From the NCBI GenBank assembly GCA_017546805.1, contig JAFYRT010000063.1, positions 10,289 to 74,288 of the forward strand: DNA of 64,000 nucleotides, in the 5' to 3' direction. The position numbers were made by a program, and so were the translations under genes. The stretch comes from Muribaculaceae bacterium. GTDB taxonomy: Bacteria; Bacteroidota; Bacteroidia; Bacteroidales; G3-4614. Below, piece after piece: positions 1-64,000 of this stretch (the stretch's first letter is position 1; each line of letters starts with the position of its first letter). The notes under the pieces were generated by a model that was not told the DNA's origin, searched no databases, and saw only the letters and a list, made by a program, of their open reading frames with translations.

Positions 1-438
1 GAAGGAGGTGAGCTACCACAAATGATAATAGTAGACGGAGGCAAGGGTCAGTTAAGCGTAGCCGTTGAAACCTTAAAGGAGCTTGGATTATACGGTAAAA
101 TCGCCATAGTTGGTATTGCCGAAAAATTAGAGGAGATATACTTCCCCAATGACTCTGTTCCCCTTTACATCGACAAAAATTCGGAATCATTAAAAGTGAT
201 TCAACGCATGCGCGACGAAGCCCACCGATTCGGAATCACTCATCACCGCAAAAAGAGAAGCAAAGCACAAGTTGTCTCAGAACTCGACAGCATAAAAGGA
301 ATCGGAGCAAAGACTAAAGAGTTGTTAATCAAGACATTTAAAAGCGTAAAAAGAATTAAAGAAGCTGATTATCAAGATATTGCAAATTTAATAGGTAAAT
401 CTAAAGCCGAGATTCTTATAAGGGGATTAAAGAAGTAG
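1..438 (+). CDS. uvrC: Excinuclease ABC subunit C (UvrC), C-terminal fragment; the 5' end lies outside the window
   Basis: Frame 1 is open from nt 1 (EGGELPQMIIVDGGKGQL). It has the DGGKGQL motif, EAHRFGITHHRKKR, and a C-terminal helix-hairpin-helix (LDSIKGIGAKTKELL). Confidence 0.85.
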   Translation, partial: EGGELPQMIIVDGGKGQLSVAVETLKELGLYGKIAIVGIAEKLEEIYFPNDSVPLYIDKNSESLKVIQRMRDEAHRFGITHHRKKRSKAQVVSELDSIKGIGAKTKELLIKTFKSVKRIKEADYQDIANLIGKSKAEILIRGLKK

Positions 439-516
439 ATAATCAACCGCAAATTGCGCACAAGTGAGAAAATATAGTTAATTTCGCATACTGAAAACAA
501 AAGAGATTCTTTAGAC

Positions 517-969
517 ATGAGAATTGTAATACAAAGAGTAAACAGAGCATCCGTAACAATCGACAACAAACTTAAGTCAGAGATTGGCAAAGGGTTGCTG
601 ATTCTACTTGGAGTTGAAGAGGCAGACACCGATGAAGATTTAAAATGGCTGACTGCTAAAGCAGTGAACCTACGCATATTCGACGACGAGAACGGAGTGA
701 TGAATCTATCGGTAAAAGACGTTGACGGAGAGGTATTGGTCGTAAGCCAATTTACCCTCTATGCAGCAACAAAAAAAGGGAACAGACCCTCGTATATAAG
801 AGCTGCAGGACACGCAACAGCAATTCCAATGTATGAGAAGTTCTGTAAAGAGATTGAATTACTCATAGGCAAAGAGGTTAAACAGGGAGAATTCGGTGCT
901 GACATGCAGGTATCACTCGAAAACAACGGACCCGTAACAATAGTAATAGACACTAAAAATCGCGAATAA
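517..969 (+). CDS. dtd: D-aminoacyl-tRNA deacylase
   Basis: 150 aa. It has the MRIVIQRV N-terminus, the SQFTLYA motif and the NNGPVT C-terminal motif typical of Dtd. Confidence 0.9.
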   Translation: MRIVIQRVNRASVTIDNKLKSEIGKGLLILLGVEEADTDEDLKWLTAKAVNLRIFDDENGVMNLSVKDVDGEVLVVSQFTLYAATKKGNRPSYIRAAGHATAIPMYEKFCKEIELLIGKEVKQGEFGADMQVSLENNGPVTIVIDTKNRE

Positions 970-1293
970 ATGACAATAGAAGAGGCTCAAAAAATCGTAG
1001 ATAGTTGGATAAAGAGCTATGGCAAACGCTATTTCAACGAACTTACCAACATGGCTATTCTCACAGAAGAGGTTGGCGAAGTCGCAAGGGTAATGGCGCG
1101 TACATATGGAGAACAATCATTTAAAGATAGCGATAAAAAGGCGGAACTTGCCGACGAACTCGCCGATGTTTTATGGGTTTTGATATGCATAGCAAACCAA
1201 ACAGGAGTTGATTTAACCGAAGCTCTAAAAAAGAACATCAAAAAAAAGACAGAGAGAGATAAAACACGACATATAAACAATCCAAAATTATAA
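970..1293 (+). CDS. Small MazG-like nucleotide pyrophosphohydrolase
   Basis: 107 aa. It has the EEVGEVAR and ELADELADVLW motifs (EExxE/ExxD helices of the MazG fold). Its start abuts the dtd stop. Confidence 0.75.
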   Translation: MTIEEAQKIVDSWIKSYGKRYFNELTNMAILTEEVGEVARVMARTYGEQSFKDSDKKAELADELADVLWVLICIANQTGVDLTEALKKNIKKKTERDKTRHINNPKL

Positions 1294-1298
1294 TTAAC

Positions 1299-2162
1299 AT
1301 GGACAAATATAACGAAGCCATCTCAAAATACGAGAAAAATTTGAACGATGAGATCGTAAAGAACGAGGTTGAGAACCTACTCAAAAAGAGTATTTCAGAG
1401 AACTGCACCCCTGAGGTATATAAGACAATATACTCATGTATGGATATTACAACTCTTGAGGTTACAGACAACTACGAATCGGTATTGAAATTGGTTGACA
1501 AAGTAAACAATTTAGAGAACGAACAACCCGAAATACCAAACGTTGCAGCAATTTGCGTATATCCAAACTTTGTTACTGCAGTAAGAGGAGCATTGGAGGT
1601 ATCGGACGTTAAGGTGACATCTGTTTCAGGAGGTTTCCCATCATCTCAAACATACCCCGAAGTCAAAGCAATTGAAGCAGGCTTAGCGTTGAAAGATGGT
1701 GCAGACGAGTTGGATATTGTCATGAACGTAGGCAACTTTATTTTGGGTAACTACGAAGATATGTGCGACGAGATTAACGAGGTGAAAGAGATTTGTGGAG
1801 ACGCAAAGCTAAAAGTGATACTTGAAACAGGCACACTAAAAAGCTATAACGATATCAGAAAAGCAGCGATTCTTTCGATATACGCTGGAGCCGATTTCAT
1901 CAAGACTTCGACAGGTAAAATAGCAGTTGGAGCAACTCCCGAAGCATTCTATACAATGTGTAATGCGGTCAAAGACTACTACGAAGAGACAGGTACAAAA
2001 ATAGGAGTAAAAGCCGCAGGAGGTATACGCACAGCCGCTGATGCAGTAAAATACTATACAATAGCAAAAGAGGTGTTAGGCGAAGAGTGGCTAAACAAAG
2101 ATTTGTTCCGTATTGGCGCTGCAAGTTTGGCAGATAATCTAATAGCTGCAATTAACGAATAA
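1299..2162 (+). CDS. deoC: Deoxyribose-phosphate aldolase (long form)
   Basis: 287 aa. It has FIKTSTGK (Schiff-base lysine context), KAAGGIR, and the DELDIVMNVG motif of class I DeoC aldolases. Confidence 0.85.
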   Translation: MDKYNEAISKYEKNLNDEIVKNEVENLLKKSISENCTPEVYKTIYSCMDITTLEVTDNYESVLKLVDKVNNLENEQPEIPNVAAICVYPNFVTAVRGALEVSDVKVTSVSGGFPSSQTYPEVKAIEAGLALKDGADELDIVMNVGNFILGNYEDMCDEINEVKEICGDAKLKVILETGTLKSYNDIRKAAILSIYAGADFIKTSTGKIAVGATPEAFYTMCNAVKDYYEETGTKIGVKAAGGIRTAADAVKYYTIAKEVLGEEWLNKDLFRIGAASLADNLIAAINE

Positions 2163-2178
2163 TAGAACAGAGTAACAA

Positions 2179-2221
2179 TAAAAAAATGAAGAGAACCTTC
2201 ACAGTTCTCTTCATTTTTTTA
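2179..2221. terminator. Bidirectional rho-independent terminator between convergent deoC and the polyprenyl synthase gene
   Basis: An 11-bp perfect stem ATGAAGAGAAC (2186-2196) / GTTCTCTTCAT (2204-2214) with a 7-nt loop. It is flanked by an A-run upstream and a T-run downstream. Confidence 0.7.
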
Positions 2222-2230
2222 TGATTATTA

Positions 2231-3205
2231 TTAATAATTTCGAGCTATGATATAATCGAGAATTTTCATCAGCATCTCTTTAATGTCTGAATCTGGGAAA
2301 ATTTCAAGAGCCCCAGCTGCCTCAGTCTTTAAACGTTGCATTGTTTTTTCGGCATACTCTATTCCACCCTTCTCTTTTGCATAATCAACCAAAAGAGCAA
2401 TTTCAGCATCGGTGAGCGACTGTTTCATCAAAAGAGCACGCATTTCGTCATTACGTTCATCGTTATTCGATTCTATCGCATATAACAAAGGAAGCGAAAC
2501 TTTACCCTCTTTCAAGTCTGAACCTGTAGGTTTTCCGACAACATCATCTGTAAAATAGTCGAAGATATCGTCTTTTATCTGAAAGCATAGCCCCAATTTT
2601 TGTCCAAACAATTCAACAGCATTAAGTTGTTGCTCATCGGCTCCATTTGAATAACCACCCATCAACATACACGACGAAAAGAGAGATGCAGTCTTTTGCT
2701 TAATTACACTAAAATATCTGTTTTCATCGAGAATATGGCTATCGGCAGTCTCTATTTGATCAATTTCTCCTGTAGCCAACTCTTTACCAAGAGCAGCTAT
2801 AAGAGATACAGTATTAAGATTGTTCGATTTTATCGCCGATTGAAGGGCTGTAGAGACAAAAAAATCGCCGACCAAAACAGCTACTCGGTTATCCCAAATA
2901 TTATTTACTGTTCTACGACCTCGGCGAAGGGGAGAACTATCAACAACGTCATCATGTATAAGGCTTGCATTATGTAACAGCTCAACGGCAACTGCAGCAC
3001 TCATGGTTGCATCGTTAACCTCTCCAAAAAGACGCGAACTCAATATTACTAACATTGGGCGTATTTGTTTACCCTTTGCCTGAAGATAATAGTCAACTAC
3101 ACTCTTCAACAAAGCATTATCAGAGGACAGAGTATCATAGAGGGCTTTATTAAAGTTCTCCATCTCCACTCCAATAATCTTCTTAATCGACTCGCGTATA
3201 TCCAT
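2231..3205 (-). CDS. Polyprenyl diphosphate synthase (octaprenyl/long-chain type)
   Basis: It carries both aspartate-rich motifs (LIHDDVVD and KDDIFD). The start is placed at the internal ATG 3205 (MDIRESIKK). The ORF-track start at 3292 would leave only 6 nt before divergent polA. Confidence 0.85.
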   Translation of the reverse strand: MDIRESIKKIIGVEMENFNKALYDTLSSDNALLKSVVDYYLQAKGKQIRPMLVILSSRLFGEVNDATMSAAVAVELLHNASLIHDDVVDSSPLRRGRRTVNNIWDNRVAVLVGDFFVSTALQSAIKSNNLNTVSLIAALGKELATGEIDQIETADSHILDENRYFSVIKQKTASLFSSCMLMGGYSNGADEQQLNAVELFGQKLGLCFQIKDDIFDYFTDDVVGKPTGSDLKEGKVSLPLLYAIESNNDERNDEMRALLMKQSLTDAEIALLVDYAKEKGGIEYAEKTMQRLKTEAAGALEIFPDSDIKEMLMKILDYIIARNY

Positions 3206-3298
3206 TGCCTTTATAATATTGAGTACAAAAATAGTAATAATAGAACAGAAAATCGCTATCTTTATATTAAATTTACGCAATAATTTTATCAATCAACT

Positions 3299-6085
3299 AT
3301 GAAGAGATTATTTTTATTAGATGCATACGCACTTATATACAGAGCATACTACGCATTTATCAAAAATCCGCGTATAAACTCAAAAGGGTTAAACACCTCT
3401 GCAATATATGGATTTGTAACCACTCTTGAAGAGGTATTGAACAAAGAACAACCCACACACATAGCGGTGGCATTTGACCCTCAAGGACCAACATTTCGTC
3501 ACGAAATGTTTGAGCAGTATAAAGCACAACGCGAGGAGACACCAGAAGCAATACGCACTGCTGTACCCATTATAAAAGATATAATAAGAGCTTATAATAT
3601 ACCAATTCTCGAAGTATGCGGCTACGAGGCTGACGATGTTATCGGAACAACTGCTAAGCTTGCCGAGGAGAGGGGGTTTGACACCTACATGATGACTCCG
3701 GATAAAGATTTTGGTCAACTCGTAAGCGACCATATCTTCCAATACAAACCTCGCCATGGAGGAGGATTCGATATATATGGAGTCGAAGAGGTGAAAGAGC
3801 GATACGGTATTGCGTCGCCATTGATGATAATCGACATGTTGGGATTGATGGGTGATAGTGCCGACAACATCCCAGGTTGTCCAGGAGTTGGAGAGAAGAC
3901 CGCAATAAAACTAATCAACGAATTTGGCTCAATAGAAAATCTTCTCGTTTCAACCGACAAACTAAAAGGAGCCTTAAAAACAAAAATTGAGGAGAACGTC
4001 GACAAAATTAAATTCTCAAAATTTTTGGCAACAATAAAAATTGATGTTCCAATAGAGTTTGACGAAGAGGGACTGAAACATGAAAAACCCGACTGCGATA
4101 AATTGGAAAAAATTTTCGCTGAATTGGAGTTCCGAAACTTGGCAGAAAAAATTTTAGGAAAAACCCCGACTGCTCAACCCGAAAAGAAAAAAGAGGTAAA
4201 AACAGTTGTTTCTCAACCCTCGCTCTTTGACTTATTTGCGACCGATGGGACAGAAACCAAAGAATACGCAAACGTAGAGAGCTTAAACAATCGTCAACAC
4301 ACATACTATCTTATTGATACAGAGGATAAAATAAAGGATTTAACCTCGAAATTAGAGTGTGCTGAAAATTTTTCATTTGACACAGAAACCACCTCGATTG
4401 ATCCTATAAACGCAAAATTGGTAGGAATGTCGTTCGCAATGAAAGAGAACGAGGCATTTTACGTACCCGTACCCGAAGATGAAGCGGAGGCACAAAAAAT
4501 CGTGGAACATTTCAGAGCTACGCTCGAAAATGAGAAATCGCAAAAGATAGGACAAAACATAAAGTACGACTTCATAGTGATGCAAAACTACGGAGTTGAG
4601 CTCAAGGGCGATTTTTTTGACACCATGGTGGCCCACTACCTATTGCAACCCGACGGGCACCACAACATGGACTATTTGGCTGAAATATATTTAGGGCATA
4701 AAACAATCAGTATAGACTCTCTGATTGGAGCCAAAGGTAAAAGCCAACGCTCAATGAGAGATGTTCCACTTGCCCAGATATGCGAATACGCAGCCGAAGA
4801 TGCAGACATTACCCTTCGCCTTAAAAACCTCTTTGAGACAAAACTTAAAGAGGAGGGATTGGAGAAACTATTCTACGAAATAGAGATGCCTCTTGTAAAA
4901 GTATTGGCACAAATGGAGGCAGAAGGCGTAAAAATTGACACAAGCACACTTGCCGAAAGTTCAAAAAAAATGACACTGAAAGCGTGTGAAATAGAGACTC
5001 GAATATTTGAATTGGCAGAAGAGACATTTAACGTCAACTCTCCCCGTCAGGTAGGAGAGATACTCTTTATAAAACTAAAAATAGACCCCAAAGCAAAGCC
5101 TTCAAAACAGGGAGGATACTCAACATCCGAAGAGGTACTTACAAAGCTGATAAACCGTCATCCCATAGTGCCTCTAATCCTTGAATACCGAGGGTTGAAA
5201 AAGTTGTTAAGTACATATATAAACGCGTTGCCTGAGCTTATAAACAGCCATACAGGCAAAATACACACGTCGTTTAACCAAACCGTTACAGCAACAGGTC
5301 GATTGAGTTCAAGCAACCCCAACCTGCAAAACATCCCAATCAGAGATGACAACGGCAAGGAGATACGAAGAGCCTTTATTCCTAATGACGGAGAGGTGTT
5401 CTTCTCTGCCGATTACTCTCAAATAGAGCTACGCATAATGGCACATTTGAGCAAGGATGAGAATATGGTAAACGCATTCCTTTCGGGAGAAGATATCCAC
5501 GCAGCAACGGCAGCCAAGATATTCAACGTTCCGCTTAACGAGGTTACAAGTGATATGCGAAGAAAGGCAAAAACTGCCAATTTCGGCATTATATACGGCA
5601 TCTCGGCATTCGGATTGGCAGAGAGACTAAATATCTCCAGAACCGAAGCAAAAGGGCTAATCGACGGTTATTTCGAGTCATTTCCATCGGTAAAAGAGTA
5701 TATGGAAAAAAGTATTGAGGTAGCAAGAGAAAAAGGCTATGTTGAAACCATAACAGGACGCAGACGTGTTTTACACGATATAAACTCAAATAACAGCATA
5801 GTACGTGGATATGCTGAGCGCAATGCCATTAATGCCCCAATACAAGGCAGTGCAGCCGATATTATAAAGATTGCCATGGTACGTGTGGCAAACCGAATAA
5901 AAAGCGAAAATATGCGTGCTAAAATGATTATTCAGGTACATGACGAGTTGAACTTCAGTGTTCCTGAAAACGAACTTGAGCAATTAAAACAAGTTGTTAC
6001 CGAAGAGATGTCTGCGGCATACAAAATGAGCGTACCCCTAATTGCCGATACAGGAAGCGGTAAAAATTGGTTGGAAGCGCATTAG
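3299..6085 (+). CDS. polA: DNA polymerase I
   Basis: 928 aa. It has an N-terminal 5'-3' exonuclease domain (LLDAYALIYRAYYA), a 3'-5' exonuclease region, and polymerase motifs (DYSQIELR, RRKAKTANFGIIYG, QVHDEL). Confidence 0.97.
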   Translation: MKRLFLLDAYALIYRAYYAFIKNPRINSKGLNTSAIYGFVTTLEEVLNKEQPTHIAVAFDPQGPTFRHEMFEQYKAQREETPEAIRTAVPIIKDIIRAYNIPILEVCGYEADDVIGTTAKLAEERGFDTYMMTPDKDFGQLVSDHIFQYKPRHGGGFDIYGVEEVKERYGIASPLMIIDMLGLMGDSADNIPGCPGVGEKTAIKLINEFGSIENLLVSTDKLKGALKTKIEENVDKIKFSKFLATIKIDVPIEFDEEGLKHEKPDCDKLEKIFAELEFRNLAEKILGKTPTAQPEKKKEVKTVVSQPSLFDLFATDGTETKEYANVESLNNRQHTYYLIDTEDKIKDLTSKLECAENFSFDTETTSIDPINAKLVGMSFAMKENEAFYVPVPEDEAEAQKIVEHFRATLENEKSQKIGQNIKYDFIVMQNYGVELKGDFFDTMVAHYLLQPDGHHNMDYLAEIYLGHKTISIDSLIGAKGKSQRSMRDVPLAQICEYAAEDADITLRLKNLFETKLKEEGLEKLFYEIEMPLVKVLAQMEAEGVKIDTSTLAESSKKMTLKACEIETRIFELAEETFNVNSPRQVGEILFIKLKIDPKAKPSKQGGYSTSEEVLTKLINRHPIVPLILEYRGLKKLLSTYINALPELINSHTGKIHTSFNQTVTATGRLSSSNPNLQNIPIRDDNGKEIRRAFIPNDGEVFFSADYSQIELRIMAHLSKDENMVNAFLSGEDIHAATAAKIFNVPLNEVTSDMRRKAKTANFGIIYGISAFGLAERLNISRTEAKGLIDGYFESFPSVKEYMEKSIEVAREKGYVETITGRRRVLHDINSNNSIVRGYAERNAINAPIQGSAADIIKIAMVRVANRIKSENMRAKMIIQVHDELNFSVPENELEQLKQVVTEEMSAAYKMSVPLIADTGSGKNWLEAH

Positions 6086-6086
6086 A

Positions 6087-6192
6087 GTTTTTAGTTTTTA
6101 GTTGTTAGTTGTTAGTTTTTAGATAATTAGATATTTCTAATTCCTAATTGTGACGAAGTCACGAACTAATTCCTAATTTCTAATTCCTAATT
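6087..6192. repeat. Heptanucleotide repeat block with a central hairpin in the polA / 6191(-) convergent gap
   Basis: GTTTTTA/GTTGTTA occurs 5 times (6087-6121) and TYCTAAT twice (6135-6148). The palindrome GTGACgaaGTCAC lies at 6150-6162, and CTAATTY occurs 4 times (6166-6192). The last unit abuts the stop of the minus-strand gene. Confidence 0.75.
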
Positions 6193-7804
6193 AAAAATAA
6201 GCAATCCTAACCATAAAATAACTATCCTCTTTAATAGGGTAAGCATCAAATAAATCGGAGATACTCATAAGGTTGCCACACTCACTATCGGCAACCTTTT
6301 TTACACTCCCCTCCTCCACTTTGAACGTGGCATTGTTGGGAAGTAAAACAGAATCTTTTACCGTTACACAGAAAGCAGTCTCAGGGTTCAATCTCGCATA
6401 CTCTTTAAGATATTCTTCAGCATTTATAATCCTATATTGAGGAGTATTTAATTCATCCTCTCCACGTCCAAAATCATACGCATAATCATTCAATAAAGAG
6501 ATAGGAGAAGAAGAAACTTTTGAGAACCCTTGACTCATGTACCACTCAGCAACAGACGAACTTCCGGGAATCAACATACATAGGTTTGCACTGTTACGAT
6601 AAAGACACTCGAAAATATCCTTCATCAATGCCTTACCATACCCCCTGCCCCTGTAATCCACCTTTGTTGCAACTCCATAGATATACGAGCATTTTCCACA
6701 GCCACCAACAAAATTAAACATGTCGGCAGTAGCAACAATGGCATCCCTATCGCGCAATATATAACTCTTACCCAAAGGACGTATTTTGGTTATATATTGC
6801 TCTATTGTCTCCTCATCATCGTCAAATGCCTCACGCCATAACATGGCAATTTCAACAGCCTCGGTAGAGCGTTTTATCTCCTCAACCTTCTCCTCATTTC
6901 CAAGTATCTCAATAAGACTGAATTTGGGATACAACATAATTGGCTGATACGATAATTTGGCATCACGCAAGCCTTGAATACCCAAATCCTCTTCGCGATT
7001 TATATAGCAATACTGCTCCGACAAAGCATTTGCAAAAAGATTATTTATCATTGCAAAACTTCTTTCGTAACGTACACTCCCCTTCTCTATATGGATACAA
7101 AAAGTGTTGTTGTTTATTGCCGACCCATATGTAAATGCAGCCAAGTCTCCATCAACATAAAGAGCCAAACCCTGCAATCCTAAAGCCTCAAAATTATCCA
7201 TTCCGCACTCTATTGCTCGTCTTTCGCACTCATACGCTTCCAAATCGGCATTTTCCTTGCCCTCTCGCCACTCTTCCACAAGTTTAAGTACTTCTTCCTT
7301 ATGAGCAGAAGAAAGTGGCTCTGTGGTGAAATTATAGAGTTTCTTAAAGGTGTTGACGTGATTACGTTTGGGTTGCAATTTCTTGCCGGCTAAAGTCCTT
7401 AATTGGTCGGCATTGTAGATATAATCAAACTGACTGCGTTTAGGATATAGATAATACCCGCAAAAGGGTATAGATGTGCGTAATTTCTCAGCAAAATTAG
7501 CCGAAACACCAGCCATTTTAAAAGGCTCGTTACTTGCACAAACATACTCCACAAGCTTTTTAAAAGCGGCAATGGAGTCACCCTCTCCAATAGGCTCCAT
7601 ATAAGTATGTTGTTTACCATCCACACCTCCAAACCGTATAAAGATAAAGCTTCCCCACTTCGCTATTTCGGGATTGTGCAGATGAGCCCAACAAAAGACA
7701 TTGGCAAATGCCATATCGCAACTACCCTCTCCCATTGCATAAGAATATTGTTCAAATAACTCTCTATCTTCAATTTTAACAGGTGTAAATTCCAACATAA
7801 TCAA
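6191..7804 (-). CDS. DUF2156-like (MprF C-terminal/FemX-like fold) domain fused to a GNAT acetyltransferase domain
   Basis: 537 aa. The N-terminal half resembles DUF2156 proteins (FANVFCW...KRNHVNTFKK). The C-terminal half has a GNAT acetyl-CoA motif (YRGRGYGKALM). The family assignment is from memory, not a search. Confidence 0.6.
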   Translation of the reverse strand: MIMLEFTPVKIEDRELFEQYSYAMGEGSCDMAFANVFCWAHLHNPEIAKWGSFIFIRFGGVDGKQHTYMEPIGEGDSIAAFKKLVEYVCASNEPFKMAGVSANFAEKLRTSIPFCGYYLYPKRSQFDYIYNADQLRTLAGKKLQPKRNHVNTFKKLYNFTTEPLSSAHKEEVLKLVEEWREGKENADLEAYECERRAIECGMDNFEALGLQGLALYVDGDLAAFTYGSAINNNTFCIHIEKGSVRYERSFAMINNLFANALSEQYCYINREEDLGIQGLRDAKLSYQPIMLYPKFSLIEILGNEEKVEEIKRSTEAVEIAMLWREAFDDDEETIEQYITKIRPLGKSYILRDRDAIVATADMFNFVGGCGKCSYIYGVATKVDYRGRGYGKALMKDIFECLYRNSANLCMLIPGSSSVAEWYMSQGFSKVSSSPISLLNDYAYDFGRGEDELNTPQYRIINAEEYLKEYARLNPETAFCVTVKDSVLLPNNATFKVEEGSVKKVADSECGNLMSISDLFDAYPIKEDSYFMVRIAYF

Positions 7805-7855
7805 TCTATTTTTTGTCTTGGTAAAAGTACAAAAAAAGCATAAAACTCCCCTCCT

Positions 7856-9154
7856 CTAATCGGGCATATTTTTACCAACGGTGATATATGCCTCCGAAAG
7901 ATAATGATAGCCCGAAGCATTCTGAAAAACACGCAATCCAAACATCTTAGATGCAGAGAAAAGATGCTCCGTTATCTCGCTACGCACAGCCTCATAACCC
8001 TTCCAATCGGTAACAAGAGAGAAACAGTACGTCTGAATAGGAATCCCATTCTCGCAAGGCTCCAAAAGACGCACCATTGAGAGCATATTTTTATTTACCG
8101 TAGAAAGAGAGTTTATATAGAGTTGCGAGTACGCTCTAAAGAGTCCCAAATTTGTATCTATAGTTCCCGAAATGCCACTTTCGCCAACCACAGAGAGTCT
8201 TCCCTCCTCTGCTCCCTGAGTCCGTTTTTTAGCAATATAATCAGAAAGAAGTTCAACCCTCTCCCACCCCTTCAGCTCCTCATCAGATAAGGTTATAATA
8301 CTTCCCACCTCAATTACAAAAGTCACTAATATTCTTCTTCCACCACTCTCCTGCATAGCCCTCCAATTTTGCAGAGTAGACGATATCAAAAGATAAGGCG
8401 GAACGGTAAGAATTGTATTGTCATAATTACGAACCTTCACGGTATTCAAAGTAATATCCTCAACAATACCGTTAACCTTTTCATCCGAAGTTGTAATCCA
8501 ATCTCCCTTACGAACAACATCATTTTGCATAAGTTGCACTCCTGCCACCAAACCCAATATAGTATCTTTGAAAATCAACATCAGAACAGCGGCAAAAGCC
8601 CCTAATCCCGTAATAAGATTCATTGGAGATTTGTCAATTACAATAGAGACAACAACAATCAAAGCCAATATGATAACAACTCCCTTAATTAACTGCAAAA
8701 GTCCATGCAAAGGGATGTTTCTACTTTTCTCCCCCTCGCTGATAATATGCCATATAACACCCATGAGATAATTCAAATAGAGAGCAGATGAGAGGATAAG
8801 ATATATCCAACAAATTCGCTCAGTAATTGATATAAATTTAGGATAGTCGTTATAAGCCAATGGCAAAAACGGAAGCATAAAAACAGGAGGAAAAACATAG
8901 AGTAATCTCGAAAATGCTTCGTGCTTAATCAAAAGCCTTATTACCCTACCCTTTAGTTGCTTAAATATACGAGGGAAAACGTACCTGATTACTATATGCA
9001 GAATCCAAGAAAGAAGAATGGAGATAAGCAACAAAAGAAGAACAAACACCCAGCATTCAACACGCTCGGCTACATTGGCAGAGATACCAATCTTCTCAAA
9101 AAAAGCCTTAAGGAAAGATACAAAAATGTGAAAAAACGATAGTTTCTCCTCCAT
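7856..9154 (-). CDS. Mechanosensitive ion channel (MscS family)
   Basis: 432 aa with an N-terminal TM helix bundle. It has the MscS beta-domain signature (VRKGDWITTSDEKVNGIVEDITLNTVKVRNYDNTILTVPPYLL). Confidence 0.85.
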   Translation of the reverse strand: MEEKLSFFHIFVSFLKAFFEKIGISANVAERVECWVFVLLLLLISILLSWILHIVIRYVFPRIFKQLKGRVIRLLIKHEAFSRLLYVFPPVFMLPFLPLAYNDYPKFISITERICWIYLILSSALYLNYLMGVIWHIISEGEKSRNIPLHGLLQLIKGVVIILALIVVVSIVIDKSPMNLITGLGAFAAVLMLIFKDTILGLVAGVQLMQNDVVRKGDWITTSDEKVNGIVEDITLNTVKVRNYDNTILTVPPYLLISSTLQNWRAMQESGGRRILVTFVIEVGSIITLSDEELKGWERVELLSDYIAKKRTQGAEEGRLSVVGESGISGTIDTNLGLFRAYSQLYINSLSTVNKNMLSMVRLLEPCENGIPIQTYCFSLVTDWKGYEAVRSEITEHLFSASKMFGLRVFQNASGYHYLSEAYITVGKNMPD

Positions 9155-9231
9155 TACATCCCATTTAAAGAGTCATTATTTAAGGATATAACAAATGAGA
9201 GTAATGAAAAGTTCAAAGGAAAATAAAATTT

Positions 9232-9420
9232 TTACCAAAATTTATTATTCTCGGAGCTATACTCAAAACCTACCGATTCAAGTTTATCTTCTAACCACTT
9301 ACGCTCAATGCCTAAAGTAGCACAAAGTTCGTCAAGCGAAGAGAACTCATCACGCAACTTCATGTTTATAAAACTAAACAATATCATAGGATCTGAAGGA
9401 ATGGTCTGCATAGCAATCAA
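9232..9420 (-). CDS. DUF4250 domain protein
   Basis: 62 aa (PMILFSFINMKLRDEF...LDELC). It matches my recollection of the small DUF4250 family. Confidence 0.65.
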   Translation of the reverse strand: MIAMQTIPSDPMILFSFINMKLRDEFSSLDELCATLGIERKWLEDKLESVGFEYSSENNKFW

Positions 9421-9445
9421 TTTTTAAATCAAAACAGCTTTATAT

Positions 9446-9483
9446 TAAAAAAGATAGGCTGTCCGAAAGAATCAGACAGCCTT
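9446..9483 (-). terminator. Rho-independent terminator downstream of the ferredoxin gene
   Basis: Stem AGGCTGTC (9456-9463) / GACAGCCT (9475-9482). On the minus strand it is followed by a T-run (complement of AAAAAA at 9447-9452). Confidence 0.6.
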
Positions 9484-9503
9484 TAATCATCTTAAGACTA
9501 CGA

Positions 9504-9671
9504 TTAAGCCTCAACGATTGCACCTGTAGGACAAGCATCAGCGCAAGTACCACAGCTCAAACATTTATCAGCATCAATTACGTAGATATCGCCCTCAGAG
9601 ATAGCCTCTACTGGGCACTCACCTGCACATGTTCCACATGCAACGCAGTCTTCTGTAATAACGTAAGCCAT
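9504..9671 (-). CDS. 2x[4Fe-4S] ferredoxin (55 aa), absent from the supplied ORF track because it is under 60 aa
   Basis: My translation is MAYVITEDCVACGTCAGECPVEAISEGDIYVIDADKCLSCGTCADACPTGAIVEA*. It has two CxxCxxCxxxCP clusters. ATG is at 9671-9669 and TAA at 9506-9504. Confidence 0.88.
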   Translation of the reverse strand: MAYVITEDCVACGTCAGECPVEAISEGDIYVIDADKCLSCGTCADACPTGAIVEA

Positions 9672-9707
9672 TTTTCTTAAGTTTATAAATTAGTACTAAT
9701 GTGTGTG

Positions 9708-9715
9708 CAAAGTTA
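9708..9715 (-). promoter_or_regulatory. Bacteroidota -7 promoter motif upstream of the ferredoxin gene
   Basis: The minus strand reads TAACTTTG (TAnnTTTG consensus), about 37 nt upstream of the ATG. Confidence 0.4.
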
Positions 9716-9782
9716 CTGTTTTCTCTCAAATACACAAAAAAACGAGAGTTAAATTATTATTATCACTCTCCCATTTAAAAGA

Positions 9783-10268
9783 CTATTTTAATTTACCGCT
9801 CAAAGCAGCCATTTTAATTGCAGTAACAGCAGCCTCGTCGCCTTTGTTACCAAGTACGCCACCTGCGCGGTCAAGAGCTTGTTGCATATCGTCTGTTGTC
9901 AAAACTCCAAAAATTACAGGTATTGAACCCTCCTCGTTAAGAGAAGTTATACCTTGGGTTACACCCTCACAAACATACTCAAAGTGAGGAGTACCTCCAC
10001 GTACAACACAGCCTAACACTATCACAGCATCGGGACGATAGAACTGCATAGCACGTTTAGCACCAAATGTCAATTCAAAAGTTCCGGGAACATACTCTAC
10101 AAAAATGTTTTCAGACTTAACTCCGTTAACCTCAAGAGTATCACACGCACCTTTTAAAAGCGCACCTGTAACCTGTTCGTTCCACTCCGAGCATATAATT
10201 GCAACTTTCATTTTTGAAGCATCAGGCATAGAGTTTCTGTCATACGCCGATAAGTTTGTTGTAGCCAT
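9783..10268 (-). CDS. ribH: 6,7-dimethyl-8-ribityllumazine synthase
   Basis: 161 aa. It has the [26 protein letters not shown] and [12 protein letters not shown] motifs typical of RibH. Confidence 0.93.
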
Positions 10269-10344
10269 AATTTTTTATAAATAAAAAAGGGTGCCAACAT
10301 ATAAAATATGCGATACCCTTTATATTGTTATAGTCTATATTTTA

Positions 10345-11031
10345 CTATTTAACTTGAGCTTTAGCTCTCTCAATGTATTTGTCAATATCTTGACCCATTA
10401 CTGAGTTTTCGTATTTGTCTTTAACCTCTTGGTATAGCTCAATAGCTTTTGCGAAATCCTCAGTTTTCTCAGCAACAGTAGCTGCTTTGATAAGGAATAG
10501 GGGAGAGATTACAGCATTTGAAGCCTCCTCAGCTGCCTCAACAAATTTTTTCATAGCTTTGTTGTAATCGCCCATGTTGGCGTAGCAGTTACCAATCATA
10601 GCAATGATGTTGGGATACAAAAGAGGTTCGTTACCATCGTATGCCTCCAAATACTCAAGAGCCTCCTCGTTGTTTCCAAGGTTGTATGCACAAATACCTG
10701 CATATGCGTTAGCAAGATTTCCTGCTTTAGTTCCAGAATACTCATCTGCAACAGCTTTGAAACCAATGAAATCAGCCTCGTCTCCGTTAAGAGCAACCTC
10801 AAAATTATCTTGTTCAAAATAGAACTCACCTTTAAACATTGCATTTTGAGCCTCTTCTTCCAAAGGAGCCAAATAAAATTGTTTAACCAAAAGGATACCT
10901 ATAACAGCCAAAATTACAACCAAAACAGCAGCTGTAAGTTTTTTGCCATTTTTCTCAATCCATTGTTCGCCTGAAGAAAGGACGTTGTTCATTTTATCCA
11001 ACTCGTCCATTTTTTGTTCTTTATTAGCCAT
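10345..11031 (-). CDS. Membrane-anchored tetratricopeptide repeat protein (YfgM-like architecture)
   Basis: 228 aa. It has one N-terminal TM helix (LTAAVLVVILAVIGILLV) followed by TPR-like helices (GNCYANMGDYNKAMKKF). Confidence 0.65.
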   Translation of the reverse strand: MANKEQKMDELDKMNNVLSSGEQWIEKNGKKLTAAVLVVILAVIGILLVKQFYLAPLEEEAQNAMFKGEFYFEQDNFEVALNGDEADFIGFKAVADEYSGTKAGNLANAYAGICAYNLGNNEEALEYLEAYDGNEPLLYPNIIAMIGNCYANMGDYNKAMKKFVEAAEEASNAVISPLFLIKAATVAEKTEDFAKAIELYQEVKDKYENSVMGQDIDKYIERAKAQVK

Positions 11032-11230
11032 TTGTATTTAATGTATTTAATTAATATTCAGTTGTTTATACACAAGAGCAACAATTGCCATAGTTTCAAG
11101 GCAATGCACACTTATGCAAATTTCAGTGCAAAAATAAAATATTTATCCATATAAATAAAATTTCATCAATAAATTTTACATTTTAATTAGTATCTTCGCA
11201 GTGTCAAATTAAGAATAGAAGATACGCATT

Positions 11231-12328
11231 ATGATTCTCGAAACCATTTCGTTACTAAATTTTAAAAACATAGCCGAAGCCGATATAACCTTTTCGGAGA
11301 ACATAAATTGCTTCTTGGGGAACAACGGTATGGGAAAAACCAACCTGTTGGATGCAATATACTATCTATCATTCTGTAAAAGTTTCTACAACATATCCGA
11401 CTCACAAAACATAAAACACGGAGAGGAGTTTTTCATGATAAAGGGCAATTACCTTAATTCCAAAACCGGCGATATGTCAGAGATAAACTGCGGAGTAAAA
11501 ATGAAGCAAAAAAAGAGCTTCAAACGCGATAAAAAAGAGTACGACAAACTATCTGAACACATAGGATACATCCCGTTGGTAATAGTATCGCCAGAAGATA
11601 GCGAATTGGTAAAAGAGGGTAGCGATATACGTCGAAAATTCATCGATCAAACCCTATCTCAATTCAACAAGGAGTATCTTTCGGCAATAATAGCCTACAA
11701 CAAGGCTCTCACCACCAGAAACGTAATGCTACGACGTGGCGATAAAGAGATAGCTCTATACGAAGTAATTGAGGGGCAAATGGAGTACTCTGCAAACTAT
11801 ATATACAAATGCAGAAAAGAGTTTATAGATAACTTTGTAGTCGTCTTTAACGACTTTTATCAACAAATAAGCGGAGGAGGGGAGAACGTAACACTTTCGT
11901 ACTCATCACACTTAAACGACGGAGCATTGGCCGACCAACTTGCCGAGAGCAGAGAAAAGGATAAGATATTGGGATACACAACACGAGGTATACACCGCGA
12001 TGATTTGGATATGAAACTTGGCGACCACAACATAAAAAGAGTAGGCTCTCAAGGACAAACCAAAACATTTGCCATAGCCCTACGTTTTGCCCAATACGAA
12101 TATCTGAAAAAAATGGGAGGAAAGAGCCCAATCCTTCTATTGGACGACATATTCGACAAGCTCGACTCAAACCGAGTTGAACGAATAATGAACATGGTTT
12201 CAACTCCCGATTTCGGACAGATATTTGTAACAGATACCAACCGAGAATACCTCGATGCAATAGTTCGCAAAAGCGACAAAAAATTCAAACTCTTTGGAGT
12301 AGAAGAGGGCGTAATAAGAGAGATATAG
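11231..12328 (+). CDS. recF: DNA replication and repair protein RecF
   Basis: 365 aa. It has a Walker A motif (GNNGMGKTNLLDA), an SMC-type signature (GSQGQTKTFAIALR) and Walker B (LLLDDIFDKLD). Confidence 0.93.
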   Translation: MILETISLLNFKNIAEADITFSENINCFLGNNGMGKTNLLDAIYYLSFCKSFYNISDSQNIKHGEEFFMIKGNYLNSKTGDMSEINCGVKMKQKKSFKRDKKEYDKLSEHIGYIPLVIVSPEDSELVKEGSDIRRKFIDQTLSQFNKEYLSAIIAYNKALTTRNVMLRRGDKEIALYEVIEGQMEYSANYIYKCRKEFIDNFVVVFNDFYQQISGGGENVTLSYSSHLNDGALADQLAESREKDKILGYTTRGIHRDDLDMKLGDHNIKRVGSQGQTKTFAIALRFAQYEYLKKMGGKSPILLLDDIFDKLDSNRVERIMNMVSTPDFGQIFVTDTNREYLDAIVRKSDKKFKLFGVEEGVIREI

Positions 12329-12619
12329 ATGGAGAGACGCAAAACCGTACATATAAGTGAAATAATTCAGGAGCTCCTCACAAAAAACAATATGAAGAGC
12401 CGTCTTGATGAAACCACCATAGCCCAAAAGTGGGAAGAGGTGGTTGGCAAAACCATGGCAAAATACACCCGAAAGGTATACGTCAGCAAAGGAGTTTTAC
12501 ATGTAGAGGTAATCTCCTCTGTCGCACGCAACGAATTGGTAATGAACCGTTCAATCCTAATTGAAAAACTCAATCAAACAACAGGAAACGAAACAATAAA
12601 AGATATTATATTCAGATAA
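12329..12619 (+). CDS. DUF721 (DciA-like) protein
   Basis: 96 aa. It starts immediately after the recF stop (ATAGATG junction), which is the conserved recF-DUF721 synteny. It has the GVLHVEVISSVARNEL motif. Confidence 0.7.
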   Translation: MERRKTVHISEIIQELLTKNNMKSRLDETTIAQKWEEVVGKTMAKYTRKVYVSKGVLHVEVISSVARNELVMNRSILIEKLNQTTGNETIKDIIFR

Positions 12620-12625
12620 AAAGAG

Positions 12626-13069
12626 ATGGACAAGCTATATAAACACAAAATAGAGATACAGCCCCGTTTTAACGACTTTGATCCAATGGGGCATGTAAAC
12701 AATACCATATTCATGAACTACTTTGACGTAGGCAAGGTAGCCTATTTTAAAGCTGTATGGGATACAGACTTTATAGATTGGAAAGAGTTTGGATTGGTAA
12801 TTGCCCGCATTGAAACAGACTTTATGTCGCCAATTTTAATGGGCGAAAGGGTAGTGGTACGCACCACCATTCTTCGCATCGGCAACAAAAGCTTGGAGCT
12901 ATCGCAACAGCTCATAAACCCCGACACAAACCAATTAAAAGCGGCAGCACGCACAATTATGGTTGGCTTTGACGTAAACACCAACAGCGCTGAACCCATA
13001 ACCGAAAAATGCGTAGAGGCAATATCTCGTTACGAAGGCCGTCCTTTTAAAAGAGAAATAAGCAAATAA
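12626..13069 (+). CDS. Acyl-CoA thioesterase (4HBT/YbgC-like hotdog fold)
   Basis: 147 aa. It has the N-terminal RFNDFDPMGHVNN catalytic-Asp motif typical of 4HBT thioesterases. Confidence 0.75.
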   Translation: MDKLYKHKIEIQPRFNDFDPMGHVNNTIFMNYFDVGKVAYFKAVWDTDFIDWKEFGLVIARIETDFMSPILMGERVVVRTTILRIGNKSLELSQQLINPDTNQLKAAARTIMVGFDVNTNSAEPITEKCVEAISRYEGRPFKREISK

Positions 13070-13083
13070 AATATCATAAAACC

Positions 13084-13120
13084 AATAAGCAGGTTCTACA
13101 TATCGTAAAACCTGCTTATT
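13084..13120. terminator. Hairpin terminator between convergent genes
   Basis: A 12-bp perfect stem AATAAGCAGGTT (13084-13095) / AACCTGCTTATT (13109-13120). Confidence 0.6.
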
Positions 13121-13144
13121 CTATGTTTAGTGGAAGTGTCGATC

Positions 13145-14233
13145 TTACCTATCACTACATACTGATGAGTAGAAAGGTAAACCATATATTGCATTACTTA
13201 TATAATCGGCCGAAACGTAAGTGTATTGAGGATTTATCTTATACACTCCTTTGTTGTTTATAAAGCCGTAATAGTCGCCTATTTTCACAAGAGCCAAATC
13301 CTTGACAAATGGATATGCTTCGTCAAACTGACGCTTAATAACTATCTTGCCAGACTTATTTACATAAGCCCATTTCCCTTTTATCATAACAGGAGCTATA
13401 TCTGCTCCATTAAAAGGCAAAACCTTGTCAAAAGCAGCAGGAACAACCCATTCGCCGTTAACATCTGTCCATCCCCATTGATCATTGCTTAAGGTAATAA
13501 ACAACTCTCCATCGGCTCTCATGTCGTCAAATGAGGGTTCAAGAACAAATACTCCCATTTTATTAATCAAGCCCCATTTATCTCCAACGGCAACAGGAGC
13601 CAACTCTCCTGAAAAGGTCTTTGCTGCATCAAAATTTGCAGGGATTATAACAGTTCCTACTTTATCGATATAGCCCCATTTATTATCCAAACCTTTTACT
13701 GCAGCCAGCCCCTCGCTGAAATGAGTTGCATCGTAGTATATTGGAGGTATTACCTTTTCGCCTTGCATATTCGCAAAGCCATAACGTTTTTGCCTTTTCT
13801 CGGTTGTATAATAACGGGCCATATCCTCAATATAGATTTCAACCCAATCAACCTCTCTAAGCGAAAATTTAAGCTCTCCTTTGCGATTTATAACTCCGGG
13901 GACATCTCCATTGCGTACAACCCATGCCATGTTGTTATTAAAAACAGTGGCATACTTGTAGACATCGGGTAGTATCTGTTCTCCATCATTATCGGCATAT
14001 CCGTAACGGTTCTCTTTAAGCACTAAAGCCACATCATCTCTTATTAATGATACTTGAGATGCGTTAACCGAAAACTGATATTTATCGCTCTTTGATATGA
14101 AAAACAGAGAATCTCCTGCCCCTACTGCTATATCCTTAACATCTGCCATATTCCAACCCTTATTGGAACACGACGATGCAAGCATTGCAACAAGCAACAC
14201 CAACACCATTTTTAAGGATATACTTTTTTTCAT
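13145..14233 (-). CDS. WG-repeat (KWG) lipoprotein
   Basis: It has a lipoprotein signal (LVAMLASSC). Recurrent W/YG-x-I/V-N/D-x-x-G repeats are present (KWGYIDKVG, KWGLINKMG, KWAYVNKSG, YYGFINNKG). Confidence 0.75.
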   Translation of the reverse strand: MKKSISLKMVLVLLVAMLASSCSNKGWNMADVKDIAVGAGDSLFFISKSDKYQFSVNASQVSLIRDDVALVLKENRYGYADNDGEQILPDVYKYATVFNNNMAWVVRNGDVPGVINRKGELKFSLREVDWVEIYIEDMARYYTTEKRQKRYGFANMQGEKVIPPIYYDATHFSEGLAAVKGLDNKWGYIDKVGTVIIPANFDAAKTFSGELAPVAVGDKWGLINKMGVFVLEPSFDDMRADGELFITLSNDQWGWTDVNGEWVVPAAFDKVLPFNGADIAPVMIKGKWAYVNKSGKIVIKRQFDEAYPFVKDLALVKIGDYYGFINNKGVYKINPQYTYVSADYISNAIYGLPFYSSVCSDR

Positions 14234-14251
14234 ATCGGGAGTTTTATGGTA

Positions 14252-15184
14252 TTATTGTTCTTTTGAATAACTTTCGATGTGACGCGCTCTCTTCTCAGGA
14301 TAGATGTCTTCGATTGTAATCATCATACCTGTCTCCTCAACATCTCCGAACTCATCATTAATAGCTGTTCCAAATGTTTTCATTGATGGAGAAAGAGCCA
14401 TATATGCACTTACCAAAGGAGGAATATTTGCTCCTAAAGCTCTAATCTCTCCGTTTAGTGTAAGATAATCTTTTTTGTAGTCTGTTTTGCAGAACAATTG
14501 CTCAAAGTCTGCATCATTGGCTGTTGTATCCAATGGTTTGTGTGCCCAAATAAGATTTTCTTTATCAGGGAAATATATTCTTAAGAAGTGCATAATCATA
14601 TTTCTACCTACAACAGGGAACTCTGTGTACATAGTAAACTTACCAAGTAGGTATTTTGTTTGAGGATATATAGAAATAATTCCACCCAAACCATCCCAAA
14701 GGTTGTCAAGAGCAAACAATCCTTTTGCTCCTGCTTTTGAAGATTGGTACTCCAATGCTACAAACGAGCGTCCCAACTCAATGGTGTAGGGAAGATATTT
14801 CTCTTTGAACTCTTGTGAGAACTCAAACAGGTGAGCCATTGCTATTCGGGGCGAACCATCCTCCTCAAATTTAATATCCTCTCCCAGTAGGAAGCGATAA
14901 CCTCCTAAAATCTCCTCTTGTTCAGGATCCCAAACAAACAACTGACGGCAAGGTGGTGTCATTGTATCAAACTCATCGATATCCACCGATTTGCCTGTAC
15001 CTCCTCCTCCGTTTCTAAATGCGATCTCCCTTAAACGGCCAATCTCGTTCATGATATTGGGAGATTCAGCTGCTTCAATTACATAAATTTCATTGTTACA
15101 CTTACGAGTGCGACGAATAAAAGTTGCTCTTTTTAACTCTTCTTTAATTAGAGCTCTGTCTATTTTCTCTATAATCTCTTCCAT
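14252..15184 (-). CDS. glsB: GNAT-type N-acyltransferase (hemolysin-like), GlsB/ChoA-type glycine-lipid synthase
   Basis: 310 aa. It has IGRLREIAFRNGGGGTGKSVDIDEFD and EILGGYRFLLG, resembling Bacteroides glsB as I recall it. It lies directly upstream of the acyltransferase partner. Confidence 0.7.
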   Translation of the reverse strand: MEEIIEKIDRALIKEELKRATFIRRTRKCNNEIYVIEAAESPNIMNEIGRLREIAFRNGGGGTGKSVDIDEFDTMTPPCRQLFVWDPEQEEILGGYRFLLGEDIKFEEDGSPRIAMAHLFEFSQEFKEKYLPYTIELGRSFVALEYQSSKAGAKGLFALDNLWDGLGGIISIYPQTKYLLGKFTMYTEFPVVGRNMIMHFLRIYFPDKENLIWAHKPLDTTANDADFEQLFCKTDYKKDYLTLNGEIRALGANIPPLVSAYMALSPSMKTFGTAINDEFGDVEETGMMITIEDIYPEKRARHIESYSKEQ

Positions 15185-15193
15185 AGTGATGGA

Positions 15194-16009
15194 TTACTTT
15201 TTTATTTCGTACACTAAATCTTTCACATATTGAGCCCACTCGCGTGGATTTTTATCTGAATTGAATGTTTGCCAAGGAATGGGTTTGCCGAAATATATCT
15301 CATATTTCTTACCCTTTGCCTTAAACAATTCATCAGGCAGATAAATAAGTTCAATATTGAATTTTATTCCTAATTTCTCACGTATCAAAGCAAAGTTGTA
15401 GAAGAAATTCGAATTTTGCCCTCTGAAAAATACAGGAACAACATCTCGTTGTTGCGACACAGCATTTGTCACAAACCACTTTTTCCAAGGCAAATCCAAA
15501 ATTTTTCCCTTTTGACGGCGCGAACACATACCTGCCGGGAAAACCAACAATTGGTTATCTCCACCCATAACCTCATCCAAGTTCTTCGCCAAACTTCTCG
15601 ACTGTTTACCATAGCAGTTAACAGGGATGAAACATGGAGCCAAAGGCTTAAGATTCATCAACAAGTCATTTACTTGAGCCTTTATCTTACCATCAAAATA
15701 TTCTCCCAAAATCGAAAGCAGAAGAATTCCGTCCATTCCACCAAGAGGATGATTACTTACAAAAATAAATTTTTTGTCTTTTGGAATATTCTCCAATCCG
15801 TAAACATCACATTCGACATCCAAAAATTTCTTAACGCCATTTGCAAAATCAATACCTTCCAAACCGGGGTTTTCATCCAAAAAGGCATTAATTTCATCTT
15901 GATGAATCGTCTTTTTTAGATAATTCATTATAAATTTCGGAAGACCTTTGCCCTTGCGAAACTTACTTTTGACAACTTTATCCAAATCTATTCTTAATGG
16001 TTCGTTCAT
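15194..16009 (-). CDS. glsA: Lysophospholipid/1-acylglycerol-3-phosphate-type O-acyltransferase (GlsA-type partner)
   Basis: 271 aa. It has the acyltransferase H-x4-D motif (NHPLGGMD) and the FPAGMCSR motif. It pairs with the upstream N-acyltransferase gene. Confidence 0.7.
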   Translation of the reverse strand: MNEPLRIDLDKVVKSKFRKGKGLPKFIMNYLKKTIHQDEINAFLDENPGLEGIDFANGVKKFLDVECDVYGLENIPKDKKFIFVSNHPLGGMDGILLLSILGEYFDGKIKAQVNDLLMNLKPLAPCFIPVNCYGKQSRSLAKNLDEVMGGDNQLLVFPAGMCSRRQKGKILDLPWKKWFVTNAVSQQRDVVPVFFRGQNSNFFYNFALIREKLGIKFNIELIYLPDELFKAKGKKYEIYFGKPIPWQTFNSDKNPREWAQYVKDLVYEIKK

Positions 16010-16107
16010 CTTCTTAAGAAATTAATTTGTATTAATACTCTATTTAACAAACAATTACACCTACTTTTAGCTAAGTCATAGTTTACTTATGACCATAAAA
16101 GAGCAAA

Positions 16108-16115
16108 CAAAAATA
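16108..16115 (-). promoter_or_regulatory. Candidate -7 promoter motif for the glsA-glsB operon
   Basis: The minus strand reads TATTTTTG (TAnnTTTG), about 95 nt upstream of the 16009 start. Confidence 0.35.
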
Positions 16116-16376
16116 CAATTTTTATCTCTTTATAGAAAAAATTAGCAAATTTTTTATTCAAAAAGATTGAAATCTTACTAATTGAAAGTAAAAAGAGATG
16201 TCTGTTTTTTGCAAAAAAAGAATTCAAATTCAACATCAAAAAAATCAAAAAACAGATACTCTTGCAACAATAAAAATTGTTGATAAATTTAGTTCTTCTT
16301 GTGTGGTTTTAATAGATTATTTTAACTATCTTTATCCCCTAATTTAGGATAACTATATTTTATTGAGTGCGAGATT

Positions 16377-17285
16377 ATGCAAGAACCTGTATATCACATA
16401 CCTGCGTTATTAGATGAATGTCTTGAGGGATTAAACATTTCTCCAAACGGAACATACGTTGATGTAACCTTTGGTGGAGGTGGACACTCTCGAGGTATAA
16501 TTAAAAATTTAGGAGAGAGTGGAAGACTATTCTCTTTTGACCAAGACAGTGACGCAGAAAAGAATATAATTGACGATGAACGCTTCACTTTTGTAAAAAG
16601 CAATTTCAGGTTCTTGAAAAATTTTATGCAATACCACAACGTAGAGAATGTTGATGGCATAATTGCCGATTTGGGAGTATCGTTCCACCACTTTGATGAA
16701 GCCGACAGAGGATTCTCGTTCCGCTTCGATGGCAAGCTCGATATGAGAATGAACAGACGAGGTGGCAAATCGGCATCGGACATAATAAACCGCTATCCCG
16801 AAGATAAGATTGCCGACATACTATACTACTACGGAGAGATGCGCAATGCCAGACGCATTGCTTCAGCAATAGTGAAAAAGAGAGAGGGCAAAATGATAGA
16901 GACAACAACCGATTTGCTCTCGGTAATAAAGGATTTGGTAAACCCTAAACAAGAGAAGAAGGAGTTGGCTCAAATTTTCCAAGCACTACGCATTGAGGTA
17001 AACGACGAAATGGCAAGCCTCAAAAGCATGCTCACCCAGAGTGCAGAAATATTAAAACCCGGCGGAAGAATGGTTGTTCTTACATACCACTCGCTTGAGG
17101 ATAGAATTGTAAAAGACTTTTTCAAATTCGGAAACTTTGAGGGTAAAGCCGAAAAGGATTTCTTCGGACGAGTAATTGCACCACTCAAACAGGTAAACAA
17201 TAAAGTTATTGTACCATCAGAGGAGGAGATAGAGCGCAATCCAAGATCTCGTTCGGCAAAGTTAAGAATAGCGGAAAAACTATAA
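16377..17285 (+). CDS. rsmH: 16S rRNA (cytosine1402-N4)-methyltransferase
   Basis: 302 aa. It has YVDVTFGGGGHS, DLGVSFHHFD and SRSAKLR motifs. It is the first gene of the dcw cluster. Confidence 0.93.
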   Translation: MQEPVYHIPALLDECLEGLNISPNGTYVDVTFGGGGHSRGIIKNLGESGRLFSFDQDSDAEKNIIDDERFTFVKSNFRFLKNFMQYHNVENVDGIIADLGVSFHHFDEADRGFSFRFDGKLDMRMNRRGGKSASDIINRYPEDKIADILYYYGEMRNARRIASAIVKKREGKMIETTTDLLSVIKDLVNPKQEKKELAQIFQALRIEVNDEMASLKSMLTQSAEILKPGGRMVVLTYHSLEDRIVKDFFKFGNFEGKAEKDFFGRVIAPLKQVNNKVIVPSEEEIERNPRSRSAKLRIAEKL

Positions 17286-17289
17286 GAAC

Positions 17290-17817
17290 ATGGCAGAAAA
17301 CGAAAAGATAGAAGAGCTAAAAGAGGAGATTATATCATTGGAGCAATCTGATGATACAACCTCTGATGTTGTATCCCAAGAGCAAGAAGAGGAGACAAAC
17401 ATCGAGGAAGAGGGTTCTGCCACCGAAGAAGATAAAAAAAACAAAAAGAAAGAGAAGAGAGAGAGAAAGAATATTCTAAAAAGCATTTGGAATATTATAA
17501 AGACAATCTTCATGGGCCGAATATTATCGGTTGACTTTATCATACGATATTGGAAAACAATTTTAACAGCCCTGTTTATAAGCCTTTTCTACATATCCAA
17601 CCGATATGCATGTCAACAAAGCGCGGCTCGCATAAAAAGAGTTGAAAGCGAGATAGTGGAAATTCGATACAAATCGCTCGGAATGTTTACTCGCTTGAAA
17701 ACTTTGCAACGTGAAGATTCAATAGCAAAACTAATAAGGGAATCGAATTTAAAGCTCGAAATACCCAAACATCCGCCTTATACCATAAACGCAATTAAAG
17801 AGAATGGAAAAGAGTAA
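17290..17817 (+). CDS. ftsL: FtsL-like cell division protein with an acidic/lysine-rich N-terminal extension
   Basis: 175 aa. It sits between rsmH and ftsI and has a single TM helix (ILTALFISLFYI). The N-terminus is low complexity (EEEETNIEEEGSATEEDKKNKKKEKRERK). Confidence 0.6.
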   Translation: MAENEKIEELKEEIISLEQSDDTTSDVVSQEQEEETNIEEEGSATEEDKKNKKKEKRERKNILKSIWNIIKTIFMGRILSVDFIIRYWKTILTALFISLFYISNRYACQQSAARIKRVESEIVEIRYKSLGMFTRLKTLQREDSIAKLIRESNLKLEIPKHPPYTINAIKENGKE

Positions 17818-19960
17818 ACAAAGTAAAATATTATTCCGATACTTTCTCATATCAGCAGTTGTCGTGCTGATGTGTTGCGTTGTTATTGCCAAAACCATAA
17901 AAATAGTATTTGTGGAGAGAGAGGGATGGAATAAAAAAACCGAGGCCACAATACGCAAAAACATAAAAATTCCTGCACAGAGAGGTAACATATTATCTGC
18001 AAATGACGAGATATTGGCAAGTACAATCAAAGAATATCGTCTATATTTCGATTTCAGAAAAATTTTGGATGCAAACGACAAACGTGTCGATAGATTACAC
18101 CCCGACACGTTAGATAAATATATCGACCCTTTAAGCAAAGCTCTATCTGAAAAGATAGGAGACAAAAGTGCCAAAGAGTACAAAAAAGCCATAAGAACAG
18201 CATACGAAAAGAAAGATAAACGTTTTAGAATAAGCAAAGAGTGGGTTTCGTATCTCGATTTATTGGAAATAAAGAAATTTCCCCTTATCGAGAAAGGACG
18301 AGACGTAACAGGTTTTTTTGAGGAGGGACAAGAGAAGAGAGAAAAACCCTTTGGAAGTGTTGCCTCAAGAACCATAGGACGAATAAAATTGGGCGAGGCA
18401 GAATATGGCATTGAGCTGGCATACGACTCAATTCTAAAAGGTAAAGACGGAGTGGCGGACTTTAAAAAGACCCGTAAAGCCTATATAGAGATAAGAGACA
18501 CTAAAATTGACGAAGAGAATGGTTGTGACGTTAGAACAACCATCGACCTCAAAATACAATATATAGCAGAGCAAGCTCTGCTAAAAAAACTGCATGAGGT
18601 AGATGCTGACGACGGATGTGTTGTTGTAATGGAGGTTAAAACAGGAGCAGTAAGAGCCATTGCAAACTTCAGGAGGGTAGCAGAACGAAGATTCGTGGAG
18701 TCACGAAACAATGCAATAGCCGACATGGTTGAGCCTGGCTCTACATTCAAAACCATGGCAGCAATGGCTGTTATTGACGAAGGCATAGCAACTCCCAATG
18801 AGATATTTGATACAGGCAACGGTGTATATGCGTACTCAAGAGGTAAACATACTCGTTTCATAAACGATTGGAACAAACATCGTGGAGGATACGGAAAAAT
18901 ATCTTTGGCAGAGGCCATACACTACTCATCAAACATTGGTATAGCCAAGGCTGTGTTAAAAGGGTATGAAAACAACCCTAAAGCTTTTATCAAAAAACTT
19001 AACGAGATGGGAGTGGGAGACTCTGTCGACTTGAAGATGATTGGACAGGCATATCCCAAAGTACCCCATCCCGACAGATACCGAGGATGGAACTTTACAA
19101 CATTGCCATGGATGAGTTTCGGATACAACGTACAGATACCACCGATTTACACTCTGATGTTCTATAACGCAATTGCAAACAATGGTAAAATGTTAGCTCC
19201 CGTGTTTGTCTCTGACATATTACAAAACGGGTCGGTAAAAGAGCATATCGATGCAACAGTTGTGAGAGAGCAGATATGTAAGCCTCAAACATTGGTAGAG
19301 ATAAGAAAGATGCTCTCGGGAGTTGTAACATCGGGAACTGCTCAAAACCTACGCTCACCGTATGTTACAATAGCAGGTAAAACAGGAACTGCCCAAATAT
19401 CTCAGGGTGGAGCGGGATATAAGAGTGGAGAGACAACTCACCGCGTATCGTTCTGCGGATATTTCCCCGACAACGAAACACCTCTATACTCTTGCATAGT
19501 GGTAGTAACACGTCCTCGAGGAGTATATCCATCGGCAGGAGCAATATCGGGCGAGGTAGTAAAATCGATTGCCGAGCAGATGTATGGGCAAGGATTCTAT
19601 GACTATGCTCCTCTCTTAGAAGCTTCGAAGGAGTTGGAAATGGCTCCCAAAATAAAGGGAGGAATAAGTAACGTAACAGAGATGGTTTGCGACTCTCTGA
19701 ATGTTAAATACACGACAAAAGAGAGAGACAATAGCGATATTTATATAAAAAACAGATACCCGCAAGTATTGGAATCAGAAAACGACAGCATAAAACGAAT
19801 CCCGTCTGTAATAGGCATGGGATTAAAAGATGCACTGCTCATTTTGGAACAATCGGGAATTAATGTCAGTGTAAACGGACACGGTTGCGTGGTAGAGCAA
19901 ACACCCAATAGCGGTGAAATATTCAACAGAGGAGATAAAGTAACAATAACATTAAAATAA
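17804..19960 (+). CDS. ftsI: Penicillin-binding protein 3 / peptidoglycan D,D-transpeptidase FtsI with a C-terminal PASTA domain
   Basis: 718 aa. Transpeptidase motifs are present (STFK in EPGSTFKT, SSN in YSSNIG, KTGT in AGKTGTA). It has a C-terminal PASTA-like domain (VIGMGLKDALLILEQSGINV). Confidence 0.9.
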   Translation: MEKSKQSKILFRYFLISAVVVLMCCVVIAKTIKIVFVEREGWNKKTEATIRKNIKIPAQRGNILSANDEILASTIKEYRLYFDFRKILDANDKRVDRLHPDTLDKYIDPLSKALSEKIGDKSAKEYKKAIRTAYEKKDKRFRISKEWVSYLDLLEIKKFPLIEKGRDVTGFFEEGQEKREKPFGSVASRTIGRIKLGEAEYGIELAYDSILKGKDGVADFKKTRKAYIEIRDTKIDEENGCDVRTTIDLKIQYIAEQALLKKLHEVDADDGCVVVMEVKTGAVRAIANFRRVAERRFVESRNNAIADMVEPGSTFKTMAAMAVIDEGIATPNEIFDTGNGVYAYSRGKHTRFINDWNKHRGGYGKISLAEAIHYSSNIGIAKAVLKGYENNPKAFIKKLNEMGVGDSVDLKMIGQAYPKVPHPDRYRGWNFTTLPWMSFGYNVQIPPIYTLMFYNAIANNGKMLAPVFVSDILQNGSVKEHIDATVVREQICKPQTLVEIRKMLSGVVTSGTAQNLRSPYVTIAGKTGTAQISQGGAGYKSGETTHRVSFCGYFPDNETPLYSCIVVVTRPRGVYPSAGAISGEVVKSIAEQMYGQGFYDYAPLLEASKELEMAPKIKGGISNVTEMVCDSLNVKYTTKERDNSDIYIKNRYPQVLESENDSIKRIPSVIGMGLKDALLILEQSGINVSVNGHGCVVEQTPNSGEIFNRGDKVTITLK

Positions 19961-19966
19961 GATAAG

Positions 19967-21424
19967 ATGAAGAAGATATCGGCTCTTATAGAGAAGATAA
20001 AAACTACAAGCATTATAGGTGATATAGAGCAAGAAGTGAAAGGGATAGACTCTGACTCTCGCAATATAAAACCACAATATATGTTTATAGCCGTAAAAGG
20101 AACGACAGTTGACGGTCACAAATTTATCGGAAAGGCAGTAGAGTTGGGAGCAACAGCTGTTTTATGCGAGGATATGCCTGAAGAAGTAAAAGAGGGCATC
20201 ACCTATATCACGGTAAAAGATTCGCAACTTGCCTTGGGTCAACTTGCATCGGCATGGTACAACTACCCATCAGAGAAATTAAAACTTGTTGGAGTAACCG
20301 GAACCAATGGAAAAACAACCATAGCGACACTGCTATATAAGATGTTTAAAATCTTCGGAGAGAAAACAGGATTGCTATCGACCGTATGCAACTACGTTGG
20401 AGAAAAAGCAGTTCCTTCAACACACACGACTCCTGACCCCATATCACTTAACTCTCTTTTGAACGATATGGTTGAGGAGGGGTGCACATATGCATTCATG
20501 GAGGTAAGTTCTCACTCTGCCGACCAAAAAAGGATTGGCGGATTGGCGTTTGACGGAGGTATTTTTACCAACCTTACTCGCGACCACATGGACTACCACA
20601 AAACAGTCGATGCGTATCTCAAGGCTAAAAAGAGCTTCTTCGATTCACTCAATAAGAATGCCTTTGCCCTTACAAATGCCGACGATAAAAACGGAGAAGT
20701 AATGCTTCAAAACTGCAAAGCAAGAAAAAGCAGTTACTCACTTAAATCGATGGCAGAGTTCAAGGGTAAAATCATCGAGAGCAGAATTGACGGAACAACC
20801 CTACAAATAAACAACAGAGAAGTTGAGACTTTATTTGTTGGAAAATTCAATGCATATAACCTATTGGCAGTATACGGAGCAGCCTGTTTGTTAGGCAAAG
20901 AGACAGAGGAGGTGTTGACAGTATTATCAATGCTCGTTCCCGTATCGGGACGCTTCCAAACACTCTCTAAAGGGGGAGTAACAGCAATTGTCGACTACGC
21001 ACATACTCCCGATGCAATAACCAATGTTCTACAATCAATAACAGAGGTTATACGAGGCAGAGGCGAGATTATTTCCGTAATAGGAGCAGGAGGAAATCGC
21101 GACAAAGGCAAACGTCCGCTAATGGCACAAGAAGCCATAAAGCTATCGACAAAAGTGATATTGACATCGGACAACCCAAGAGACGAAGAACCCGAACAAA
21201 TCATTGCAGATATGAAAGAGGGATTATCTTCTGCTCAACTGAAAAAGTGCCTGTCAATTACAGACCGTCGCGAAGCAATTCGACTTGCGATACAACTTGC
21301 AAAACCAGGAGATGTTGTATTGGTAGCAGGTAAAGGACACGAAGACTACCAAGAAATTAAAGGGGTAAAATACCACTTCGACGATAGGGAAGAGATTGAA
21401 AAAGCATTCGAGGAGATAGGATAA
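19967..21424 (+). CDS. murE: UDP-N-acetylmuramoyl-L-alanyl-D-glutamate--2,6-diaminopimelate ligase
   Basis: 485 aa. It has the P-loop [10 protein letters not shown], and DNPR (SDNPRDE), which is the meso-DAP specificity motif. Confidence 0.93.
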
Positions 21425-21459
21425 AACAAGTAAGAGAATAAAAAAACAACTTTTGAAAT

Positions 21460-22728
21460 ATGTTATACGACTTTTTTAACTACCTAAATACCATAGATAT
21501 ACCCGGAGCAGGAATGTTCCAATACATTTCGTTCAGAGCAACTTTGGCATTTGTGCTATCGCTCTTTATAGCAATGGTAATAGGCGGGAAAATTATAAAC
21601 AAACTGCGTAAAATGCAGATTGGTGAGACAATTCGAGACCTTTCATTGGAGGGACAGCTATCAAAGAAAGGAACTCCTACCATGGGAGGTATAATCATAA
21701 TAATAGCAACACTTATTCCATGTCTGTTGGTGGGTCGCCTGAGCAACATCTATATGTTGCTGATGATTATAACAACAGTATGGTTGGGAATATTGGGATT
21801 TGCCGACGATTACATAAAGGTAATCAAAAAGAACAAAGAGGGAATGAAAGGCAAATTCAAAATCATAGGACAAATTGGATTGGGTCTGATTGTGGGACTT
21901 ACCCTATATCTGTCGCCCGATGTTGTTATTAGAGAGAAGAACAACACACAGCAAGAGATTAACCAAACAACTGTTATAGAAGATACCACGCGAGGAATCG
22001 ATAAAAAATCGACAAAGACCACAATTCCATTTGTAAAGGACCACAACTTTGATTATGCCGATTTAATTCCTTTTTCCGGAGAACATTCTCAAACTGCAGG
22101 CTGGGTAATCTTTGTAATAATAAGCATATTGGTTGTTACAGCTGTTTCAAACGGAGCAAATCTTACAGACGGACTCGATGGCTTGGCTGCAGGAACAACT
22201 GCTATAATAGGTGTTACGTTGGGTATATTCGCATATCTCTCGGGACACGTCATATATGCCCCCTACCTTGATATTATGTATATACCCGGGTCGGGAGAGT
22301 TAGTGGTGTTTGTTAGTGCATTTGTAGGAGCACTTATAGGATTCTTATGGTATAACGTATATCCCGCACAAGTATTTATGGGAGATACAGGAAGCCTCAC
22401 AATAGGAGGAATCATTGCTGTTTTGGCAATAATACTACACAAAGAGCTTCTTTTGCCTCTGCTATGCGGAATATTCTTGGTTGAGAGCCTAAGTGTTATA
22501 CTACAAACTTCATACTTCAAATACACAAAAAAGAGATACGGAGAGGGACGCAGAATATTTAAAATGACACCACTTCATCACCACTTCCAAAAAGATGGTG
22601 ACGGTTCAATTAAAGCACTGATACAAACACCCGTAAACAAAATGCCCGAGTCGCGAATAACCATACGTTTTTGGATTGTAAGCATACTTTTGGCAGCATT
22701 AACCATAGTAACATTAAAAATACGATAA
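21460..22728 (+). CDS. mraY: Phospho-N-acetylmuramoyl-pentapeptide transferase
   Basis: 422 aa polytopic protein. It has [25 protein letters not shown] and PLHHHF motifs. Confidence 0.95.
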
Positions 22729-24065
22729 TGGCAAAGAGAGTTGTAATATTAGGAGCAGGAGAGAGCGGAACCGGAGCTGCAATTTTAGCAAAGATAAAGG
22801 GCTTTGATGTATTTGTCTCTGACTTTTCACCCATTAAAGAGAAGTATCAATCTTTATTGGATGAGTACAACATCGAGAGTGAAAGCGGAAGCCACACCCT
22901 CGAAAAAATTTTGAATGCCGACGAGGTGATAAAGAGCCCGGGTATTCCCGACACCGTTCCTGTAATGGCAGCCATACTTGAAAAGCAGATACCTGTAATC
23001 TCTGAAATAGAATTTGCAGGCAGATATACCGATGCAAAGATGATATGTATTACCGGAAGTAACGGTAAGACCACAACAACTCTGTTGACATACCATATTT
23101 TAAAAAGCGCAGGACTTAATGTAGGTTTGGCAGGAAATGTTGGTAAGAGTTTGGCTTTGCAAGTGGCAACAGAAAACTTCGACTACTATGTAATAGAGTT
23201 GAGCAGTTTTCAGTTGGACAACATGTATGATTTCAAAGCAAACATTGCCGTACTGTTAAACATCACTCCCGACCACCTCGACCGCTACGGATATGATATG
23301 CAAAACTATGTAGATGCAAAGTTCCGCATCACACAAAACCAAACCGAAAACGATGCATTCATCTTCTGGAACGACGACCCTATAATTGCCGAGGAGTTGA
23401 GCAAATACAATCTAAAATCAAAGCTCTATCCCTTTGCCGAAAAGATTGGAGAAGGTGTTGCAGCATACAAAGATGGTGCAAACATTATAATAAACGATAA
23501 GAACGGAACAATAGCTATTGATGAGGAGGCACTCTCACTTGAAGGTCGCCACAACCTCTTCAACTCATTGGCAGCATCAATCTCTGCAAAGGTTCTTGAA
23601 ATCAGAAAAGAGGAGATTAGAGCAGCCCTGAGCGGTTTCAAAGGAGTTGAACACAGATTGGAAAAAGCAGGACGAGTTCGCGGTGTAGAGTTTATAAACG
23701 ACTCAAAGGCCACCAATGTAAACTCATGCTGGTATGCCCTTGAGAGCATGAAAACTCCCGTTGTCCTTATACTCGGTGGTAAAGACAAAGGTAACGACTA
23801 TACCGAAATAGAACAATTGGTAAAAGATAAAGTAAAAGCTATTGTATGCTTGGGTGTTGACAACAGCAAACTACATAAATTCTTTGACTATATGGGAAAA
23901 GAGATGGCAGATGCATCGTCAATGAAAGAGGCTGTTGAAAAATCTTTGGCCATGGCTCAACCGGGCGACACAGTATTGCTATCACCCTGCTGCGCAAGCT
24001 TCGACCTCTTTAAAAGCTATGAAGACAGAGGAGAGCAATTTAAAAAGTGCGTAAAAGAGATATAA
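22728..24065 (+). CDS. murD: UDP-N-acetylmuramoylalanine--D-glutamate ligase
   Basis: The start is set at the ATG overlapping the mraY stop (ATAATG), giving [18 protein letters not shown] (Rossmann fold). It has the P-loop GSNGKTTT. The ORF-track start at 22671 lies inside mraY. Confidence 0.92.
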   Translation: MAKRVVILGAGESGTGAAILAKIKGFDVFVSDFSPIKEKYQSLLDEYNIESESGSHTLEKILNADEVIKSPGIPDTVPVMAAILEKQIPVISEIEFAGRYTDAKMICITGSNGKTTTTLLTYHILKSAGLNVGLAGNVGKSLALQVATENFDYYVIELSSFQLDNMYDFKANIAVLLNITPDHLDRYGYDMQNYVDAKFRITQNQTENDAFIFWNDDPIIAEELSKYNLKSKLYPFAEKIGEGVAAYKDGANIIINDKNGTIAIDEEALSLEGRHNLFNSLAASISAKVLEIRKEEIRAALSGFKGVEHRLEKAGRVRGVEFINDSKATNVNSCWYALESMKTPVVLILGGKDKGNDYTEIEQLVKDKVKAIVCLGVDNSKLHKFFDYMGKEMADASSMKEAVEKSLAMAQPGDTVLLSPCCASFDLFKSYEDRGEQFKKCVKEI

Positions 24066-24071
24066 AAAGAG

Positions 24072-25328
24072 ATGGAAGAAAAGAGGAAAATATTAAAAGG
24101 GGACAAATATATCTGGGGAGCATTCTTCGGGTTGTGCTTAATATCGATATTGTCGATGTACACAGCTAGTGGAACCCTCACTTATAATTCGGATAATATA
24201 TACGACCCCATAATAAAACACGCCAAATTTTTGGTGGGTAGTACCATTGTGGTATTTGTTGTACACTATGTACACTATAAATTCCTACGACTACTCGGAT
24301 TTCCTCTATTTATTGTATCTTCCATAATGCTTCTCTATACCCTCTTTTTTGGAGAAAAGATAAATGACGCAGCGCGTTGGATAGAGGTTGCAGGAATCCC
24401 CATACAACCATCGGAGTTGGCAAAATTGGGAGTAATAATCACAACTGCATACTTCTTGGCAAAAGGGCAAGTTGAAAAAGGAGTTTCAAACGATGCCCTG
24501 AAGAAGATTCTGATAATCGTTGTAACCTCGTGTCTGCTGATATTCACAGAGAACTTTTCAACAGCGGCTCTGATAGGATTGGTAACATACTGCATGATGA
24601 TTATAGGCGGTGTAAGTTTTAATAAACTTGGAATTCTGTTGCTATCGGTATTGCTGTTCGTAGGCTCTATATTGATAACAGCTAAGGTTGTCGATGAGAA
24701 ATTCCCCGACTCAAAGAACTTCTTTACAACAGCCATGCACAGAGCAAACATGTGGAATGGACGTATTGCAAACTACTTTGAAGATAACGATGTCCCCGAA
24801 TACGAAAAGGAGACAACCGACAATAACTATCAAGAGCATCATGCTTATATGGCAATTGCCAACAGCAACGGAATAGGTTTAGGACCCGGGAACAGTCTCG
24901 AACGCGACTTCTTGCCACAAGCATATTCCGACTTTATATTTGCCATAATACTTGAAGAGTATGGTATATGTGGAGGATTGATAGTAATGGGACTATACAT
25001 ATCCATTCTATTCCGAGCATACCAAAACACACGAAAATGTTCGCAAGCATTCCCTGCATTCCTGATGATGGGAATTGCAATGCTCATTGTATTTCAGGCA
25101 ATCGTAAACATGATGGTAGCTACAGGTGTAATACCTGTAACAGGACAGCCTCTGCCCCTTATAAGTCGCGGAGGAACATCTGTTATAATAACAGGTATAT
25201 ACTTTGGAATATTGTTGAGCATAAGCAGATATGCCACCATAGATAATAACGACAATAATAAAGAAGAGGAGACAGAGATACCTGAAAGCATATCGGCTCC
25301 AAACCCAAATCTAAAAGAAGATATATGA
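24072..25328 (+). CDS. ftsW: SEDS-family peptidoglycan glycosyltransferase FtsW
   Basis: 418 aa polytopic protein. It has IQPSELAKL, SDFIFAII and TGQPLPLISRGGTS motifs. Confidence 0.9.
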   Translation: MEEKRKILKGDKYIWGAFFGLCLISILSMYTASGTLTYNSDNIYDPIIKHAKFLVGSTIVVFVVHYVHYKFLRLLGFPLFIVSSIMLLYTLFFGEKINDAARWIEVAGIPIQPSELAKLGVIITTAYFLAKGQVEKGVSNDALKKILIIVVTSCLLIFTENFSTAALIGLVTYCMMIIGGVSFNKLGILLLSVLLFVGSILITAKVVDEKFPDSKNFFTTAMHRANMWNGRIANYFEDNDVPEYEKETTDNNYQEHHAYMAIANSNGIGLGPGNSLERDFLPQAYSDFIFAIILEEYGICGGLIVMGLYISILFRAYQNTRKCSQAFPAFLMMGIAMLIVFQAIVNMMVATGVIPVTGQPLPLISRGGTSVIITGIYFGILLSISRYATIDNNDNNKEEETEIPESISAPNPNLKEDI

Positions 25329-26431
25329 AAAAGAGTTTTAAAGTAATAATAAGCGGAGGGGGAACAGGTGGACACATTTTTCCCGCAATATCCATTGCAG
25401 ATGCAATAAAAGAGAAAATGCCTGATGCAGAAATCCTTTTTGTTGGAGCGGAAGGACGCATGGAGATGGAAAAAGTTCCAGCCGCAGGATACAAAATAAT
25501 AGGTATACCCATAAGCGGTTTAAGCCGAACTAATCTGCTTAAAAACTTCAAGGTGATAGCACAGTTGTTCAAAAGCCTTAAGCTCGCAAAAAAGATAATA
25601 AAAGAGTTTAAACCCAACGTAGCTGTAGGTGTAGGCGGATATGCAAGCGGACCTACACTTTGGTGTGCCGCAAGCGAAAAAATACCCACAGTGATACAAG
25701 AGCAAAACTCATACGCAGGTGTAACAAACAAATTGCTATCGAAAAAGGCAAAAGCCATATGCGTGGCCTACGATGGAATGGATAGATTTTTCCCGGAGGA
25801 GAGTATTATATTGACAGGCAACCCCGTACGAAAAGGGTTAACCGAGGAGGTATCGAAAGAAGAGGCAATTGAGTACTTCGGACTCGACAAAAACAAAAAG
25901 ACCATACTTGCCATTGGCGGAAGCCTTGGTGCAAGAACCATAAACGAAAGCATTGCAGACTCTCTGAATGATATACCCGAGGATATACAAATAATATGGC
26001 AATCGGGTAAATTCTACGATAAAAGTGCAAGCGAAGCAATAGCCAATGCAGGAGAGGTGGCAGTTAAACAAAGCGCATTCATCACCCGCATGGACTACGC
26101 CTACGCAGCAGCCGATTTGGTAATATCAAGAGCAGGAGCCTCATCAATATCGGAGTTATGTCTTTTGGGAAAAGCATCAATACTTGTACCCTCGCCAAAC
26201 GTGGCAGAAGATCACCAAACAAAGAATGCCATGGCACTGTCAACAAAAGAGGCAGCAATATTGGTCCCCGATTCTGAAGCAACAATATCGCTTATGAATC
26301 AAGCCTTTAAGACAGTAAAAGACGAGATGAAACTAAAAGTTATGTCGGAAAACATAAAAACACTTGCTCAAAACAACTCAGCAAGCAGAATAGCCGACAT
26401 AGTAATAAAAATAGCAAACAAAGCAATATAA
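25325..26431 (+). CDS. murG: UDP-N-acetylglucosamine--N-acetylmuramyl-(pentapeptide) pyrophosphoryl-undecaprenol GlcNAc transferase
   Basis: 368 aa. It has GGGTGGHIFPA, the GGSLGA motif, and AEDHQTKNA. Confidence 0.93.
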   Translation: MKKSFKVIISGGGTGGHIFPAISIADAIKEKMPDAEILFVGAEGRMEMEKVPAAGYKIIGIPISGLSRTNLLKNFKVIAQLFKSLKLAKKIIKEFKPNVAVGVGGYASGPTLWCAASEKIPTVIQEQNSYAGVTNKLLSKKAKAICVAYDGMDRFFPEESIILTGNPVRKGLTEEVSKEEAIEYFGLDKNKKTILAIGGSLGARTINESIADSLNDIPEDIQIIWQSGKFYDKSASEAIANAGEVAVKQSAFITRMDYAYAAADLVISRAGASSISELCLLGKASILVPSPNVAEDHQTKNAMALSTKEAAILVPDSEATISLMNQAFKTVKDEMKLKVMSENIKTLAQNNSASRIADIVIKIANKAI

Positions 26432-27798
26432 TGGAGAGCAAAAAATCTATATACTTTTTAGGGATAGGCGGAATAGGAATGAGTGCCTTGGCAAGATACT
26501 TCATATCAAAAGGATATAAAGTAGCAGGATACGACCGTGCCAAAACTCACATTACCGATGCACTTGTAAACGAAGGTGCAGAGATATTCTATGATGAAGA
26601 TATTAATTTGATTCCACAATACTGCTTGAATCCCGAAGAGACTCTTGTTGTGTATACCCCTGCAATACCTGCAACACATAAAGGCTTTGAGTACTTCAAA
26701 GCAAACAACTTTGAGATTGCAAAACGTGCAAAAATTTTGGGCATGATAACCCGAAACAGCAAAGGACTTTGTATTTCAGGAACACACGGAAAAACCACAA
26801 CAAGTTCGATGCTTGCACACATATTGGCATCGTCAAAGATAGAGTGTAACGCTTTTTTGGGAGGAATACTTAAAAACTACAACAGTAATCTTATCCTCTC
26901 TGATAAGAGCGAGTACACGGTTATCGAGGCAGACGAATATGATCGTTCGTTTCATCAACTATCTCCCTACATGGCGGTAGTGACAGCATCAGACCCCGAC
27001 CATCTCGATATATACGGAACAGAGGAGGCATATCTTGAGAGTTTTGCCACATTTACATCACTTATATCTCCGGGGGGAGTTCTACTGATAAAAAAAGGGA
27101 TAAGCCTTGTCCCTCGAATAAAAGAGGGGGTTACTCTATTGACCTTTGGTAGAGAAGAGGGAGATTATCATGGAGAAAATATACGAATAGGCGGAGGAGA
27201 GATAATATTTGACTTCGTAACTCCCGAAAAAAGGATAAACGATATAAAACTTGGTGTTCCCGTAAAAATAAACATAGACAATGCCATTGCCGCAATGGCC
27301 ATTGCAACACTTTGCGGAGCCGAAGATGATGAGATAAAAGAGGCGATTGGCTCATACCAAGGACCTGAACGAAGATTCGATTTTTGGTTGAAAACTCCCG
27401 AAAAGGTTCTACTCGATGATTATGCTCACCACCCCGATGAGGTATCGGCATCAATATCGTCGGTAAAAGAGTTATATCCCGATAAACATCTTACGGTAAT
27501 CTTTTACCCCCACCTATACAGCCGCACACGCGATTTTGCACCGGAATTTGCAAAAGCCCTATCTCTTGCCGACAGAGTTATTCTATTACCCATATATCCT
27601 GCAAGAGAGGAACCAATTCCCGGAGTAACATCCGAAATAATATTAGACCAACTAACTTGTAAAGAAAAAGAGATAACTTTAAAAGAAAATTTGATAGAAA
27701 AGATAAAAGTTGGTAAATTTGAGGTGCTTATGACAATGGGGGCAGGTAATGTTGATGTGTACCTACCCGAAATTAAAGAGATAATAGAGAAACAATGA
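26431..27798 (+). CDS. murC: UDP-N-acetylmuramate--L-alanine ligase
   Basis: 455 aa. It has IYFLGIGGIGMSALA, the P-loop GTHGKTTT, and DDYAHHP. Confidence 0.93.
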   Translation: MESKKSIYFLGIGGIGMSALARYFISKGYKVAGYDRAKTHITDALVNEGAEIFYDEDINLIPQYCLNPEETLVVYTPAIPATHKGFEYFKANNFEIAKRAKILGMITRNSKGLCISGTHGKTTTSSMLAHILASSKIECNAFLGGILKNYNSNLILSDKSEYTVIEADEYDRSFHQLSPYMAVVTASDPDHLDIYGTEEAYLESFATFTSLISPGGVLLIKKGISLVPRIKEGVTLLTFGREEGDYHGENIRIGGGEIIFDFVTPEKRINDIKLGVPVKINIDNAIAAMAIATLCGAEDDEIKEAIGSYQGPERRFDFWLKTPEKVLLDDYAHHPDEVSASISSVKELYPDKHLTVIFYPHLYSRTRDFAPEFAKALSLADRVILLPIYPAREEPIPGVTSEIILDQLTCKEKEITLKENLIEKIKVGKFEVLMTMGAGNVDVYLPEIKEIIEKQ

Positions 27799-28532
27799 TT
27801 TGGAGAGTTATAAAAATAATATTGATTCTACTGCTTCCGGCATGTTTGATTGCAGCATACTTTTATGCTCAATACAAATATACCGAAGAGGTATGTAACA
27901 ATATTAAAGTTGTATTACTCAATCCAAAAGAGCAACAATATCTATCCGAAGAGGATATACTTAAAATTGTAAGTGACAACAAGTTGGCAATAGCAGGAGT
28001 ATTCCTTTATGAGATAAATTTGGATAAAATTGAAAAGACAATCCAAAAGAATCAGATAGTAAAAAACAACGAGTGCTATAAAACTTCTAACGGAGATATT
28101 GTGATTGAAGTAGAACAACGCATCCCCGAATTAAGAGTAATAACACCCGCAACATCGTATTACATTGATAGTGACAGACGAAAATTACCCCTTTCGGAAA
28201 AGATTGTTGCATACCTACCCATAGCAACAGGAAACATAAAGGATGAGTTTGCGCAAAACAATTTATACGACTTTGTACAGTATCTGAAAGAGAATAAAAA
28301 GTGGGAAAACCAAATAGAGGAGATAATAGTTACCGATGAAGAAGAGATAGAATTAATACCTCGAATAGGTAAACAATTGATACTTTTTGGAAAAATGAGT
28401 AACTTTGAAAAAAAATTCAATGCAATAGATTTGCTCTATACACAAGTATTCAGTAAAACAGGGTGGAACTATTACAACAAAATAGACTTACGATACGAAG
28501 GTAAAATAATTTGTACAAAAAACATTCAATAG
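27795..28532 (+). CDS. ftsQ: Cell division protein FtsQ
   Basis: 245 aa bitopic protein with one N-terminal TM helix. It sits between murC and ftsA and has a POTRA-like region. Confidence 0.75.
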   Translation: MIWRVIKIILILLLPACLIAAYFYAQYKYTEEVCNNIKVVLLNPKEQQYLSEEDILKIVSDNKLAIAGVFLYEINLDKIEKTIQKNQIVKNNECYKTSNGDIVIEVEQRIPELRVITPATSYYIDSDRRKLPLSEKIVAYLPIATGNIKDEFAQNNLYDFVQYLKENKKWENQIEEIIVTDEEEIELIPRIGKQLILFGKMSNFEKKFNAIDLLYTQVFSKTGWNYYNKIDLRYEGKIICTKNIQ

Positions 28533-28534
28533 AT

Positions 28535-29929
28535 ATGGATACATCAAATTTAATTGTAACAATAGATTTAGGCTCATCAAACATAGTAGGATTGGCAGGA
28601 GTCAAAGAGGGCAATAAAATAAAAGTTGTTGCCTTTGAGAAAGAGCCATCAGAGGGAGCTATACGTCGAGGATGCATCATAAACACCGATATATGTACTT
28701 CAAAAGTTCGCAAACTTATAACAAAATTGGAGAACAAAATAAACTCTCATATCAACGAAGTATATGTAGGAATAGGAGGGCAATCGGTTCGCACAATTAA
28801 AAACAATGTATCACGTCACTTACCCGACGGAACAAAAATATCATCAGCTCTACTTGACGAACTTAACAAAGAGGCTCGCAACATACCAATTGCAGCAACA
28901 GAGATTATAGATGTACTCCCTAACGAAACATACATAAACGACATCGTTGTGGAGAATCCATTGGGAATGGATGCGAAAAAGATACAGGTTGATATGCTAT
29001 TAGCTGTAGCACGTCAAGCACTATCAAGAAACATCTCTACTGTGTTTGAGAAGTTGAATATGCCTATAGCAGGTCTTATTCTATCATCAAAAGCCGATGC
29101 CGAGGCAATACTCACAAAAGAGGATAAAAACAAAGGCTGTGTATTGGTAAACTTCGGAGGAGGAACAACAGAGATATCGATATATTGCAAAGGTTATCTT
29201 CGCCAATTCTCTACAATACCATTGGGCGGAAAAAACATCACAATGGATATCATGTCTTTAGGACTTATTGCAGAAAAGGCAGAACAATATAAAATATCTA
29301 TCGGAAGTGCCTTATTAAGCACAGGAGAGCAATTAAAAGACATAACACTCGACGCACAAGGCAAAGGACCCATAAAACCCAAAGACCTTAACAGAGTATC
29401 TGTTGCACGCATCGAGGAGATAGTATCGAATGTTGTAAACCAGATAAAAGAGTCGGGCTTTAAATCTGAAATAAAAGGCGGAATAATAATAACAGGAGGA
29501 GCATCGCTATTAAAAGACCTTCCAGAGCTACTTCGCAAAGAGGCAGGAATGGAGGTACACTGTGGAACAACAAGCGAAAGAATTACTCTTGACCGCGAAA
29601 TAGATATTCAATTGCCACTATACTCTCAAGCTATGGGAATGATGCTTATAGCAGGAGAGGCAACAACCTCTAACAATACCATCAAAAAAGAGAAAGATAG
29701 CTGGTGGGGAGGATGGAAAAAGAGCAAAAAAGAAGAGACAGCTGTTGAGACAAAACCTGTAGAGAAAAAGGAGCCTGAGAAACCAAAAGAAAAAGAAAAA
29801 GAAAAAGAGAAACCCAAAGCTCCAAAACCACAACCCGAAAAAAATCAAAACAGAAGCAGTCTGTTTGATATGATTCGCGATAAAGTTGTGGATATAATGA
29901 ACGAAGATAAAAACGAATCAATAAAATAG
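28535..29929 (+). CDS. ftsA: Cell division protein FtsA with a Lys/Glu/Pro-rich linker before the C-terminal amphipathic helix
   Basis: The start is set at ATG 28535 (MDTSNLIVTIDLGSS, actin-fold phosphate-1 motif). The track start is a TTG inside ftsQ. It has GGGTTEISIY and IIITGGASLL motifs and the C-terminal tail SLFDMIRDKVVDIM. Confidence 0.9.
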   Translation: MDTSNLIVTIDLGSSNIVGLAGVKEGNKIKVVAFEKEPSEGAIRRGCIINTDICTSKVRKLITKLENKINSHINEVYVGIGGQSVRTIKNNVSRHLPDGTKISSALLDELNKEARNIPIAATEIIDVLPNETYINDIVVENPLGMDAKKIQVDMLLAVARQALSRNISTVFEKLNMPIAGLILSSKADAEAILTKEDKNKGCVLVNFGGGTTEISIYCKGYLRQFSTIPLGGKNITMDIMSLGLIAEKAEQYKISIGSALLSTGEQLKDITLDAQGKGPIKPKDLNRVSVARIEEIVSNVVNQIKESGFKSEIKGGIIITGGASLLKDLPELLRKEAGMEVHCGTTSERITLDREIDIQLPLYSQAMGMMLIAGEATTSNNTIKKEKDSWWGGWKKSKKEETAVETKPVEKKEPEKPKEKEKEKEKPKAPKPQPEKNQNRSSLFDMIRDKVVDIMNEDKNESIK

Positions 29930-29952
29930 AAATAAAAAATACATAGATATAT

Positions 29953-31257
29953 ATGGAAGGAAACAGACTCTTCTCAGATTCGGCAATTACCGACCCATTT
30001 ATAGGCGCAGACGAAAATCCAAGCCCAATAATAAAAGTTATTGGAGTTGGTGGCGGTGGAGGTAATGCAGTAACACACATGTACAAAACCGGCATCAAAG
30101 ACGTAGATTTTGTACTATGTAACACCGACCGTCAAGCTATGGCAAACTCCGAGATACCTACAAAAGTTCAAATAGGACACGGACTTGGAGCAGGAGGTAA
30201 CCCTGAAGAGGGAAAACGTATTGCAGAGGACAATTTAGAACAAATAGAGACACTCTTTACCAGCAACACCCGAATGGTATTCATTACCGCAGGAATGGGT
30301 GGAGGTACAGGAACAGGAGCAGCTCCTGTTGTTGCTCGCGTAGCACGTGAAAAAGGAATTCTTACTATCGGAATCGTAACCATACCATTCCTATTCGAAC
30401 GTCGTAACAAAATTCTAAAAGCTTGGGATGGAGTTGCTGAGATGCGCAAAAATGTAGATGCACTGCTCATCATCAACAACGAGCGTCTTCGCGAGATATA
30501 TCCCGACCTCAACTTTGTAAATGCTTTTGAAAAGGCAGATGAAACACTCACAAATGCCGCTAAAAGCGTTGCAGAGATGATTACCGTCGAGGGTAAAATA
30601 AACCTTGACTTTGCAGACGTATACAACACACTAAAAGATGGCGGTGTAGCCATAATGAGTACAGGAGAAGGAGAGGGCGAGAGACGTATCATGGATGCGT
30701 TTGAAAATGCACTACAATCTCCACTACTAAAAGAGGGCGATGTAAACAACGCAAAGAGAGTACTTTTCAACATATACCTATCGGCAGAGGGAGACAATCC
30801 GGTATCAATGGCAGAATCGGCATCCATAAACACATTTATGGAGCGTTTCGGAAACGATGTGGATGTTATATGGGGATTCACAATTGATAACTCGCTTGGT
30901 GACAAAGTCAAAGTTACTCTGTTGGCAACCGGATTCAATGTTGACTCCACAATACCCACAGGAACAACAACACAAACTCCACAACCAACAGTGGTGGTTC
31001 GTCCCGAAAGCGATATTATATCTGAAGTTTACGGAACATCTGCCGAGGATCGCATATTTATGGAGAGCGTAAGAGGCTCATACATCCAATTCTCGTTAGA
31101 GGAGATGGATGATGATGCTTTCATTGAAAAAGTTGTCAATACGCCCGCCTACTCGCGTCCTACAAACTTCAGACAACAAATAAGAGGATTAGAACCTCAA
31201 ATAAGCGAAACAGAGAGTGCACAACAAAACAAAACGTCAAATCCAATAATCTTTTAA
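29953..31257 (+). CDS. ftsZ: Cell division GTPase FtsZ
   Basis: 434 aa. It has the tubulin signature GGGTGTGAAPVVA, plus VIGVGGGGGNAV and NLDFADV. Confidence 0.97.
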   Translation: MEGNRLFSDSAITDPFIGADENPSPIIKVIGVGGGGGNAVTHMYKTGIKDVDFVLCNTDRQAMANSEIPTKVQIGHGLGAGGNPEEGKRIAEDNLEQIETLFTSNTRMVFITAGMGGGTGTGAAPVVARVAREKGILTIGIVTIPFLFERRNKILKAWDGVAEMRKNVDALLIINNERLREIYPDLNFVNAFEKADETLTNAAKSVAEMITVEGKINLDFADVYNTLKDGGVAIMSTGEGEGERRIMDAFENALQSPLLKEGDVNNAKRVLFNIYLSAEGDNPVSMAESASINTFMERFGNDVDVIWGFTIDNSLGDKVKVTLLATGFNVDSTIPTGTTTQTPQPTVVVRPESDIISEVYGTSAEDRIFMESVRGSYIQFSLEEMDDDAFIEKVVNTPAYSRPTNFRQQIRGLEPQISETESAQQNKTSNPIIF

Positions 31258-31263
31258 AAAGAT

Positions 31264-31716
31264 ATGAATATATTCGATAAAATAAGCGATGGCATTAAAG
31301 AGGCTATGAAGGCAAAAGACCAAGTACGCCTTGATACTTTGCGAGCAATAAAAAAAGAGTTTATTGAAGCAAAAACAGCAAAAGGTGCCGATGGAGAATT
31401 GAATGACGACACAGCCATGAAAATTCTCGTGAAGATGGTAAAACAACGTAAAGAGGGAGCAGAGATATTTGCGGCAAACAATCGCCAAGACATCGCAGAT
31501 TTGAACCTTGCAGAGGCTAAAATCATAGAGGAATTCCTACCAAAACAATTAACAGAGGAGGAACTCGAAGAGGCTCTAAAAGCCATTATCTCTCGCTTGG
31601 GAGCAACCACACCTCAACAAATGGGAATGGTAATGGGAACTGCAACAAAAGAGTTGGCAGGACGTGCCGAAGGAAAAGCAATATCAGCAAAAGTAAAAGA
31701 ATTATTATCAAAATAA
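31264..31716 (+). CDS. GatB/YqeY domain protein
   Basis: 150 aa. DKISDGIKEAMKAKDQVRLDTLRAIK is typical of the YqeY family. Confidence 0.8.
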   Translation: MNIFDKISDGIKEAMKAKDQVRLDTLRAIKKEFIEAKTAKGADGELNDDTAMKILVKMVKQRKEGAEIFAANNRQDIADLNLAEAKIIEEFLPKQLTEEELEEALKAIISRLGATTPQQMGMVMGTATKELAGRAEGKAISAKVKELLSK

Positions 31717-31729
31717 ACAACATAAGACA

Positions 31730-33010
31730 ATGTTAACATTAGCAGCAATTAAAGAGAACCCCGACGACATAATACGCCGATTGGCTCGCAAACACTTTGA
31801 CGCAAAAGAATTAATTGAAAAAGTCATTGAAACAGACAAAGTACGTAGAGCAACACAAGCCGAATTAGACTCTGCATTATCTCAAATCAAAACCCTTTCA
31901 TCACAAATAGGTATGTTGATGAAAAACGGAGAGAAAGAGAAAGCAGAAGAGGCAAAACAAGAGGTTGCATCTCTAAAAGAGAAAACTGCTCGTTTAGACG
32001 AGGAGATGACAAATGCAGAGAAAGCAATCACAGAGATACTTCTTACAATCCCCAATACTCCTTGCGACCTTGTTCCTGACGGAAGAACAGCAGAGGACAA
32101 CGTAGTGGCAAAAGAGGGTGGCAACATGCCCGACCTTTCAGAGGAGGCACTACCTCACTGGGAGTTGGCTAAAATCTACGATTTAATTGACTTTGAATTG
32201 GGAGTTAAAATCTCAGGAGCAGGATTCCCTGTATATAAAGGCAACGGAGCAAGACTACAAAGAGCATTGATTAACTTCTTCCTTGACAACGCTCGCGAGG
32301 CAGGATACCTAGAGGTACAACCTCCATACGTTGTAAACGCAGCATCTGGTTACGGAACAGGACAATTACCCGACAAAGAGGGACAAATGTACCACTGCAA
32401 CGAGGATGACCTATACCTTATCCCAACAGCCGAAGTACCTGTAACAAACATCTACCGCGATGTAATTCTTGAGGAGAAAGACCTACCTTGCAAAAACACA
32501 GCATACTCTGCATGTTTCCGTCGCGAGGCAGGCTCATATGGTAAAGACGTACGCGGTTTGAACCGTCTACACCAATTCGACAAAGTTGAGATTGTACGCA
32601 TCGAAAAACCTGAGAACTCATACGCAGCTCTTGACGAAATGGTAGCATACGTACAAACACTTGTAGAGAAATTGGAGTTGCCATGGAGAATATTGCGTCT
32701 ATGCGGTGGTGATATGAGCTTCACATCAGCACTTACATACGACTTTGAGGTATTCTCTGCTGCACAAAAACGTTGGTTGGAGGTATCATCAGTATCAAAC
32801 TTCGAGAGCTACCAATCAAACCGTTTGAAATGCCGTTACCGCGGTGGCGACAAAAAAACACAACTTGTACACACTCTAAACGGAAGTGCATTGGCATTAC
32901 CCCGTATAGTTGCAGCATTGTTGGAGAACAACCAAACTCCCGAAGGAATTCGCATACCTAAAGCATTAGTTCCTTATATGGGCGGAATGGAGATGATCAC
33001 AAAAGCATAA
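31730..33010 (+). CDS. serS: Serine--tRNA ligase
   Basis: 426 aa. It has an N-terminal coiled-coil arm and class II motifs (FRREAGSYGKDVRGLNRLHQFDKVE, LNGSALALPR). Confidence 0.96.
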   Translation: MLTLAAIKENPDDIIRRLARKHFDAKELIEKVIETDKVRRATQAELDSALSQIKTLSSQIGMLMKNGEKEKAEEAKQEVASLKEKTARLDEEMTNAEKAITEILLTIPNTPCDLVPDGRTAEDNVVAKEGGNMPDLSEEALPHWELAKIYDLIDFELGVKISGAGFPVYKGNGARLQRALINFFLDNAREAGYLEVQPPYVVNAASGYGTGQLPDKEGQMYHCNEDDLYLIPTAEVPVTNIYRDVILEEKDLPCKNTAYSACFRREAGSYGKDVRGLNRLHQFDKVEIVRIEKPENSYAALDEMVAYVQTLVEKLELPWRILRLCGGDMSFTSALTYDFEVFSAAQKRWLEVSSVSNFESYQSNRLKCRYRGGDKKTQLVHTLNGSALALPRIVAALLENNQTPEGIRIPKALVPYMGGMEMITKA

Positions 33011-33040
33011 GAGAGTGCGATAATAACAATATTTCATTTA

Positions 33041-33084
33041 AAATAAGTATCTTTGTACCGCAAAATACAGAGATACTTATTTTA
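33041..33084 (+). terminator. serS terminator hairpin that also contains a GTATCTTTG promoter-type motif
   Basis: A 17-bp stem AAATAAGTATCTTTGTA (33041-33057) / TACAGAGATACTTATTT (33066-33082) with one G-U pair, followed by TTT. TATCTTTG lies at 33048-33055. Confidence 0.65.
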
Positions 33085-33153
33085 TGTAATAAAATCTGTA
33101 ACAAGCAACTATAATAAGAGTATTAACAAACACAATATAACTTAAAAACAACT

Positions 33154-34257
33154 ATGGCATTACAATGCGGAATTGTTGGATTACCCAACGTAGGAAAATC
33201 AACCCTTTTTAACTGTCTATCAAACGCAAAAGCACAAGCTGCAAACTTCCCTTTCTGTACAATTGAACCCAACGTAGGAGTTATTACCGTTCCTGACGAA
33301 AGATTAAACAAATTGGCAGAGATAATCAATCCTCAACGTATAGTACCAACAACAGTTGAGATTGTTGATATTGCCGGTCTTGTAAAAGGCGCAAGCAAAG
33401 GTGAGGGATTAGGAAACAAATTCCTTGCAAACATCCGCGAGACAGATGCCATACTACACGTATTGCGTTGCTTCGACGATGAGAACATCACTCACGTTGA
33501 CGGCTCAATCAACCCTGTTCGCGACAAAGAGATTATCGATTACGAGCTACAGATTCGCGACTTGGAGACTGTAGAGTCAAGACTTCAAAAAGTACAAAAA
33601 CAGGCACAAACAGGAGGCGACAAAAACGCAAAACTAATCTGTGATGTACTATTGGCATATAAAGCAGCCTTGGAACAAGGCAAACCTGCACGCAGTGTAA
33701 CTTTTGAGACAAAAGACGAGCAAAAGGCAGCACGCGAGTTGTTCCTTCTCACATCAAAACCCGTACTATATGTTTGTAACGTAGACGAGGCTTCGGCTGC
33801 GAACGGAAACAAATATGTTGACGCAGTAAGAGAGGCTATCAAAGACGAGAATGCAGAGTTGTTGATAGTATCAGCAAAAATAGAGTCTGAAATTGCAGAA
33901 TTTGAGACATACGAGGAGCGTCAAATGTTCCTTGAAGAGATAGGACTTAAAGAGTCAGGTATGGCTCGTTTAATACAATCTGCATACCGCTTACTTGACC
34001 TTGAGACATATATCACAGCAGGAGTTCAAGAGGTAAGAGCTTGGACATACATTAAGGGAAGTAAAGCACCTCAATGTGCAGGAGTAATCCACACCGACTT
34101 CGAAAAAGGATTTATCCGTGCCGAGGTAATCAAATACGAAGACTATATAAAATATGGTTCTGAGGCAGCATGTCGCGAGGCAGGAAAAATCAGCATTGAA
34201 GGAAAAGATTACACTGTACAAGACGGAGATATAATGCACTTCCGCTTTAACGTATAG
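33154..34257 (+). CDS. ychF: Redox-regulated ATPase YchF
   Basis: 367 aa. It has the G1 motif [15 protein letters not shown] and a C-terminal TGS domain (GFIRAEV). Confidence 0.95.
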
Positions 34258-34276
34258 CAGACAGCACAAGGTCAAG

Positions 34277-34864
34277 ATGGCTCCACAAAAAACAGCATGC
34301 GTATATTGTGCATCAAGTTCCAAAGCCGACAAGGTGTATATTGATGCCGCCTACACTCTTGGCAAACTATTTGCCAAGAATGGTATACGTTGCGTATTTG
34401 GTGCCGGAAAAACCGGACTTATGGGAGCATTGGCGAGAGGAGTAATGGATAATCAGGGAGAGATAATAGGTGTAATCCCTGAATTCATGATAGCAGAGGG
34501 GTGGGGTAACGAAGATTTGACACAATTAAAAATTACCCCTACCATACACTCTCGCAAAGAGACCATGGCTCAACTATCAGATGCAACAATAGCAATGCCC
34601 GGAGGATGCGGAACACTTGAGGAGTTGATGGAGATTATAACCTGGAAGCAATTGGGATTATTCTCGGGAGCAGTTATAATACTGAATATAAACAACTACT
34701 ACACTCCGCTTATCGAAATGTTGGAGCGAGCAGTAGAGGAAAACTTTATGCGAGAAGAGCATAGAGCAATATGGCAAGTGGTAACAACACCCCAAGAGGC
34801 AATAGAGGCGTTGAATGAGAATGCCGAGTGGATAAAAGATGCCCGAAAAATAGCAGCAATATAG
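34277..34864 (+). CDS. LOG-family (TIGR00730) nucleotide 5'-monophosphate nucleosidase
   Basis: 195 aa. It has the GAGKTGLMG and PGGCGTLEEL motifs. Confidence 0.85.
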   Translation: MAPQKTACVYCASSSKADKVYIDAAYTLGKLFAKNGIRCVFGAGKTGLMGALARGVMDNQGEIIGVIPEFMIAEGWGNEDLTQLKITPTIHSRKETMAQLSDATIAMPGGCGTLEELMEIITWKQLGLFSGAVIILNINNYYTPLIEMLERAVEENFMREEHRAIWQVVTTPQEAIEALNENAEWIKDARKIAAI

Positions 34865-34872
34865 ACTCTCCT

Positions 34873-35649
34873 ATGACCACACAAACAACAGACACGCTAC
34901 AAACAGACTCAATTACCCTCTTAAACTGTGCAGAGAGCACAAATATAACACTCTGCAGGATAGAGGATAAGACAACCCTGATTGTAGAAGAGGAGGGCTT
35001 TGAAGGCATACCACGCCATCAAAACAACAGCTATAACAACTCTCTGCTCATATTCCTTATATTCTCATTCTTTGTAATATTCGTGGCAATAAGCCGAAGA
35101 AAGATATCGTTGCGCACAATCATAAGCAACAAAGAGGAGAGCAAAGATGAAGTGAGACACACAATCATTGATCTGGGAACAACCATGTCGCTATGCGCAA
35201 TAACCATCATAACATATGCGATAACACTAATATATCTCACCTCCGAAACAATCTTTCAACCCGCACTTACATTAGAGAATATATCTCTATTAAGCACGGT
35301 AATAGGTGGAGCAATAATTACTCAACAAGCAGTTCTTTGGATAACAGGAAACCTCTTTTTTGAAAGAAACGAAACAAAACAATTCTTAAAAGAGAACATA
35401 ACATATTACACCATCCCTGCAATAATTTTAACCCCTGCAATAACCTCATACATACTATCTCTATGCGGCGATAAAACACTGATATACATCGTATTAACTA
35501 TTGCATTTATAGTGCGTTTAATATTCGTTATAAGAAATTTTAAGAAATTTAAACACAATGTAGGTACAACTTGTTATAATATTTTGTATCTTTGCACCGC
35601 CGAAATCGCACCCATAGCCATTATCTATAAATGGACATTAAACATCTGA
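34873..35649 (+). CDS. DUF4271-like polytopic membrane protein
   Basis: The start is set at ATG 34873 (MTTQTTD), downstream of the LOG stop. It has multiple TM helices. Its position upstream of a hemD-like gene matches Bacteroidota synteny as I recall it. Confidence 0.55.
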   Translation: MTTQTTDTLQTDSITLLNCAESTNITLCRIEDKTTLIVEEEGFEGIPRHQNNSYNNSLLIFLIFSFFVIFVAISRRKISLRTIISNKEESKDEVRHTIIDLGTTMSLCAITIITYAITLIYLTSETIFQPALTLENISLLSTVIGGAIITQQAVLWITGNLFFERNETKQFLKENITYYTIPAIILTPAITSYILSLCGDKTLIYIVLTIAFIVRLIFVIRNFKKFKHNVGTTCYNILYLCTAEIAPIAIIYKWTLNI

Positions 35650-35718
35650 TGTTTAGAAAGATATCTTTTTCGGTAAAAGATAAAAACCTTATACAAATAC
35701 TATAAAAAAAGCTGTACC

Positions 35719-36480
35719 GTGTCAAAAATTAAGAGAATTCTCGTATCACAACCACGTCCCGATAACGAAAAATCACCATATTTCACAATGGCCGAGAAGT
35801 ACGGTGTTGACATCGTTTTTCGCCCCTTCATCAAAGTAGAGGGAGTATGCGCAAAAGAGTTCCGTCAACAAAAAGTATACATCGATGAATATACAGCTAT
35901 TATATTCACCGCACGTACTGCCGTAGACCATTTCTTCAGACTATGTTCGGAGTTGCGAGTAACTATACCCGATACAATGAAATATTTCTGTACATCGGAG
36001 CAAATAGCAAACTACTTGCAAAAATACATACAGTACCGTAAACGTAAAGTTAACTTCAGCGAAACAGGTAAACTTGACGGATTACAAGCACAGCTTACTC
36101 GCAACAAAACAGAAAATTTCTTGTTGCCTATTTCAGATGTAAGCAATGGTGAATTCCCTCTATTGGACAAAATTGGTATCAAATACCAAAAAGCAATAAT
36201 GTACCGTACCGTAAGTAACGACTTCTCACCCGAAGAGGAGTTCAACTACGATATGTTGGTATTCTTCAGCCCTGCAGGAATAAACTCACTAATGAAGAAC
36301 TTCCCAAATTTCGAGCAAGGCGACATAAGAATAGCAACCCTTGGAGCAACAACAGCAAAAGCTGTAACCGACGCAGGCTTGCGATTGGATGTTTCTGCAC
36401 CAACTCCACAATGTCCTTCAATTACAGCCGCAATTGAAGAGTTCTTGAAAGGAGAAGCAAAAGCTACTAAAAAGAAATAG
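35719..36480 (+). CDS. hemD: Uroporphyrinogen-III synthase family protein
   Basis: 253 aa with a GTG start. ILVSQPRP...IFTARTAVDHFF...VFFSPAGI is the pattern of HemD-like two-lobed proteins. Confidence 0.7.
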   Translation: MSKIKRILVSQPRPDNEKSPYFTMAEKYGVDIVFRPFIKVEGVCAKEFRQQKVYIDEYTAIIFTARTAVDHFFRLCSELRVTIPDTMKYFCTSEQIANYLQKYIQYRKRKVNFSETGKLDGLQAQLTRNKTENFLLPISDVSNGEFPLLDKIGIKYQKAIMYRTVSNDFSPEEEFNYDMLVFFSPAGINSLMKNFPNFEQGDIRIATLGATTAKAVTDAGLRLDVSAPTPQCPSITAAIEEFLKGEAKATKKK

Positions 36481-36642
36481 TTCTTTTTTTAGAAATAAAG
36501 GTACAACAGTTATAAAGGCGATGTGTCATAATTGACAAACTACTGTGTTGTTTTCAATATTAGGGCTCAGTCATGTACATAGGCACACTCCTTTCGCCCT
36601 AAATTTCAACGCCTTGTATTTTATCAATTCTTACAAATCTTA

Positions 36643-36689
36643 AGAGGCTGATATCAAAATTTGCATTTTGACACAGTCTCTTTTATTTA
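36643..36689 (+). terminator. Terminator-like hairpin (member of the GTGTCAAAAT/TTTGGCAC hairpin family)
   Basis: 5' arm AGAGGCTGATATCAAAAT (36643-36660), loop TTGC, 3' arm ATTTTGACACAGTCTCT (36665-36681), with 2 mismatches and 1 G-U pair. It is followed by TTTATTTAT. Confidence 0.5.
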
Positions 36690-36775
36690 TGTCAATTTTG
36701 AAATAAATCTCGAAGAGACTATCGCCTGCGGTGAAATATTCAAGTAAACTTGATACTATTTCGCTCGCTTATTCG

Positions 36776-36783
36776 TATCTTTG
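36776..36783 (+). promoter_or_regulatory. -7 promoter motif immediately upstream of rnpA
   Basis: TATCTTTG (TAnnTTTG) ends 6 nt before the rnpA ATG at 36790. The same GTATCTTTG core occurs at 33047 and 39471. Confidence 0.4.
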
Positions 36784-36789
36784 CAACAA

Positions 36790-37203
36790 ATGAAAAGCGA
36801 AAAAAAATATTCATTACCTCAAGAGGAGAGGCTGAAAGGGAAAATCAGAATAGATAACCTATTCAGCAATGCAAAAGGAGTACTTTCGTACCCCTACAGG
36901 GTTCTTTTTGCTCCCAACGGCACTAATAAAAGTGCAATAATGGTATCCATTCCCAAACGTAAGTTTAAACATGCCGTAGACCGTAACCTGTTACGTCGCA
37001 GAACGCGCGAGGCATACCGACTAAACAAAGCGATATTAAGCGAAGCAACCGAGAACAAAGGATTGGACATTGCCATTCTATATATAGGAGATAAAAAAGA
37101 GGAGTTTGCATATCTGCAAAAAAAGATGTGCGATGCCTTGAATAAAATAGCGACAAAAGTCTCTGAAGAGAAACAACAAACAACGCCACCTTGCGAATCT
37201 TAA
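36790..37203 (+). CDS. rnpA: Ribonuclease P protein component
   Basis: It has [17 protein letters not shown] and the RNR-like basic motif ([16 protein letters not shown]). The start is placed at ATG 36790; the track start is a TTG at 36781. Confidence 0.85.
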
Positions 37204-37409
37204 GCTACATACTGCTACTACCCATATATTTTTACAGAGCTTGTATATCACCTCTGTTTCCGCCGTCATGCCGATACACCCCGACATGTTCGCAATATGC
37301 AATAGAGGCCATTAAAAAGCATGGACCGTTTAAAGGCTTTTGGTTAGCCCTAAAAAGAATATTACGTTGTCATCCGTGGGGGGGTAGCGGATACGACCCC
37401 GTTCCATAA
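37191..37409 (+). CDS. yidD: Membrane protein insertion efficiency factor YidD
   Basis: 72 aa. [31 protein letters not shown]...[17 protein letters not shown] is the classic YidD sequence. It has a TTG start that overlaps the rnpA 3' end. Confidence 0.9.
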
Positions 37410-37420
37410 TAAAAAGAATC

Positions 37421-38053
37421 ATGTATATAAATATACATAGCCACACGCTTGAAATCCCTAAGGATAACCATTTGAGCATATACAACCTGCAACTTCAAAG
37501 CTCTATCACTCCACCCAAAACAGAGAGGTTCTCTGCAGGAATACACCCTTGGTATATCCCCAAAAATCCCAAACAAGCCATTGAAATGCTAAAAGCATTA
37601 ACCCTTAAAAGCAATATGGTGGCAATAGGCGAGTGTGGATTGGATAAACTATGCCAAACACCCTTTGAGTTACAAAAAGAGTTGTTTAAAGCTCAAATAA
37701 ACATATCTGAGAAGAGTAAAAAGCCTCTCATAATACATTGCGTAAAGAGCTATAACGAAATTGTGGAACTCAAAAAAGAGACAAATCCCACACAAACGTG
37801 GATAATACACGGCTTCAGAGGCAAAGCCGAAGTAGCCGCAATGCTCACAAAAGCAGGAATAGTTCTCTCCATAGGTGAAAAATTCAACCCGGAAACCATA
37901 AAGAGCATAGCAATAGAAAACCTACTGATTGAGAACGACGAAAGCCCAATACCAATAGAGGAGATATACCAAAATATAGCCACCACACGCAACATATCGC
38001 TCTCGGAGTTACAAAAAGAGGTAGAAAAAACATATAAAAAGATATTTCAATAA
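37421..38053 (+). CDS. TatD-family metal-dependent hydrolase
   Basis: 210 aa. It has INIHSHT, GECGLDK and LIIHCV motifs. Confidence 0.8.
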   Translation: MYINIHSHTLEIPKDNHLSIYNLQLQSSITPPKTERFSAGIHPWYIPKNPKQAIEMLKALTLKSNMVAIGECGLDKLCQTPFELQKELFKAQINISEKSKKPLIIHCVKSYNEIVELKKETNPTQTWIIHGFRGKAEVAAMLTKAGIVLSIGEKFNPETIKSIAIENLLIENDESPIPIEEIYQNIATTRNISLSELQKEVEKTYKKIFQ

Positions 38054-38133
38054 AGCAGAACAACAATAATTTAGAGAAAAATATGTAACTTCGCAATCTC
38101 TAAAAACAAGATTAATAATAAAACCACATAAAT

Positions 38134-39432
38134 ATGAACTTTAACTTTGTAGAAGAACTTCGTTGGAGAGGCATGATACACGACATTATGCCCGGAACCG
38201 AAGAGCAATTGCAAAAAGAGATGACTGTTGCATACGTAGGTATCGACCCAACAGCAGACTCATTGCACATAGGACACCTTGTAGGAGTAATGATGCTTCG
38301 CCACTTCCAAAGAGCAGGACACAAACCCCTTGCCCTAATCGGAGGAGCAACAGGAATGATTGGTGACCCTTCAATGAAATCGCAAGAACGTAACCTATTG
38401 GATGAGGCAACACTACGCCACAACCAAGAGGCTATCAAAAAACAACTATCAAAATTCTTGGATTTCGATTCAGACGCACCCAACAGTGCAGAGTTGGTAA
38501 ACAACTACGACTGGATGAAAGAGTTTTCGTTCCTTGATTTTATCCGTATTGTAGGAAAACACATCACAGTAAACTACATGATGGCCAAAGACTCTGTTAA
38601 ACGTCGTTTGGCAGGAGAGGGAACATCAGGACTATCATTTACAGAGTTCTCATACCAATTGGTACAAGGATACGACTTCACATACCTAAACAAAACAAAA
38701 GGATGTAAATTACAAATGGGTGGTTCGGATCAATGGGGTAACATCACAACAGGAACCGAGCTTATACGTCGTATGAATGGCGACGAGGCATTTGCACTTA
38801 CATGTCCTTTGATTACAAAAGCCGACGGAGGAAAATTCGGTAAAACAGAATCGGGTAACGTATGGTTGGATCCTCGTTACACATCACCCTACAAATTCTA
38901 CCAATTCTGGTTGAATGTAGGCGATGCCGATGCTGAAAAATATATCAAAATCTTTACATCTCTTACAAAAGAGGAGATTGAAGCCTTGGTTGCAGAACAA
39001 AATGCAGCACCTCACCTACGCCCATTGCAAAAGAAATTGGCAGAAGAGGTAACAGTAATGGTACACTCTCGCGAGGCATACGAAGCAGCAGTTGAGGCAT
39101 CACAAATTCTATTTGGAGGAGCAACATCTGAAGCTCTACGCAAAATTGACGAAGAAACACTGTTAAGTGTATTTGAAGGCGTTCCTCAATTTGAGATAAA
39201 CAAAGAGGATTTAAAAGAGGGAGTAAAAGCAGTTGATTTGTTAGCTGAAAAAACAGCAGTATTCCCCTCAAAAGGCGAAATGCGCAAAACCGTTCAAGGC
39301 GGTGGAGTAATGATAAACAAAGAGAAACTTACAGCATTTGATGCAGTAATTGGCGAGGAATCATTACTTAATGGCAAGTATATTTTAGCACAAAGAGGTA
39401 AAAAGAACTACTTTTTAATCATTGCGAAGTAA
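38134..39432 (+). CDS. tyrS: Tyrosine--tRNA ligase
   Basis: 432 aa. It has HIGH (SLHIGHL) and KMSKS-type (KFGKT) motifs and a C-terminal S4 domain. Confidence 0.96.
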
Positions 39433-39448
39433 TTTTTTTGAAAAAAGA

Positions 39449-39479
39449 TTTGCAGTATTAAAAAAAAGTAGTATCTTTG
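39449..39479 (+). promoter_or_regulatory. Bacteroidota sigma-A-type promoter for tRNA-Gln
   Basis: TTTG (39449-39452), then a 19-nt spacer, then TATCTTTG (39472-39479). This is about 43 nt upstream of the tRNA. Confidence 0.55.
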
Positions 39480-39521
39480 CACCCGTTACGCAAGGTTAAA
39501 GTCCTGCGAACGAATAAGGAT

Positions 39522-39592
39522 TGTCTTATGGTGTAATGGTAGCACTGCAGTTTTTGGTTCTGCCTGTCTAGGTTCGAGTCCTGGTAAGACAA
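39522..39592 (+). tRNA. tRNA-Gln (anticodon UUG)
   Basis: Hand-folded cloverleaf: acceptor TGTCTTA/TAAGACA, D-arm GTGT-AATGGTA-GCAC, anticodon arm GCAGT-TTTTGGT-TCTGC (anticodon TTG), T-arm CTAGG-TTCGAGT-CCTGG. CCA is not encoded. Confidence 0.85.
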
Positions 39593-39595
39593 CAG

Positions 39596-39623
39596 AAAGG
39601 TCGCTAATCAGCGACCTTTTTTT
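39596..39623 (+). terminator. Rho-independent terminator after tRNA-Gln
   Basis: A 9-bp stem AAAGGTCGC/GCGACCTTT with a 6-nt loop, running into a T-run (to 39623). Confidence 0.75.
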
Positions 39624-39740
39624 ATTTCAAAAACTTCTCAATAAGAAATTCATAAATCTCTTATTAGGCTAATTGGTTCTATTCGACCAATTGGTTTAAT
39701 TTGTTTTTACCCAACACTATTTCCACAAACCGTATAAAAA

Positions 39741-39772
39741 CAAAAAAGAGACGCTTTCACAAGTGTCTCTTT
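39741..39772 (-). terminator. Rho-independent terminator after the tRNA-Asn pair
   Basis: Stem AAAGAGAC.../...GTCTCTTT (39745-39772). On the minus strand it is followed by TTTTTG. Confidence 0.65.
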
Positions 39773-39776
39773 CTTG

Positions 39777-39850
39777 CTCTTCAGGTTGGACTTGAACCAA
39801 CGACCCTCTGATTAACAGTCAGATGCTCTAACCGACTGAGCTACTGAAGA
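39777..39850 (-). tRNA. tRNA-Asn (anticodon GUU), copy 1
   Basis: The minus strand reads TCTTCAGTAGCTCAGTCGGTTAGAGCATCTGACTGTTAATCAGAGGGTCGTTGGTTCAAGTCCAACCTGAAGAG. It folds as a canonical cloverleaf with anticodon loop CTGTTAA. Confidence 0.92.
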
Positions 39851-39879
39851 ATAATATTTTATAGGTAGTTATGAAAAGG

Positions 39880-39953
39880 CTCTTCAGGTTGGACTTGAAC
39901 CAACGACCCTCTGATTAACAGTCAGATGCTCTAACCGACTGAGCTACTGAAGA
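39880..39953 (-). tRNA. tRNA-Asn (anticodon GUU), copy 2
   Basis: A 74-nt sequence identical to copy 1, separated from it by a 29-nt spacer. Confidence 0.92.
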
Positions 39954-39984
39954 AGATTTTGCACTCCTCTCTCGAAATGCAGTG

Positions 39985-39992
39985 CAAAAGTA
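39985..39992 (-). promoter_or_regulatory. -7 promoter motif for the tRNA-Asn pair
   Basis: The minus strand reads TACTTTTG, about 32 nt upstream of tRNA-Asn copy 2. Confidence 0.4.
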
Positions 39993-40149
39993 AGTCCATT
40001 TTTCCAATTATGCAACTTATCTGCCATTTTTTTTAAAGAAAAGAGATAAATAGAGGTAAAAAAAGGCTATTTTGCAACATTCTTAATCATTTTTATGTTG
40101 CAGATAAGCCAAAAGATAACTACCTTCGCATATATAAACACACACAAAC

Positions 40150-41802
40150 ATGAAAAGAATATTCAAATCCATAGCAATAATAACACTATTATTAACAGCT
40201 TCAAATATTGCAAATGCGCAAAAGCACAATTTCGAGCTTATAAAAAACAATAATATATTTAATTCCATACTAAAAGAGCTTTCGCTATTCTACGTCGATT
40301 CTATTGATGCCGAAAAAATAATAACAAAAGGCATTAACAGCATGCTCTATTCGCTCGACCCCTATACAACATATATCCCAAAATCGGAGGAGCAAGACCT
40401 TAAATTTATGACAACGGGTGAGTATGCCGGCGTAGGAGCGTTAATATCTCAACGCGACACTCTGATTCAAATAACAAGCATATACGAGGGAAACCCTGCC
40501 CAAATAGACGGAATGAAAGCAGGAGACCGCATTCTTGAAATCAACGGAGAATCAATGATTGGCAAGGACAACAGCTACGTAAGCGACCACTTGCGAGGAA
40601 AAGCAAACACTCTTGCCGTTATAAAAGTGATGCGACCAATGGTCGACAGCATCGTTACCCTTAACGTAACACGCAAAAAGATATATATCCCTGCTGTATC
40701 GTATTATGGGGCTACAAGAGATGATGTAGGTTATATCTACATATCATCGTTCAATACCAACACCGCATCCGAAGTAAAGAGCGCACTGCTCGATTTAAAG
40801 AAAAACCACAACATAAAGTCGTTGGTCATTGATTTACGAAGCAATCCCGGAGGTTTGTTAAACGAAGCAATAGGGGTTATAAACCTCTTTGTGCCCAAAG
40901 GTAAAACAATTTTGGAGACTCGAGGCAGACACAAAGAGCTTGAGACGGTATATAAAACATCACAAGCCCCTGTCGATACAGAAATTCCTCTTGCCATTCT
41001 CATCGACGACGAGAGTGCTTCGGCATCGGAGATTGTTGCAGGAGCCTTCCAAGACCTCGACAGAGCCGTAATAGTAGGAAACAGATCTTTTGGTAAAGGT
41101 TTGGTTCAAAGCACACGACCTCTGCCATATGACGGAACGCTAAAATTAACAACAGCAAAATACTACATTCCAAGTGGCAGATTAATTCAGGCAATCGACT
41201 ACTCTCAAAGAGGCAAAGATGGCTCAACCACCCGCATCCCCGACTCTCTTACAACAGAGTTTAAAACAGCAGCCGGGCGCATAGTTCGCGACGGAGGTGG
41301 CATAACCCCCGATGTAGAGTACAAATACCCCAAACAAAGCAACATACTCTACTATTTAACCATCGATTACCACATATTTGATTATGCAACCGAATACGCT
41401 GCAAAACATTCTGTAATTGCTCCGGCAAACGAGTTCTCGCTAACCGACGAGGAGTATGAAGAGTTTAAGGAGAGATTAAAAGCAAGAGACTTCAAATACG
41501 ACAGAGAGAGTCTTAAACTATTGGAGAAACTTAAAGAGGTTGCCGAATTTGAGGGTTATACCGATGTGGCAGGCGAAACCATAGCCACACTTGAAAAACA
41601 GTTGCAACACAACCTCGATAAAGATTTGGAGGAGTTTAAAAAAGAGATTAAATCTCAATTGGAGATGGACATTATTGAACGCTACTACTACAAAAAAGGA
41701 GTGATGAGCAGAAGTGTCGAAGAGGATGAATGTATCAATCAAGCCATTGAGATACTTAAAGACTCAACACAATACAAACAAATTCTCTCACCAAAAAAAT
41801 AA
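40150..41802 (+). CDS. S41-family C-terminal processing (tail-specific) peptidase with a PDZ domain
   Basis: 550 aa with a signal peptide. It has a PDZ region (GNPAQIDGMKAGDRILEING), the catalytic region DLRSNPGGLL, ASASEI, and GKGLVQ. Confidence 0.9.
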   Translation: MKRIFKSIAIITLLLTASNIANAQKHNFELIKNNNIFNSILKELSLFYVDSIDAEKIITKGINSMLYSLDPYTTYIPKSEEQDLKFMTTGEYAGVGALISQRDTLIQITSIYEGNPAQIDGMKAGDRILEINGESMIGKDNSYVSDHLRGKANTLAVIKVMRPMVDSIVTLNVTRKKIYIPAVSYYGATRDDVGYIYISSFNTNTASEVKSALLDLKKNHNIKSLVIDLRSNPGGLLNEAIGVINLFVPKGKTILETRGRHKELETVYKTSQAPVDTEIPLAILIDDESASASEIVAGAFQDLDRAVIVGNRSFGKGLVQSTRPLPYDGTLKLTTAKYYIPSGRLIQAIDYSQRGKDGSTTRIPDSLTTEFKTAAGRIVRDGGGITPDVEYKYPKQSNILYYLTIDYHIFDYATEYAAKHSVIAPANEFSLTDEEYEEFKERLKARDFKYDRESLKLLEKLKEVAEFEGYTDVAGETIATLEKQLQHNLDKDLEEFKKEIKSQLEMDIIERYYYKKGVMSRSVEEDECINQAIEILKDSTQYKQILSPKK

Positions 41803-41807
41803 GAGAT

Positions 41808-42332
41808 ATGGCACACCCTTTAGATAAATTCAAGTTTTGTCCCGCATGTGGTCACGAACCTTTTGCAGAAAATGGCCCATACTCAAAAAAGTGTGAGAGT
41901 TGCGGATTTACATATTACGACAATCCCAAAGCAGCAACCGTAGCAATAATAATAAACAGCAATAACGAAATATTGGTGTGTCGCAGAGCCAAAGAGCCTG
42001 CAAAAGGGACATTGGACCTACCCGGAGGTTTTACCGACATTGGCGAGACAGCCGAAGCAGGAGTAATTCGCGAGGTTAAAGAGGAGACAGGGTTAGATGT
42101 CACCCAAGTAACATTTCTCTTTTCAAAGCCCAACATATACCCATTTTCGGGCATGATAGTAAACACAATGGATCTCTTTTTTATCTGTAAAGTTGAAACA
42201 ACAGAGGGATTGATTGCCAACGACGACGTGGCAGAAACACGCTTCATACCCATCAGTGAGTTATCGCCCGAGGAGTTTGGACTACGCTCAATACGCGAAG
42301 CTGTTGCAGAACTTAAAAAGATGAATCTGTAG
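41808..42332 (+). CDS. NUDIX hydrolase with an N-terminal zinc ribbon
   Basis: It has CPACG...CESCG (Cys4) and the Nudix box GGFTDIGETAEAGVIREVKEETGL. Confidence 0.85.
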   Translation: MAHPLDKFKFCPACGHEPFAENGPYSKKCESCGFTYYDNPKAATVAIIINSNNEILVCRRAKEPAKGTLDLPGGFTDIGETAEAGVIREVKEETGLDVTQVTFLFSKPNIYPFSGMIVNTMDLFFICKVETTEGLIANDDVAETRFIPISELSPEEFGLRSIREAVAELKKMNL

Positions 42333-42343
42333 AGAGGGAGCCT

Positions 42344-43246
42344 CTACATCTCTTTTTGTAAAATATGCAGAGGAATATTTCCGAGTTGAGATGCAATTTC
42401 GGAATAAGAGCTGTAAAAACTACCATATATTTTCGAAGTGCGAGATAAAATCCACATCTCCTTGACAGCCTCTTTCATTCCTTGCAAGCTGTTGCGATTA
42501 CAATCTGTCTCAATAGAAAGAATCCTATCACCAAAAATCTCTTTCAACTCGCGTTTTGTTGCCATATCATCCGTTGCAACATAAAATTTTGTATCGTCAC
42601 ACAGCTCTATCTCTCGGTGCATTGCATCGCAAAAAAGCGACAACGGAGAGTTTTTTATCGACTCATCATTATCTGTTCTTCTAATATGCACTCCAATGGT
42701 ATTAGATGTAAAGCTATCCTTGACAAACTCATCAACCCAAGAGAGAATATCACTTTTAGGAATAAAATTTTTTGAAAGAGCATTTCCGTAATTACCAAAA
42801 TCGTAACAACTCTCTATCATAACCCTGCCTCCGTTTAAAATTCTGTCGGCAAGAGTTCCATTATCCCTCTCACGCACAAAATCGGCAGAGTATATTGTTG
42901 TATCAAACAAGAAAGGAGCTGTAAAAAGCGGTAACCAAAGAGAATGTCTTCGAGGTGAACGATAGATAAATCTATCAAAACAGCTGGCCTCTTTAACTCT
43001 TAACAAAGAATAGTCGGGTGTCTCAAAAAGCTCACCAAACGGGGCATTTAATTCAAAATTACTGAACCACACAACATTGACGGGAATCGACGAAAGTTTC
43101 GCAAACTCAATAACAGAATTCATAGCCCTCATACGATTGGCCAATCCTCCATACGGTGTAATAGTAATCTCTCTTGTTTTCACAATTGTAGTATTAAAAA
43201 GTCCGATACAAAAGTATATCAAAAATTCTGTTTGTAAAAGAGGCAT
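42344..43246 (-). CDS. Putative glycosyltransferase of the fucosyltransferase-like superfamily (uncertain)
   Basis: The start is set at ATG 43246 (MPLLQTEF); the track start at 43357 would overlap mutS. GGLANRM near the N-terminus and GVHIRRTDN resemble the HxRRxD motif of GT11/NodZ-like enzymes. This is a motif-level call only. Confidence 0.45.
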   Translation of the reverse strand: MPLLQTEFLIYFCIGLFNTTIVKTREITITPYGGLANRMRAMNSVIEFAKLSSIPVNVVWFSNFELNAPFGELFETPDYSLLRVKEASCFDRFIYRSPRRHSLWLPLFTAPFLFDTTIYSADFVRERDNGTLADRILNGGRVMIESCYDFGNYGNALSKNFIPKSDILSWVDEFVKDSFTSNTIGVHIRRTDNDESIKNSPLSLFCDAMHREIELCDDTKFYVATDDMATKRELKEIFGDRILSIETDCNRNSLQGMKEAVKEMWILSRTSKIYGSFYSSYSEIASQLGNIPLHILQKEM

Positions 43247-43284
43247 ATTTTTATTAATTTCGTGCCAAGCAAATAAGAGATACA

Positions 43285-45894
43285 ATGGCAGGCAAGATAG
43301 CAGAAACACCACTGATGAAACAGTATATTGAGATGAAGGGAAAACACCCCGATGCAATACTGCTTTTCAGAGTTGGAGACTTTTACGAAACATTTTCATC
43401 CGATGCAATAGTGACATCGGAAATATTGGGAATTACCCTTACGCGCAGAGCAAACGGAGCAGCACAATTTGTTGAATTGGCAGGATTCCCACACCATGCT
43501 TTGGATGCCTATTTGCCAAAACTTGTAAGAGCCGGTAAACGCGTTGCCATTTGCGAACAGCTCGAAGATCCCAAACTAACAAAAAAATTGGTAAAACGCG
43601 GAATAACCGAATTGGTTACCCCCGGAGTATCAATTAACGACAATGTGCTAAATCACAAAGAAAACAACTTTGTGGCAGCCATACACTTCGAGCGCCATTC
43701 ATGTGGAATATCGCTACTCGACATATCAACAGGAGAATTCCTTACAGCAGAGGGCGGAGCAGACCACATAGACAAACTCCTAAACAGCTTTGCACCTAAA
43801 GAGATATTGGTTGAACGCGGTAAACGCGACCTGTTTACCTCAAAATTCGGGTCAAAGTTTCTAATATTCGAATTAGAGGATTGGATATTTACCGACGATG
43901 CTGCAAAGAGTCGCTTGTTAAAACACTTCGAGACAAAGAACCTGAAAGGTTTTGGAGTTGAGCATCTGAAATTGGGAATAGTAGCATCGGGAGCAATCCT
44001 TCACTATCTCGACCTTACACAACACACGCAAATATCACACATAACAACACTCTCAAGAGTAGAGGAAGAACGTTATGTAAGATTAGATAAATTCACACTG
44101 CGCAGCCTTGAGCTGCTTGCCCCTATGAACGAAGGGGGAAAATCGCTATTAGACGTAATAGACCGCACCTTGTCACCAATGGGTAGCCGTATGATGCGCC
44201 GATGGTTGACATTCCCACTAAAAGATGTAGCGGCAATAAACCAACGATTAGACGTTGTAGACCACCTCTTCCGCTTTCCTGAAGACAAAAGCATACTTGA
44301 GGAGAAGATGTCGCTCATAGGCGACCTCGAACGCCTAACATCAAAAGTTGCAGTAGGACGTGTAACACCTCGAGAGATGGTACAACTGCGAGTAGCACTC
44401 TCTGCAATAGAACCAATAAAAGAGGTATGTACCAACAGCCAAAACCCCGTACTCTCACTCTTTGCAAAAGAGTTGGATCTATGCCAAGAGATACGCGATA
44501 GAATAGACAGAGAGATATCGCCCGATGCACCATCACTCATAAACAAAGGCGGAATTATACGCGAAGGAATAAACGAAGAGTTGGACGAACTACGCAAAAT
44601 GTCAGGCTCGGGCAAAGAGTACCTAATGCACATACAACAACGCGAGAGCGAAGCAACAGGAATCCCATCTCTTAAAATCAGCTACAACAATGTATTCGGC
44701 TACTATATTGAGGTTCGCAACACACACAAAGACAAAGTTCCAGAGGAGTGGATACGCAAACAAACCCTTACGAATGCCGAACGCTATATAACACAAGAAC
44801 TTAAAGAGTATGAGGAGAAAATCCTCGGTGCAGAAGAGAAGATATTAGCAATAGAGGGCAAATTATTTACCGAATTGGTACATGCCACCACACTCCACAT
44901 AAGCGCAATGCAACGCAATGCAACCATGTTGGCACAAATGGACTGTTTACTATCATTTGCAACAGTAGCAAAAGAGAACAAATATATACGTCCCATACTC
45001 GACGATTCACTATCGCTATCTATCGAAGAGGGACGCCACCCTGTAATTGAAAAGCAGCTCCCCCCCGGAGAGGAGTATGTCACAAACTCGCTCAAACTCG
45101 ACAACGAGAAAGAGCAGATAATGATAATTACCGGACCCAACATGGCAGGAAAATCGGCACTTCTACGCCAAACAGCCCTTATAACCATAATGGCACAAAT
45201 AGGATGCTTTGTTCCTGCACAATCGGCACAAATAGGAATTGTCGACAAGGTATTTACCCGCGTTGGTGCATCGGACAACATATCGCTTGGTGAATCAACC
45301 TTTATGGTTGAGATGAACGAAGCGGCATATATCCTAAACAACATCTCCGAAAGAAGCCTTGTACTGTTCGACGAGTTAGGCCGAGGAACAAGCACATACG
45401 ACGGAATATCAATAGCATGGGCAATAGTTGAACATATACACGAAAACGACAGAGCAAAAGCAAAGACACTCTTTGCAACCCACTACCACGAGTTGAACGA
45501 AATGGAGAAGGAGTTTTCGAGAATAGTCAACTACAACGTATCGGTAAAAGAGGTGGACAACAAAGTTGTATTCTTGCGCAAATTAGTAAGAGGCGGAAGC
45601 GAACACAGCTTCGGTATTCATGTGGCAAAAATGGCAGGAATGCCACGCACCATAGTGAGTCGTGCCGACGTGATACTAAAAGAGTTGGAAAAAGGCAGCG
45701 AAGACCGCAACATATCAAAACCCATTCCATCGGCAGCAAAATCAGGAGGAATGCAACTATCGCTATATCAATTAGACGACCCCGTACTATCAGATATACG
45801 CAGCAGAATATTGGGAATGGACATAAACAACCTCACACCAATTGAGGCACTCAATAAACTTAACGAAATTAAAAAAATACTATTAGGACGATAA
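43285..45894 (+). CDS. mutS: DNA mismatch repair protein MutS
   Basis: 869 aa. It has the N-terminal TPLMKQY...GDFYE mismatch-binding motif, Walker [16 protein letters not shown], and [12 protein letters not shown]. Confidence 0.97.
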
Positions 45895-45898
45895 TACA

Positions 45899-47149
45899 AT
45901 GTTACAACGTAAAGATTTTGAAATAATGGCTCCCGTAGGCTCATACGAATCGCTTACAGCAGCAATACAGGGAGGAGCCGATTCGGTATATTTCGGAGTG
46001 GAGGGATTGAACATGCGTTCACGTTCGTCAAACAACTTTACCCTTGACGACCTTCGCAACATAGCCGAAATCTGTAACCAAAACAACATAAAAACGTATC
46101 TAACCGTAAACACCGTAATATACGACGGCGACCTTGAGTTGATGCGAAAAATCATCGACACGGTAAAAGAGTCGGGCGTAAGTGCAATCATAGCATCAGA
46201 TGTGGCAGCAATGAGCTATGCCAATTCAATAGGCGTAGAGGTACACCTATCAACACAATTGAACATATCAAATGCCGAAGCATTGAAATTCTACGCACAA
46301 TTTGCCGACGTAGTGGTATTGGCTCGCGAGTTGAACCTCGACCAAGTATCAGGCATATACAAAAGAATACAAGAGGAGAACATCACAGGCCCCAAAGGAG
46401 AACAAGTGCGTATCGAGATGTTTGCACACGGAGCATTATGTATGGCAGTATCGGGCAAATGCTACTTGAGTTTGCACGAAATGAACTACTCAGCCAACCG
46501 AGGATCATGCCTTCAAATATGCCGTAGAGGATACACCGTAAAAGACAAAGAGACAAACATAGAGTTGGATATAGAGAACCAATATATAATGTCGCCCAAA
46601 GATCTTAAGACAATACACTTCATGAACAAAATGATTGATTCGGGAGTAAGAGTATTTAAGATTGAAGGACGCGCCCGTAGTGCCGAGTATGTTCGCACAG
46701 TGGTGGAGTGCTATCGCGAAGCAGTTGAGAGCTACATTGAAGGTACATTCAACGAGGAGAAAATAGCAGATTGGGATACACGTTTAGCAACCGTATTCAA
46801 CCGCGGATTCTGGAACGGATACTACCTTGGACAACGCTTGGGCGAGTGGTCATCGAGCTATGGTTCAGAGGCAACCGAACGCAAAGAGTATATAGGAAAA
46901 GGAACAAAATACTTCTCAAACATAGGCGTTGCCGAGTTCTTAATGGAGAGCGGAGAATTTAACGAAGGCGACAAACTATTGATAACAGGACCCACAACAG
47001 GAGCAATAACCATCGAGGCAAAAGATATGCGAGTAAACTTTGCACCCGCAACAAAAGTTGTAAAAGGAGACCTATTCTCAATAGCCGTAGGCACAAAAAT
47101 ACGCCCATCGGACAAACTATTCAAAATAGTACCCAACGTAAAAGAGTAA
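45899..47149 (+). CDS. Peptidase U32 family protein (RlhA/TrhP-type)
   Basis: 416 aa. It has the U32 signature E-x-F-x-H-G-A-x-C (EMFAHGALCMAVSGKCYLS). Confidence 0.88.
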   Translation: MLQRKDFEIMAPVGSYESLTAAIQGGADSVYFGVEGLNMRSRSSNNFTLDDLRNIAEICNQNNIKTYLTVNTVIYDGDLELMRKIIDTVKESGVSAIIASDVAAMSYANSIGVEVHLSTQLNISNAEALKFYAQFADVVVLARELNLDQVSGIYKRIQEENITGPKGEQVRIEMFAHGALCMAVSGKCYLSLHEMNYSANRGSCLQICRRGYTVKDKETNIELDIENQYIMSPKDLKTIHFMNKMIDSGVRVFKIEGRARSAEYVRTVVECYREAVESYIEGTFNEEKIADWDTRLATVFNRGFWNGYYLGQRLGEWSSSYGSEATERKEYIGKGTKYFSNIGVAEFLMESGEFNEGDKLLITGPTTGAITIEAKDMRVNFAPATKVVKGDLFSIAVGTKIRPSDKLFKIVPNVKE

Positions 47150-47169
47150 AAAAGGAGAGAAAAATTTAT

Positions 47170-47220
47170 AAATATAGGGTTCACTTCAACTTCAATTGGG
47201 TCACCCTATATTTATATTGT
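47170..47220 (+). terminator. Hairpin terminator after the U32 gene
   Basis: An 11-bp stem AAATATAGGGT (47170-47180) / ACCCTATATTT (47203-47213) followed by T-rich sequence. Confidence 0.5.
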
Positions 47221-47232
47221 ATGAGTATTGAA

Positions 47233-47267
47233 TAAAAAGAGCTATTTTAAGGCTTGCTAAGCCTTAT
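47233..47267 (-). terminator. Hairpin terminator after the kinase gene
   Basis: Stem TAAGGCTT (47248-47255) / AAGCCTTA (47259-47266). On the minus strand a T-rich tail follows. Confidence 0.5.
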
Positions 47268-47304
47268 ATCGAAAACAACGCAGTAGTTTATTAACTATAA
47301 CAAC

Positions 47305-48444
47305 CTACTTATTCATATTCCTCATTATCCTATCAGTAACATCATTAATCCAACGCATATTGTAGTTATCCATAATATACATCGAAATCTGTTTGTAAAT
47401 ATCGCTGCGTTCAATATTTTTAACCTCAACAGGCAAATTTTTTACGTCGGTTTTAAGAGTATCCAACAATTTGTCTGTTATAGAAACAACCAAAGCAACA
47501 TCATTAAAAGAGAGAACAAGATTCTCATAGTCATTAGCCTTTATAATAGAATCTGCTTTTAATTTCAGAGCGCTAACAATTGAAGAAACAATTTTATCCT
47601 GCTCCTCTCTCTTAATAACACTCTGCTCAACAACCTCAACCTTGGGTAAAATATTTTGGCGACTGCTCTCAATATTGACAAAGTACGAAATCATAAAAGC
47701 AAAGGCAATAAAGATTGTGATGAAAAAATATTTCGGAACTCTCCAACACAAATTAAGCTTTTGTTTAACCGCATCAATAGTCCTATATCTATCTTGTTTG
47801 TTACAACAACATCCGCTAATCACAAAACGAGCCAAGACCCCTGTTTTCAAATCTTTAAGCAAGCAACCCACCGAAAAAATATCGTCGGGACCTTCAGGAG
47901 CCACATACCCTTCCGAGCCCACAGCCTGTTTAAGCACAGCGTAACCATTGCTATCGCTCAAGCCAAAATCAATAAGTTTAATATACGCACCACCCTGTAC
48001 CACCATAATGTTTTGCGGTTTAAGATCGCGATGCTGAATTTGAAGCGAATGAAGATATTTAAGCGTATCAATAAGCATGTTTGCAATATTTCTGCGTTCG
48101 CTGATTGAGTGTTTCTGTTCAAGCCATTCGCTGAGAGTAACACCCTCAATCCACTCCATAACAATAGCCTTTCCAATACCCTTAACATCCTCGATGGAAT
48201 ATACCTGAACAATGTACGGATGTTGTAAACTTGTCATCAAATCAAACTCTTTCATCAAGAGCGATTGGTACATAACATCCCCTTGCAGCTCCTTTTTCAA
48301 AGCCTTCAAAAGCCACCATTTGCCATTGCGCTTTGCTCTATAAAGAGAGTTAAAACCGGAGTTGCTAATCTCCAAGACCTGAGAAAACTCTTGTTGAGAC
48401 AAAAAATTATCTTTAGGTTTTATAAAAAATGATGTATCAGACAT
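47305..48444 (-). CDS. Membrane-anchored Hanks-type Ser/Thr protein kinase
   Basis: 379 aa. It has the catalytic loop HRDLKPQN, DFG (IDFGLS), APE-like YVAPEG, and the lysine context WWLLKALK. A TM helix (FFITIFIAFAFMISYFV) precedes a roughly 115-aa C-terminal domain. The glycine-rich loop is degenerate (ISNSGFNSLY). Confidence 0.85.
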   Translation of the reverse strand: MSDTSFFIKPKDNFLSQQEFSQVLEISNSGFNSLYRAKRNGKWWLLKALKKELQGDVMYQSLLMKEFDLMTSLQHPYIVQVYSIEDVKGIGKAIVMEWIEGVTLSEWLEQKHSISERRNIANMLIDTLKYLHSLQIQHRDLKPQNIMVVQGGAYIKLIDFGLSDSNGYAVLKQAVGSEGYVAPEGPDDIFSVGCLLKDLKTGVLARFVISGCCCNKQDRYRTIDAVKQKLNLCWRVPKYFFITIFIAFAFMISYFVNIESSRQNILPKVEVVEQSVIKREEQDKIVSSIVSALKLKADSIIKANDYENLVLSFNDVALVVSITDKLLDTLKTDVKNLPVEVKNIERSDIYKQISMYIMDNYNMRWINDVTDRIMRNMNK

Positions 48445-48475
48445 CGTAAAATCAAATTATTTTAACCAAACAAAA

Positions 48476-49036
48476 CTATCCAATTAAAACCCTGATGCAA
48501 ACACCATCTTTTTCACCTGCAACATAAGATAAAGGCTCCGAACCCTCATGAACAAGATTACTCAAATATAATGGTTCGTTTTGTATAAACAAGTTACAAG
48601 TAAACGAATCGCCTACACTCAATTTAGAGTTCACACTCTCGGTTATAACAAAAGCAGAGTCCCCAACATATTTAGCAACAATAGTTCGGTCGGGACGCCA
48701 CGAAATTTGCAAACAATCACCTTTAATAAGTCTATTAACATCAATAGAATCGGTCGAAACAATACGACTTTGCACTTTTTTCAACTCCTCACGTCTTTGA
48801 CAAAATACCTCAAAGTTTCTAAAGCCCACAAACTTTGCAAGCACATCAAGCGTATGAGGTCTGGTTTCGACCTTCTCATTTTGCAGATAACCCCAAAACC
48901 TCTTTAATGTAGTAGGAGATAGTCGCTCTTTGGTTTTATCCCAAATAACATTGCTTAACTCCTCAAAATTACCTGCAGTAAGCACCTTAAAGCCTGCTGT
49001 ATATTCAACCGTTTGTCTTAAAATATCGTGTAGCAT
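48476..49036 (-). CDS. Hypothetical protein co-transcribed with the kinase (possible HTH-like N-terminus, beta-rich C-terminus)
   Basis: 186 aa, 31 nt upstream of the kinase on the same strand. Its codon usage matches neighbouring minus-strand genes. The N-terminus (SPTTLKRFWGY...HTLDVLAKFVGF) looks helix-turn-helix-like. I recognise no family. Confidence 0.5.
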   Translation of the reverse strand: MLHDILRQTVEYTAGFKVLTAGNFEELSNVIWDKTKERLSPTTLKRFWGYLQNEKVETRPHTLDVLAKFVGFRNFEVFCQRREELKKVQSRIVSTDSIDVNRLIKGDCLQISWRPDRTIVAKYVGDSAFVITESVNSKLSVGDSFTCNLFIQNEPLYLSNLVHEGSEPLSYVAGEKDGVCIRVLIG

Positions 49037-49100
49037 CTTTTTTAATTAGAAATGTTTTTTAACTAAGAACTAACAATCCCAAGCTAAAGCAATACAATGA

Positions 49101-49108
49101 CAAATTTA
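49101..49108 (-). promoter_or_regulatory. Candidate -7 promoter motif for the 48476/kinase operon
   Basis: The minus strand reads TAAATTTG, about 65 nt upstream of the 49036 start. Confidence 0.35.
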
Positions 49109-49160
49109 TAACAAATTTTTTAACAAGTTATATTCAACTATTAAAAGGACAAAAAAGGAC

Positions 49161-49191
49161 TTTGTTTTCTTTTTACATCACCCTACTTTTG
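49161..49191 (+). promoter_or_regulatory. Full Bacteroidota-type promoter facing the 49625/50315 operon
   Basis: TTTG (49161-49164), then a 19-nt spacer, then TACTTTTG (49184-49191). It lies upstream of the left inverted repeat. Confidence 0.55.
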
Positions 49192-49220
49192 CCTTTGCAA
49201 GAGAGAGAGATTTTTAAAAT

Positions 49221-49484
49221 ATTGGTTCACACTATTAAGGGGAAAGTTATATATACATTTTTATATAACAAAATACTTTATTTATAAAAAATATTTATAA
49301 ATTTGTGGTGTTGCACAATTGCAACAGACATATTTAGGAAACATTAGACAAAGTCTGTTAAGGTAAACCTGGAAAATTTATCAAAGCAAGTAAAGACTGA
49401 GTTTAAACATGTTCCCTTGATACTGTGTATAAAACCTGCTTACGATGGTTAGGCAGGATTATATACATTCAAGTGTGAACCAAT
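49221..49484. repeat. Perfect 13-bp inverted repeat pair bracketing a 238-bp segment
   Basis: ATTGGTTCACACT at 49221-49233 and its exact reverse complement AGTGTGAACCAAT at 49472-49484. The enclosed segment contains TAAATTTG (49298-49305, + orientation). Confidence 0.85.
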
Positions 49485-49624
49485 TTATACTCTTTACTTG
49501 CGGGCAGTTCCAGGGCCTACCAACGGAGTATTAAATTAGGTTTGCACTTTTTTTGTGCCCTTCTCCGAAAAACTCCTTTGCTGTATCCTTAAAAATGGGA
49601 AATAACCACTAAAACAATATAATT

Positions 49625-50278
49625 ATGAAATGTTTAATACCTATAATTTTAAAGCATTATCCAAAAGACTTTTTAAAATACTATTTTGAAGATTTAAAAA
49701 AGGCATATAATGCTAAGGATACAACTTCTACTCTATTATTACTTACAGAAATAACAAAAGGAGATCACCAAAGGAGAATGCCTATTCATATTGTTAAAAT
49801 TGTAATATACAAATTATTAGAAGAGGCAATTTTTAATGGAATATTTAAAAACTTCGAAGAACTATATGATAGAGTAAAAGATATATTATCCACTATCCCT
49901 TTTGCACAAGGACCACTAACCACATACGATATAGCATTAAAGATTGGAGGCTTATTAAATATATCTCCTCATGACTATTTATATCTTGCAGATACAACAA
50001 GTAAAGTTTTTTCGCTTGTGTATTCAAATACTAATCCAACTACTAAAAACTTCAAAGGAAAAGTGGATATATCTTATGCACAAAAGATATTCGGTAATAC
50101 ATTAAATAGTGCAGATATAGAGATTATATTATGCATATTTAAAGACTGTTTTAAAAGACGTTTAGACGGAGAATGTATTTCAGAAGAAGAAATAAAAGAT
50201 ATCATAAAGAAGAAATATCCTAAAGAGATAGATTGGGATAATGTAAGGACGAAAGCAAAAAGATATGGAGTTTTATAA
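49625..50278 (+). CDS. Hypothetical protein (217 aa), first gene of the adhesin operon
   Basis: The ORF is open with no recognisable family and no signal peptide. It ends 36 nt before the 50315 start on the same strand. Confidence 0.5.
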   Translation: MKCLIPIILKHYPKDFLKYYFEDLKKAYNAKDTTSTLLLLTEITKGDHQRRMPIHIVKIVIYKLLEEAIFNGIFKNFEELYDRVKDILSTIPFAQGPLTTYDIALKIGGLLNISPHDYLYLADTTSKVFSLVYSNTNPTTKNFKGKVDISYAQKIFGNTLNSADIEIILCIFKDCFKRRLDGECISEEEIKDIIKKKYPKEIDWDNVRTKAKRYGVL

Positions 50279-50314
50279 AGAAAATGATAAATAATTCTAA
50301 AAAAATAAGAGATC

Positions 50315-53300
50315 ATGAAAACTAAATTAATTACATTGCTCGTGGCAATACTTTCTGTGGGTATATTATATGCCCAAAGTGATATGGATGGTATAAAACT
50401 CAATGATATACCAACATACACCATAAAAACATCTTCATCAACAGGCGGAACTGCTACAACTTCATTAAACGAGGTTGTAACAGGAGGTAGTGTAACCCTT
50501 AATGCATATGCAAACAGCGGATACGGTTTTAAAAATTGGACTGTTAATGGCACAGTTGTAAGTGCATACAATCCCTATACCGTTACACCAACCGGTAATA
50601 CAACATACAAAGCCAATTTTGTACCAATAAAATCTGGTTTATATATGGGAATAATGGGCTTTAATAAAGAGTTGAATAATAAAAATATAGGAATACTCAC
50701 ATCCGATACAAAATCATCATTCACCAACTTTGTAAATAATTTAACTACTCAAAAAGGAACAATATTGTATTATGCAGTTGAAAATGCCATAGATTCATTG
50801 GCAACAGCAACTCTTCCGGGAGATTTAGAAAGTGTTATAATGATAACATTTACCGACGGATTAGACCAAGGTTCATTTATGATGAATAACAAATATGAAT
50901 CAATCGATGAGTATTTGACTGTATTAAATAATAAGATAAAAAACACCAAAGTACAAAGATTACCTATAAACGCATACTCTATAGGGTTGAAAGGTTCAGA
51001 TGTAGTGGATGACGTTCAATTTCAGAACAACCTTACAAATTTGGCAAGTTCTCCTGAAAATGCTATAGAGGTAAGTAGCATGGATGAGGTAAACACTAAA
51101 TTACAAGAGATAGCAACAGCAATATACCAGGAAAAAAATGGCGAAACAATAAAACTTACCATTCCGGGTCAATCGCCAAATACAAAAATACGTTTTACTT
51201 TTGATAATGTAACAGATGCCTCAAAATCACAATTCTATATAGAGGGAACATTCTCTAATGACTATTCATTGAAAAATGTGGTTTATTCAGGAATGACCTC
51301 AAAAAGTGGACTAATTGTAGCAGGAGAGACAGACGGATTTGAAGTAACATACACATTTAAGGATATTGAAGTAACTAATGTATTATATGACAGACTTCCC
51401 ACATCTAATCTAAAACAGTGGAGCTATGTGACAAGTTCATCTAAATGGCAAAAGAATTCGGAGTTTTCTCCCGAAGAATCATCAATCATTGAAATAAGAC
51501 CAACAGTAATAATGTTGGTGTTAGACTGTAGTAGTTCATTAGGCAGTCAATTTACAACAATGAAGACTTACGCTAATAACTTTATTAAAAAGATAGAAGA
51601 GGGACCTAAATACTACACTGTATCAGCATCAGCAAATACAGGTGGAACTGCTGTTGCTTCATCTGAAAACGTAAGAGAGGGAGGAAATGTAAGACTGACT
51701 GCCATACCTAATGATGGATATAAATTTAAAAACTGGACAAAAAACGGTAGCGTGGTAAGTACTTCTAACCCCGACACAGTCACCATAACTGCAAACAGCA
51801 CATTTGTAGCTAATTTCGAAATAGCTCCAACCTATACAGTAAAAGTTTCTGCAAATACAGGTGGAACTGCTGTTGCTTCATCTGAAAATATGTGGGAAGG
51901 AGGCAGTGTAATCCTAACTGCAACACCAAAAAGTGGATATAAATTTAAAAACTGGACAAAAAACGGTAGCGTGGTAAGTACTTCTAACCCTTACACCGCT
52001 ACAATAACTGAATACAGCATATTTGTAGCTAATTTCGAAATAATTCCAACCTATACAGTATCAGTTTCTGCAAATACAGGTGGAACTGCTGTTGCTTCAT
52101 CAAACAGTGTAGAGTATGGTGGTAGTGTAACTCTAACAGCTACTCCAAACAGTGGATACAAATTTAAAAATTGGACAAAAAACGGTAGCGTGGTAAGTAC
52201 TTCTAACCCATATACTGCAACTATATCGGCAAACAGTTCTTTTATAGCGAACTTTGAGAAAATTACCTATACAGTATCAGTTTCTGCAAATACAGGTGGA
52301 ACTGCAACAGCATCTGCAAGCAGTGTTGAAAAGGAAGGAGCCGGGGTAACTCTAACTGCAACACCTGATAGTGGATATAAATTCAAAAACTGGACATTGA
52401 ACGGTAATGTGGTAAGTACTAATAAGCGTTACTATGCAACTATAACTGCAAACAGCCACTTTGTTGCCAATTTCGAAAAACTTACCTATGAAGTAATAGT
52501 TTATACAAATACAGGTGGAACTGCAACAGCATCTGCAAACATTGTAGAGTATGGTGGTAGTGTAACCCTAACTGCAACACCTGAACCTGATAGTAAATAT
52601 GTATTCATAAATTGGAAGACATCATGGTTCGGTGATGACTTTGTAAGTACTTCTAACCCTTACACTGCTACCATAACTGAAAACAGCACATTTATAGCTA
52701 ATTTTCAAATACCTACCTATACAGTATCAGTTTCTGCAAATACAGGTGGAACTGCAACAGCATCTGCAAGCAGTGTTGAAAATAAAGACAATGTAATCCT
52801 AACTGCAATACCTGATAGTGGATATAAATTTAAAAATTGGACATTGAACGGTAATGTGGTAAGTACTAATTGGTGTTACTATGCAACTATAACTGCAAAC
52901 AGCAACTTTGTTGCCAATTTTTATAAATCAACAGATATAGACGTACACGAATATGTAGACCTTGGCTTATCAGTGAAATGGGCAGATTGTAATGTAGGAG
53001 CAACCTCTCCTGTAGGGTACGGTGATTATTTCTCATGGGGAGAGACTTCTCCAAAAGAAATATATAATTGGGACTCATCATATAAATGGGATGATTCTAA
53101 TTATTATTCAAACGAAAATAATAAAACAATACTTGATTTAGAAGACGATGCAGCGTATGTAAATTGGGGTGGTAATTGGCGTATGCCAACAATAGAAGAA
53201 TTTCAAGAACTAATTGATAATTGTACTTGGACAGAGAGTACCCATAGCGGAGTAAACGGAGTAATAGTAACCAGTAAAATAAATGGGAACTCTATCTTTC

Positions 53301-53710
53301 TTCCTAAAGCAGGTTATAGAAGTGGTCCTGATTATGTTAATAAAGGTTCAAGATGTTGCTATTGGTCTTCTTCTCGTTATGTTGAAAATAATTATGATGG
53401 TCACATTTTGTGGATTTCGATAAAAAGCCCTAGTATGTTTTCTATGCTTCGTTATCAAGGATTAACTATCCGCGCAGTTTATGATATAAATAATACAGCT
53501 ATTGAGGAGATTGATACAAATAGTGCATTTGTATATGCTGGCAATGGTGTTATATATATAAATAATCACATAGGAAATGTCAAGGTAATTGGCGTTTCAG
53601 GTCAAGTAGTTAAAGATGTTTATATAGACGGAAACGACACACTTGAAGTTACTCCGGGTCTTTACATCGTAAAAACAGGAAACAAAGTAACAAAAATTGT
53701 GGTTAAGTGA
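50315..53710 (+). CDS. T9SS-secreted mosaic surface protein: InlB-type B-repeat, vWA-like region, 6 further B-repeats, DUF1566/Fib_succ_major lectin-like domain, T9SS C-terminal sorting domain
   Basis: It has a signal peptide (LLVAILSVGILYAQ) and 7 repeats carrying the GYKFKNWT motif. vWA-like strands are present (VIMITFTDGLDQGS, INAYSIGLKG) plus a separate DCSSS MIDAS-like motif. The lectin-like region reads GNWRMPTIEEFQEL...GYRSG...CYWSSS...GLTIRAVYD. The C-terminus GLYIVKTGNKVTKIVVK is typical of a type A T9SS CTD. Confidence 0.85.
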   Translation: MKTKLITLLVAILSVGILYAQSDMDGIKLNDIPTYTIKTSSSTGGTATTSLNEVVTGGSVTLNAYANSGYGFKNWTVNGTVVSAYNPYTVTPTGNTTYKANFVPIKSGLYMGIMGFNKELNNKNIGILTSDTKSSFTNFVNNLTTQKGTILYYAVENAIDSLATATLPGDLESVIMITFTDGLDQGSFMMNNKYESIDEYLTVLNNKIKNTKVQRLPINAYSIGLKGSDVVDDVQFQNNLTNLASSPENAIEVSSMDEVNTKLQEIATAIYQEKNGETIKLTIPGQSPNTKIRFTFDNVTDASKSQFYIEGTFSNDYSLKNVVYSGMTSKSGLIVAGETDGFEVTYTFKDIEVTNVLYDRLPTSNLKQWSYVTSSSKWQKNSEFSPEESSIIEIRPTVIMLVLDCSSSLGSQFTTMKTYANNFIKKIEEGPKYYTVSASANTGGTAVASSENVREGGNVRLTAIPNDGYKFKNWTKNGSVVSTSNPDTVTITANSTFVANFEIAPTYTVKVSANTGGTAVASSENMWEGGSVILTATPKSGYKFKNWTKNGSVVSTSNPYTATITEYSIFVANFEIIPTYTVSVSANTGGTAVASSNSVEYGGSVTLTATPNSGYKFKNWTKNGSVVSTSNPYTATISANSSFIANFEKITYTVSVSANTGGTATASASSVEKEGAGVTLTATPDSGYKFKNWTLNGNVVSTNKRYYATITANSHFVANFEKLTYEVIVYTNTGGTATASANIVEYGGSVTLTATPEPDSKYVFINWKTSWFGDDFVSTSNPYTATITENSTFIANFQIPTYTVSVSANTGGTATASASSVENKDNVILTAIPDSGYKFKNWTLNGNVVSTNWCYYATITANSNFVANFYKSTDIDVHEYVDLGLSVKWADCNVGATSPVGYGDYFSWGETSPKEIYNWDSSYKWDDSNYYSNENNKTILDLEDDAAYVNWGGNWRMPTIEEFQELIDNCTWTESTHSGVNGVIVTSKINGNSIFLPKAGYRSGPDYVNKGSRCCYWSSSRYVENNYDGHILWISIKSPSMFSMLRYQGLTIRAVYDINNTAIEEIDTNSAFVYAGNGVIYINNHIGNVKVIGVSGQVVKDVYIDGNDTLEVTPGLYIVKTGNKVTKIVVK
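51611..52929 (+). repeat. Six tandem coding repeats of about 220 nt (InlB-type B-repeat units) with long near-identical DNA stretches
   Basis: Strings such as GTTTCTGCAAATACAGGTGGAACTGC and AAAAACTGGACAAAAAACGGTAGCGTGGTAAGTACTTCTAACCC recur at about 225-nt spacing. Confidence 0.9.
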
Positions 53711-53821
53711 TAATAAACAAGTTAGATGACTTTGTTATCAAAGTTTTAGTTAAATAATAAACACAATACTTTTTAACTAAATCATAAAATAGGACAGATT
53801 AATAATAATTCTTGTTGGTAA

Positions 53822-53866
53822 AGGGGCTGTGTCAAAATGTAAAATTTGGCACAGTCTCTTTTTTTA
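53822..53866 (+). terminator. Rho-independent terminator of the adhesin gene (hairpin-family member)
   Basis: AGGGGCTGTGTCAAAAT (53822-53838), a GTAA loop, and AATTTGGCACAGTCTCT (53843-53859) form a 17-position stem (1 mismatch, 3 G-U pairs), followed by TTTTTTT. Confidence 0.75.
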
Positions 53867-53933
53867 GGAGAATGTAAATTAAACTGTGTCAGCAAGGAAA
53901 AATAAATATTAACTTTGCTAACACAGTTTTATT

Positions 53934-54050
53934 ATGAGCGAATTTGATTTTGAAAGCATCAAGGTTAAAGCCCTTGAACAATTAAAAGCTGGCAAATCAT
54001 TATTGGGTAAAGATGAAAAGTTATATTATCTTTCTACTGTAATTTTTTAA
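53934..54050 (+). pseudogene. IS256-family (mutator-type) transposase, N-terminal stub only
   Basis: It translates to MSEFDFESIKVKALEQLKAGKSLLGKD then EKLYYLSTVIF*. The first 27 aa match the conserved N-terminus of Bacteroidota IS256-family transposases as I recall it (..ALEQL+SGK.LLGKDG). Similarity ends where the sequence runs into the 3' end of the convergent 54034 gene. Confidence 0.6.
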
Positions 54051-54561
54051 AGAACTCCCATATAACAATACCTCCGGCAACAGATACATTCAAAGAGTGT
54101 TTAGTTCCAAACTGAGGTATTTCAACTGCAAAATCGCAGATGTTCACTACCTCTTGTTGAACTCCTTTTACCTCATTTCCCAATATAAGCGCATAACGAC
54201 TGTTTTTATCAAGTTCAACTTTATCGAGCATTATACTGTTTTGCACCTGTTCAACTGCAAACACTTTATAGCCTTCGTTTTTAAGTTTTTCAACAACCTG
54301 TTTTGTATCTTCATAATATTCCCAATCCATACTATCCTCGGCACCAAGTGCAGTTTTGTGTATCTCAGCATTGGGAGGTGTGGCTGTTACTCCACATAAA
54401 TATATTTTTTCAAGTTTAAAAGCATCAGAACTACGGAAAACCGAACCAACATTATTTAAACTTCTTATATTATCAAGTACCACAACCAAAGGAGTTTTAT
54501 CAAGTTGTTTAAACTCCTCTTTACTAACTCGTTCTAACTCTACTACTGATAATTTTTTCAT
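54034..54561 (-). CDS. TrmH/SpoU-family RNA 2'-O-methyltransferase
   Basis: 175 aa. It has NVGSVFRSSDAF, LILGNEVKGV and IPQFGTKHSLNVSVAGGIV (SPOUT motifs). Confidence 0.85.
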   Translation of the reverse strand: MKKLSVVELERVSKEEFKQLDKTPLVVVLDNIRSLNNVGSVFRSSDAFKLEKIYLCGVTATPPNAEIHKTALGAEDSMDWEYYEDTKQVVEKLKNEGYKVFAVEQVQNSIMLDKVELDKNSRYALILGNEVKGVQQEVVNICDFAVEIPQFGTKHSLNVSVAGGIVIWEFFKKLQ

Positions 54562-54605
54562 ATCTTTATTTTTAATATCTTACTTTATTTATTTGCTGGC
54601 GAATT

Positions 54606-54701
54606 TACACTTTTTCAAGGGAATAATTTAATATAGCTACACTTTTTCGAATGAATAATTCAATATTATTACACTTTATTAAGGGAATAGAAGTATCTTC
54701 T
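54606..54701. repeat. Three phased 32-bp direct repeats
   Basis: TACACTTTTTCAAGGGAATAATTTAATATAGC (54606-54637), TACACTTTTTCGAATGAATAATTCAATATTAT (54638-54669), TACACTTTATTAAGGGAATAGAAGTATCTTCT (54670-54701). Confidence 0.75.
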
Positions 54702-54781
54702 ATATTTATATCTTCTTTAAAATTAAAGAGATAGAAATAATAAATCATTCCTAATTAACAAACATATGTTTGTTGTTTTTA

Positions 54782-54825
54782 CTCTCGCTCGGTAGTGCTC
54801 AAATAAATTTGGCACTTCTCTCGCT
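54782..54825. repeat. Small hairpin (family member) flanked by an 8-bp direct repeat
   Basis: CTCTCGCT (54782-54789), then 28 bp containing the hairpin AGTGCTCAAA-TAAA-TTTGGCACT (54794-54816), then CTCTCGCT (54818-54825). Confidence 0.7.
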
Positions 54826-54837
54826 AAATCTCAAAAT

Positions 54838-54866
54838 TTCTAATTTCTAATTCCTCATTCCTAATT
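54838..54866. repeat. Heptanucleotide repeat TYCTAAT x4 (same family as 6135-6192)
   Basis: TTCTAAT TTCTAAT TCCTCAT TCCTAAT T. Confidence 0.7.
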
Positions 54867-55301
54867 ATTAATAACCTGTTGATAAGTTGTTAATAGCGTA
54901 TAATAACTTTTCAAAAAATTATGTTGCATTTTTCAAATATCAATTTGTATAATCAAATATTCAAATATGTGCTGTTATTATCAAATTTCTTTTCTTTTTA
55001 TTTATTCACATCATATTTAATGGTTATCAATACTAAAAATAAAAAATTTAATTAACTTTGTACTTTATCAACATAGTGTTAATAAAGTATATATTCTATT
55101 TATAATCAATTATTAATGCTGTTGATTACTCTGTTTATTTTGTTAATTGATTATTAATAACCAATTTTCCAAATAAATAGCAAAAAAGATATCAAATGTA
55201 TTAACAATATATTATCATCATCATTTTTTTTCTATTTAAAAAAGAATATATATTTATTTGTTTGTGGAAAAAGGTGGATGAATAAAACTAAATTTCATTT
55301 T

Positions 55302-56237
55302 ATGAATATAGTAGAGGAAATTAAAAAATTAAAAGAGGAGAAGAATGCAGTAATATTGGCTCACTACTACCAACGCGACGAAATTCAAGAAGTGGCAGAT
55401 TTTGTTGGTGACAGTTTGGCTCTTGCTCAATGGGCTGCTAAAACAGATGCTGATATTTTAGTTGTATGTGGTGTTAATTTTATGGGTGAAACAGCTAAAA
55501 TATTGTGTCCCGATAAAAAAGTTCTTATTCCGGATAATACAGCAGGTTGTTCTTTGGCCGATAGTTGTAAAGCTGATGACTTGGCTGAATTCATAAAACA
55601 ATATCCCGGATATAAAGTTGTTTCATATGTTAATACTACTGCCGAGGTTAAGGCTTTGACCGATGTTGTGGTTACAAGCTCTAATGCAAAAGAGATTGTT
55701 GAATCGTTCCCAAAAGATGAAAAGATTATATTTGGTCCTGACAGAAATTTAGGTAGCTATATAAATTCTGTTACAGGTAGAGAGATGGTTGTTTGGGATG
55801 GTGCTTGTGATGTTCACGAACAATTTTCTCTTCAAAAAATAAAAGAGCTTAAAGAGCAAAATCCCGATGCCGAAGTGTTGGCTCACCCGGAGTGTAAAAA
55901 ACATATTCTTATTGTTGCCGATAAGGTTGGTTCAACAGCTGCTCTTTTGAATTATGCCATTAAATCGGATTGCAAAAAATTTATTGTTGCCACCGAATCT
56001 GGTATATTGTTTAAGATGAGACAATCTTGTCCCGATAAAGAGTTTATTCCTGCACCTCCCGAAGATTCAACTTGTGCTTGTAACGAGTGTGCTTTTATGA
56101 AATATAATACTCTCGAAAAATTATATGATGCTCTTAAAAACGAAAAACATGAGGTTTTTGTTGATGAAGAGATAAGAGAAAAGGCTGTTATATCTATACA
56201 ACGCATGTTGGATATATCTGAAAAATTAAAATTATAA
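55302..56237 (+). CDS. nadA: Quinolinate synthase
   Basis: It has NAVILAHYYQ, VCGVNFMGETAKIL, HPECK and TESGILFKM motifs. The start is placed at ATG 55302 (MNIVEEIKKLKEEKNA). An in-frame ATG at 55278 is the alternative. Confidence 0.93.
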   Translation: MNIVEEIKKLKEEKNAVILAHYYQRDEIQEVADFVGDSLALAQWAAKTDADILVVCGVNFMGETAKILCPDKKVLIPDNTAGCSLADSCKADDLAEFIKQYPGYKVVSYVNTTAEVKALTDVVVTSSNAKEIVESFPKDEKIIFGPDRNLGSYINSVTGREMVVWDGACDVHEQFSLQKIKELKEQNPDAEVLAHPECKKHILIVADKVGSTAALLNYAIKSDCKKFIVATESGILFKMRQSCPDKEFIPAPPEDSTCACNECAFMKYNTLEKLYDALKNEKHEVFVDEEIREKAVISIQRMLDISEKLKL

Positions 56238-56253
56238 TAATATACTATATAGT

Positions 56254-56811
56254 TTGAAAAATTTAGTTGTATTTGCTTCGGGAAATGGTTCGAATTTTGA
56301 AGCCATTGCAAAAGCTTGTATTAATAATAAAATTGATGCAAAGGTTCTTCTTTTGGTGTGCGATAAAAAAGATGCTTATGCCATAAAAAGAGCCGAACTA
56401 TTGGGTATTGAGTCTTTTGTTGTATCTCCTCGTGATTTTCCTTCGAAAGATGATTATGAAAAAGCCATAGTTGATAAACTTTCATCATATAATATTGATC
56501 TTATTTGTTTGGCAGGTTATATGAGAATTATTGGTAATGAGCTTTTGAGTAGATATGAGGGAATAATTATTAATACTCATCCTTCTTTATTACCTTCGTT
56601 CAGAGGTAAAGATGCCATTGAGCAGGCTATGGATTTTGGCGTTAAGGTATATGGTATTACCATACATTATGTCGATAGTAGTTTGGATGGTGGTAAAATC
56701 ATTGCTCAAAAGAGTTTTGAATATAGGGGAGATGATATTGAATACTTGAAAAAGAGATTATTAAAAATAGAACATAAATTGTATATTGATACAATAAACG
56801 AAATTTTATAA
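56254..56811 (+). CDS. purN: Phosphoribosylglycinamide formyltransferase
   Basis: 185 aa with a TTG start. It has VFASGNGSNFEAI, INTHPSLLPSFRG and the D-containing loop (SSLDGGKII). Confidence 0.9.
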   Translation: MKNLVVFASGNGSNFEAIAKACINNKIDAKVLLLVCDKKDAYAIKRAELLGIESFVVSPRDFPSKDDYEKAIVDKLSSYNIDLICLAGYMRIIGNELLSRYEGIIINTHPSLLPSFRGKDAIEQAMDFGVKVYGITIHYVDSSLDGGKIIAQKSFEYRGDDIEYLKKRLLKIEHKLYIDTINEIL

Positions 56812-56812
56812 T

Positions 56813-57052
56813 ATGAGTGACAACCTCGATGAAATTATTTTAGAGTTGGAGAGATATACTCAAGAAAATAGTAATGATGATACTGCTTTTTTTCGTTTAG
56901 GTAATGCTTACAGAAAAGTTGGAAATATTCCACAAGCTATAAGGTGTTATCTTTCGGCAGTTGAAATAAATCCTAAATCTCCTGCTAAAGAGGCTCATAG
57001 TATGTTAATTGATATATTGGAATTCAGAAATACCGATTTATATAATCCTTGA
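56813..57052 (+). CDS. Small tetratricopeptide-repeat protein
   Basis: 79 aa with one clear TPR unit (FFRLGNAYRKVGNIPQAIRCYLSAVEINP). Confidence 0.55.
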   Translation: MSDNLDEIILELERYTQENSNDDTAFFRLGNAYRKVGNIPQAIRCYLSAVEINPKSPAKEAHSMLIDILEFRNTDLYNP

Positions 57053-57056
57053 TAAA

Positions 57057-58211
57057 ATGATTAAAACAATGAAAAATATTATATATTTATTATCAATATT
57101 ATTTATTTTGTCATCGTGTGGTAACAGAGATATATTCTCTGTAAAAGAGATTGAGGGTGAATTTACCGATTACAATGGTGAAAATATTTATGCGGTATAT
57201 GAAAATTTTGAATCGGGAATTGTTACTGATACTCTCTCTGTCATAAAAAATAAATTTAAACATAATCTTAAATTAAATAGTAGCAGAACTCCTGTTTTAC
57301 TGTTAGATGAAAATAATAACAATATAACATTGCTATTTCTAAAAGAGAATGATAAGGTCTCTTTATCAGGTTCTTCAAAACCATATAAAGCTATTGTTTC
57401 AAAAGATTCAATTAATATATCATTAAGTGAATTTCTTAATGAAAACAGCAAATTGTTTTATGAATATGACTCTTTGAAAAATGTTTTTATATCTCAATAT
57501 ACTGATTCTTTATATATTCAAAAATTGGATAGTGTAAATGATTCCATTATAAGGGTGGCAACCAAATTTGTTAATTCAAACTTAACATCTCCTGTATCTA
57601 CATTTGTTTTATATAACTATATAGCATCGCCAAAATATAAAAAACTAACCAAAGATTTATCCGAAAAATTATCTCCATCGGCAAAAGAGGAGGTTATATC
57701 GGCTCGTATTGAACACTTTGCCGCTTTGCAAAAATTTGATAAAGGTAAAGTGTTACCATATTCTCAATTAAGAACTCCAAAGGATAGTTTGATTTATAGT
57801 TATACATACAAAAATAAAATTACAATTCTAACCTTTTGGGACTCTTCCGACTCTTTGTCTATTTCAAAAGTTAAAGAGATGGAGGTTTTTTATGATACCT
57901 TAAAACAAAAAGATAAGATATCTTCTCATATGATTTCGTTGGATATTGATAAATACAGATGGCTTTCGGTATTGGATAGTATTAAAACAAAATCTTGGCA
58001 AACTCATATATCCGATGGTTGGATGAATAAAGATATTTCTACCATAAATTTAAGATCTGTACCATCTGTTTTTCTTCTGAATCGTAATGGTATAATAATA
58101 GGTAGAGAGTTGGAGTTTGATTCTCTCTCTTATCTTATTGGTAAAACCATAATCAATAATGACAGTATTGATGAAATAAGAAAAAACAGAAATAAAAAAG
58201 GTAAAAAATAA
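57057..58211 (+). CDS. Lipoprotein with a thioredoxin-like (TlpA/AhpC-type) C-terminal domain lacking the CxxC motif
   Basis: The start is set at ATG 57057 (MIKTMKNIIYLLSILFILSSCGN, with a lipobox). The thioredoxin-fold region ITILTFWDSSDSLS...VPSVFLLNRNGIIIG has WDSSDS where WCGPC is expected. Confidence 0.6.
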   Translation: MIKTMKNIIYLLSILFILSSCGNRDIFSVKEIEGEFTDYNGENIYAVYENFESGIVTDTLSVIKNKFKHNLKLNSSRTPVLLLDENNNNITLLFLKENDKVSLSGSSKPYKAIVSKDSINISLSEFLNENSKLFYEYDSLKNVFISQYTDSLYIQKLDSVNDSIIRVATKFVNSNLTSPVSTFVLYNYIASPKYKKLTKDLSEKLSPSAKEEVISARIEHFAALQKFDKGKVLPYSQLRTPKDSLIYSYTYKNKITILTFWDSSDSLSISKVKEMEVFYDTLKQKDKISSHMISLDIDKYRWLSVLDSIKTKSWQTHISDGWMNKDISTINLRSVPSVFLLNRNGIIIGRELEFDSLSYLIGKTIINNDSIDEIRKNRNKKGKK

Positions 58212-58219
58212 TATATAAA

Positions 58220-59758
58220 ATGCTTACAAAAATTTACGCTGCTGCTCTTCAAGGTATTGAGGCTCAAATAGTAACAATTGAGGTAAACTGCACTCAAGGA
58301 ATACAATTCTTTATGGTGGGTTTGCCCGATGCTGCTGTTAAAGAGAGTCATCAGCGTATAATTTCTGCTCTTTCGCATAATGGACTTAAATTCCCGCGCA
58401 GAAAGGTGGTGGTTAATCTTGCTCCTGCCGATATAAAAAAAGAGGGTTCGGCATACGATTTACCTATTGCAATTGGTTTATTAGCAGCAAACGAGGAACT
58501 TAAAAGCGATAAATTTAGAGATTATCTTATTATGGGAGAGTTATCGCTCGATGGTTCGATACTACCCATTAAAGGTGCTTTACCAATTGCCATAATGGCA
58601 AAAGAGCAAGGATATAGAGGTTTTATTCTTCCTAAAGAGAATGCTTTGGAGGCTGCCGTTGTTGAGGGATTGGAGGTATTCGGAGTTGAAAACATTAATG
58701 AGGTTGTTGCCTATTTTAATGATGAACAAGAACTACAACCAGTAATTATTGATACCCAAAGTGAATTTTATGATAAACAACATCTATTTAATATAGATTT
58801 TGAAGATGTAAAGGGTCAGGAAAATGTAAAACGTGCATTTGAGGTTGCAGCCGCAGGAGGTCATAATCTTATAATGATAGGTCCTCCCGGTTCGGGAAAA
58901 TCAATGTTGGCAAAAAGAATTCCTACCATACTTCCTCCACTCACTTTGGACGAAGCTCTTGAAACCACAAAGATTCACTCCGTTGCAGGTCGTACCTCAG
59001 AAGGTGGTTCTTTGATTACATGTCGTCCTTTTCGTTCGCCTCACCACACAATTTCCGGAGTGGCATTGGTTGGAGGTGGAACATATCCTCAACCCGGAGA
59101 GATTTCATTGGCTCACAACGGAGTGCTGTTTTTAGATGAATTACCAGAGTTTTCACGTTCGGTATTAGAGGTGATGCGTCAACCTCTTGAAGACCGAAAA
59201 ATAACAATCTCAAGAGCTAAAAACACAGTTGAATATCCTGCAGGCATAATGTTGGTGGCAAGTATGAATCCATGTCCTTGTGGGTACTATAATCACCCTA
59301 CAAAAGAGTGTATTTGCAGTGAAGGTGCTGTTAGTCGTTACCTTAACAGAATTTCAGGACCATTGTTAGACCGCATTGATATACAAATAGAGGTGGTTCC
59401 TGTTGAGTTTGATAAACTCTCATCAACTGTAAAGGGCGAATCGAGTGCGGTTATAAGAGAGCGTGTAATAAAGGCAAGAGAGATGCAAACAGAGCGTTTT
59501 AAAGATACTCCCGGAGTATATTGCAATGCTCAAATGAATACACGTTTGTTAAATAAGTGGGCTTTGCCCGATAGCGATAGCATTGCAATGCTTAAAACTG
59601 CCATGGAGAAATTTAATCTTTCGGCACGTGCATACGATCGTATTTTAAAGGTTGCCCGTACAATTGCCGATTTAGAAGGAAGTGAGAGTGTTAAGAGTTA
59701 TCATATTCAGGAGGCTATTACATATCGTAACCTCGACAGAGGTAATTGGGGCAGATGA
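58220..59758 (+). CDS. comM: YifB/ComM-family Mg-chelatase-like AAA+ ATPase
   Basis: 512 aa. It has an N-terminal Lon-like domain, Walker A GPPGSGKS, Walker B VLFLDELPEF, and a C-terminal ChlI-like region. Confidence 0.93.
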   Translation: MLTKIYAAALQGIEAQIVTIEVNCTQGIQFFMVGLPDAAVKESHQRIISALSHNGLKFPRRKVVVNLAPADIKKEGSAYDLPIAIGLLAANEELKSDKFRDYLIMGELSLDGSILPIKGALPIAIMAKEQGYRGFILPKENALEAAVVEGLEVFGVENINEVVAYFNDEQELQPVIIDTQSEFYDKQHLFNIDFEDVKGQENVKRAFEVAAAGGHNLIMIGPPGSGKSMLAKRIPTILPPLTLDEALETTKIHSVAGRTSEGGSLITCRPFRSPHHTISGVALVGGGTYPQPGEISLAHNGVLFLDELPEFSRSVLEVMRQPLEDRKITISRAKNTVEYPAGIMLVASMNPCPCGYYNHPTKECICSEGAVSRYLNRISGPLLDRIDIQIEVVPVEFDKLSSTVKGESSAVIRERVIKAREMQTERFKDTPGVYCNAQMNTRLLNKWALPDSDSIAMLKTAMEKFNLSARAYDRILKVARTIADLEGSESVKSYHIQEAITYRNLDRGNWGR

Positions 59759-59883
59759 TTTTTTGTGAGTAGTGTTTTATTTAAATCTTTAAAATTAAAA
59801 AAAGAGTGTACTGAAATAAACCTTTTGTCAAAAATATGCTCACAATTAAAAAATAGGATTTTTATACTGATATTAGATAATTA

Positions 59884-59891
59884 TAGTTTTG
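59884..59891 (+). promoter_or_regulatory. -7 promoter motif upstream of the large TPR gene
   Basis: TAGTTTTG lies 20 nt upstream of ATG 59912. Confidence 0.35.
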
Positions 59892-59911
59892 TGAATTAAA
59901 CATAATAAGAA

Positions 59912-62911
59912 ATGAGATATCCCAAAATAATATTCAAAATAGTACTGTTGTTTACTATATTCTTCTCTTTGGTCGTTAATGCTCAAGAGAATGTTGTTCT
60001 GTTTACCACCCCTAATTCTCTTGTAAATATGTATAAGAGTGGAAATTCTCTTGGGGTAAATCATAAACTTGATAATGCTCTTTATGATGGTAATTACAAT
60101 GTTCATCATACATCGGAAATAGATGCGGAATATCTTAAATTAGAGAGTGCATATCGTTCGGGAGATAGGGATATTAAGAGTAAAATAACGGAGTATAAAA
60201 AGAATAACAACGACCTTTTATATGCGCAAAGGGTTGAATTGATGTTGGCTAATGCTTATGTGGCAGAGGGTGATTTTGAAGATGCTGAAAAGTGTTTCAA
60301 TAATATTGATTTCAACCGTCTCTCTACTGACGAACAGGAGGAGTATGTGATAAATAAAAGCATAATGCTATTCAGTAAAAAGGAGTATGCTCAAGCAGAA
60401 GAGGAGTTGAGTAAAATTGATACTAAAAAATCGGTAAACAGAATACCTGTACTATTTCATATGGCTTGTGCCAACTATGCACAAGAAGATTATACCTCAG
60501 CCGAGGAGCAGTTTTTATTGTGTAAAGATGATAAAATATACGGTGAGAGTGCAAAATATTATTTGACAAATATTGATTTTGTTTTAAAACGTTACTCTTC
60601 GTCTGTTGCATCGGCTGAAGAGTTATTGAATAACCCTAACTGTTCGGAAAGTTATATATCTCCTCTTAAAAAGATTTGTGGTGAGAGTTATTTTGCAACA
60701 GACAATATAGATAGTGCTATAAAATATCTTCAAGAGTATAATCAGGCAACAGGTGGTGATAAACGCAGCATATATCTTTTGGGTGTGGCGCTATATAATA
60801 AAGAGCAATATGCCGATGCTATAAAAACATTGATTATGCTTACCAATGAGAATAACCAATATTCTCAAAGTGCTTATCTATATTTGGGACACTCTTATTT
60901 AAAGACCAACGATAAAAACGGAGCTATATTCGCCTATGAAAAGGCTATGACAGAAGATGTAGACCTACAGGCAAAAGAGTGTGCAATGTTTAACTATTGC
61001 GTGCTTGTTGAGGAGAGTAATATACTTCCGTTCGATAAAAAGATTGAGATTTATGAAAATTATATAAATCTCTTTCCAAAGAATTCAAATGCAGAGACAA
61101 TAAATCAACTATTGGCTGCAAGTTATTACACCACAAAAAATTATAAAGCTGCTTTAGTATCGGTAAATAAGGTAAACAATCCTACCAAAGAGTTGTTAAA
61201 GGCTAAACAGATAATACTTTATAATTTGGCTACTCAGGAGTTTGAGAAAAAAGAGTATGCTAAAGCAAAAGATTATTTTAATCAAAGCATAAATGTTGGC
61301 GATTATAGTACAGATATCAAAGCTAAAGCATATTTATGGAGGGGAGAGATAAATTATATGTTCAAGAGCTATTCTAAAGCCGAGAGCGATTTCAAGAAAC
61401 ATATTTCTTTATTGAAACAACCCGATATAAATGCTTATTACTCGCTTGGATATGCCTTTTTTATGCAAAAAATGTATAGCGAGGCAGAGAAACAATTCAG
61501 TAAATATATTGCAAAAAACAGTAGTGATAAGGCTGTTAAAGCCGATGCCTACAATCGTAAAGGTGATTGCTTGTACATGACAAAGAGATATAGTGATGCA
61601 ATAAAGGCTTTTAGCGGGGCAGAAAAAATTTATAATCTCACTGCCGATTACTCTATCTACATGCAAGGTATTATATACGGTGTGGAGAATCAGTATGGCA
61701 ACAAGATTGAAGCTATGAATAATCTTATAAAACTATATCCTAAATCACCTTACGCACCAAAAGCCGTAATAGAAAAAGGAAATGCTCAAATTGCTTTAAA
61801 TCAGTATGACGAGGCTTTGAGCTCTTTTGCAAAGGTGTACGACCTCTATCCAAAGACAAATGAAGCTCGTGAGGCTTTGTTACAATCGGCTTTGATATAT
61901 ATGAACAAAGGTGAGAGTGCCAAAGCTGTATCGGCTTATAAGACACTAATAGAGGAGTATTCGGGCAGTAATGAAGCTAAGGTTGCAATGGAAGATTTGA
62001 AAAACTATCACGTTCAGCAGGGTAATATTGAGCCATATGCAAACTATATAAAAGAGATTAAGGGTGATGACGTATACAGTAATGCTCAAATGGACTCTTT
62101 GACTTATTATGCTGCAGAGAGTGCCTTTTTGCAATCGCCAAGCGACAAGAGTATTACTCAGTTGAAAAACTATATAAACAAATATCCTGCAGGAACATTT
62201 AAAGCCAATGCTTCGTATTATGTGGGACAATATGCCTTCAACAACAATAACTTTGATGAGGCACGACTATTTTTTGAAAAGGTATTGGTAAGTAAAAATA
62301 TCATATTACTCGAAGAGACTCTTCACTCTTTAGCTTCAATCGAAGAGTTGGATAAAAACTATGAAAAGGCATATCAATACTATCTTCGCCTTGCTACCGA
62401 ATATGGTACAACACAGCTTGGAAAAGAGGCAAAATCGTCGGTTGTGAGAGTTTTGGCATTGGACGGAAAGGATAGTGAGGTGATAAGCATGGCTTCGCAA
62501 ATATTATCGGATGATACCGATGATATTCCAAACCTCGACGAAGTAAGATATTATAGAGCAAAAGCCTACACTTCTTTAGGTAATATTGAAAAAGCAGAAG
62601 ATGATTGGGAGGAGTTATCTGCCATTACGCACACTTCATATTCGTCGGAAGCTAAATATATGATAGCTGAGTTATACTATAACAAAGGTATGCTTTCAGA
62701 GGCAGAAGAGAGTGTAAATAAGCTTCTGTCAAGTAGTAATATTGACAGATATTGGATTGCTCGAGGAATAATATTGTTGTCAGATATTTCGGATGAACAA
62801 GGCGATAGATTTAAAGCTAAACAATACTTAAACAGCCTAAAGAGCAACTATACCGAAAAAGATGATATTCAAACCATGATAAAAACAAGATTAGCTAAAT
62901 ATGAGAACTAA
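59912..62911 (+). CDS. Large secreted tetratricopeptide-repeat protein (999 aa)
   Basis: It has a signal peptide (LLFTIFFSLVVNAQEN), and TPR-like A/Y/L periodicity runs the whole length (e.g. AYLYLGHSYLKTNDKNGAIFAYEKA). Confidence 0.8.
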   Translation: MRYPKIIFKIVLLFTIFFSLVVNAQENVVLFTTPNSLVNMYKSGNSLGVNHKLDNALYDGNYNVHHTSEIDAEYLKLESAYRSGDRDIKSKITEYKKNNNDLLYAQRVELMLANAYVAEGDFEDAEKCFNNIDFNRLSTDEQEEYVINKSIMLFSKKEYAQAEEELSKIDTKKSVNRIPVLFHMACANYAQEDYTSAEEQFLLCKDDKIYGESAKYYLTNIDFVLKRYSSSVASAEELLNNPNCSESYISPLKKICGESYFATDNIDSAIKYLQEYNQATGGDKRSIYLLGVALYNKEQYADAIKTLIMLTNENNQYSQSAYLYLGHSYLKTNDKNGAIFAYEKAMTEDVDLQAKECAMFNYCVLVEESNILPFDKKIEIYENYINLFPKNSNAETINQLLAASYYTTKNYKAALVSVNKVNNPTKELLKAKQIILYNLATQEFEKKEYAKAKDYFNQSINVGDYSTDIKAKAYLWRGEINYMFKSYSKAESDFKKHISLLKQPDINAYYSLGYAFFMQKMYSEAEKQFSKYIAKNSSDKAVKADAYNRKGDCLYMTKRYSDAIKAFSGAEKIYNLTADYSIYMQGIIYGVENQYGNKIEAMNNLIKLYPKSPYAPKAVIEKGNAQIALNQYDEALSSFAKVYDLYPKTNEAREALLQSALIYMNKGESAKAVSAYKTLIEEYSGSNEAKVAMEDLKNYHVQQGNIEPYANYIKEIKGDDVYSNAQMDSLTYYAAESAFLQSPSDKSITQLKNYINKYPAGTFKANASYYVGQYAFNNNNFDEARLFFEKVLVSKNIILLEETLHSLASIEELDKNYEKAYQYYLRLATEYGTTQLGKEAKSSVVRVLALDGKDSEVISMASQILSDDTDDIPNLDEVRYYRAKAYTSLGNIEKAEDDWEELSAITHTSYSSEAKYMIAELYYNKGMLSEAEESVNKLLSSSNIDRYWIARGIILLSDISDEQGDRFKAKQYLNSLKSNYTEKDDIQTMIKTRLAKYEN

Positions 62912-64000
62912 ACAGATAATATTATTTGCCATAACAGCTTTAATATTTAATATATATCAGGTTAAAGCACAAAATATAGATAGGGAGGTTACCATAGAGA
63001 AGGAGTATACCCCTGAAGTTGAAATGGCAGTAAAAAAGACAGGTGTACCCAAGGCAGAAAATCCAAGGGTTGAAAAACCTCAAAGCGAATACTCTTCATG
63101 GGCTCTACCTTTGGCAGAAACACCATCGTCACAACCTCTTTTGGTAAGAGATTTAAGTAATCAACAAAATTATGATGCTCAAAGAGGATATGCCAATTTT
63201 GGTATGGGAAATAATCTTAATATTAATGCCGATGCAGGTATAAGATTAATAAACACTAAAAGCAACCAATTGGGTGTTTGGTATAACCATACATCAACAG
63301 GAGGAAGACTCAAATATAAAGATAATGTTCCTGTATATGGAGGAAGTGATGTGTATCAACACCTGAATAGCAATGTGGTAAATTTAAATTACAAACATGT
63401 GTTCAATAAATTGGAGTGGGAGTCGAGTGTTGCCTACAAACATAATAAATTCAACTATTATGGTGCTCCACTAATGCCCCAATATCAAACTCCATCGGGG
63501 GCTGAATATCAAAATGTAAATAACTATGCAATAGGAACATCGTTTCGTTCAACAAAAAATGATAAATTTACAATAGCTGCCTCAATAGGATTTGTTGGTT
63601 ATTACAATAAATCGGGATATATTATCGGCGAAGCGGGTGGTAGAGAGAATCACCTTAAAACAAACTTTGAAATAGAAACTCGTTTAAGAGGTATAAATAA
63701 TCGTTTGGGTGTGGATGTGAAAATGGATAATCTTTTCTATAACTCCGCAGCTTTGGCAAACAACTACACCATATTTTCGATTACTCCATTCTATAAGTTC
63801 TCAAACAGTGCAATACGTCTAAAAGCAGGAGTAAAGATGGATATCTCTGCCAATGATGGAACAATTTTCCGTTTTGCTCCGGATGTTGAATTTAATGCCG
63901 ACTTGGGTAAATATTTTCAGTTCTATACAATTATAAATGGCGGAAAGGAGCTTAATACTTGGAATAAAACATCTGCCCGTAACATATATATAAATCCAAC
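62901..64000 (+). CDS. Putative outer-membrane beta-barrel protein, 3'-truncated by the window edge (not in the ORF track)
   Basis: ATG at 62901 overlaps the TPR gene by 11 nt. I translated the frame to nt 64000 without a stop. It reads MRTKQIILFAITALIFNIYQVKAQ (signal peptide), followed by alternating aromatic/polar beta-strand-like segments (GVWYNHTSTGG, FTIAASIGFVGYY, IRLKAGVKMDIS). Confidence 0.6.
   Translation, partial: MRTKQIILFAITALIFNIYQVKAQNIDREVTIEKEYTPEVEMAVKKTGVPKAENPRVEKPQSEYSSWALPLAETPSSQPLLVRDLSNQQNYDAQRGYANFGMGNNLNINADAGIRLINTKSNQLGVWYNHTSTGGRLKYKDNVPVYGGSDVYQHLNSNVVNLNYKHVFNKLEWESSVAYKHNKFNYYGAPLMPQYQTPSGAEYQNVNNYAIGTSFRSTKNDKFTIAASIGFVGYYNKSGYIIGEAGGRENHLKTNFEIETRLRGINNRLGVDVKMDNLFYNSAALANNYTIFSITPFYKFSNSAIRLKAGVKMDISANDGTIFRFAPDVEFNADLGKYFQFYTIINGGKELNTWNKTSARNIYINP

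Follow-up and report, generated by a model that had tools for sequence, protein, structure and literature searches.

What links a membrane kinase gene to the surface-protein genes that face it across a long intergenic gap? The original prediction for this locus in the window (the whole 64,000-nucleotide stretch of DNA analysed) was that the kinase and its small partner protein regulate a single adhesin operon. Our reading, to which we assign a probability of about 0.5, is that the locus represents a single instance of a signalling and expression cassette conserved in Bacteroidales, and that the 217-aa gene and the adhesin gene are its exchangeable local cargo. The gene layout described at the outset was recovered in full, including the open reading frames (ORFs), the 588-bp gap, the terminator and the IS256 stub. 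The features are as follows, in window coordinates:

47305-48444, minus strand: kinase (ORF, 379 aa)
48476-49036, minus strand: p186 (ORF, 186 aa)
49037-49624: intergenic gap between p186 and p217 (588 bp)
49101-49108, minus strand: presumed p186 promoter, a Bacteroidetes-type -7 box TAAATTTG found by eye
49144-49161, minus strand: invariant box AGTCCTTTTTTGTCCTTT, a direct repeat with two copies of GTCCTTT one helical turn apart
49161-49191, plus strand: presumed RNA promoter found by eye, with -33 TTTG (49161-49164), a 19-nt spacer and -7 TACTTTTG (49184-49191)
49199-49568, plus strand: conserved structured RNA (nhmmer, RNAalifold, pair counts)
49221-49233, 49472-49484 and 49540-49548, plus strand: 5', middle and 3' arms of the RNA, with a U7 tract at 49548-49554
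49625-50278, plus strand: p217 (ORF, 217 aa)
50315-53710, plus strand: adhesin (ORF, 1131 aa)
53820-53865, plus strand: intrinsic terminator closing the plus-strand unit, a 17-bp stem (stem-loop 53820-53861) and U7
53934-54050, plus strand: N-terminal remnant of an IS256-family transposase (38-codon ORF), abutting the SpoU methylase gene
54034-54561, minus strand: SpoU/TrmH RNA methyltransferase (PF00588, 127 bits)

The 379-aa protein is a membrane Hanks-type Ser/Thr kinase, as had been proposed, with a score of 109.6 bits against PF00069 Pkinase (cut-off 31.7) and the HRDLKPQN, DFG and APE motifs in its translation. The catalytic domain (residues ~1-235) is followed by a single hydrophobic segment (~239-258) and a C-terminal tail of ~120 aa. 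This tail is a lineage-specific helical domain with a match in locus L015 only, at 26% identity; the catalytic domain is 45-61% identical to kinases that adjoin p186 homologs, and these homologs bear different tails, LRR_5 for example, so that the sensor tails vary and p186 is constant. Of 80 species loci with a p186 homolog, 68 have a kinase gene no more than ~1.5 kb away, with all four orientations represented, and 12 have none; a kinase gene was also present in each metagenome context examined. In L094/L095 the p186 N-domain is naturally fused in frame to a Pkinase and LRR_5 protein. The adjacency and the fusion show a conserved pairing of the p186 gene with that of a membrane Hanks kinase, and this part of the original prediction holds.

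p186 itself is a member of a large unnamed family, found exclusively in Bacteroidales, with 179 homolog clusters (4019 representatives at E<=1e-3) and more than 572 species loci. Its AlphaFold model (pLDDT 89.5) consists of a helical N-domain (residues 1-87) and a small nine-stranded beta domain (97-184). The helix-turn-helix (HTH)-like N-terminus claimed for p186 is thus a confidently modelled helical domain, XRE-like by eye, but one that matches no HTH profile. Neither p186 nor p217 matches Pfam, NCBIfam, PADLOC or PHROGs; Foldseek returned no significant relative of p186, and none in the PDB. Elsewhere the p186 N-domain is fused to proteins with a transmembrane (TM) segment and an SRA domain, and it could therefore bind protein rather than DNA. 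We regard p186 as a candidate DNA-binding partner of the kinase.

A candidate operator lies between the two divergent predicted promoters, where the invariant box is single in the window (0.04 expected). The exact pattern AGTCCTTTYYTGTCCTTT occurs in 41 of 99 loci with fixed orientation to p186, and the box is present twice where RNA and p186 stand apart. In 60 copies it lies 39-43 nt upstream of the RNA, and in the Prevotella alignment a counterpart of the RNA promoter, TAATTTTG, hardly varies. The RNA-less relatives L014 and L220-L222 retain the box, and in the closest relatives of p186 the box is kept and the RNA is undetectable; no box was found beside 44 full-length RNA copies, which mostly face the kinase rather than p186. 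Judged from these sequence comparisons, the box travels with p186, and it may be the p186 operator.

The gap between p186 and p217 encodes a previously undescribed structured RNA of roughly 350 bases (330-360 nt). The RNA model matches 49214-49561 with an E-value of 3.6e-35; a model built without the window sequence still finds 49363-49556 on the plus strand (E 2e-7) as its sole match in the 64 kb. No Rfam family was matched. The RNA is 81% identical between species compared with 72.7% for the adjoining p186 coding sequence, and is the better conserved of the two in 59 of 66 pairs. RNAalifold predicts 59 base pairs, and compensatory changes occur in 20 of these. Once the 5'-arm helix is included, pairing holds in 94.7% of alignment cells, and 22 pairs carry double changes in 93 cells; none of 500 shuffles reaches the observed level and slid controls give only 7-14 cells. 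The sense strand is favoured (94.7% of cells paired vs 89.5%), and in the lineage of the window and in Prevotellaceae the RNA is evidently transcribed away from p186. Its architecture comprises 13 helices and a pseudoknot, and the segment at 49199-49568 has a minimum free energy of -104 kcal/mol (z -6.0). The copy in the window has diverged: it shares 51% identity with that of L007 and keeps only 37 of the 63 consensus pairs. An unbiased scan found a p186 homolog at 38 of the 56 RNA loci with enough flank and none at the other 18. p186 and the RNA, usually with the kinase, form a conserved cassette in rumen and gut Prevotellaceae.

Within this RNA the middle arm can pair alternatively with the 5' arm, its partner in a perfect 13-bp inverted repeat, or with the 3' arm. 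The latter pairing is kept in 234 of 234 cells and would form a hairpin enclosing ~60 nt; in the window a U7 tract comes after it. Outside the window the corresponding tract is only UCUUUGUG, which makes a terminator role for this hairpin uncertain; an attenuator-like switch is possible from the pairing pattern. The claim that the gap is a regulatory region is upheld by its conservation and by an invariant box and a structured RNA aimed at the 217-aa and adhesin genes. The description of it as a repeat-bearing switch region is not supported: there are inverted repeats, but these form the helices of a conserved RNA gene or leader, and there is no repeat array.

The genes beyond the RNA are of a different character. 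The median distance from the RNA to the start of the next ORF is 34 nt, and in 122 of 145 loci it is at most 80 nt. Across the 145 loci 53 protein families are represented at this position, secreted LRR/dockerin proteins being among the commonest. p217, described previously as an orphan, belongs to a small family of 21 clusters that supplies the first cargo gene at 11 of the 145 loci. In L042 the gene order is that of the window (p217 homolog, RNA, box, p186, kinase). The all-helical AlphaFold model of p217 (pLDDT 89, pTM 0.85) has AGOG glycosylases as its best PDB fold matches, at non-significant E-values of 0.55-7.5, and has no viral fold match; the fold searches suggested for p186 and p217 thus yielded no significant relative. 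One family member, P0288, reaches PF18724 (ADDT) at 26.4 bits against a cut-off of 26.2, a model that p217 itself does not match. There is at most a faint resemblance to helix-hairpin-helix (HhH) glycosylases or amino-acid:DNA transferases.

The adhesin has a signal peptide, an InlB B-repeat, a vWA-like region, six more B-repeats (seven in total; Flg_new_2, 284 bits) and a weak Lcl_C/FISUMP-like domain. A 219-nt tandem array of 5.9 copies lies within the gene, and repeat number differs among strains, with 1198 aa in L006 and fragmented calls in L002. It is a secreted repeat protein, but its designation as T9SS cargo carries a caveat: the type A sorting domain falls below cut-off (TIGR04183, 19.4 bits vs 23; DUF6383, 19.9 vs 23.7), and a T9SS domain at the C-terminus is only probable. 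A syntenic ortholog of the adhesin was found in none of the 80 other species loci, which gave three weak repeat-only matches, and synteny of the 217-aa gene is seen at one of the 80. Synteny of all four genes is confined to the same species. Neighbourhood conservation extends to the kinase and p186 and not to the genes they face, and the adhesin is best read as local cargo and not as a dedicated partner. On the far side this variable segment is bounded by the conserved SpoU gene, which also delimits another cargo set in L220, the closest p186 relative to keep that boundary, where wholly different genes take the adhesin's place; in Hallella a p186 homolog is adjoined by SpoU and a U32 peptidase. 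GC content falls from ~0.42 to ~0.30 across the locus. The terminator is as strong as stated (-22.7 kcal/mol, z -6.9), and residues 3-27 of the IS stub share 88% identity with annotated IS256 transposases (E 7e-6). A candidate origin nearby is not borne out, with 25 DnaA-box-like 9-mers against 18.7 expected and no perfect box.

These observations bear on several other accounts of the locus. That the kinase and p186 act through the gap as a regulator dedicated to the adhesin operon is now quite improbable. The divergent layout and the shared 588-bp region are real, and in several Bacteroidaceae loci p186-kinase pairs lie opposite large secreted repeat proteins, a class of cargo also common after the RNA; however, the original prediction named loss of synteny in related genomes as contrary evidence, and this is what the adhesin displays, while the cargo spans many families, L220 has other genes between p186 and SpoU, and what were taken for repeats are helices of the RNA in which compensatory changes occur. 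An independent trans-acting or catalytic noncoding RNA (ncRNA) gene, with unrelated ORFs gathered at a recombination-prone spot, is somewhat easier to entertain but still unlikely. It would suit the large, ornate RNA, the lack of a shared function downstream, the extra RNA copies away from p186 and the absence of any matching Rfam cis-regulatory family; against it are the tight spacing to the next co-directional ORF, the lack of a canonical terminator between RNA and ORF at most loci, and the fact that no separate -7 box is seen by eye before p217. We therefore keep the RNA as a candidate leader of p217 and the adhesin, or else a separate ncRNA.

We also doubt that the cassette stands at the head of a variable island for phage defence or stress response in which kinase and p186 sense infection or envelope stress and the cargo acts as effectors. 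The cargo does include a LEM-3-type GIY-YIG nuclease, a protein with an SRA (modified-DNA-binding) domain, TerB/zinc-ribbon and CD225-like membrane proteins, p217 is faintly linked to DNA base-flipping enzymes, and PDDEXK, KilA-N and ResIII/Eco57I genes adjoin some loci. The best PADLOC matches of the kinase are PD-T4-6 models (E 1.8e-29), but it is only its generic kinase domain that they cover; no PADLOC or PHROG family was matched by p186, p217 or the adhesin, an RNA 21-mer was not found in viral contigs, the kinase tail is an extracytoplasmic sensor, the commonest cargo includes secreted proteins, and the chromosomal position beside U32 and SpoU is conserved. Invertons are common in Bacteroidales, and the 13-bp arms could be recombinase sites around a 238-bp promoter segment that phase-varies the adhesin. 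The repeat is perfect, its arms lie 238 nt apart and covary between the window and Prevotella, and contig L004 terminates 19 nt within the segment. Inversion is nonetheless very improbable, given that the orientation is identical in five of five same-species contigs, the non-perfect pairs are G.U wobbles valid for one strand only, the interior consists of covarying helices and no recombinase gene was called within ~10 kb. Equally hard to credit is that the four genes are accidental neighbours in a variable segment made by insertion sequences, for all that an IS256 remnant ends the segment, GC content drops and cargo differs among relatives: chance cannot account for a repeated p186-kinase adjacency that is independent of orientation, for the fusion protein or for the conservation of box and RNA.

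The cassette order that we favour is kinase, p186, box and leader RNA, followed by variable cargo. In such a cassette the variable C-terminal domain of the kinase would detect an extracytoplasmic cue, and the kinase would either phosphorylate p186 or be bound directly by its N-domain. p186 would then bind the box and regulate two promoters, its own and the divergent one of the RNA. The RNA may serve in cis as an attenuator-like switch between two alternative folds, one in which the 5' and middle arms are paired while an upstream strand holds the 3' arm, and another in which the middle and 3' arms form a hairpin before the U-tract. The switch would decide transcription or translation into p217 and then the adhesin, ending at 53820-53865.

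Parts of this arrangement have counterparts in known systems. In the actinobacterial PknH-EmbR and AfsK-AfsR systems a Hanks kinase gene lies beside that of a DNA-binding regulator which the kinase phosphorylates. The locus shares with them a conserved neighbour pair, in which a membrane Ser/Thr kinase whose sensor domain is extracytoplasmic accompanies a small, putatively DNA-binding protein with a second, non-DNA-binding domain. p186, however, lacks winged-helix, BTA and FHA domains, no relative of it was detected in Pfam or the PDB, phosphorylation here is only putative, and the module is from Bacteroidales and includes a structured RNA and variable cargo. The PASTA kinases PknB, PrkC and Stk1 have the same catalytic fold and topology (kinase, single TM segment, outside domain), but the closest NCBIfam model, NF033483, reaches 99 bits where the cut-off is 450, and instead of PASTA repeats the kinase carries its helical tail, with LRR_5 in relatives. 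For p217, an all-helical fold and the family member at the PF18724 threshold recall the amino-acid:DNA transferases and HhH glycosylases. The invariant E-x-x-x-C spacing of p217 equals that of E243 and C247, the residues mutated in PaMx11 gp46 (PDB 8Z2M; aGPT-Pplase, PF18724; PMC11472151). Unlike in that system, 5-hmdU pathway genes are absent near p217, and gp46 was recovered by neither sequence nor fold search.

The RNA resembles attenuators and riboswitch expression platforms in its three-arm pairing (1:2 vs 2:3), the U-tract after the 3' arm and the ORF just downstream; it is far larger, and the genes it would control share no function. Like ROOL and GOLLD, large ornate RNAs of rumen and gut metagenomes, it was found comparatively in rumen-type Bacteroidales and metagenomes and has many helices and a pseudoknot. 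It is non-homologous to these RNAs and shorter (mean ROOL length, 581 nt; PMC5737381), and is tied to the p186 gene and a conserved box. The cassette as a whole is reminiscent of BrxR/CapW-type regulators and integron-like platforms, in which one conserved unit stands before many unrelated genes. BrxR/CapW-type regulators head defence islands; the cassette described here has no WYL domain, integrase or attC-like sites, and instead combines a kinase and an RNA with cargo that consists largely of surface proteins.

All four open reading frames of the original prediction were recovered with the same coordinates and sizes, together with the 588-bp gap between the divergent genes (49037-49624). The features of the locus and one fusion gene from another genome are as follows:

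45899-47149 and 54034-54561: U32 peptidase gene and SpoU methylase gene, flanking the locus
47305-48444, minus strand: kinase, a 379-aa Hanks-type protein
48476-49036, minus strand: p186, a 186-aa protein
49144-49161: box, a direct-repeat 18-mer (AGTCCTTTYYTGTCCTTT) flanked by putative -7/-33 elements, those of the p186 promoter on one side and those of the RNA promoter on the other
~49199-49568, plus strand: predicted structured RNA
49625-50278, plus strand: p217, a 217-aa protein
50315-53710, plus strand: adhesin, a 1131-aa repeat protein
51613-52920: tandem array of the adhesin, 5.9 copies of a 219-nt (73-aa) unit
53820-53865: terminator
L094:5832-7766, minus strand (also in L095): fusion of p186 N-domain, Pkinase and LRR_5, divergent from the p217 homolog P0122

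The identification of the kinase as a Hanks-type Ser/Thr kinase was borne out by a PF00069 (Pkinase) match over residues 35-202 that scores 109.6 bits (cut-off 31.7). Its catalytic motifs are readable in the translation (LLKALKK, with the beta3 Lys, HRDLKPQN, IDFGLS and YVAPEG), and the glycine-rich loop is degenerate (SNSGFNS). The compact catalytic domain of ~235 aa is followed by one hydrophobic segment and a tail of ~120 aa, in which a family profile search found no PASTA or other Pfam match. Assignment to the PASTA kinases (Stk1/PknB, NF033483) was rejected, as the score of 99 bits against a cut-off of 450 comes from the kinase domain only and there are no PASTA repeats. In a same-species strain the gene is called as two ORFs of 160 and 233 aa (L005:3908-5043), the result of a frameshift that may have inactivated the kinase or else of an error in the assembly. 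Bacteroidales are among the dominant bacteria of gut and rumen; to our knowledge Hanks-kinase signal transduction in this order is almost unexplored, and we know of no partner or target that has been defined.

p186 and p217 have zero matches in Pfam, NCBIfam, PADLOC and PHROGs, in keeping with the earlier statement that neither belongs to a nameable family. The p186 family is nevertheless large, with 179 clusters in a set of 5.8 billion proteins and 4019 representatives at E<=1e-3 in a set of 1.84 billion, nearly all of them stand-alone proteins of ~190 aa. Homologs occur in more than 572 loci of a one-genome-per-species GTDB collection, every one in Bacteroidales (Prevotella, Bacteroidaceae, Muribaculaceae, Paludibacteraceae and Hallella). 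In a tblastn survey of gene neighbourhood covering the 80 best species loci, 68 have a kinase no more than ~1.5 kb away from the p186 homolog, with all four relative orientations represented, and 12 are without a kinase. The catalytic domains of these neighbouring kinases share 28-61% identity; the C-terminal tail is conserved in the nearest relative only and is replaced elsewhere by LRR_5 or other tails. The fusion gene of L094 and L095 encodes a 644-aa Pkinase and LRR_5 protein whose N-terminus is the p186 N-domain (residues 2-80) joined in frame (42% identity, E 7e-18), a Rosetta-stone link between this domain and the kinase; no RNA lies between the fusion gene and P0122. We consider a functional link between kinase and p186 very likely.

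The same survey contradicts the proposal that the pair is a dedicated regulator of the adhesin. The kinase-p186 pair is conserved in most of the 80 loci, the adhesin has a syntenic ortholog in none of them, and p217 has a homolog in one (L042). In Hallella (L061, L078 and L069) the p186 homolog adjoins U32 peptidase and SpoU methylase genes, and kinase, RNA and adhesin are absent; since the same two genes flank the window locus, its chromosomal position is old. In L220, the closest relative with the SpoU boundary, different genes stand in place of p217, the adhesin and the insertion sequence (IS) stub. Together, these comparisons mark the stretch from p186 to SpoU as a hot spot of variation within an old chromosomal setting.

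The AlphaFold model of p186 (pLDDT 89.5) consists of an N-domain (1-87) with 5-6 helices and a C-domain (97-184) that forms a nine-strand small beta fold. No significant PDB relative of this fold was found, with weak Sm/SH3-like matches and weak TOBE hints in the C-domain, and profile searches of p186, p217 and P0288, another p217-family member, against PDB sequences gave zero matches. On visual inspection, helices 3-4 of XRE-type HTH domains have a likeness in the motif LSPTTLKRFWGY...TRPHTLDVLAKFVGF. HTH profiles run against 52 p186-family members gave zero matches, and hhalign of the family against the 434 repressor aligned the expected helix at a non-significant score, the comparison with RodZ being likewise not significant. 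p186 is therefore treated as a putative DNA-binding protein. An EmbR-like partner with an FHA domain was rejected, as FHA profiles matched none of the 52 members. In two loci, L039 and L043, the first ORF behind the RNA encodes a protein that combines a p186-like N-domain with a TM segment and an SRA domain (PF18491, E 6e-15). SRA domains bind modified DNA, and this topology is odd for a DNA-binding protein; it suggests that the p186 N-domain may be a protein-interaction module.

The box, also written AGTCCTTTTTTGTCCTTT, occurs once in the window, against 0.04 expected, and in exact form in 41 of 99 loci, always in the same orientation relative to p186. Sixty copies lie 39-43 nt upstream of the RNA. 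Where an insertion separates the RNA from p186 (L030, L033, L047 and L048) a copy is found at each of the two, and the box is kept in the closest p186 relatives (L014 and L220-L222), in which the RNA is undetectable. It is missing from the subfamily in which the kinase, rather than p186, faces the RNA. The box travels with p186, and its simplest reading is as a candidate p186 operator.

Alignment of the DNA upstream of p186 genes in the window and Prevotella loci revealed a block of ~330 nt with a mean identity of 81.0%, compared with 72.7% in the neighbouring coding sequence; the block outranks coding sequence in conservation in 59 of 66 species pairs. RNAalifold applied to A7, a MAFFT alignment of 26 sequences that was not structure-fitted and follows the window plus strand, returned 59 pairs, 20 of them with compensatory double changes. 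A helix between two further pairing segments, the 5' and middle arms, was added to this set; it crosses the outer helices and so creates a pseudoknot. With this helix the structure comprises 63 pairs and 94.7% of its cells are paired; 22 pairs (93 cells) carry changes in both partners. In 500 column shuffles such values were never reached, and only 7-14 doubly changed cells were left when the partners were shifted by 1-3 columns. Compensatory changes beyond controls, the generic mark of a structured RNA, are thus present, and we regard the existence of the RNA as highly probable. On the antisense strand the fraction of paired cells drops to 89.5%, and the mismatches are G.U on the window plus strand; both observations indicate that the RNA runs away from p186 and towards p217. 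A "97-aa ORF family" upstream of p186 proved to be the translated RNA element, with no such ORF in the window and non-triplet indels in the alignment, and was discarded.

A model trained without the window still matches it at 49363-49556 on the plus strand (E 2e-7), its sole match in the 64 kb. The window copy is diverged, with 51% identity to that of the Prevotella locus L007, and keeps 37 of the 63 pairs of the consensus, with double changes in nine of the 37; its predicted fold of -104 kcal/mol has a z-score of -6.0 against shuffles. Rfam 15 at gathering scores, applied to the window and five Prevotella loci, reported only tRNAs and a DUF805b motif, all elsewhere, and a permissive scan of the element itself yielded only chance-level matches to eukaryotic and archaeal snoRNAs and sRNAs. 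The DUF805b motif (RF02914, 40.5 bits) lies at L007:6810-6844 on the minus strand, just 3' of the first cargo gene, that is, the first gene following the RNA. Our literature search found no description of the RNA or of the kinase/p186 pair.

Two of the predicted helices make use of the middle arm. The 5'-arm/middle-arm helix has 94% of its cells paired and 3 compensated pairs, and the middle arm (49472-49480 in the window) can pair instead with the 3' arm (49540-49548) in 234 of 234 cells. Directly after the 3' arm the window has a U7 tract (49548-49554), whereas Prevotella has only UCUUUGUG there. This hairpin excludes both the 5'-arm/middle-arm helix and the helix in which the 3' arm is otherwise paired. 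Such mutually exclusive pairing, read from aligned sequences, would be consistent with a two-state switch of the attenuator type.

RNA copies were located with nhmmer, and a scan independent of p186 was made with a conserved 21-mer of the RNA against viral and metagenome contigs. The 21-mer had no match in the viral contigs and was present in at least 120 metagenome contigs, 117 of which also have an nhmmer match. Among 56 contigs with >=700 nt upstream of the RNA, 38 encode a p186 homolog, 21 of these together with a kinase; three further contigs end within the kinase gene, and the rest mostly carry 5'-shortened "orphan" copies. The association of RNA and p186 is therefore strong and not exclusive. 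Some genomes hold several copies or fragments within a few kb (L060:512-758 and 7516-7811; three matches in L047) or a copy 7 kb from p186, and L052 and L053 fall in this multi-copy or distant-copy group. These extra copies may point to a small regulon, or to a leader that was duplicated together with its cargo.

The next co-directional ORF begins a median of 34 nt after the RNA, and within 80 nt in 122 of 145 RNA loci. The first ORFs of these 145 loci fall into 53 BLAST families. The two largest, with 21 loci each, are secreted LRR_5/dockerin proteins and TerB/zinc-ribbon membrane proteins; p217 is third with 11 loci, and a LEM-3-type GIY-YIG nuclease is also represented. The window order of p217 homolog, RNA, box, p186 and kinase is repeated in L042, where a secreted Sel1 protein follows p217, and in L096 an orphan RNA copy precedes a p217 homolog and LRR_5 and InlB-repeat/dockerin proteins. 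A separate arrangement is seen in Bacteroidaceae-type loci (L057, L066, L072, L074, L080, L083, L084 and L087), in which the partner kinase has an LRR_5 tail and p186 often faces a divergent gene for a secreted LRR/BspA-like or InlB-repeat protein of very large size (430-1854 aa). Only 50-350 nt separate the two genes in these loci, with RNA and box absent, and the kinase sensor domain and the neighbouring surface protein have a repeat type in common.

p217 itself is predicted to be all-helical (pLDDT 89, pTM 0.85), with archaeal AGOG glycosylases as its best PDB matches (E 0.55-7.5) and no viral fold match. Its assignment as an amino-acid:DNA transferase was rejected, since PF18724 is absent from p217 and its three closest relatives at E<=10; the single family member P0288 is marginal for this profile (26.4 bits against a threshold of 26.2). 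Neither Foldseek nor HMM searches recovered for p217 the solved member of the transferase family, gp46 (8Z2M; PMC11472151). A tie to DNA enzymes is a lead only. The 230-aa cargo protein of L007 was considered as a relative and found to be unrelated, and a p217 HMM run over the p186 loci returned no additional members.

The adhesin contains InlB B-repeats (PF18998, Flg_new_2; 284 bits in 7 stretches) and a weak Lcl_C/FISUMP region. Its last 99 residues score below threshold for the T9SS type A sorting domain TIGR04183 (Por_Secre_tail; 19.4 bits, cut-off 23, E 7.9e-4), and the protein scores 19.9 bits for DUF6383 (cut-off 23.7). Its length differs within the species through variation in repeat number, with 1198 aa in L006 against 1131 in the window, and in L002 the adhesin DNA is present, 88% identical at the amino-acid level, and called as fragments. 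Many same-species contigs break in the repeat region. The strong terminator expected after the gene is present (17-bp stem, -22.7 kcal/mol, z -6.9), and the IS256-family stub is real, residues 3-27 of its 38 codons being 88% identical to annotated IS256 transposases; with only these codons left it is a remnant and not an intact element. A nearby replication origin, also part of the original prediction, was not upheld: there are 25 DnaA-box-like 9-mers against 18.7 expected and none is a perfect box, and the GC-skew profile is confounded by gene orientation. GC content changes from ~0.42-0.44 at 43-47 kb to ~0.29-0.34 at 49-58 kb; it is low also across housekeeping genes (SpoU, NadA and PurN-like), so that the low GC of the cargo alone is no sign of recent transfer. 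A tRNA-Gln and two tandem tRNA-Asn genes at 39522-39953 are unrelated to the cassette.

We propose that these elements form a regulatory cassette. The kinase would sense an outside cue and modulate p186, which would bind the box and control both its own promoter and that of the RNA; the RNA leader would then decide whether expression extends to the cargo genes, which in the window are p217 and the adhesin, up to the terminator. We give this overall picture, mechanism included, about even odds (~0.5). One rival explanation casts the cassette as the sensor of a defence or stress island. The kinase domain matches the PADLOC models PD-T4-6, mad6 and Stk2 (E 1.8e-29 to 5e-17), as would be expected of any Hanks kinase; p186, p217 and the adhesin have no PADLOC match. 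The RNA might also act as an independent non-coding RNA.

An invertible promoter (inverton) is disfavoured, because the orientation is the same in 5 of 5 same-species contigs, the wobble pairs are strand-specific, and a recombinase is absent among the called genes within ~10 kb. One same-species contig, L004, ends at window position 49252, 19 nt inside the segment between 13-bp inverted arms, which could be coincidence or assembly ambiguity.

The locus offers a kinase partner family, p186, with thousands of members and no name, a candidate operator sequence, and a large structured RNA of a new kind, whose helices are backed by covariation and which seems to hold a two-state switch; this RNA alone is a candidate new Rfam family. 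As the cassette precedes surface adhesins and many accessory genes, it may explain how variable surface and accessory functions are switched on and off by outside cues. There is a real chance that the RNA or the cassette is without precedent. A bolder and rather improbable reading is that Prevotellaceae and their relatives possess a new type of gene-expression "socket" built around the RNA, an ornate ligand- or protein-sensing leader coupled to a Hanks kinase and to a DNA-binding protein of a new family, behind which unrelated genes (for surface LRR/dockerin adhesins, nucleases, SRA proteins and TerB-like membrane proteins) are repeatedly exchanged. If true, this would amount to a cargo platform that resembles an integron but has no integrase, or to a class of kinase-controlled riboregulator without a described counterpart.

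Among the families compared, membership was found for the kinase fold and the InlB repeats only. The kinase-p186 pair is similar in logic to neighbouring kinases and regulators of the PknH-EmbR type, although p186 does not have their domains. The RNA is likewise similar in logic to attenuators and riboswitch platforms, but it is much larger, has no Rfam match and is followed by functionally unrelated genes. The layout of one regulator and many cargos recalls the regulators that head defence islands. The locus combines known kinds of system, a sensor kinase with its regulator and a leader RNA, with components that are new families.

Follow-up and report, generated by a model that had tools for sequence, protein, structure and literature searches.

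The question raised by this locus is whether the intergenic gap at positions 54562–55277 of the window (the whole 64,000-nucleotide stretch of DNA analysed here) is the chromosomal replication origin (oriC) of the source genome, as an earlier sequence-only reading had proposed. The gap comprises 716 bp with 79% AT and is flanked by divergently transcribed genes, in agreement with the extreme AT richness and the trmH-like (−) and nadA (+) neighbours described earlier. The left neighbour (54034–54561, − strand) is a SpoU/TrmH-family RNA methyltransferase gene (Pfam SpoU_methylase, PF00588, E = 5.7e-37) with a plus-strand GC3 skew of −0.26, and the right neighbour (55278–56237, + strand) is nadA, encoding quinolinate synthase (Pfam NadA, PF02445, E = 4.9e-125; GC3 skew +0.17). 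As the alignment to the sister species L005 and L006 is conserved only from 55302 onward, translation of nadA probably begins at the ATG at 55302 rather than at 55278. Among window gaps of at least 200 bp, 54562–55277 has the highest AT content. Its description as the longest non-coding stretch of the window holds for gene-free DNA but not for length alone, since the gap at 39433–40149 (717 bp), which contains three tRNAs, is longer by one base. Supported by a GC3 sign change, a conserved locus and a conserved, box-rich core, the assignment of the gap as oriC is considered highly likely. It is very probably homologous to an origin that, throughout Bacteroidales, lies between nadA and a gene for a SpoU-family methyltransferase, and both the position of the origin and its unusual DnaA-box spelling, TTATNAACA, appear to be common to the order.

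Leading strands follow the general rule that G exceeds C and T exceeds A at third codon positions. The claim that the third positions of the + strand change from C/A-rich to G/T-rich at the gap was addressed by computing GC3 and AT3 skews for each ORF, and is borne out by both. Of the 46 ORFs left of the gap, 41 have a negative plus-strand GC3 skew, regardless of gene strand, and every ORF on the other side has a value of +0.16 to +0.32 (left vs. right, Mann–Whitney p = 0.0012). The AT3 values go the other way: 45 of the 46 left ORFs are positive, and those on the right are negative in 4/4 cases. Even the tally of ftsZ alanine codons, estimated at 19 GCA against 8 GCT, was close to the counted values (20 and 8). 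The proposal had named the lack of a GC3 sign change across the gap as its own refutation; the sign flips at the gap, with the polarity of an origin.

The cumulative third-position G−C curve has its minimum, within the 64-kb window, at 54559, i.e. at the edge of the gap. Conversely, the all-position cumulative GC skew reaches its window minimum at 16268, away from the gap, because all-position skew is dominated by coding-strand composition; for this reason third-position skew was used instead. Run on the window, the cumulative-skew check that had been suggested for the full replicon hence singles out the gap in its GC3 version and not in its all-position version. Plain GC skew alone would have missed the site, as the flip is visible only in third-position skew. 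The cumulative third-position T−A minimum lies at 51961, to the left of the gap and within a strain-variable island. Gene orientation lends the origin no support: 34 of the 46 left ORFs lie on the + strand and would meet a leftward fork head-on, and only 43% of the right-side ORFs of relatives are co-oriented with the fork. As a separate observation, GC3 falls from about 0.38 to 0.17–0.32 from 49.6 kb onward.

The same arrangement, SpoU (−), a gap of 434–716 bp (about 430–720) and nadA (+), is found in 69 of 83 nadA loci of other Bacteroidales, and these 69 come from many genera; arrangement and sign change alike are shared by dozens of species of the order. Skew rises from left to right across the gap in 58 of 59 testable loci, and 51 of the 59 combine a left mean below zero with a right mean above zero. 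The sign is independent of gene strand in these relatives, with mean skews of −0.11 (left, + genes), −0.14 (left, − genes), +0.14 (right, + genes) and +0.17 (right, − genes). The cumulative GC3 minimum over 21 kb falls at most 1 kb from the gap in 36 of 52 loci, as compared to about 12% by chance; in the other 16 relatives the local minimum lies elsewhere. Where another gene replaces SpoU (L042, L050, L061 and L063) the flip persists and perfect boxes are kept. Skews that have come to equilibrium on either side of the gap in many species mean that the direction of replication really differs across it.

Within the gap, only the right-hand part of about 412 bp (54862–55274) is conserved order-wide. 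This conserved origin core adjoins nadA, has 82% AT, is 89–90% identical in the sister species L005–L007, and contains blocks conserved across 67 Bacteroidales gaps. Four DnaA boxes with one mismatch had been reported in the gap, and all four are present at the positions given for them, against 0.2 expected from dinucleotide shuffles (0/500 reach 4). Ori-Finder asks for at least three DnaA boxes with at most one mismatch to TTATCCACA; the gap holds these four, none of them perfect, and the perfect E. coli-type box TTATCCACA is absent from it. The sites are thus real, but the E. coli box was the wrong reference, the relevant consensus being TTATNAACA. An unbiased 9-mer scan of 66 gaps ranked TTATTAACA at the top, with 333 sites, a rate 12 times that of the flanks. 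For exact TTATNNACA, 148 occurrences were counted (17.9 expected); box position 6 is A in 125 of them and position 5 is free, suggesting a preference of Bacteroidales DnaA for A at position 6. In the core, 14 matches to TTATYAACA with at most one mismatch were counted, vs. 1.8 ± 1.3 in shuffles (0/500 reach this number). By the TTATNAACA consensus, whose derivation used the very gaps in which boxes were then counted, the core holds about 9–14 boxes; a gap has about 9 copies, which occur in both orientations across 400 bp.

From left to right, the core begins with a box cluster on the − strand (54865–54896), comprising TTATTAATA, TGTTGATAA (54877–54885) and TGTTAATAG (54888–54896); it is 100% conserved in L005/L006, and its GTTGAnAA and TGTnAA words are kept order-wide. 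The further copy of TGTTGATAA noted at 16278 is present, and the pair formed by ATTATTAAT and CTGTTGATWA likewise recurs in the gap as described. Two boxes on the + strand follow at 55002–55032, namely TTATTCACA (55002–55010) and TTATCAATA (55024–55032), both kept in L005/L006. The best-conserved part of the core is an inverted pair of perfect boxes at 55065–55085, TTATCAACA (+) and TGTTAATAA (−) separated by tag, which takes the form TTATNAACA N3–4 TGTTAATA in an alignment of 30 loci. The box TGTTGATTA (55120–55128, − strand) has the order-wide form GTTNATAA, again with a free fifth position. A conserved ATTATTAATAACC at 55150–55162 (+ strand; order-wide CTAATAACTT) is a second copy of 54864–54876, identical at 13/13 positions. 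The box GTATTAACA (55198–55206, + strand; order-wide CTATTAACA) is the closest to an AT-rich stretch, and the last one, TGTGGAAAA (= TTTTCCACA; 55263–55271, − strand), reads TGTTGAAAA in the sister species.

The AT-rich stretch next to box 55198–55206 is a candidate DNA-unwinding element (55207–55262), composed of a 3-nt-periodic ATT ATC ATC ATC ATT followed by T8 and A/T-only sequence. Within it lies 55207–55256 (90% AT), the 50-bp window with the lowest stability in the gap, which directly adjoins the box; in the averaged stability profile of 67 loci, the minimum falls between +170 and +250 from the anchor, near nadA. The stretch 55207–55262 may be the unwinding site; however, the entire gap is AT-rich, and low duplex stability also occurs elsewhere, the least stable 50-mer of the whole window being at 49248, outside the gap. 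An alternative candidate is the AT-rich stretch at 54903–54970, made up of reiterated TTTTCAAA(A)AT and ATATTCAA words that are conserved across Bacteroidales gaps, with an 8-bp repeat at 54949–54968 (TRF). It coincides with a secondary minimum of the 67-locus profile (−150 to −111 from the anchor, about 54903–54942).

Between the box groups lies TAACTTTG (55053–55060, + strand), which matches TAnnTTTG, the −7 promoter consensus of Bacteroidetes, and points towards nadA. It is the sole + strand TAnnTTTG in the core and is present in 67/67 SpoU–nadA gaps, 190–258 bp (median 214) upstream of the nadA start; in more distant loci without SpoU, TAACTTTG is absent and the boxes are kept. It is a putative nadA promoter that would fire through the boxes. 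This element gives weight to the strongest competing explanation, according to which the gap serves only as the divergent promoter/operator region of spoU and nadA and has no role in replication. The conserved words would then represent the TAACTTTG promoter, invariant and at a fixed distance to nadA, and operators of a NAD-metabolism regulator, e.g. TTATCAACA-N3-TGTTAATAA; the best-conserved boxes, being an inverted pair, can indeed be read as the operator of a dimeric regulator, and the core remains with nadA when the left neighbour differs. Still, a promoter/operator region leaves the strand-independent composition switch in 58 of 59 loci unexplained, it does not call for some nine boxes in both orientations over 400 bp, and order-wide conservation of 400 bp far exceeds the needs of a promoter and an operator. 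A promoter is moreover compatible with an origin, as origins commonly contain promoters. We regard a purely regulatory gap as improbable.

The composition switch itself could also mark the boundary of a rearrangement or horizontal transfer, or a chimeric metagenome assembly, so that the two sides would have different histories. The drop in GC3 from 49.6 kb onward fits such a boundary, as do the near-zero skew in the genes left of SpoU in the sister species L005/L006 and the fact that contigs L003, L021 and L008 end inside the gap. Furthermore, window positions 47174–53904 are absent from L004 and therefore constitute a variable island. However, the island-less L004 flips across the same gap, its side totals changing from −0.22 to +0.09, and all called ORFs left of its gap have negative skew. 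Chimeric assembly was rejected, since the spoU–gap–nadA junction recurs in several independent assemblies, besides the 69 loci from many genera. Together with the equilibrated skew on both sides in many species, this makes a boundary of this kind very improbable.

A replication terminus (dif region) would likewise produce a skew sign change, but is scarcely credible, because its + strand would pass from G-rich to C-rich, the opposite of the observed C/A-rich to G/T-rich change with origin polarity, and because 400 bp of conserved, box-rich DNA is unlike the 28-bp dif site that defines a terminus. The chances of a structured leader RNA, e.g. an NAD+ riboswitch of the type known upstream of nadA in other phyla, are equally negligible: about 230 nt are conserved from the promoter-like TAACTTTG to the nadA start, but conservation reaches about 190 bp upstream of that putative promoter, Rfam returned no match in the gap at E ≤ 1 (and, at gathering scores, three tRNAs only in the whole window, none in the gap), and RNAalifold predicted 0 base pairs for the leader segment of 30 diverse loci. 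The riboswitch reading was rejected for want of an Rfam family and a conserved fold.

The left 300 bp of the gap (54562–54861) lie outside the order-wide core and form a module found only in the same-species contigs L001, L002 and L004. The sister species L005/L006 are without it, and SpoU starts about 55 bp from the core there. Relative to L004, both the module and the gap as a whole are 99.3% identical, although the flanking genes are only 91–96% identical. Judged from these comparisons, the module is a lineage-specific but constrained add-on, which may be the spoU promoter region or hold sites for accessory proteins. It contains three phased 32-bp direct repeats on the + strand (54606–54701; unit TACACTTTTTCAAGGGAATAATTYAATATARC; copies at 54605, 54637 and 54669, 81–100% identical; TRF period 32, 2.6 copies, 76% matches), a perfect 18-bp palindrome, AACAAACATATGTTTGTT (54757–54774; self-inverted BLAST match 18/18), a hairpin, a 13-bp direct repeat, and a 7-bp tandem repeat, AATTCCT × 4.6 (54835–54866, + strand; TRF), whose length varies among strains (14-bp indel vs. 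L004). Three of these elements (32-bp repeats, palindrome, 13-bp repeat) had been listed among the origin features; each of them is real, but all three fall outside the conserved origin. The lineage-specific palindrome carries TAnnTTTG on both strands (TATGTTTG at 54765, +, and 54759, −). The 32-bp repeats show no conservation beyond the source species and no signal when folded as RNA (z = 0.19 and −0.88), and no further copies of the module, as expected for a MITE-like element, were found within the window beyond short chance matches. The hairpin (54787–54825) and the palindrome, both lineage-specific, have better folds than shuffled sequence (z as low as −4.6).

The earlier remark that neither dnaA nor dnaN is nearby proved accurate: the 54 kb left of the gap and the 9 kb on its right contain neither gene. 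In 20 window ORFs, among them every one of the 10 between 47.3 and 62.9 kb, Pfam found no DnaA family, and a six-frame regex search for the DnaA signature motif found none in the window or within ±10 kb in 83 loci. An oriC far from dnaA has been reported as common, i.e. as normal for the phylum Bacteroidetes (PMC4755523), so that the absence of dnaA is no obstacle to the oriC assignment; adjacency to dnaA, which this gap lacks, is a non-defining feature there (PMC4755523).

Assuming that DnaA is the protein that binds the candidate boxes, initiation at this origin may be pictured as follows, on the model of origins that have been characterised. DnaA would bind the ~9–14 boxes (TTATNAACA consensus, both orientations) across the core (54862–55274) and oligomerise starting from the box at 55198–55206. 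It would then open the adjoining, least stable AT-rich DNA (about 55207–55262) beside nadA, from which replication forks would depart bidirectionally.

A bolder, joint reading combines one ancient Bacteroidales module, fixed in place between spoU and nadA, with a shifted-box DnaA, a coupling of origin and nadA promoter, and lineage-specific accessory modules; in its entirety it is a tentative proposition that we hold to be rather unlikely, sequence conservation being the part of it that was observed. In its first part, Bacteroidales DnaA would read TTATNAACA (C6 to A) and not the canonical TTATNCACA. In the second, transcription from an invariant TAACTTTG promoter would run across the central box pair and the unwinding element and on into nadA; if true, origin opening and expression of an NAD-biosynthesis gene would be physically coupled. 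In the third, individual lineages would carry constrained accessory modules that tune initiation, in this case the 300-bp module with its three 32-bp iterons. On the practical side, a spoU–nadA gap with TTATNAACA boxes offers an origin landmark for Bacteroidales metagenome-assembled genomes that is readable from sequence alone, with uses in contig orientation and in coverage-based growth-rate estimates (peak-to-trough methods). Possible further uses are oriC-based vector design for gut Bacteroides and the provision of origin predictors with indicator genes and a box specific to the lineage. Among the open-access papers searched, none was found to place the Bacteroidales origin at spoU–nadA or to give TTATNAACA as its box, which does not in itself prove novelty.

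In comparison with known systems, the element is an ordinary bacterial origin, and no concept is changed by it. Among the Bacteroidetes origins predicted in DoriC or by Ori-Finder, that of chromosome 1 of Prevotella intermedia OMA14 lies at 1,498,452–1,498,927 (PMC4755523). Like that region, the present gap is intergenic (there about 470–480 bp), is located at a clear GC-skew transition, and holds multiple DnaA-box-like sites far from dnaA (PMC4755523). The indicator-gene table of Ori-Finder 2022 has no Bacteroidota entry, and a keyword search of its main text returned box motifs of E. coli, cyanobacterial and Thermotoga type only.

Several traits are common to this gap and E. coli oriC (gidA–mioC): 9-mer boxes in both orientations beside an AT-rich unwinding element (here a candidate), a location away from dnaA, and a flanking gene's promoter (here putative) that reads towards or through the origin. 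In the relaxed E. coli box, TTATNCACA, the fifth position is free, and so it is here. The differences from E. coli are an A instead of C at box position 6 in 125 of the 148 exact sites, the absence of a perfect TTATCCACA, and a core of about 412 bp vs. 245 bp. Enterobacterial control of the Dam/SeqA type goes along with at least eight GATC sites in oriC; 54500–55320 contains no GATC, which argues against such control here.

The Bacillus subtilis-type basal unwinding system (BUS) consists of a DnaA box, a short spacer, DnaA-trios and AT-rich DNA (PMC8287927), where at least three trios (NAN) are sought at most 16 bp from a box with at most two mismatches (PMC8287927). Next to the box at 55198–55206, which has three mismatches to TTATCCACA and one to TTATNAACA, seven in-frame NAN triplets run from 55211 on the complementary strand, 4 nt after the box, and are followed by the least stable DNA; the rule for trio strand and orientation applied here follows the E. 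coli and B. subtilis geometry, and AT-rich DNA passes NAN easily. In contrast to the B. subtilis BUS, the triplets read 3′-TAG/TAA-5′ instead of 3′-GAT-5′, and the run of at least three is broken in the order-wide consensus, so that only the loose NAN rule is passed. The gap also differs from a B. subtilis-type origin in that it does not flank dnaA.

Cyanobacteria have a lineage-specific DnaA box as well, TTTTCCACA (PMC6323995, PMC10225481). The changed position differs, being 6 (C to A) here, with putative binding by the cognate DnaA, and 3 in cyanobacteria. Nevertheless, in both cases an entire lineage shares a one-position shift of the consensus, and the origin need not lie beside dnaA.

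The gap at 54562–55277 (716 bp, 79% AT) separates a SpoU-family methyltransferase gene on the minus strand (54034–54561) from nadA on the plus strand (55278–56237). Its composition and conservation, in the 64-kb window and in the loci of relatives, make it very probable that the gap is oriC, as the sequence-only reading had proposed. It is the most AT-rich of the window's large gaps and the longest stretch without any gene. The earlier description as longest non-coding stretch does not hold in full, since 39433–40149 measures 717 bp and carries three tRNAs. Two of these stand in tandem on the minus strand (39777–39953) with identical Rfam scores, the 76-bp blocks 39776–39851 and 39879–39954 cross-matching at 100% via their counterparts in L004, a locus of the same species; the third lies on the plus strand (39522–39592). 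Alignment with sister species indicates that the true start of nadA is the ATG at 55302. Metagenome contigs that match the window have been assigned to Candidatus Caccoplasma sp. (Bacteroidaceae, Bacteroidales); the window's nadA product shares 99% identity with the one encoded on JAZLBW010000045.1 and has identical copies on ENA and Logan contigs.

The flip in strand composition at the gap, originally judged by eye, was borne out by computed third-position GC skew. Left of the gap, 41 of 46 ORFs, on both gene strands, have a negative plus-strand GC3 skew; to its right all ORFs have positive values, between +0.16 and +0.32 (Mann–Whitney p ~0.001); AT3 skew behaves in the opposite manner. Cumulative third-position G–C descends steadily from 0 to −1136 at 54559, the last spoU codon, and then rises. 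The raw cumulative GC skew of the window reaches its minimum at 16268, not at the gap, because coding-strand purine excess dominates, and a plain skew plot of the window would therefore miss the gap. By the general leading-strand rule, a plus strand that turns from C/A-rich to G/T-rich has the polarity of an origin, and this is the polarity seen here, as had been claimed. Gene-strand bias is weak or inverted in this region, as 34 of the 46 left ORFs (window 1–54000, the set used for the skew table) lie on the plus strand, head-on to a leftward fork from the origin. Among them are the entire dcw cell-division cluster and several genes for tRNA synthetases.

A scan with the nadA protein, one genome per species, gave 80 loci, all from Bacteroidales, and three further contigs brought the set to 83. 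SpoU on the minus strand, 434–716 bp and nadA on the plus strand follow one another in 69 of the 83. With long ORFs as gene proxies, 59 loci with at least three ORFs per side were testable; in 58 of these, plus-strand GC3 skew is higher on the right than on the left, and in 51 the mean is below zero on the left and above zero on the right. The skew is independent of gene strand (left, −0.11 for plus and −0.14 for minus genes; right, +0.14 and +0.17). For 36 of 52 loci, the cumulative GC3 curve over 21 kb reaches its minimum 1 kb or less from the gap, compared to ~12% by chance, and clear single-locus flips, with genes of both strands on each side, are found in Bacteroides nordii (L013), an uncultured Bacteroides chromosome (L020) and UBA3844 (L042). 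Distant loci with another gene in place of SpoU retain exact boxes and the skew flip upstream of nadA. The switch has reached equilibrium on either side and is kept at a single syntenic point across families, which indicates that replication direction differs there.

A boundary of horizontal transfer or rearrangement, or a chimaera, is hinted at by a variable island at 47174–53904 and by lower GC3 right of the gap. Still, L004 flips at the same gap without the island, and the spoU–nadA junction recurs in independent assemblies. The island itself is a 6.7-kb segment, replaced by ~434 bp in the closely related L004, and encodes a Ser/Thr kinase (47305–48444, minus strand), ORFs of 186 and 217 aa and a 1131-aa surface protein with seven InlB B-repeat (Flg_new_2) domains. 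Between 49.6 and 53.7 kb its GC3 is very low (0.17–0.23) and AT3 skew is near 0. It was probably acquired recently, as a strain-variable element directly beside the origin. Several metagenome contigs end inside the gap or a few hundred bp from it (L003, L021 and L008, at 88, 59 and 202 bp upstream of nadA, and also L012, L051 and L052); strain variation or uneven coverage may make assemblies prone to breaks at the origin.

Conservation within the gap is limited to the ~412 bp on its right-hand side (54862–55274, the core). The core is 89–90% identical in sister species L005–L007, where it adjoins nadA, and blocks of it are kept in 67 of 67 aligned gaps. The 32-bp repeats, the palindrome, the 13-bp repeat and a 7-bp tandem repeat all lie in the left 300 bp, which are confined to this species; in L005 and L006 SpoU starts ~55 bp from the core. 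The three 32-bp-phased repeats, the 18-bp palindrome, the 13-bp repeat and the ATTATTAAT...CTGTTGATWA pair are all present as described. The characterization of the gap as "repeat-dense" is correct for the repeats as such, but they belong to a species-specific left module and not to the conserved origin. Compared with L004 (9299–9584), this module (54562–54861) is 99.3% identical, with two substitutions and one 14-bp tandem-repeat indel. The core is likewise 99.3% identical (three substitutions), whereas the flanking genes reach 91–96%. The left module therefore seems not to be drifting but to be under strong constraint, despite its absence from sister species. The indel lies in AATTCCT × 4.6 (54835–54866), a strain-level length variation beside the core. 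Two hairpins at 54740–54830, the palindrome and GCUCGGUAGUGCUCAAAUAAAUUUGGCACUUCUCUCGC, fold better than shuffles (z = −4.6, plus strand) and are lineage-specific; the palindrome bears TAnnTTTG, the Bacteroidetes −7 promoter consensus, on both strands. Genes left of SpoU in L005 and L006 (1–8860) have GC3 skew near 0 and negative AT3 skew, and L007 holds two extra genes between SpoU and core (8324–9478), one with a right-side-type skew of +0.35, which suggests recent rearrangement or insertion beside the origin.

The four one-mismatch DnaA boxes noticed earlier were recovered. Matches to TTATCCACA with at most one mismatch number 4 in the gap, against 0.2 expected from dinucleotide-preserving gap shuffles (0 of 500 reach 4). 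When all 9-mers, each with its one-mismatch neighbourhood, were ranked without bias over 66 gaps, TTATTAACA/TGTTAATAA came first (333 sites, ~5 per gap, 12 times the flank rate), and exact TTATNNACA occurs at 148 sites where 17.9 are expected at flank rate. Of these exact sites, 125 have A at position 6 and just 13 have C. Position 5 varies freely (C 69, T 44, A 22, G 13), as it does in the relaxed E. coli DnaA box, TTATNCACA. TTATYAACA (at most one mismatch) has 14 sites in the window core versus 1.8 ± 1.3 in shuffles, but as this consensus was derived from the same gaps, the test with the E. coli box, fixed in advance, is statistically cleaner. Best conserved is the inverted pair TTATCAACA-tag-TGTTAATAA (55065–85), directly after TAACTTTG.

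The latter element (55053–55060) is present in 67 of 67 SpoU–nadA gaps, 190–258 bp before nadA; it is oriented towards nadA and fits the −7 promoter consensus. A region acting solely as promoter or operator cannot explain the strand-independent skew switch or the ~9 boxes over 400 bp; a nadA promoter inside an origin is compatible with oriC. A leader RNA or riboswitch is not supported (no Rfam match at E ≤ 1), with no consensus RNA base pairs in the gap among 30 loci, and a terminus is excluded by the skew polarity. Within the gap, duplex stability is lowest at 55207–55256, directly after the box at 55198–55206, and the 67-locus mean stability profile also has its minimum here (+170 to +250 from the anchor); a weaker minimum corresponds to 54903–54942. 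On these grounds 55207–55262 is proposed as a putative unwinding element. The overall least stable 50-mer of the window is at 49248 and not in the gap.

The classical gene cluster is dnaA–dnaN–recF. In line with the sequence-only reading, no dnaA was found in the window or within ±10 kb in any of the loci. A recF-like gene (SMC_N/RecF, 365 aa; 11231–12328), 43 kb from the origin, has no dnaA, dnaN or gyrB beside it, so the cluster is dispersed here. The indicator-gene table of Ori-Finder 2022 has no entry for Bacteroidetes, keywords located no mention of them in its main text or in the DoriC 10 paper, and the box motifs found in these texts by that route are those of E. coli, cyanobacteria and Thermotoga only. 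The open-access papers searched name neither spoU–nadA as an origin nor TTATNAACA as a box; DoriC may already record the locus genome by genome. According to authors who consulted DoriC, an oriC far from dnaA is common in Bacteroidetes, and Prevotella intermedia has a 476-bp origin far from dnaA (PMC4755523). Judged by composition and conservation, the gap is very probably an ordinary DnaA-type origin, newly pinpointed for an uncultured species, and the order-wide signature of a spoU–nadA origin is modestly interesting. The succession of box, 3-nt-periodic ATT ATC ATC ATC ATT and T8 resembles the box–trio–AT arrangement described for the basal unwinding system (PMC8287927), but the triplets here are not of the GAT type and the run is not conserved order-wide.
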